Source of the DNA: Chlamydiota bacterium | Lineage (GTDB): Bacteria; Chlamydiota; Chlamydiia; Chlamydiales; SM23-39 | Direction of reading: 5' to 3' | Length of the DNA stretch: 21,607 nt | NCBI GenBank assembly: GCA_039179045.1 | Contig: JBCDEZ010000024.1 | Span: 1 to 21,607 of the forward strand | Shown here: in pieces, positions 1-21,607 of the stretch | Layout of the letters: each line of letters begins with the position of its first letter | How positions within the stretch are numbered: position 1 is the first letter of the stretch | The notes under the pieces: model-generated | Databases searched by the model: none | What the model saw: only the letters and a program-made list of their open reading frames with translations | What the model was told of the DNA's origin: nothing | Program-made: the position numbers and the translations under genes

Positions 1-628
1 CTACCGGAAAGACTTGGGGAGTCTTTTCTGTTTCTTTCTGAATCGTAGCGGCAGACCCTTCTACAGAAGACTCTGTTGACTCTGGTGATTCTTCTGCAGG
101 AACAACCTCGGGGAGGTTGCTCTCTTCGGGAAAAGGAATGGCGCTGCCGTTGAAATCACGCAAATTTTCCAAGTCAATCCTCTCGTAGGGAGGCGGAGAG
201 ATCACACGGTGTCCATGGGAACCGAACGGATCTTCAATGGAAGGTCTTGTCTGGTGGTACTCTTGGCGCCGCACATACCTACCTCCCCCTTGCAGCTCAT
301 GAAGGTAACGGTAGCCGATTCCCGTAAGAGTACAATCCTTGAAGATAAAAGGTGTCAGGTTCTTTTTTGTAGGTTTGAGTTGTTCTATGTGGTAGGGCGC
401 TGTAAGATAGTACCACACCTCGTAGTCCTCTCCTATGGCTGTCACACACTCTCTTTTTTCCGGGGGACCTGCGACGCAGGCAACAGCCTCTTGATTCATT
501 CCGATTTCGGTAAAACTCAACCGGTATAAATTGATATCTGCTGTGATGCCTGTTGCAATAGGAGAACGAGCACAAGAGACGCAGAAAAGCAGAAAAAGGA
601 GGAAAGTAAATCGGTGCGTAAAGGACAT
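1..628 (-). CDS. Putative lipoprotein, DUF3192-like; runs off the left edge of the window
   Basis: Manual translation from ATG at 628 is open to the window edge: MSFTHRFTFLLFLLFCVSCARSP...FTEIGMNQEAVACVAGPPEKRE...YEVWYYLT...LTPFIFKDCTLTGIGY... It has a signal peptide with a lipobox-like CVSC and DUF3192-like IGM..V...G.P, VWYY.T and TP.IF..L.G.G motifs, then an acidic Pro/Ser-rich tail. Absent from the ORF track because its stop lies outside the window. Confidence 0.8.
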   Translation of the reverse strand, partial: MSFTHRFTFLLFLLFCVSCARSPIATGITADINLYRLSFTEIGMNQEAVACVAGPPEKRECVTAIGEDYEVWYYLTAPYHIEQLKPTKKNLTPFIFKDCTLTGIGYRYLHELQGGGRYVRRQEYHQTRPSIEDPFGSHGHRVISPPPYERIDLENLRDFNGSAIPFPEESNLPEVVPAEESPESTESSVEGSAATIQKETEKTPQVFPV

Positions 629-654
629 TTAGCTCGGGCAATCCCTTTTTCCAC

Positions 655-683
655 ACAGTATTTTGTTCCACTTATTCTGTCAA
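655..683 (-). promoter_or_regulatory. Sigma70/sigma66-type promoter for the lipoprotein gene
   Basis: TTGACA (683-678), 17-nt spacer, TACTGT (660-655), 26 nt upstream of the ATG at 628. Confidence 0.65.
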
Positions 684-735
684 TGATCGATTGGAAAAGT
701 TCTTTTTAGAGGAAGTGCGGTGGGAAAGAAAAAAA

Positions 736-1827
736 CTAGTCCTCTTGAGACAGAGGCGCTTCTTGTTCTTCTTCATGCTCGTGTTCTTCTTCTGGGATCT
801 CCCGCTTTTTCGAGACATACTTCTTCGAGCGGAGAGCAATCTTGGGGGAAAAAGGTAGCGCCTGATGTAAAGAGCGCTGCTCTTCGATATAGGCTTTAAG
901 AGAGGGTTGTTCCATCGAGAACAGCTGCGCCAACATTCTGCCTGCGATTTCCGGAGCTGAGAACCTAGAGGGGTGCGCGACTCTTTGACTCCCCTCCTCT
1001 CTAGGTAGAGGTTCTTGAACGCTTTTGGAAGTGGTTCGGGCAAGCTCTTGATCAAATAGATCGAGGATCTCTGTGCTGAAAAGAAGGGTGCGCATCTCCT
1101 TGGATAGCGCTCCTTGCTGCGCGTGCAAGACCTGCTCAATCAAAAAGCCAGCCGGGCTTTTCTCTTGACCAGTGGAAAGATCTTCTGGAGCAATCTGCAA
1201 GCGGGCCAAGCGGGAAAAAGCGCGGATTAAGGAAAGGTCGACAGTCAAGCGTCCTGAAGTGTCGGGCGGCAGTTCTGCCTTTGTCTGTGTGAGAGACAGA
1301 GCGGGGTGCTCTGGCTTCGCTCCAGATGTAGAGGAGTAGGGGGTAGAGAAGGAAAAGTAGGCTTTTTCGCTCTTGATTTTCTCCCCTTCCGGAGCAAGGG
1401 ATCCGGTAGCTGTCGATGGAGCAGGCCTTGGTATGGCACTTTGATCCAACAGAGGCGCGCTTCTTTGCTTATCTTCAGATAAGAACCCTTCTTCTTTTCT
1501 CAAGACTCCCCTTTCCCCTTCAATAAGCGCCTCTTCTAAGGAAAAAATCATCGACTCAATCCAAGAGTGCGCCTCAAGAAGGAGTAGACTCTTTTCCACA
1601 GAAAGGAGCTCTGCTGGTCTTTCTAGAGCTTGGGGGGCGTTTTGCGCAAAAGAGGCACTGCGAGTAGAAGACAAGGAACCCTCCTCTGTTTCTTCTGAAA
1701 GCGCTTCGAAAAGCTGAATGAAGAGCCCTGTAAGCATATGTCTTTGATTCTCTGATATTAGAGAAAAAAGAAAGGAGGGAGGCGGACCAAATTGATTCGC
1801 TGAGACAAGAGACGTGATACCGCTCAA
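736..1827 (-). CDS. Hypothetical protein (about 363 aa), Ser/Pro/Glu-rich, possible secreted effector
   Basis: Long ORF (track 736..1839). The better start is TTG at 1827, with GGAG 6 nt upstream, giving MSGITSLVSANQ... Acidic C-terminal tail. No recognisable domain. Confidence 0.75.
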   Translation of the reverse strand: MSGITSLVSANQFGPPPSFLFSLISENQRHMLTGLFIQLFEALSEETEEGSLSSTRSASFAQNAPQALERPAELLSVEKSLLLLEAHSWIESMIFSLEEALIEGERGVLRKEEGFLSEDKQRSAPLLDQSAIPRPAPSTATGSLAPEGEKIKSEKAYFSFSTPYSSTSGAKPEHPALSLTQTKAELPPDTSGRLTVDLSLIRAFSRLARLQIAPEDLSTGQEKSPAGFLIEQVLHAQQGALSKEMRTLLFSTEILDLFDQELARTTSKSVQEPLPREEGSQRVAHPSRFSAPEIAGRMLAQLFSMEQPSLKAYIEEQRSLHQALPFSPKIALRSKKYVSKKREIPEEEHEHEEEQEAPLSQED

Positions 1828-1856
1828 ACAAAACTCCAAGTAAAAAATTCCTTATT

Positions 1857-1865
1857 ATTATACCA
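1857..1865 (-). promoter_or_regulatory. Extended -10 element (TGnTATAAT)
   Basis: Minus strand reads TGGTATAAT about 30 nt upstream of the 1827 start; the -35 match is weak. Confidence 0.5.
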
Positions 1866-1936
1866 TAAAGCAGATTTATGAGAAACTAATCCAGAAATTC
1901 TATTAAAACGCCTTTTGAGGCAGTAAAAAAGCGTAT

Positions 1937-2389
1937 ATGTGTGTATTTTGCGATATTGTGCAGGGAAAGGCACCTTGCCACCAGATTTGGGAAAACGACC
2001 AGTGCATCGCTTTCCTCTCGATTTTTCCCAATACAAAGGCTCTGAGCGTAGTAGCCCTCAAAGAACATTACCCTAGCAACATTTTCTCCCTCGAACTTGT
2101 CCCCTATCAAACACTATTGCAAGCGGCGCGTGAAGTGGGGCGCCTCCTAGAAAAACAGCTCCAAGTAGCTCGCTGCGCCATGATTGCAGAGGGTATGGGA
2201 GTCGCACACGCGCATCTACAGATCATTCCTTTGCATGGGCTGCAAAAAAAGCAATCCAACTACGATTTCGAGCGCCCCGGGTACCGATTTGATGCGTATC
2301 CGGGATACGTCTCTTCGCATGAAGGCCAAAGAGCCGATGAAAAAGACTTGCAACGCCTAGCTGAAAAGATCCGCGGCAAAAGCATTTGA
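1937..2389 (+). CDS. HIT-family nucleotide hydrolase
   Basis: N-terminal CVFCDIV, AFLSIFP and K.H motifs; triad region HAHLQIIP; C-terminal GYVSSH...LAEKIR typical of a bacterial HIT subgroup. Confidence 0.9.
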   Translation: MCVFCDIVQGKAPCHQIWENDQCIAFLSIFPNTKALSVVALKEHYPSNIFSLELVPYQTLLQAAREVGRLLEKQLQVARCAMIAEGMGVAHAHLQIIPLHGLQKKQSNYDFERPGYRFDAYPGYVSSHEGQRADEKDLQRLAEKIRGKSI

Positions 2390-2394
2390 TGCCC

Positions 2395-2592
2395 CTACCC
2401 CTCTTTGTTCTTTTTCAAGAAACACTCTGGCGTGTGGATGTGTAGACGGATCTCTTGCTCTTCTGCATAGCGGCAAACAGACTGATACATCTTCCAGCAA
2501 ACTTCAGAGGGATTTTTACTCTCGTTGCTCCCCGTCCAGTACCCATAAGCGCTAAGTAGGCCTACTAGAGCTAATATCTTTCGTATCATCAC
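2395..2592 (-). CDS. Small exported hypothetical protein (65 aa)
   Basis: GGAG RBS; basic then hydrophobic N-terminus (MMIRKILALVGLLSAYG); lies downstream of the transporter and convergent with HIT. Confidence 0.55.
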   Translation of the reverse strand: MMIRKILALVGLLSAYGYWTGSNESKNPSEVCWKMYQSVCRYAEEQEIRLHIHTPECFLKKNKEG

Positions 2593-2666
2593 TATCTCCC
2601 TTTCTTTCCTTGTATACGCAAACAGCGCCTCTGTTACAAGAAATTCAGGAGATCAGATGTTCCAAG

Positions 2667-3926
2667 CTATGCTCTTTCCTCGCTAGCTGTCGAAAACGTG
2701 GGGTGTTCGTTTCCATTTGTAGTCCAGATGGTATTCCCGTGAAACATTTTGTACGTCACCCAAAGCCAAAACGCAAAGATACTCAGCGCAGCAATCCCAG
2801 TTACGGGCAAAATACGCAAAGGAATGATCTTTTGTCCTAAGATCAAAAAAATCGCGGCGAAAGCTTTTGCCGAGCGGTAGGCGAAGACATCGATTACTGC
2901 TTTGACCTGAAACTTTTCCTCGGCACCTAGGGGAATATAGAGCATTTCCCGAAGAATGCCAAAAAGAGAGTGGTCCATCGATTTTACAGATACCAAAGAA
3001 ACCGAGATCATCGCAAAAGAGGGAAAAAAGAAGAAGCTTGCTCCCTGCAACAAAAATAAGAAAGGGATCATCCGATGCCCTAGAGCAAGCCCTAAAGACT
3101 CAATGAGAAGAAACCCTCCAAAGAGTTGAAAGCTTGTAGTAAGAAAGTTGATGATCCCAAACAGGCGTCCGCAATATTCGGTGCGCAAGTCGAGATGAGG
3201 AAGAGAGGCTTTGAGGTAGCAGTTGAACTGGTACTCGACAAGCGCCACAGAAAGCTGCATGCATACAACCAGAAGAAGGATGTAGAAGAGGAAGGGTTTG
3301 CGCGCAATCTGAGAGAGGGTTGCACGGATTGAAGTGGAAGATGTGCTAGAAAGATCAATGCTACCTCGACTGCTACGCCAGGCAAGCGCGTAGAAAAACA
3401 AAAAGGTGAGGTAAATGGGGATAGCAGCCAAAAAAAAGATCTTTGATCCCAAAGAGACAGCAAACGATGAGGGCAAAGAGCTACCCAAAACAGAGCCTAG
3501 CCCTCCCACTCCGAAAAACAGACCGTAGAGGTAACGTGCCTTTCCCATAGAAATCCTGCTGTGGATCAGCGACCAGAGCTGCTTGAACATGAGAAGAATG
3601 TAGATGTCTTTCCAAAGGTAGTGCAAGAACAGTGCGGCAGGGAAGTGATCTACCAGGAGATACGTGCAGAGGTTGCCTAACATAACCGCACTTGCTACAA
3701 GGCGCATCATAGAGGCGCATCCCCACTTGGGAAGGAACCGGCTATAGCAAGAAACGACCAAAAAATTCAACGGCACACAGAAAAGCCAAGCATACGGATA
3801 ACTGGCAGGACCAAAGAGGGAAACAAAAAAGGCGTTACTAGCAGGCCGCGAGATAGCGTATTCAAAAGCGATCAAAAAGCTACACACCATAGCAGGGAGA
3901 ATAAAAGTGATATCTTGCCTTCTCAT
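2667..3926 (-). CDS. MFS-fold Npt/TLC-like (ATP/ADP translocase-related) nucleotide transporter
   Basis: About 11-12 hydrophobic segments; motifs R.ASNAFF, YLWKDIY, QLWS, YLYGLFFGVGGLGS and SLFGILREMLYIPL..EEKFQVKAVIDVFAYRSAKA, characteristic of NTT/TLC-type carriers; AGGAG RBS. Confidence 0.85.
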   Translation of the reverse strand: MRRQDITFILPAMVCSFLIAFEYAISRPASNAFFVSLFGPASYPYAWLFCVPLNFLVVSCYSRFLPKWGCASMMRLVASAVMLGNLCTYLLVDHFPAALFLHYLWKDIYILLMFKQLWSLIHSRISMGKARYLYGLFFGVGGLGSVLGSSLPSSFAVSLGSKIFFLAAIPIYLTFLFFYALAWRSSRGSIDLSSTSSTSIRATLSQIARKPFLFYILLLVVCMQLSVALVEYQFNCYLKASLPHLDLRTEYCGRLFGIINFLTTSFQLFGGFLLIESLGLALGHRMIPFLFLLQGASFFFFPSFAMISVSLVSVKSMDHSLFGILREMLYIPLGAEEKFQVKAVIDVFAYRSAKAFAAIFLILGQKIIPLRILPVTGIAALSIFAFWLWVTYKMFHGNTIWTTNGNEHPTFSTASEERA

Positions 3927-3944
3927 CGGTAAAACTCCTACGCT

Positions 3945-5219
3945 CTATCCATGGAACTGCGCGCTCCAAAGGTCGAGCGCCTCACGGAGGCGGGACTCTT
4001 TATCTGAGGCCACATAGATCCAAGTTTTCCCTTCTGAAAAGGCTTGGGAAAGGATCTGGGAAAGGCGGTGTGCAGGCTCGATTAGCAGATGTTTTTTCGA
4101 TACGGGAAAATTGAATACCTCCTTGCAATCGAATGGAGAAGGGCATTCAAGATGGACAGTTTGTATCGAGAGATCTGCCCGGTTGCAGATCGCGCTAAAG
4201 TGTTCTTGAGAAAGATCACGGGACACGCTGAGCGCTTTGTACCGATTTTTCCGTCCTAAGATTGCCGCTGCATCTGCGTAACCTGGATGGCTCGTATCAG
4301 CATACGCTTGATGCAAGGCGTACAAAATAGCGCTATCTGTAAGAGCTAGGTATCCCTCGATACTGCCAAATGCATCAGGGCAGACAAATCCCTTCATGAA
4401 GTTGCACAAATGGAAGTTGAACGATTTGACTCCTGCGTACTGGTAGACTCTCCGATGCATGAAATGCCGCGCCAAAAGAAGCGCTTCACAAGATTCAAGC
4501 CCATTTTCCTCAATTCCTAAAGCAAGCTCATCTTCCCCTTCTCTCGCAGGGAGGATACGGATCATCTCAATCAATTGTTGGTAGTCGAAAAGACCGTAGG
4601 CAACTCCCGTGCTTTTAGCATCGCGCAAAAGGTAATCGATCCTGTCCGCTCCAAAGAAATTTCCTGTAATCACCTCACTCACGATCTTTTCCCATGAGGA
4701 GAAGCTCCCTTTTCCGTAGGAGAGCCACTGCTTTTGCCCCACAGCGATCTTCGCTACATCCTCCACAAAATTCCTATCTGGAAAGGTCTCCTGGAAACCA
4801 GCTTCTGTGTACGCTCTTTGCAAAAGAGGTGCTAAAAGTGGGCTTTCGATCAACTTACAAGTCCACTGCTCATGCCCTTTTTTCCCCAGAAAGATGGCTT
4901 CTGCTGCATGAGAGAAGGGAAGGTGTCCCAGATCGTGACAAAGGGCTGCGAGGCGCAAGACTTTTCTCCAGTAATGGTATTCGATAGAACCTTTCCTTGG
5001 AACGTAGGAAAAAACGTCCGGGCGCACTGCTTTGCAAATATTGTGATAGATGCGCGTGGAGAGCTCCATTACGCCCAACGAGTGCTCAAAACGGGTATGC
5101 GTAGCTCCTGGGTAGACAAGAAAGGCCCCTCCGAGCTGCCGGATGTAGTGTAGCCTTTGAAAAGGCCATGACTCGATCAGCTCTTTTTCTAGATTATCTA
5201 AGCGGATGAATCCATGCAC
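3945..5219 (-). CDS. HD-domain phosphohydrolase (YdhJ/SAMHD1-like dNTPase family); the true N-terminus probably extends to about 5263 across a frameshift
   Basis: FQRLHYIRQLG, HTRFEHSLGV, LCHDLGHLPFSH and ADRIDYLLRDA motifs. Confidence 0.9.
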   Translation of the reverse strand: MHGFIRLDNLEKELIESWPFQRLHYIRQLGGAFLVYPGATHTRFEHSLGVMELSTRIYHNICKAVRPDVFSYVPRKGSIEYHYWRKVLRLAALCHDLGHLPFSHAAEAIFLGKKGHEQWTCKLIESPLLAPLLQRAYTEAGFQETFPDRNFVEDVAKIAVGQKQWLSYGKGSFSSWEKIVSEVITGNFFGADRIDYLLRDAKSTGVAYGLFDYQQLIEMIRILPAREGEDELALGIEENGLESCEALLLARHFMHRRVYQYAGVKSFNFHLCNFMKGFVCPDAFGSIEGYLALTDSAILYALHQAYADTSHPGYADAAAILGRKNRYKALSVSRDLSQEHFSAICNRADLSIQTVHLECPSPFDCKEVFNFPVSKKHLLIEPAHRLSQILSQAFSEGKTWIYVASDKESRLREALDLWSAQFHG

Positions 5220-5367
5220 AGAATCATAAATTTTTCTTTCATAGAAAAAAAGTCTTTTGTCATAAGAGCTCCTTTCGCATACAATTCATGTTATCGACTG
5301 GGCAATTTTAAGTGTTAGCGATATCAAAAAAAGAAAGTTTATTTTCTTGTATTTCTGTTAGTATATA

Positions 5368-6132
5368 ATGATTTCAGCCGTCATTCTTACAAAAAATAGC
5401 GCACGCACGCTGGACAAAACCCTTGCTTCTCTCACCTTCCTCGACGAGATCGTTGTGGTCGATACAGGCTCGCGCGATGCTACTCTCGAGATTGCTCAAA
5501 GCTATCCCAATGTGCAGATTTTTCATCGAGAATTTTCCCATTTTGGACGCCTTCGGAACCTCTCTAGCTCTCTTGCAAAAAACGACTGGATCTTATCGAT
5601 CGACAGCGACGAGGTGTTGTCAGAACCATTGCAAGTAGAGCTTCGCTCTTTAGTTCCAAAAGACACATGCATCTACGGTCTAATCCGGGAAAACTATTTT
5701 CATGGGAAAAAAATCACCTGTTGTGGCTGGAATCGGGAGAAACGGCTTCGCCTCTACCACAGAAAAAAGACACGCTTTCGAGAAGAGTACGTGCACGAGA
5801 GCTTAGAGAAAAGAAGCTGTGTAACACGCTACTTGCAAGGTACCTTGCTTCACTTTCCCTTTCCTGACGGGGGTCATACAGAACAAGACCTACTCGAAAA
5901 ACTGCAGCACTATACCGATCTATATGCAGAACAAAACAGAGGCAAGCCTGCCTCCTACAAAAAAGCAGCCTTTCACGGTTTTTGGAGTTTTCTGCGTGCC
6001 TACTTGTTACAACGAGGCATACTTTTCGGGAGACGTGGTTGGATCATCTCAGTCTACAAAGGACTTTCAAGCTATTACAAATACGCGAAACTTGCAGAGA
6101 AAAACCAAGAAAACAAGGGGGGTACAATATAG
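5368..6132 (+). CDS. Family 2 glycosyltransferase (LgtF/WaaE/KdtX-like LPS glucosyltransferase)
   Basis: ISAVILTKN, VVDTGSRDAT, WILSIDSDE (DXD), VHE, and a C-terminal FLRAYLLQRG.L.G..G motif. Confidence 0.9.
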   Translation: MISAVILTKNSARTLDKTLASLTFLDEIVVVDTGSRDATLEIAQSYPNVQIFHREFSHFGRLRNLSSSLAKNDWILSIDSDEVLSEPLQVELRSLVPKDTCIYGLIRENYFHGKKITCCGWNREKRLRLYHRKKTRFREEYVHESLEKRSCVTRYLQGTLLHFPFPDGGHTEQDLLEKLQHYTDLYAEQNRGKPASYKKAAFHGFWSFLRAYLLQRGILFGRRGWIISVYKGLSSYYKYAKLAEKNQENKGGTI

Positions 6133-6135
6133 GCT

Positions 6136-6209
6136 TAGCGGTAGACGGACTCGAACCGCCGACACGCGGATTATGATTCCGCTGCTCTAACCAACTGAGC
6201 TATACCGCC
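6136..6209 (-). tRNA. tRNA-Met (CAT), probably the elongator
   Basis: GGCGGTATAGCTCAGTTGGTTAGAGCAGCGGAATCATAATCCGCGTGTCGGCGGTTCGAGTCCGTCTACCGCTA folds as a cloverleaf with a CAT anticodon and no encoded CCA. tRNA-Ile2 cannot be formally excluded. Confidence 0.93.
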
Positions 6210-6215
6210 AAAAAA

Positions 6216-6288
<73 letters not shown>

Positions 6289-6309
6289 GCAATTGGTAAG
6301 ATTGAATCC

Positions 6310-6338
6310 AATTTATCAAAGGTGCGATTTTCTTACAA
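6310..6338 (-). promoter_or_regulatory. Sigma70-type promoter for the tRNA pair
   Basis: TTGTAA (6338-6333), 17-nt spacer, TAAATT (6315-6310) preceded by TGn, about 20 nt upstream of tRNA-fMet. Confidence 0.65.
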
Positions 6339-6486
6339 GGAGTTCGAAAAAAGAACCAGGGGGATCGCATTTGCATTTCCTCGCAAAAAATTTCTCCCAG
6401 GCTGATTCCATTCATGCAAAAATAGTTTTGCGTCCCTTTTCAACCTTTCTTGCCTTGTACGGCGCGGAGAACATGCGAATCCCATT

Positions 6487-6655
6487 TTCTAGTTAGGGAC
6501 ACATATTTTGCAGGAGAGTGGTCTTTAGAAATCTGTGACCTGTCTTCATGGAAGGTCGTTTCGAACACCCAAGATCACTGATTTTCTATACCCTAGTGAA
6601 ACCGAGTACATCCACCAATTCGTGCGGTATCTGGGGATTGAGAAGAAATCTAGAG
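6487..6655 (+). repeat. Structured intergenic element A (homologous to element B)
   Basis: Shares AGGAGAGTGG, TGAAACCGAGYAC, TATCT..GGA and GARG.AATC blocks, in order, with 18363-18255 on the minus strand; 9-bp stem AGTGGTCTT/AAGATCACT. Confidence 0.5.
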
Positions 6656-7536
6656 CCATTTTCCTCTTTCCCTTAACTTCTTGTGTCGCTTAGACTGAGC
6701 CATGGATGCTGCTGTACGAGATCTCCTATCTAAAGAAGGAGAACTCGCTGGATATGCTTTGATACGCATGGATTGGATATTGCTAAACCCGGTGTAGATG
6801 CTAAAAATTGCTAGCAAGGCAATCAAAACAGCTCCCACCTCTATTTTTCCGCTTAACCCAATTTTTCAAATGAAATGGGTATATTACAAACAATGTTCCT
6901 AAGACTGTTTGTCAAAACATAATTTTCAGAGAATACTCCTCAAAAAAGGCTATCGAGTGCGGAGTGAGAAGAGAAGCAATGTTTGATGCTATTGCACTTC
7001 GTCTAAAAGTTAGCCCTGTTGGACTTGATTCCAGAGGAAGACCTAGTCAACGCTTTATAGGAAAAAAACAGAAAAATTGATGAGCGGGCTGTCAAATGTC
7101 TATAGCAATGTAGAGCATCCTTCATCTTACAGCGAGATTGGGGTAGCTTTTTTTGGCGCAAAGGTAAGAAGAAAACGCCTGTAAGCTCAATATCTCAGGG
7201 GATCACGCTAATGAAATAATGGACTTATGTGGAGAACAACTGCAGCTAGTAGGATTGATGAAAAATACGACTCTATTCCAAACGGCAAGCTTCTTTGAGA
7301 CCTAGTGGATAAATTCCGCATGAGATAAATGCTGATTTCACCTCAGGCAAGTTTTCTTAGTTGCAGAGCCTTTAAATGGTGATTTTTCAGCGAAAAATCA
7401 TGGCTATTGGAATCTATACAGTAAAAATTTTATATGCGCACCCTGCATATAGGGGAAATTCTTCTTTCTATTAATTCACTCAAATTATAAAATCTTAATT
7501 TAGTATTTTTACTTTAACTACAGGTAATCATAAATC

Positions 7537-7983
7537 ATGATAGGCATCGGTTTAAATACTTTCCGTTCCCTTTCTTTACCGGAAAATCTTTTCGATAATT
7601 TTGGATTCAAATTACAGAGCGAGAACCCAGATTCGAAACAATTAGGTCGTATTGATATGGCCGCGAGTGCAATGCTCTTTTCATTTCATGTATCGGCCGC
7701 CATTCCTTTGTTGGGGGGCATGGTAGTTTGGTCCACGATGTTATCTGAAGCTGCAGTTATTATCTGCACTTCCTTCAGACCGTTGAATAGATCGAAAGCT
7801 GGGCATTTTTGTGGAAGAATATGCCGCCTATGCTTGATGAGAAATCCTCATTTTTTGTTGTTTGTGGACCTTTTAAAAGTTCTGTATAGCTACGGCGGAT
7901 TTGGATTATTGACCCTAAAGCCTGTAAGAGTTATTCAAGAAGGCTCTCAGCAAGTCTCACAACATTCTCAAAATGAAGCTTAA
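7537..7983 (+). CDS. Hypothetical membrane-associated protein, possibly frameshifted or truncated
   Basis: 148-aa ORF after an AT-rich promoter-like region; hydrophobic stretch at about residues 42-78; no recognisable family. Confidence 0.45.
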   Translation: MIGIGLNTFRSLSLPENLFDNFGFKLQSENPDSKQLGRIDMAASAMLFSFHVSAAIPLLGGMVVWSTMLSEAAVIICTSFRPLNRSKAGHFCGRICRLCLMRNPHFLLFVDLLKVLYSYGGFGLLTLKPVRVIQEGSQQVSQHSQNEA

Positions 7984-8190
7984 ACGCAAATGCTTTTTCC
8001 TATCGCGAAGCCTATCACATATTGAATCGCCTGAAAAAGCTCCTTTTTGGTAGCAAAAAAGGCACTCCTAGTGTTGCGTTTATTCCTTTTATGCCCATTT
8101 CACCCGAAGAATTGTATACAAAAAAATAGAGATGGAAGCTATTTATGATCCGTTTTTTCGGTTCGTGCAAAATCTCTAGAGTTTGTACGA

Positions 8191-8347
8191 ACCTGAGTTC
8201 TGGGTTTTAGTATGACTAAGAGTTGACTATCTTCAGGAAAGATATTGGGTGATGGTTCTTTAGACGGGCGGATCCATGCGACGTATCCGTCGATGCAAAA
8301 GCATCGCAGATGGTAGGGCAACCGAAGAAAATCCCTTGCGCTTCGAA
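8191..8347 (+). repeat. Structured intergenic element C (homologous to element D)
   Basis: 30/40 ungapped identity (8218-8257 vs 14480-14519), plus 14/18 and 11/13 flanking blocks and shared stems. Confidence 0.7.
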
Positions 8348-8405
8348 TGAATTGCTGGAATGGACAACTGGGAGATCAATATGCAAATTTTCCAAATCGG
8401 TCTGA

Positions 8406-8849
8406 TCAAGAACGGGGATTTTTGCAAGCAACGGCAAAACGGAAAAAAGTGCAAGCACTCTGGATCAAAGCAGCACCTACAGCAAGGTCGATCCACCCTC
8501 GGTACAGGGGAGGCAGCGCAAGACGGTTCATGAGAAGGCCCATACCCATCATTAAAAGAAGAATCAGAGCGGTCCTTTTATCGTAGAGTTGGAAAAAAGA
8601 GATCGGCCCCTCCCAATCCAAAATTCTTTGAAATATTCGCTCTGCTGTTCTACGTAACACCCATTTTCCCTTCAAAAATCCTACAAGAAGAGCCAAGGTC
8701 AAGTAGATCAAGAGTAGATTGTAAGAGGGATAAGAGCTCTCGGCGCTCAAAGCGCCCTCAAAGAAAAGGCGCAAACCTTTCGAGAGAAGGGAAAAGCCCC
8801 CTACCATCCAAAGAAGTCCAGAAATTGCTGTAGCTTGCCATTTATTCAT
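8406..8849 (-). CDS. Conserved small integral membrane protein (4 TM, chlamydia-type hypothetical)
   Basis: ISGLLWMVGG, LLVGFLKGKWVLRRTA.R...RI and RGWIDLAVGAALI pattern; four hydrophobic helices. Confidence 0.8.
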   Translation of the reverse strand: MNKWQATAISGLLWMVGGFSLLSKGLRLFFEGALSAESSYPSYNLLLIYLTLALLVGFLKGKWVLRRTAERIFQRILDWEGPISFFQLYDKRTALILLLMMGMGLLMNRLALPPLYRGWIDLAVGAALIQSACTFFRFAVACKNPRS

Positions 8850-9032
8850 AAAAACACCCGCTTTGCTTCTCGTTCTACTATGTTACTGTTTTTCCTGCAA
8901 TATTTTGTATAGCAGAAGAATGCCAACTTACCCTTTTGATTGCTCTTTTCTTGAGATATATAGAAATATTTTGGAAAACTATGGATTCGATAAATCCCAC
9001 TTATGGTAGGTTGAGATCTAAGGGAGATCTAT

Positions 9033-11150
9033 ATGCAAGACAGTGAGTTGTACACCTTAGAAGAGGCGATGGAAAATGTATCCATTGCCTCGGAAGCGAA
9101 CGAACCCTACCGACTCGGAATCATCGACCACCGGAGGCTGGTTCTCCAAGATGAGGAAAAAGAGCAAGAGTCGAGCTACTGGATTACTAAAGGAGCAAGC
9201 GAAGAGCTAATTGAGGTCATGCGCAATACCTTTTCCCGCCTGACTGTCTACCTGAAAGGCTTGTACAAAAATCCTGCGATCGATTGGAGCCAGGAGACCG
9301 TGAGAACGGGTTTACAATCGATGATGCTACTTGTGGCAGAAGCAGGCAAGAAGGTCGATCGAATTCTGCAGGAATTGGAGCACTCGTGCAAGCGGGTCCC
9401 CAAAATCACAAAAAGCTCCGAATACAAGATCTTGCAAGAATTCTACATCGACAACATTACCGAAAAATTCACCGAAATACCTCCACAAGGAGACGAGGCC
9501 TGGAGAGCGGATATTGATCAGGAATCGCCCGTAAAAGATCTAGAAACCATTCGCAGCGATGCTGCCTACGAGTTGTTCTACCTAAGAAATATCCACAACA
9601 AACCTCTATTCAAACGCAGCCTGATCAAAAATATGCGGCTTTTGTTCGATTTCAGCGAAACGCTTGATGTACCCTTAGAGGATGATCCCCTTCTTGAGAT
9701 TGTAACGATCAAAGATCGGGATCTGCAAGGCTCAGCCGAGCAAATTTTGCGTTCCCTCAAACCGCAATTGCAAGACTTTTATGCGTACAAAGTCCGAACG
9801 CAAGACCATGACCTGATCCACGCGCTCAATAAAGCGATCATGTCTTTGATGTTGGCAGCAAACGAAAAAAACCTTATTCACCATACCTTCAATAAAAACT
9901 GCTTGCGGTATTTTCTCGACTTCCAATATTTCTTCCGGGAGGCTTTGAATGCAACAGAGTACCAAAAGCTCCTCGCCTATCCCCCGGAAAAGGATTCTTT
10001 GGGAGCCTTTTTGCTCCGTTTCACCCACTGCCTTGCCTACGAGTTTTTTACAAGAGCTTCCTCTATCCGTCAGGAGATTTTAGGTTATATCCACCGGCTC
10101 ATTCGAAAAGGGGAAGAGTTGACAGAAGAGAAGGAAAGAAGTACTTCTCTTTGGGAAAAGCTTTTGCAAGAGAGCGAACAGGTACAAGCTCTTTTGCACC
10201 GCTACCCGAGCGGCCCCCTATTCAAAATGCTCGACACCCTACAAGAGGAAAATCAGGCACAACGCTTCGAGCCTTTGCAGCAGGAAAATATGCCCTTTTT
10301 ACTCTTTGCTTTGAGTACAGCAAACCAGACGTCGCACATCCTGCATCTACCCACACCCACCAAGCAGTCGGATCTAGCCAAAGCGGAAATTTCCGAAGAA
10401 TTTAGCGCTTTTCTTGCCTTTTTGCACGAGGGAAAAAAAGATAAACACCACTTGCTGATCAACCTACAAGACCGCACTTCATGGAAAGAGAGCACCCGCG
10501 CAACCGTGTTAGAGAACTTGCAAAAACGAGCGGAGTACACACACAATATTACTGTGGTTACTCTTCCCAAAGATACCGACTTTTACCACCAGAAAGACGC
10601 CTATGGAGATATTGGAGAAGCCTCTCTTTTTTTAGAGACCCTACAAGAGCAGCTTACCCACCCAGAAGATTTTGGCTTTTTTTTCGGAGAAACAAAAAAA
10701 AGCACTGTCCAGTTTTTCCAAAAACTCTCCCAAACAATGCACGAGCAGATATTCGCAGGAGAACAAAAGCTAACGGAACAAGAGAGGCGGGATTTCATCG
10801 AGCTCTTCTACCTTTTTCTTACTCTGAAGGTACTCCAAGATATCCAACCTGACACGGTGAGCTTTACCTGCAAAGATGCGCTGGACGTGGGCTCGATGAT
10901 GAGCGCGGGGTTCTTTGCTCTCATCAAGCTACTTCAAGGCAGTCCTTGGGAAAAAAGCGATGAAGATTACCTGCGTCTTTTGATCTACGCTCCTGTCTTG
11001 ATGGTGCGAGAGCGCTCTGTCGATTCGCGAAGACTCATCCGCACGCTTTGTGCTATCGCTACTTTAGAAGAAAAGACAACGGCAGAGGGTTGGAAAAAAC
11101 TACAAAATCTCTACAAGAAAGACTGGATCAAAAGCATGAGACTGATCTAG
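9033..11150 (+). CDS. Conserved chlamydia-type hypothetical protein (705 aa) with a degenerate phosphatase-like motif
   Basis: Long ORF with GGAG RBS; motifs LLINLQDRTSWKE, VVTLPKDTDFY and SFTCKDALD. Confidence 0.85.
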   Translation: MQDSELYTLEEAMENVSIASEANEPYRLGIIDHRRLVLQDEEKEQESSYWITKGASEELIEVMRNTFSRLTVYLKGLYKNPAIDWSQETVRTGLQSMMLLVAEAGKKVDRILQELEHSCKRVPKITKSSEYKILQEFYIDNITEKFTEIPPQGDEAWRADIDQESPVKDLETIRSDAAYELFYLRNIHNKPLFKRSLIKNMRLLFDFSETLDVPLEDDPLLEIVTIKDRDLQGSAEQILRSLKPQLQDFYAYKVRTQDHDLIHALNKAIMSLMLAANEKNLIHHTFNKNCLRYFLDFQYFFREALNATEYQKLLAYPPEKDSLGAFLLRFTHCLAYEFFTRASSIRQEILGYIHRLIRKGEELTEEKERSTSLWEKLLQESEQVQALLHRYPSGPLFKMLDTLQEENQAQRFEPLQQENMPFLLFALSTANQTSHILHLPTPTKQSDLAKAEISEEFSAFLAFLHEGKKDKHHLLINLQDRTSWKESTRATVLENLQKRAEYTHNITVVTLPKDTDFYHQKDAYGDIGEASLFLETLQEQLTHPEDFGFFFGETKKSTVQFFQKLSQTMHEQIFAGEQKLTEQERRDFIELFYLFLTLKVLQDIQPDTVSFTCKDALDVGSMMSAGFFALIKLLQGSPWEKSDEDYLRLLIYAPVLMVRERSVDSRRLIRTLCAIATLEEKTTAEGWKKLQNLYKKDWIKSMRLI

Positions 11151-11250
11151 CATTTCGCTAGATTTCTCAGGAATAACAAAAAACGAGTTTTTCCGACCTA
11201 CCATAGTGGTTGAAATTTAATTTCCCTTTGAGTTTGTCGAGCATGTGTGG

Positions 11251-11500
11251 ATGACTTACTTATTAGACCTAAGACAAACAGTCTTAAAGTATCTTGCTGA
11301 ACCAGGTTCGGAAAAAAGTGGTGGAAACTTTTGAGATTATGCTAAGCACGTTAGTACATAGGATCGAGCAAGAGTGCTGAAGAATTTGGAAGTACACCAC
11401 AGGCAGTATTTTATGCCCTTCGTAGCCTGAAGATTTCCTTAAAAAATCCCCTGCCACAAAGGAAGGGATCCGGAAGCAATTCCTCGAAGAGATCGAGAAT
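11251..11500 (+). pseudogene. Degraded IS630-family transposase fragment
   Basis: Fragments in different frames: MTYLLDLRQTVLKYL (IS630 N-terminal HTH, cf. MAYSLDLR..VL), AEEFGSTPQAVFYALRSLKISLK (11376-11444) and RKQFLEEIE (11471-11497); interrupted by stops and frameshifts; no DDE domain. Confidence 0.7.
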
Positions 11501-11590
11501 GATTTTTTGCTGACGAATGATGGCTTTAACCGTCTTTTCTGCAGTCGACTTATGAATGAACTCCGAAACTCAGGTTGGTAAAAGGAACTA

Positions 11591-12832
11591 TTATCCTTCA
11601 CAAGACTCGTCGTAGTAGTCAATGAGCTCTTCATTATAGAGTTTGAGATTGGAAAAAAGAGCCTCCACATCCAATAAAAGCTGGAGAAAACTCTCTTTGA
11701 AAGCACAACTATCCAAAATCTTCTTTTTCTCCTCATTGCAATCGGCTCGTTCTAACAGTAAAGAGATGCGAGAAAGAGCTGTATTGATCTGGTCCACCTC
11801 GCAAGAGAAGTACTGGCGAAATTCTTTCGGTGTTTGAACATTTTCGAGGTAGTTTGCTCGTTTAGTGCGCTTTTGCCAGCTTTTGTCATACTGGAAGAGG
11901 ATTCCGTAGTGGTTGATATCGTTCATGAGCGTATTGGCCTTGCTGAGAAGAGCTGTCACGCGGAGATAAAACTCATCAGAGGTGATGAGTTTGCCAAGGG
12001 TTCCTTTGCCGCACGCAATGTCTTGCACGGCAATGTTGATGCCTCGCAGAATTTGCTTGCCGTCGATATTGAAGGCCTGAGTGGCCTCAATCATATTTTC
12101 CACAAGAGCATTGACCTTACCAACAAGGTTCTCTTGGCGCGCTTGCTCGAGAGATTCACCGATCAAAGAGAGATCGTATTCGAGAGCTTCTACAGAACGA
12201 GTCATCTTGGGTACTAAGCGCTCTTCTTCAATTGAACAAAGCACGCGATCAAACGAGTTCATACCTTGCGAAAATGCGGTGATCGCCTCACTCAAATCGT
12301 CTGCATTTTCCATGAACCACTGGTCGAAATTGCGAACAAAAAGCTGGATTTGCCGTGATACGCTCGATACCTGATTGAGAGCATTTTCGAGGGGATCGAT
12401 TGACAGCGCATGAAGAATTTGATCGGTGACAGGTTTGAGCGGTACGCCTTTTGTAGGCGCTTTGGGGATGATTGCAATCGTTTTTTCTCCAAGTAATCCT
12501 GTTGTTTGCACGCTGATTTCATCTGTTGTGTACACCTGTACTTTGGAGTCTAATTTGAGGGTCAGCTGGTAGAAGTAGACCCTTTTTAGGAAGTCGGTTA
12601 CATCTTGGCGTGCATTAGGCACCTCTTGAATTTTCTGCACTTCACCCACTGGCTTTCCCGCGAAAGTAACGCGCGTTCCCTCTCCAATCCCAGAGATATT
12701 CGAAAAGCGCACCTGTAGCATTTTCTCCCCATCCCCCAGTCTAGGCTCAAGGAAGGCAATGAAGGAAAAAGAAAGGATGATGGCTGCCAATACAAATACG
12801 CCAATCAACACGTTTTTCCAGGTATTATTCAT
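11591..12832 (-). CDS. mlaD: MCE/MlaD-family lipid-transport substrate-binding protein with a long helical extension
   Basis: N-terminal TM anchor; MCE motifs F.NISGI..GT.VTFAGKPVGEV and GLLGEK.IAI.P; coiled-coil C-terminus. Confidence 0.9.
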   Translation of the reverse strand: MNNTWKNVLIGVFVLAAIILSFSFIAFLEPRLGDGEKMLQVRFSNISGIGEGTRVTFAGKPVGEVQKIQEVPNARQDVTDFLKRVYFYQLTLKLDSKVQVYTTDEISVQTTGLLGEKTIAIIPKAPTKGVPLKPVTDQILHALSIDPLENALNQVSSVSRQIQLFVRNFDQWFMENADDLSEAITAFSQGMNSFDRVLCSIEEERLVPKMTRSVEALEYDLSLIGESLEQARQENLVGKVNALVENMIEATQAFNIDGKQILRGINIAVQDIACGKGTLGKLITSDEFYLRVTALLSKANTLMNDINHYGILFQYDKSWQKRTKRANYLENVQTPKEFRQYFSCEVDQINTALSRISLLLERADCNEEKKKILDSCAFKESFLQLLLDVEALFSNLKLYNEELIDYYDESCEG

Positions 12833-13598
12833 GATCTTTCCTTGCTCTTGGAGGCTCGTATAAGGTTTTTTTCAAAAATTTGATGGTGGGATCATCAATC
12901 TCTAAGAATTCTTCGGGTGGTTTCACATACGCAATTTTCCCGTCTTGGTGTAGAGCCAACCGATCCGCAATGTACAAAGCTGAGTGCATGTCGTGCGTGA
13001 CCACAATGGATGTGCCTTGTAGCTCGTCTTGGGTTTGGACGATCAGCTCGTTGATCTGTTGGGAAGTAATCGGATCGAGCCCTGCCGTGGGCTCGTCGTA
13101 CAAAAGAATTTTCGGGCGGTAGACCAAAAGGCGCGCAAGAGCAGCCCGTTTACGCATTCCTCCCGAAAGGTCTGCTGGATTTTTATCTTCGTCTTCTTGC
13201 AAGCCTACCATACGAAGGGCCAAGCGCACCTTTTTTTTGATCTCTTGTTCTGTATAGGATCGCTGGGTTTCTGGATTGGGGTGCTGGCGCAAGTAAAAGG
13301 CAGTGTTCTCAAAAATGGTCATCGAATCGAAAAGAGCGGCCCCTTGAAAGAGCATGCCCATGTTCTTGACCGCTTTATAAAGCTCTTCTTGCGTAAGCTC
13401 AGAGATGGGAAGCCCATCGACATAAACGCTCCCCTCATCGGGCTTTTCTAAACCGATGATCTGTTTCAGAAGAACGCTTTTTCCCACACCAGAACGACCC
13501 AAAATCACTAGGATCTCTCCTTCTAACACATCGAGAGATAGGCCCTTCAAGATTTGCTTTTTCCCAAACCGCTTTTTCAATTTCCGAATCGAAATCAT
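12825..13598 (-). CDS. mlaF: ABC transporter ATP-binding subunit MlaF/Mkl
   Basis: Walker A GRSGVGKS, signature LSGGMRKR, Walker B ILLYDEP, H-loop VTHD. The start is ATG 13598 (MISIRKL), overlapping the mlaE stop as ATGA, not the track start at 13760. Confidence 0.93.
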   Translation of the reverse strand: MISIRKLKKRFGKKQILKGLSLDVLEGEILVILGRSGVGKSVLLKQIIGLEKPDEGSVYVDGLPISELTQEELYKAVKNMGMLFQGAALFDSMTIFENTAFYLRQHPNPETQRSYTEQEIKKKVRLALRMVGLQEDEDKNPADLSGGMRKRAALARLLVYRPKILLYDEPTAGLDPITSQQINELIVQTQDELQGTSIVVTHDMHSALYIADRLALHQDGKIAYVKPPEEFLEIDDPTIKFLKKTLYEPPRARKDHE

Positions 13599-14392
13599 GA
13601 GCCCCAATCCCACATCAGTTCTGCATGGATGGCATTGAGGCCCATCGTCAAGAAAAAGTCCCAAATCAAAATGAGTACGTAGCTGATGACTACACTCTTG
13701 GTCGTCGACATGCCAACGCCAGCTGCCCCCCCAGTTGTTTTGATCCCCTTGTAACAGCAAATAGTCACAAGAATCATCCCGAAGATCAAAGACTTGAATA
13801 CGCCCGTGAAAACGTCAAAGCCCGTAATATGGATTGGCATGGGGTTGTAGTAGGTAGCAGGCGACATCCCAAACCAAAGAACTGCGATGATGTATCCTCC
13901 CCATATACCCATCAACATACTGAAGATTGTTAGAAGAGGCACCATAATGATCCCTGCAATGCATCGAGGTGCTACGAGGTGACGATGGGGATCGATAGCC
14001 ATCGAACGAAGGGCATCGATCTGTTCGGATACTTTCATGGAACCTAGCTCAGCGCACATGGCAGACCCGACGCGTCCTGTGACCATAAAGGCGGTCAGGA
14101 TAGGACCGAGCTCGGTGATCATGGCTTTACCTACCAGCAGTCCAGTAACCCCAGCAAGCCCTTTATCGGACAGCTGATAGACTGACTGAGCCGCCAAAAC
14201 AAATCCCGTAGTGAAGCCTGTAATGGCTACTACAAGGGTCGACATCACACCAATATGGAAGAATTGTTCTCGAAAAAGTGCCCACGCAGGGGGCTTTTTG
14301 ATGACCGCTTTAGTACTATCAATAACAAGCCGGACATATTCCCCCACAGAGAAAAAGAGCGAAAGCAGAAAGAGTCGGACGGTATTTCCCAT
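13595..14392 (-). CDS. mlaE: ABC transporter permease MlaE/YrbE
   Basis: ELGPILTAFMVTGRVGSAMCAELGSMKVSEQIDALRSM..DP..LVAPR and GGAAGVG.STT.SVV motifs. Confidence 0.95.
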   Translation of the reverse strand: MGNTVRLFLLSLFFSVGEYVRLVIDSTKAVIKKPPAWALFREQFFHIGVMSTLVVAITGFTTGFVLAAQSVYQLSDKGLAGVTGLLVGKAMITELGPILTAFMVTGRVGSAMCAELGSMKVSEQIDALRSMAIDPHRHLVAPRCIAGIIMVPLLTIFSMLMGIWGGYIIAVLWFGMSPATYYNPMPIHITGFDVFTGVFKSLIFGMILVTICCYKGIKTTGGAAGVGMSTTKSVVISYVLILIWDFFLTMGLNAIHAELMWDWGS

Positions 14393-14410
14393 AGATATCT
14401 CTTAATCGAC

Positions 14411-14439
14411 ACTATAAAAAAGAGGCGCTTTCCGGTCAA
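14411..14439 (-). promoter_or_regulatory. Sigma70/sigma66-type promoter of the mlaEFD operon
   Basis: TTGACC (14439-14434), 17-nt spacer, TATAGT (14416-14411), 18 nt upstream of the mlaE ATG. Confidence 0.7.
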
Positions 14440-14453
14440 AAGAATGGTTATTT

Positions 14454-14614
14454 ACGTGGGTTTCGGGTTTTCAATCATCAAGAATTCGCTGTTCTCAGGA
14501 GAGAGATTGAGCGATGGTTTTCTATGCTAGACAGGCGTATAAGCCCCAGCCCTTTTCAAGGATAGGATACGCCTACCATTTTTTGATCTCTCCCGAAGTA
14601 ATCCGGGCATTCAA
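14454..14614 (+). repeat. Structured intergenic element D (homologous to element C)
   Basis: Nested stems GAGAGATTGA/TTGATCTCTC, ATGGT/ACCAT, AGGCGTAT/ATACGCCT and TTCGGGTT/AATCCGGG; colinear similarity to 8191-8347. Confidence 0.7.
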
Positions 14615-14701
14615 GAAATACACATTTACATCAGGCAGGTTTTTTTGCAGCAAATTTTTGCTATCCCACTCTTTTTTAATTGATTAAACTCGGAATTCAG
14701 G

Positions 14702-15538
14702 TTACTTCCGATAGGAATATCCCTCTCGATGTAAGCAGTTGCTGATGGCCTCTTCGAGACTTTTCCTGGTCTGACTGATGTTCTCTCCTGCCTGGATATT
14801 GCTATTCATTTTTACAAGCTTTTCTTGGTACCTGGTCTCTTCCATCTCACGGGGAGCTCTTACCCAGAGCACTCCCGCAACCTCCTTCGAAACATTTGCC
14901 GCTGTTGCAAGCGCATCTTTCCACTCATTTTGCCCATAGAGGCCTGTAGCGGAAGATCCGATTACAAGAGAAGTTGCAAGGGCTGTGACCCAAAGCTCTT
15001 GGTAGGTGAGGTCTCTTTTGTTAACACCCGATTGTTTGAATCGTTCCTTTATCTGTGCATTTTGACGCGCCTTTGTCCTGTGAACGTCATCAAACACCCT
15101 TTCGTAGTCTTCCCAAATCTCCCTGAGCATCTGGCTGATTCTGCAGTATTCTTTTGGAGATCGCCCTTCCTCCAAATCGCGCTCCACCACCTCATAGCAT
15201 TCCTCCAGCTTCTCGAGAAATTCAGAGGGGCTTGGCTTCGAGTGATCCTCAGCAGAAAGATCCATCAAAGAAGCGGGGGCAACCTCTTTTGGAGCAGAGG
15301 AGGGAAAGGGGACCGCGAGAGGCTCTCCTCCTAAGCTCACCCTCCCTATGAGAGGGTTTTTCTGCTTGGAATTCTCAGGCAAAAAGATACCACTAGCATT
15401 CTCTTTAGAGGGTAGTTGGGAAAGAGCCTGTTCGATATCAATGGGCCGCGCAGGAACAACGTCTACCGGAAGCAACGGGGGAGAAAAGCTGGGTGCTAGT
15501 CCGTCCTCTTCATGCATTTCATCAATAGCAGGTGTCAT
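14702..15538 (-). CDS. Putative T3SS minor translocator-like protein (CopD/SseD-like architecture)
   Basis: Disordered Pro/Ser N-terminus, coiled coil, single hydrophobic helix LWVTALATSLVIGSSATGLY, amphipathic C-terminus; AAGGAG RBS; last gene of the operon. Confidence 0.55.
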   Translation of the reverse strand: MTPAIDEMHEEDGLAPSFSPPLLPVDVVPARPIDIEQALSQLPSKENASGIFLPENSKQKNPLIGRVSLGGEPLAVPFPSSAPKEVAPASLMDLSAEDHSKPSPSEFLEKLEECYEVVERDLEEGRSPKEYCRISQMLREIWEDYERVFDDVHRTKARQNAQIKERFKQSGVNKRDLTYQELWVTALATSLVIGSSATGLYGQNEWKDALATAANVSKEVAGVLWVRAPREMEETRYQEKLVKMNSNIQAGENISQTRKSLEEAISNCLHREGYSYRK

Positions 15539-15624
15539 ATTCTTCTCCTTAGTAATTCATTTATGGGCTGCAGCGAATCTTTCGCAAGATCGTAAAAAAC
15601 AATGCCTATACGCGAGGCTGTGGG

Positions 15625-16902
15625 TCACGCCTCTAAAATTTTTTGAAGCACCCCACCCAAAGAGCGTAGGATCTTGCTCGCATTTTCATCCGATGTTCCC
15701 TCTCCCTCGCTTAGCTTTTCCATCACTTGAGTCAGCCGTACCACATTATTTTTGTATAGCGTGCGCAGGACATCCTCTTCGATAGTGCGCGTACGCATTT
15801 CGGTCAACTCCATATCTGTGAGGCAGGTCCAAGGAGTCGTGGCGAGTTTGGCAGAGTGCAAAAGAGTACTCATGAGCTCTTCGATTGCTTGGGGCAAGTG
15901 TTGATTGCCTAGTCCTTGGACAACGAGAGTAACGGAGAGAAGAGCCGCCATAGCGGCGACCAGCTGCGTGCCCAATTTTAGGCCTCTTGTGAGATCGTCC
16001 TGCGTTTTTTTTGTATCTGCCAATTTTTCCGCCAACTGCGACCAAAGAGGGGTCTCATTTAAAAGGCCGATTCCGCCCGAAGCGACCATCGGATAGGCAC
16101 ACTGCGCCAGGGGCGCTCCCGTAACAAAAAGAGCAATACCGGTCAAAATCCCTAGGCTCATGGACACGTTCTCCAACATCTGGAAGGTATCTTTCCATCC
16201 AGTTAAGTGTTGTTGCTTTTGTCGCAATTCTTCATGTACCACAGGCATTTCTCTAAGAAGCTCTTCATATTTACCCAACTGCTTTTCAAGAGATCCTGCA
16301 ATATCCTCTGCAAAACGGTGGAAGCCCGTATTCTGTTCTTGATTTTGTAGCAGTAGAGAATACAGGAAAAAAGCGAACCGTTCAGGCTCTTCGAAGGTGG
16401 GACTCTTTACTGCGTTATCGCTATAGCTCTCGATCTCAATTCCCTCTTGGAATCGAGGTGAAGGGGAGCCTGCGCGAGAAGAGGAGCGAGCGATCGATCT
16501 TTTAGATGCCTCTTTTGCGACAAGAGAAAGTAGAGAAGAGTTCTGTCCAGAAGGTAGAACAAAAGACGCGGGAGGTGTTGCAGAGGGATCTACGGTTTCT
16601 TCGAATGGAGAATGGGCCCCAGCTGAACAGGGAATGTGGGGATGGCGCTTCTTGAAGATAGGAGTAAGAGTGTCAGACCGCAAAGAGCACATCCCTCTCA
16701 AAGCAGACTCATCGAGATTTGGAGATAACAAGGAAGGGAAAGAGGCAAGTTTCTTCGATCGCGCAAAAACGGTTGAGCCGACTTTAGATATGCGCTGCAT
16801 GGTTTCCGTTTTTCGCGGTTTTTCCTTTGGATGATTTCTCTGCACACAAAGCGGGCAGCAAGAATGTGAGGAAACAGGAGCTTCCAAAAAATCGCTTGCC
16901 AT
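15625..16902 (-). CDS. Putative T3SS major translocator-like protein (CopB/SseC-like architecture)
   Basis: Ser/Pro-rich N-terminus, coiled coil, two hydrophobic regions (VSMSLGILTGIALFVTGAPLA..ASGGIGLL; LVAAMAALLSVTLVVQG), helical C-terminus. Confidence 0.6.
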   Translation of the reverse strand: MASDFLEAPVSSHSCCPLCVQRNHPKEKPRKTETMQRISKVGSTVFARSKKLASFPSLLSPNLDESALRGMCSLRSDTLTPIFKKRHPHIPCSAGAHSPFEETVDPSATPPASFVLPSGQNSSLLSLVAKEASKRSIARSSSRAGSPSPRFQEGIEIESYSDNAVKSPTFEEPERFAFFLYSLLLQNQEQNTGFHRFAEDIAGSLEKQLGKYEELLREMPVVHEELRQKQQHLTGWKDTFQMLENVSMSLGILTGIALFVTGAPLAQCAYPMVASGGIGLLNETPLWSQLAEKLADTKKTQDDLTRGLKLGTQLVAAMAALLSVTLVVQGLGNQHLPQAIEELMSTLLHSAKLATTPWTCLTDMELTEMRTRTIEEDVLRTLYKNNVVRLTQVMEKLSEGEGTSDENASKILRSLGGVLQKILEA

Positions 16903-16911
16903 GTCTATCCT

Positions 16912-17946
16912 CTACTGTCCGCCCATTCTACGTGTGATGTTCGCTTTGAAATCCTTGTCAGAGCGCAAGATTTCCTGCACAATTTGCATCAACTGATTGA
17001 GGAGTTCCAAATCTTGGGAAGCTTTCCTGTATTCATTCGGTATTTTTTGCGTCAGAAGTGTTCTTTCCGCATCGGCCTGATTTTTCAAGGTTCTTAATTC
17101 ACTTGTTGTAAAAGTTCTTTTCCCCTTTTCTATCAACCCAGACTTCTCTAGAACGCGAAAGCCCTCATCCATACTCCCCTCTTCAAAGGTATACTCGGCT
17201 GGAAGATCCTCTCCAAGAGTGTCCAATTTAGACCAGAGCCTTTGTATGTTCTCAAGATCTTGAAAATACCTTTCGGCTTCCTCTCCAGAAGCAAAGCCCT
17301 TACGATTCAACAACATTTCGTAGCTAGTATAGAAACGCAAGGCAAGATTCGTGGGATTCTCTTCGTATTGAGAAGGCACAGCTTCATCTAAAGAAAGGTC
17401 CTCTTTCACCGAAGAGATCTCCTCGAGTAAGGCACTATCCGGAGGGGAAGACGCGAGCGCTTGAGGAACGGTATCCGGCCTGCGCTCCAATGGCTTGGAG
17501 CAGCTCTTTTCAACAGTCCTAGAGTTGGCATCCAGGCGTGCTAGATTAAAGATGGACGGAGCCCCTCTCGGTGCTATTTCTTCCTTGGGATCTTGAAAAG
17601 GAGTCTGAGCCGCTCTCGGATCTGCGTCTGAGAACAAACTGTTCCCATAAAATAGCGCTTGGTCAGGTGCAGGGGAAAAGAAACGGGAACACTTTCGAAA
17701 AAGATGGGGGGAAACGAGCGGTTTTTTGGCACTGAGCTCGTGAGTGCAAGGCGGAAAAGTAGAGGGCGAGCTTTGAAAAAACCGCCCTAAAGTGGGCACG
17801 AAAGAGGAAGAGGAAAAGACAGGAGGAGCTAGCGAACTGGTCTTTTCAATATTTTTCTCAAGAATAGAAGAAATAGGCACTTGCTCGTGTATCGGTGTAG
17901 CACCGAAAGGATCCACACCTTCTTCTTCCTCTAGATAAACTTCCAT
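16912..17946 (-). CDS. Putative T3SS-secreted protein with an EspA/SseB/Bsp22-like helical C-terminus
   Basis: ATG 17946 with AGGAG RBS; about 190-aa disordered N-terminus; C-terminal ...ASQDLELLNQLMQIVQEILRSDKDFKANITRRM amphipathic helix. Confidence 0.5.
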   Translation of the reverse strand: MEVYLEEEEGVDPFGATPIHEQVPISSILEKNIEKTSSLAPPVFSSSSFVPTLGRFFQSSPSTFPPCTHELSAKKPLVSPHLFRKCSRFFSPAPDQALFYGNSLFSDADPRAAQTPFQDPKEEIAPRGAPSIFNLARLDANSRTVEKSCSKPLERRPDTVPQALASSPPDSALLEEISSVKEDLSLDEAVPSQYEENPTNLALRFYTSYEMLLNRKGFASGEEAERYFQDLENIQRLWSKLDTLGEDLPAEYTFEEGSMDEGFRVLEKSGLIEKGKRTFTTSELRTLKNQADAERTLLTQKIPNEYRKASQDLELLNQLMQIVQEILRSDKDFKANITRRMGGQ

Positions 17947-17979
17947 CAATTCCTACTCCTTAACGTTGGACTCACGTGT

Positions 17980-18008
17980 ATCATAGAAGTTCTCACGTTT
18001 CTCGCCAA
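17980..18008 (-). promoter_or_regulatory. Sigma70/sigma66-type promoter for the translocon-like operon
   Basis: TTGGCG (18008-18003), 17-nt spacer, TATGAT (17985-17980). Confidence 0.65.
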
Positions 18009-18045
18009 GTTTCTTTTCGTTTCGCTTAGAGAAGATAAAGTGCGT

Positions 18046-18228
18046 ACATCTTTGCGGGTAGGCAACCGCGGTAACTCTTGAAGTCGGTGCTGGAGAAACT
18101 GACGGGATTTGTATTTGAAAAGTGGACTTTTGTTGGATAAACCAAGAGTAGGTTTTTGCATCAAGCTACAGATCCCAAATAGGTAAACCGTGCGCTTATT
18201 GTTTGTGCTAACCCTGCTCTTAAGATGC
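18046..18228 (+). ncRNA. Candidate structured RNA, element E (about 180 nt)
   Basis: Five nested or branched helices, with G-U pairs on the + strand; -10-like TAAAGT at 18036-18041 just upstream. Confidence 0.45.
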
Positions 18229-18232
18229 AAAA

Positions 18233-18363
18233 GGGAGCTCTCGTAATATAGAACACGCCCCTCGATTACCTCCTCTATTGTCCGGAGATAAGACGTTTTA
18301 GGTGCTCGGTTTCATCAACAGGGCAGTAGAGTTGTAGCTCCCATTTTAGGAAGCCACTCTCCT
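18233..18363 (-). repeat. Structured element B overlapping the 3' end of the 1073-aa gene (homologous to element A)
   Basis: 9-bp stem GTGGCTTCC/GGGAGCTAC spanning the stop codon; motif blocks shared with 6512-6650. Confidence 0.5.
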
Positions 18364-21300
18364 CACAAATCCTTTCTCTTCCAGGAAACGCAAGATAACG
18401 GCAGGCGCGTAATTTTCATCGCTATCCAACAGCTGTTCTCTCTCCTCGGGGGAGGGGAATGTGTCCATGACCCAATCGTTGAAAGAGGCAAGAGGAAGAT
18501 CGCGATCGCGCACATCGGTTAGTTTTTTCTGGAATAGTGCTACCACTTTTTTCGCCGTATAACGCTTTTGGAATCCCAACGTGACGGGAATCTCCTTCCC
18601 CTTCAACGCAAAGCGCCGCGTGTAGCGGGTGTCCAAAGTCGCTACAGAATCAAGCGCAAACATGTTGGAAAATAACGATTTATAGTACGTGACCGAAGCA
18701 GTGCCATGGGTTATGTATTCTCTATCGTTTTCTTCTTCCAAGACCTGATTTACCACAACGGTGAATTCGATATTGCGCTCTTTTTGCAATACCTTTTGCA
18801 AACGAAGCGCCAAATCGTTCTCCGTTGGACGCAGGACTCGATAGAAGAGCGTCTCCAGTACCATGTTCACACCATTGGTACAACGATTTTCTACCGCCTC
18901 CACAAATTCTTGTGCCACGATCTGCAATCTCTCGGGAAATGTTTCTTTTGAACCATCATTCCACAAAGAGTTCAAGATAGCAGAGAGCATCTTTTTGATT
19001 TTCTCCTGGTTATCATTTCCAAAAGCCCTTCCATAATGGTCGCTTGCAGTTCTATTCGCAAATCCGCTTAGGGCCTCTCGGAATCGAGATAGTAGATCCC
19101 GATCCATACCGCCATCTGCATTCGAGAGCATTCTGTACGCCTCTCCCTGTTGAAATACGATCCCATACAATATCGTCGCATCAAAAAGAGGGGCGTGAGG
19201 ATCATTCCAAAGCTCTTGACCTATCGTTGCATAAGATGCGTCTGCAAGCTCATATTTTCCTTGGTTTAGTGCTACGTGGAGCTTTGTTTTAGACAAAATA
19301 TCTTGGAAGATCTTCTCACAATTTTTTTTCTTATCGAGAAATACCTCTTTTGCTTGTTCTGGTAACTGAGCAAAACTCGGTACAACTAGCAAAGAATCCA
19401 TTTTCTCTTGCAAGGGCGCTAGATAAGTGGCGCGCTCATTCGGAGTCTTGAGAGCTGAGTGGGCAGGATCACTTGTCTTCGCTCGCAACGCTTTTGCGAC
19501 TTCATCGGCAAGGGAAAGAGTTGTTACGAATAGCTCATTTTTGTAGACGGACCGGATCTCTAGAATTCTCCGATCGCACTCCTCCTTGAGCAGAGCAAGT
19601 GTTTGCTGCGCCTTTGGAGTGAGCTCAGGCGAAGAGATCGCCGTATGCAACCATTTCCTCACGGTTTCCATCTTCTGCAAAATGCTTGATCGGCTTTCTT
19701 GATTCAGAGGGATGTTCTCGAAAAGATGGGGATCGAACACTTCTTGCAAGATCGCGTAGAAAAAGACCTTGTTTTTTTGCATAAGGAATGTCAAGATTTC
19801 TTGTTTTAGGGTACTTTCCGAGATAATGTTTTTTAGAAGCATCTCTATCTGTTCTTTTGCCTTGCGCAACTCCTTGCGCTCACGTGCTGTGCAGTAATCC
19901 TTGTTCACCATAGAAGAAAAAACCTGCACTTCCTCCAGCAATTTCGTAAGTTGCGTCACCTCTTTTTTTACTCGAGACAGAACTATGTTTTTTCGTATTT
20001 TTGGACGCAAAGACTTTCCAACAGCAAGCTGCTCTGAAAGGATCGCTACTAGAGAAGTTTGACGAGACTCCAGCTTTTCTTTCTCTGTTTTTAAAAAGGA
20101 GAGTACTTGCGTAAAGCGCGCTATTTCTAACTTCTCTTCGACTGCGCTCATGCCTTGGAAAAGAGAAATCCATTGCTGTCGCGTAAAGTCTTCTGCATAT
20201 AAGCAAAGGCTGAGGCTTTCCCGCTCTTCTTTTAAAGAGCTAATGACAGCGGGATCTGGGTTTTCACCCATTGCCCTCAATTCCTCGTCAATATTGCTCA
20301 AAAAGGCCATGACACTCTGAAAACGCTTCTCTTGCGCCTCTTTTTGTACCTTTTCCAAGGTGTCTAAAAATTGCACAACGGATTGCTCGATTTTGTCCAT
20401 TGCTGTTGGTGCAAGAGCGCGCTCTAGCATGTTACCGAAACAAAATAGAGCTTTGCTTCCCCATTGCTGGAAAGAAGCACCCGCTTTGCGTAGCTTTCGT
20501 GCAGTCTGGGCTGCGGAATCGTTTTGCTCCCCATTCATGAAATGCTTTGCAGCGCTCAAAAGAGTAGCGGCCCACATTTTCTGGATCTTTTCTTGAGCTC
20601 GTTGGGATGTATTTTCGTATCTTGTTTGCAGTTCTTGTAAACTCGTTCGAACGGAAACCGTTAATTCTTGTTGAAGCTGACTCGCAAACCACTCCCGAGC
20701 AATCTTGGCACCTTTGCGATGCTCATCTGCTGTCTTTTCAATATACGCGGCGCCCGCCTCTACTTCCCCCTTCATGAACATATCTTCCACGTGTTTGCTG
20801 GATATGCCCTGGCTCAACTGCTCAATTTCCTGTAGGAATCGGTGCGCCTTGGATAGGCGAGGAGCTTGTAAAAGAGTGTGCACCAATGTTTGGGATCTTT
20901 GAGCTAGCTTCTTTGCTCTTCCGAGAGACTCAGTAAATGTACGCCCGCGCCATTCGGCAAGACCTGCGTTTTGGGCTTTATTGATAAGAACGTCAAATGC
21001 CGTTACAAAATCTGTAAGCTTTTCTTTCTGCTCTACGACCCGATTCTGCATATCAGCTATAGCTCCATCTTGCAGTCTATCGAACTTCTGGAAAATGGCA
21101 TTTTGTTCTCGGGTAAGCTCGTCTACCGGTGTTTTTAGCACTGCAATGTGATCCCCGTAGTAGGAGCACCTTTCCTGGAGCAATTGGCGTTTTTTTTCTT
21201 GAAAAGCCTTCAAGAATTGTGTTTTTTGGCGCGTAATCTCGTTACGGTAGCACTCTGCGGTTGCCTCTCTTGCATACCGGTCAAACAATGTGACAAATGT

Positions 21301-21567
21301 TTCCTGGATTTTCTCGAATTCACTTGGTTTGAGCGTATGCAACTGATGTACTAAGACCTCATCCCTACAAAATCCTTGGATGCGGAGCTTTTTTGCGAGA
21401 TAGACAAGGTGGAGATTGCGGAAGTAAGACAAGCAGTAGCTCAACACTACCCGTGCAAGCTCCAAAAATGTCCAGTTGCCTGCAATTTTGTCCAAAGATT
21501 GGGTTTCCAGCCCAACGGGATCTTGTGATTTCGACCAAACAATTTTCACGGGAAGCAACTGACTCAT
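18346..21567 (-). CDS. Large coiled-coil protein (1073 aa), probable secreted effector with a C-terminal NEL/DUF1548-like domain
   Basis: Uninterrupted ORF with GAGG RBS; K/E/Q/L-rich helical body; C-terminal AVENRCTNG..VLE.L and later THG motifs. Confidence 0.8.
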   Translation of the reverse strand: MSQLLPVKIVWSKSQDPVGLETQSLDKIAGNWTFLELARVVLSYCLSYFRNLHLVYLAKKLRIQGFCRDEVLVHQLHTLKPSEFEKIQETFVTLFDRYAREATAECYRNEITRQKTQFLKAFQEKKRQLLQERCSYYGDHIAVLKTPVDELTREQNAIFQKFDRLQDGAIADMQNRVVEQKEKLTDFVTAFDVLINKAQNAGLAEWRGRTFTESLGRAKKLAQRSQTLVHTLLQAPRLSKAHRFLQEIEQLSQGISSKHVEDMFMKGEVEAGAAYIEKTADEHRKGAKIAREWFASQLQQELTVSVRTSLQELQTRYENTSQRAQEKIQKMWAATLLSAAKHFMNGEQNDSAAQTARKLRKAGASFQQWGSKALFCFGNMLERALAPTAMDKIEQSVVQFLDTLEKVQKEAQEKRFQSVMAFLSNIDEELRAMGENPDPAVISSLKEERESLSLCLYAEDFTRQQWISLFQGMSAVEEKLEIARFTQVLSFLKTEKEKLESRQTSLVAILSEQLAVGKSLRPKIRKNIVLSRVKKEVTQLTKLLEEVQVFSSMVNKDYCTARERKELRKAKEQIEMLLKNIISESTLKQEILTFLMQKNKVFFYAILQEVFDPHLFENIPLNQESRSSILQKMETVRKWLHTAISSPELTPKAQQTLALLKEECDRRILEIRSVYKNELFVTTLSLADEVAKALRAKTSDPAHSALKTPNERATYLAPLQEKMDSLLVVPSFAQLPEQAKEVFLDKKKNCEKIFQDILSKTKLHVALNQGKYELADASYATIGQELWNDPHAPLFDATILYGIVFQQGEAYRMLSNADGGMDRDLLSRFREALSGFANRTASDHYGRAFGNDNQEKIKKMLSAILNSLWNDGSKETFPERLQIVAQEFVEAVENRCTNGVNMVLETLFYRVLRPTENDLALRLQKVLQKERNIEFTVVVNQVLEEENDREYITHGTASVTYYKSLFSNMFALDSVATLDTRYTRRFALKGKEIPVTLGFQKRYTAKKVVALFQKKLTDVRDRDLPLASFNDWVMDTFPSPEEREQLLDSDENYAPAVILRFLEEKGFVRRVAS

Positions 21568-21607
21568 AAAACCCTCACTTTTTTATAAAAATATATTAAC
21601 ATAAAAA

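Follow-up and report, generated by a model that had tools for sequence, protein, structure and literature searches.

Among MITEs of the IS630 family, the textbook examples are the Correia/NEMIS and RUP elements, and effects on transcripts have been reported for Correia elements. Rickettsia palindromic elements are stable palindromes that often lie in frame inside genes. MITEs derived from IS982 have already been described from an endosymbiont, Cardinium cOegib, which carries MITECca01 and MITECca02 as well as an eroded 250-bp ISCca4 remnant, all IS982-derived (PMC9769881). For the chlamydial species Rhabdochlamydia oedothoracis, the main text of the genome report gives 415 transposase genes, of which 129 are functional; the words MITE, IS982, IS630 and ISAs1 are absent from that main text, and its supplements may name families (PMC9723776).

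The window analysed here is a stretch of 21,607 nucleotides from a Chlamydiota bacterium, in which the original prediction grouped five intergenic segments (A to E) as one family of covarying, structured elements. It is very likely that these segments are IS debris from three families, IS982 for C and D, ISAs1 for A, and IS630 for a further repeat, F, and probably for E, with B being the tail of a gene. Old, decaying insertion-sequence remains are scattered through the intergenic DNA of this genome, and short chance motifs would have led to pieces of three of them being joined. The two MITE families and the ISAs1 remnants together cover about 20.7 kb, or 1.6% of the assembly. Like R. oedothoracis, for which the main text describes many, mostly dead transposases (PMC9723776), this genome supplies a chlamydial case of the expansion and decay of insertion sequences that is familiar from intracellular bacteria. 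The significance of the repeats themselves reaches little past annotation.

The IS982-derived repeat of segments C and D

Segment D (14454-14614) belongs to a longer unit at positions 14454 to 14702 of the plus strand, identified by its sequence as a full-length, 249-nt MITE derived from IS982 (nhmmer E-value 2.7e-58). The unit has imperfect terminal inverted repeats and is flanked by TATTT and TACTT, and the transposase frame of its parent reads on the minus strand. Segment C belongs to this family with its first part only (8190-8290, plus strand; model positions 1-100; nhmmer E-value 5.8e-17). When this part was translated and was aligned with D, with five further copies from the genome and with one IS982 right end, one terminal inverted repeat and an antisense transposase tail became visible; C is a truncated copy of the D MITE that has its 5' part only. 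The tail of C (8291-8347) lies outside the family by background-window scoring. Its interpretation as the eroded 3' half of the MITE was rejected, since 8291-8430 scored below background, with 1027 of 1500 random windows reaching as high a value; two weak genomic matches were obtained for 8346-8401 (E-values 0.005 and 0.096).

In the genome as a whole the D family has 53 matches, 18 of which are full length, with about 68% identity. The copies measure 220-267 nt, encode no transposase and have a consensus that is broken in all six frames. Nearly all matches (51 of 53) are located mostly outside long reading frames, even though such frames cover 84% of the genome. An initial 34-nt pattern gave no matches in the genome collection. 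The 18-nt inverted repeat of the family was found at 63 loci in GTDB genomes, 22 of them with chlamydial names in their titles. Elements of about 1.0 kb that are bounded by this inverted repeat and encode pieces of an IS982 transposase (best E-value 4.5e-66) occur at loci L033 and L081, and their ends are identical in kind to those of the 18 full copies. Model positions 2-99 match the right end of IS982 in L086 (E-value 4e-9), and positions 136-265 match the left ends in L024 (7e-11) and L081 (0.0016), with the same peptide tail and the same ribosome-binding site and ATG in the arms of D and in the IS982 ends. The internal sequence of the family descends from both ends of a parent IS982.

From known MITE biology we infer that the family arose through internal deletion, was mobilised in trans and is inactive at present. 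An IS982 element may have lost its middle, by which its left end, with inverted repeat, upstream region, ribosome-binding site and start codon kept, would have become fused to the right inverted repeat together with the 30 or so codons at the end of the transposase frame. An IS982 transposase supplied in trans could have acted on the inverted repeats of the resulting unit of about 260 nt and spread it to 50 sites or more, and subsequent decay would have brought the copies to about 68% identity. An IS982 transposase was not found in this assembly, which is 88% complete and consists of 79 contigs, and the parent is therefore deduced from other genomes; the absence bears on present activity and not on origin. 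The IS982 copy of a genome from the same genus did not match the ends of the D MITE, and matches to D in relatives were restricted to 23-34 nt in one of 102 other genomes of the family. Target duplications are not clear, as the 5-bp flanks agree for 56% against a background of 48% and are within one mismatch in 6 of the 18 full-length copies.

The MITEs of Cardinium resemble the D family in length (about 240-250 bp), in IS982-type inverted repeats without a transposase, and in their many, mostly intergenic, lineage-specific copies in an intracellular bacterium. The 250-bp ISCca4 remnant has moreover retained, like the D family, a short stretch from the 3' end of the transposase gene (PMC9769881). 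The likeness is one of description, between repeats that apparently differ in sequence and come from different phyla. The Cardinium genome furthermore contains intact parents and 169 copies (PMC9769881), whereas the D family, for which no parent was detected, has copies of only about 68% identity.

Just outside the D MITE, a consensus scan indicated a promoter-like site of the mlaE operon (TTGACC-17-TATAGT; 14411-14439, minus strand), at a frequency close to chance (one site against 0.7 expected). Similar sequences occur in the spacers of two relatives (G001 and G020). Without the MITE, the mlaE spacer has a length of 61 nt, as compared to 58 nt in G020.

The IS630-derived repeat F and the ISAs1 remnant

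A third repeat, F, which has 83 genomic matches, among them 33 full copies, and adjoins both A and C, was overlooked in the original prediction. One end of it (model positions 1-59) is located at 6824-6883 on the minus strand (nhmmer E-value 2.2e-14), and a half copy (model positions 3-94) lies directly before C at 8092-8182 on the plus strand (E-value 4.6e-18). The minus strand of this half copy matches the C-terminus of an IS630 transposase in 13 of 19 amino acids, and F matches both ends of the genome's own IS630 copies (E-values 2e-34 and 8e-8). A right TA is present in 16 of the 20 full copies that have a left TA, and the TA duplication is visible when filled and empty ISAs1 sites of F are compared. 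Thus characterised by its ends and target site, F can be classified as an IS630-derived MITE that duplicates TA. The process envisaged for IS982 could, when acting on an IS630 element, have given the approximately 176-nt MITE F, and probably E too.

With its short length, two IS630 ends, duplicated TA, intergenic location (76 of 83 matches are mostly outside long reading frames) and dozens of copies, F is similar to other IS630-family MITEs, but it lacks a strong shared hairpin (SCI 0.31 and 0.10). Copies of F are nested within one ISAs1 copy and within one member of the D family, which means that F moved later; such nested insertions put the waves of spread in order. Both D and F share with the Rickettsia palindromic elements that they are dispersed repeats of 100-250 nt in an intracellular bacterium. 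The identity with such elements that had been proposed does not hold, since neither family forms a stable palindrome and only 2 of 53 and 7 of 83 matches, respectively, are in reading frames.

Segment A (6487-6655) is included in a decayed insertion sequence of the ISAs1 family (6357-6729, minus strand), of which the 3' part of the transposase gene and the right end are left. The transposase profile NF033564, which has 16 matches in the genome, aligns over positions 247-308 with 6485-6673 (E-value 4.3e-9, three stops), a fragment scoring below the family cut-off. The remnant aligns at 56% over 124 aa with a copy on contig C50 (tblastn, E-value 1.5e-39), and 6355-6728 matches an ISAs1 copy on contig C1 at the DNA level. 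Segment A shares profile positions 247-308 with ISAs1 transposase pseudogenes, of which the window holds just a broken 3' fragment. These comparisons identify A as antisense sequence from the 3' end of an ISAs1 transposase gene that is no longer intact, read on the wrong strand. The consensus fold of six copies of A is weak (SCI 0.41 on the plus and 0.34 on the minus strand), with fewer broken pairs than in shuffles on both strands, and relatedness alone can yield such values.

Segments B and E

By the list of open reading frames and the genomic copy count, B (18233-18363, minus strand) consists of the last codons and the 3' flank of a 1073-aa ORF (18346-21567) and occurs once. A search with residues 600-1073 of this ORF, covering candidates of 590-1878 aa, gave no homologue at E <= 0.001. 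B is best regarded as a single-copy gene tail with an at most marginal likeness to the ISAs1 segment. The original prediction considered the A/B pair well supported, but its alignment is not significant against dinucleotide shuffles (p=0.074). It is conceivable, yet rather doubtful, that B is a very old, deleted scrap of ISAs1 and that the A/B pair reflects true but ancient homology. The short blocks are collinear, and under one scoring the value of B against ISAs1 copies is reached by 45 of 2000 background windows; two other scorings give 132 and 162 of 2000, the HMM of the A family has no match at E <= 10, and the first block lies inside the coding end of the ORF. Such an origin would affect only B and does not conflict with the explanation of the window as IS debris.

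For E (18046-18236, minus strand), also a single-copy segment, alignment against background points to a probable, very ancient copy of F, the IS630-derived MITE. Identity to F is 63% over 166 aligned nt, and none of 2500 masked background windows scored as high. With the F HMM the match is not significant (E-value 0.15 in the window and 8.9 genome-wide), and the last 15 nt or so align poorly.

There is a slight chance that E by itself acts as a functional sRNA, or as a leader upstream of the gene run 17949-14702, possibly derived from an old IS630 MITE. On the plus strand E folds as a rod, with a z-score of -2.1, or -2.9 with the ends given in the original prediction, and 6 of 200 shuffles fold as well; in a sequence comparison, its terminal stem appears in another register than the pairing of the MITE inverted repeats. 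However, z <= -2 is also attained by 3 of 60 183-mers taken at random from the genome, and a consensus scan found no plus-strand promoter or terminator. The 102 other genomes of the family contain no full-length homologue, only matches of 24-50 nt in three of them, and in G001 and G020 there is neither room nor a match at the syntenic position. For E and B taken together, homologues in relatives were likewise restricted to short matches, seen in 4 of 60 other genomes and in 3 of 102. The more specific view that E is a domesticated ancient IS630 MITE, which once immobile gained a new 6S-sized rod in the opposite register and serves as small RNA or leader for the uncharacterised genes 17949-14702, is marginally less probable still; if true, a chlamydial lineage would have turned a MITE into a new structured RNA.

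The proposal that the five segments form one RNA family

The motifs quoted for A to E in the original prediction are present at the positions given, and the window does contain multi-copy non-coding DNA, but the five do not form a family. In pairwise local alignments against 500 dinucleotide shuffles each, C/D was the sole significant pair of ten (no shuffle scored as high), which bears out the support claimed for this pair and justifies the doubt expressed about merging all five. The other nine pairs had p-values of 0.07-1.0, or 0.17-1.0 when A/B is left aside. Genomic copy numbers are 13 for A, 42-48 for C/D, and one each for B and E. Blocks 2-4, written in loose form as our own regular expression, occur 417 times in the genome, or about 6.8 times per window of this size; when block 1 is added the pattern is rare (six genomic matches) and fits only C and D. 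An exact-seed repeat finder yielded nothing useful within the window because the copies are too diverged.

The boundaries proposed for the segments also need revision, as D runs to 14702, A is inside the 6357-6729 remnant, and of C only 8190-8290 belongs to the family. The conserved blocks of A, C and D correspond to antisense transposase codons. The suggested alternative of a MITE-like element does apply to C and D, and probably to E.

No fold common to A-E emerged from the five-way alignment, its consensus having five pairs and -1.84 kcal/mol. Fold z-scores on the given strand were +0.09 for A, -0.05 for C, -1.5 for D, -2.0 for B and -2.9 for E. The stems were said to be kept by compensatory changes, with selection on a single-stranded fold; among true homologues, the 18 full-length D-family copies, there is no consensus structure on either strand. 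At the 58 pairs predicted for D, 63 double changes were counted across the other 17 copies and 58.5 +/- 3.5 in shuffles, whereas the same script gave 44 against 11 for a conserved RNA used as positive control.

The idea of a single undescribed structured RNA repeated in A-E, in which a conserved scaffold carries variable, guide-like loops and which a protein would use in trans, is therefore largely refuted and very improbable. The short motifs do exist, C and D are multi-copy homologues, z-scores of about -2 to -2.9 were obtained for B and E, and, in line with the original prediction, no Rfam family accounts for the segments: two tRNAs were the only significant Rfam matches in the window. Against this stand the three unrelated IS sources, the antisense transposase codons, the lack of covariation and the lack of a partner, since a search for the proposed IS110 or TnpB genes with PF02371 and PF07282 (partners of IS110 bridge RNA and TnpB omega RNA) found none in the 88% complete assembly. 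The case calls for caution, since decayed MITEs viewed on the antisense strand can mimic a covarying RNA family.

E resembles 6S RNA in length (about 185 nt) and in the overall shape of its centroid fold, a rod with a central bubble, but that it is the 6S RNA of this organism is extremely improbable, and an orthologue was ruled out, as RF00013 gives no match, a conserved 6S-like RNA sits on another contig (C7), and a covariance model of this lineage's 6S-like RNA misses E at E <= 2 with filters off. The 6S-like RNA, located outside the window, is a more useful by-product of the analysis: in this order it is conserved, covarying and undetected by Rfam 15, and at 19 of 30 loci it lies at the 3' end of a gene resembling lipoate ligase.

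Repeat content of the five segments

The repeats in the window are real, but the grouping that the original prediction gave them is wrong, and they are ordinary IS debris. Segments A (6487–6655, plus strand), C (8191–8347, plus), D (14454–14614, plus), E (18046–18228, plus) and B (18233–18363, minus) had been taken as one family of covarying structured elements. All motifs quoted for it are found in the sequence; in a loose pattern of our own, blocks 2–4 are expected about 6.8 times per window from their genome frequency. Iterated nhmmer searches of the own genome (1.32 Mb, 79 contigs, an 88% complete assembly) split the segments, with 13 copies of A, 48 of D, 42 of C and one each of B and E, the copies of C and D being the same family. 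Pairwise alignment was significant for C/D only (500 shuffles), the one pair above dinucleotide-shuffled controls, and the supposed homology of A and B gave p = 0.074 against 500 shuffles. Aligned together, the five segments yield a consensus fold of 5 pairs (−1.84 kcal/mol). The nhmmer searches also gave 60 copies of a repeat at 8100–8185 that had not been predicted. Two tRNAs are the sole clear Rfam matches in the window, and its genes, among them a TLC nucleotide transporter and the mla operon, suggest chlamydial DNA.

Stems kept by compensatory change, as had been claimed, were not recovered. RNAalifold gave no consensus for 18 full D-family copies on either strand, the predicted structure of D has 63 double changes versus 58.5 in shuffles (p = 0.13), and its terminal stem has 5 double changes versus 56 broken pairs; for a control RNA, the same script found covariation to be strong (44 double changes versus 11 in shuffles). 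Regarding strand-specific G-U pairing, the given strand indeed folds more stably than its complement, but A and C fold no better than their own shuffles. As a possible partner of a guide RNA, neither an IS110 nor a TnpB family member turned up in the assembly.

Elements C and D as IS982 derivatives

A 265-nt D-family model, built from full copies, has 53 genomic matches, 18 of them full length (220–267 nt, mean identity 68%) with imperfect inverted repeats at both boundaries. The window holds a full copy at 14454–14702; C covers model positions 1–100 only, and its tail, considered as further family sequence, proved unrelated. One arm of the model matches an IS982 right end (E 4e-9) and the other IS982 left ends (E 7e-11 and 0.0016); translation of the right arm yields the tail of the IS982 transposase, and the left arm terminates in a ribosome-binding site and start codon. 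Since both arms match IS982 ends and the transposase tail is shared, the D-family unit is, judged by these alignments, an internal-deletion derivative of IS982. With these ends, the inverted repeats and the 53 matches, the alternative of a MITE-like mobile element stands for C and D.

Across GTDB genomes, 63 loci carry the 18-nt inverted repeat, 22 of them under chlamydial names, and two of the 63 are elements of about 1.0 kb carrying IS982 transposase pieces. Several others (L043, L046, L050, L062, L074, L076 and L085), in other genomes of which some are chlamydial, are similar MITEs of 165–176 nt with both IS982-type inverted repeats, lacking a match to the D-family model. No IS982 transposase was found in the window's own assembly (88% complete), the IS982 copy of a same-genus genome has ends that differ from those of the D family, and target duplications in D-family flanks are not distinct. 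Among the other 102 genomes searched from the organism's family, the D family was not found beyond 23–34-nt matches in one. The D copy lies just outside a promoter-like mlaE site. Minus this copy, the spacer before mlaE is 61 nt, compared with 58 nt in the related genome G020, where the upstream gene counts as an orthologue by its position and not by sequence proof; in a third genome, G001, the spacer is 394 nt and has no match.

By what is established for MITEs, such an element would have arisen when a parent IS lost its interior, the parent's DDE transposase would then have copied it in trans, and neutral decay of the copies would have followed. Elements of these kinds are already known: a Cardinium endosymbiont has an IS982-derived MITE (about 240 bp) as well as a remnant of 250 bp retaining the transposase 3′ end (PMC9769881), and Rhabdochlamydia has gone through IS expansion and decay (PMC9723776). 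No description of MITEs in Chlamydiota was found in titles and abstract starts, most subscription papers lying outside the search. A 393-aa ORF in another chlamydial genome (L024:2001–3307) takes its start and about its first 20 codons from an IS982 left end and is not transposase-like beyond them, a possible case of gene birth from an IS end.

IS630 and ISAs1 derivatives

A further family, F, had been overlooked. It is an IS630-derived MITE of about 176 nt, with 83 matches at E ≤ 0.001 and a mean identity of 80% among 20 full copies, 16 of which have TA on both sides (30 copies examined), and IS630 copies in the own genome match it at both of their ends. One copy is nested in an ISAs1 copy (G000:C1:39677–39855), with a TA duplication seen against two empty sites, and another in a D-family copy (G000:C25:384–559); F thus moved later than both. 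Unpredicted fragments of F flank A (6824–6883, minus) and C (8092–8182, plus). At 7389–7457, a repeat of about 60 nt that has five genomic matches of weak to moderate strength and closes with a word resembling the ISAs1 inverted repeat is probably another IS end, and weak repeats at 11285–11468, matching C52:2160–2381 and an IS630 remnant on contig C25 (E 0.002), are probably more IS debris.

Element E is single-copy in the own genome by ordinary search, and its HMM match to F is weak (E 0.15 for the window and 8.9 genome-wide). Its minus strand aligns over the full length of F with 63% identity and scores 42.3 versus 17.5 ± 5.5 in the background, a value that none of 2500 masked genomic windows attains. 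Because this test (free ends, fixed 300-nt window) was done after the weak HMM match had been seen, we regard E as probably, and not certainly, a copy of F. Its fold is the best of the five segments (z −2.1 and −2.9); 3 of 60 random genomic windows have z ≤ −2. Neither a homologue of E nor a conserved site was found in relatives. Three adjacent ORFs at 14702–17949 (minus; 278, 425 and 345 aa), without Pfam or NCBIfam match, are syntenic in G001 and fast-evolving (22–40% identity); their hydrophobic segments suggest, as an impression only, secreted or translocator-like proteins.

Element A lies in an ISAs1 remnant that extends from about 6357 to 6729 (minus) by comparison with better-kept copies. 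The ISAs1 transposase model, which has 16 matches in the genome including this region, aligns to the minus strand at 6485–6673 over positions 247–308 (E 4.3e-9, three stops); read against it, the 'blocks' of A are antisense transposase codons. Complete copies, 6 of the 13 matches, are 75% identical, and their consensus fold is no more than weak on either strand (SCI 0.41 and 0.34). Two tRNA genes with CAU anticodons (6136–6209 and 6216–6288, minus) directly adjoin the remnant. The single-copy B takes in the last codons of a 1073-aa ORF (18346–21567, minus) and is marginally like ISAs1 copies, 45, 132 and 162 of 2000 background windows scoring as high; it may be an ancient ISAs1 scrap or a chance likeness. 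The ORF has no family match, no homologue was found for residues 600–1073, and the syntenic regions retrieved from G001 and G020 lack it.

A 6S-like RNA outside the window

The size and shape of E had raised the idea of a 6S RNA, which was rejected; the covariance model of a conserved 6S-like RNA does not match E. The Rfam model RF00013 reached its cut-off in none of 41 genomes; its sole weak match, in genome G009 (E 0.033, sub-threshold), led to this conserved, rod-shaped RNA of about 165–205 nt, followed by a T run. It may already be included in a 2014 survey of bacterial 6S RNAs. No paper on chlamydial 6S RNA was found in the literature searched, where the passages of PMC12558409 concern Wolbachia, and no novelty is claimed.

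Convergent with a lipoate-ligase-like gene, the RNA lies at that gene's 3′ end in 19 of 30 loci (this family and order): in the own genome at G000:C7:31086–31263 (plus), and elsewhere at L095, L096, L099–L103, L106, L108–L111, L115–L117, L119, L123 and L124. Seventeen copies share the rod fold with double changes at 17 of 27 pairs, a strong covariation, and the RNA at C7:31086–31263 and its relatives are a candidate chlamydial 6S RNA that Rfam 15 does not detect. The covariance model recovers two loci outside its training set (83 and 62 bits), and C7:31086–31263 is its sole match in the own genome.
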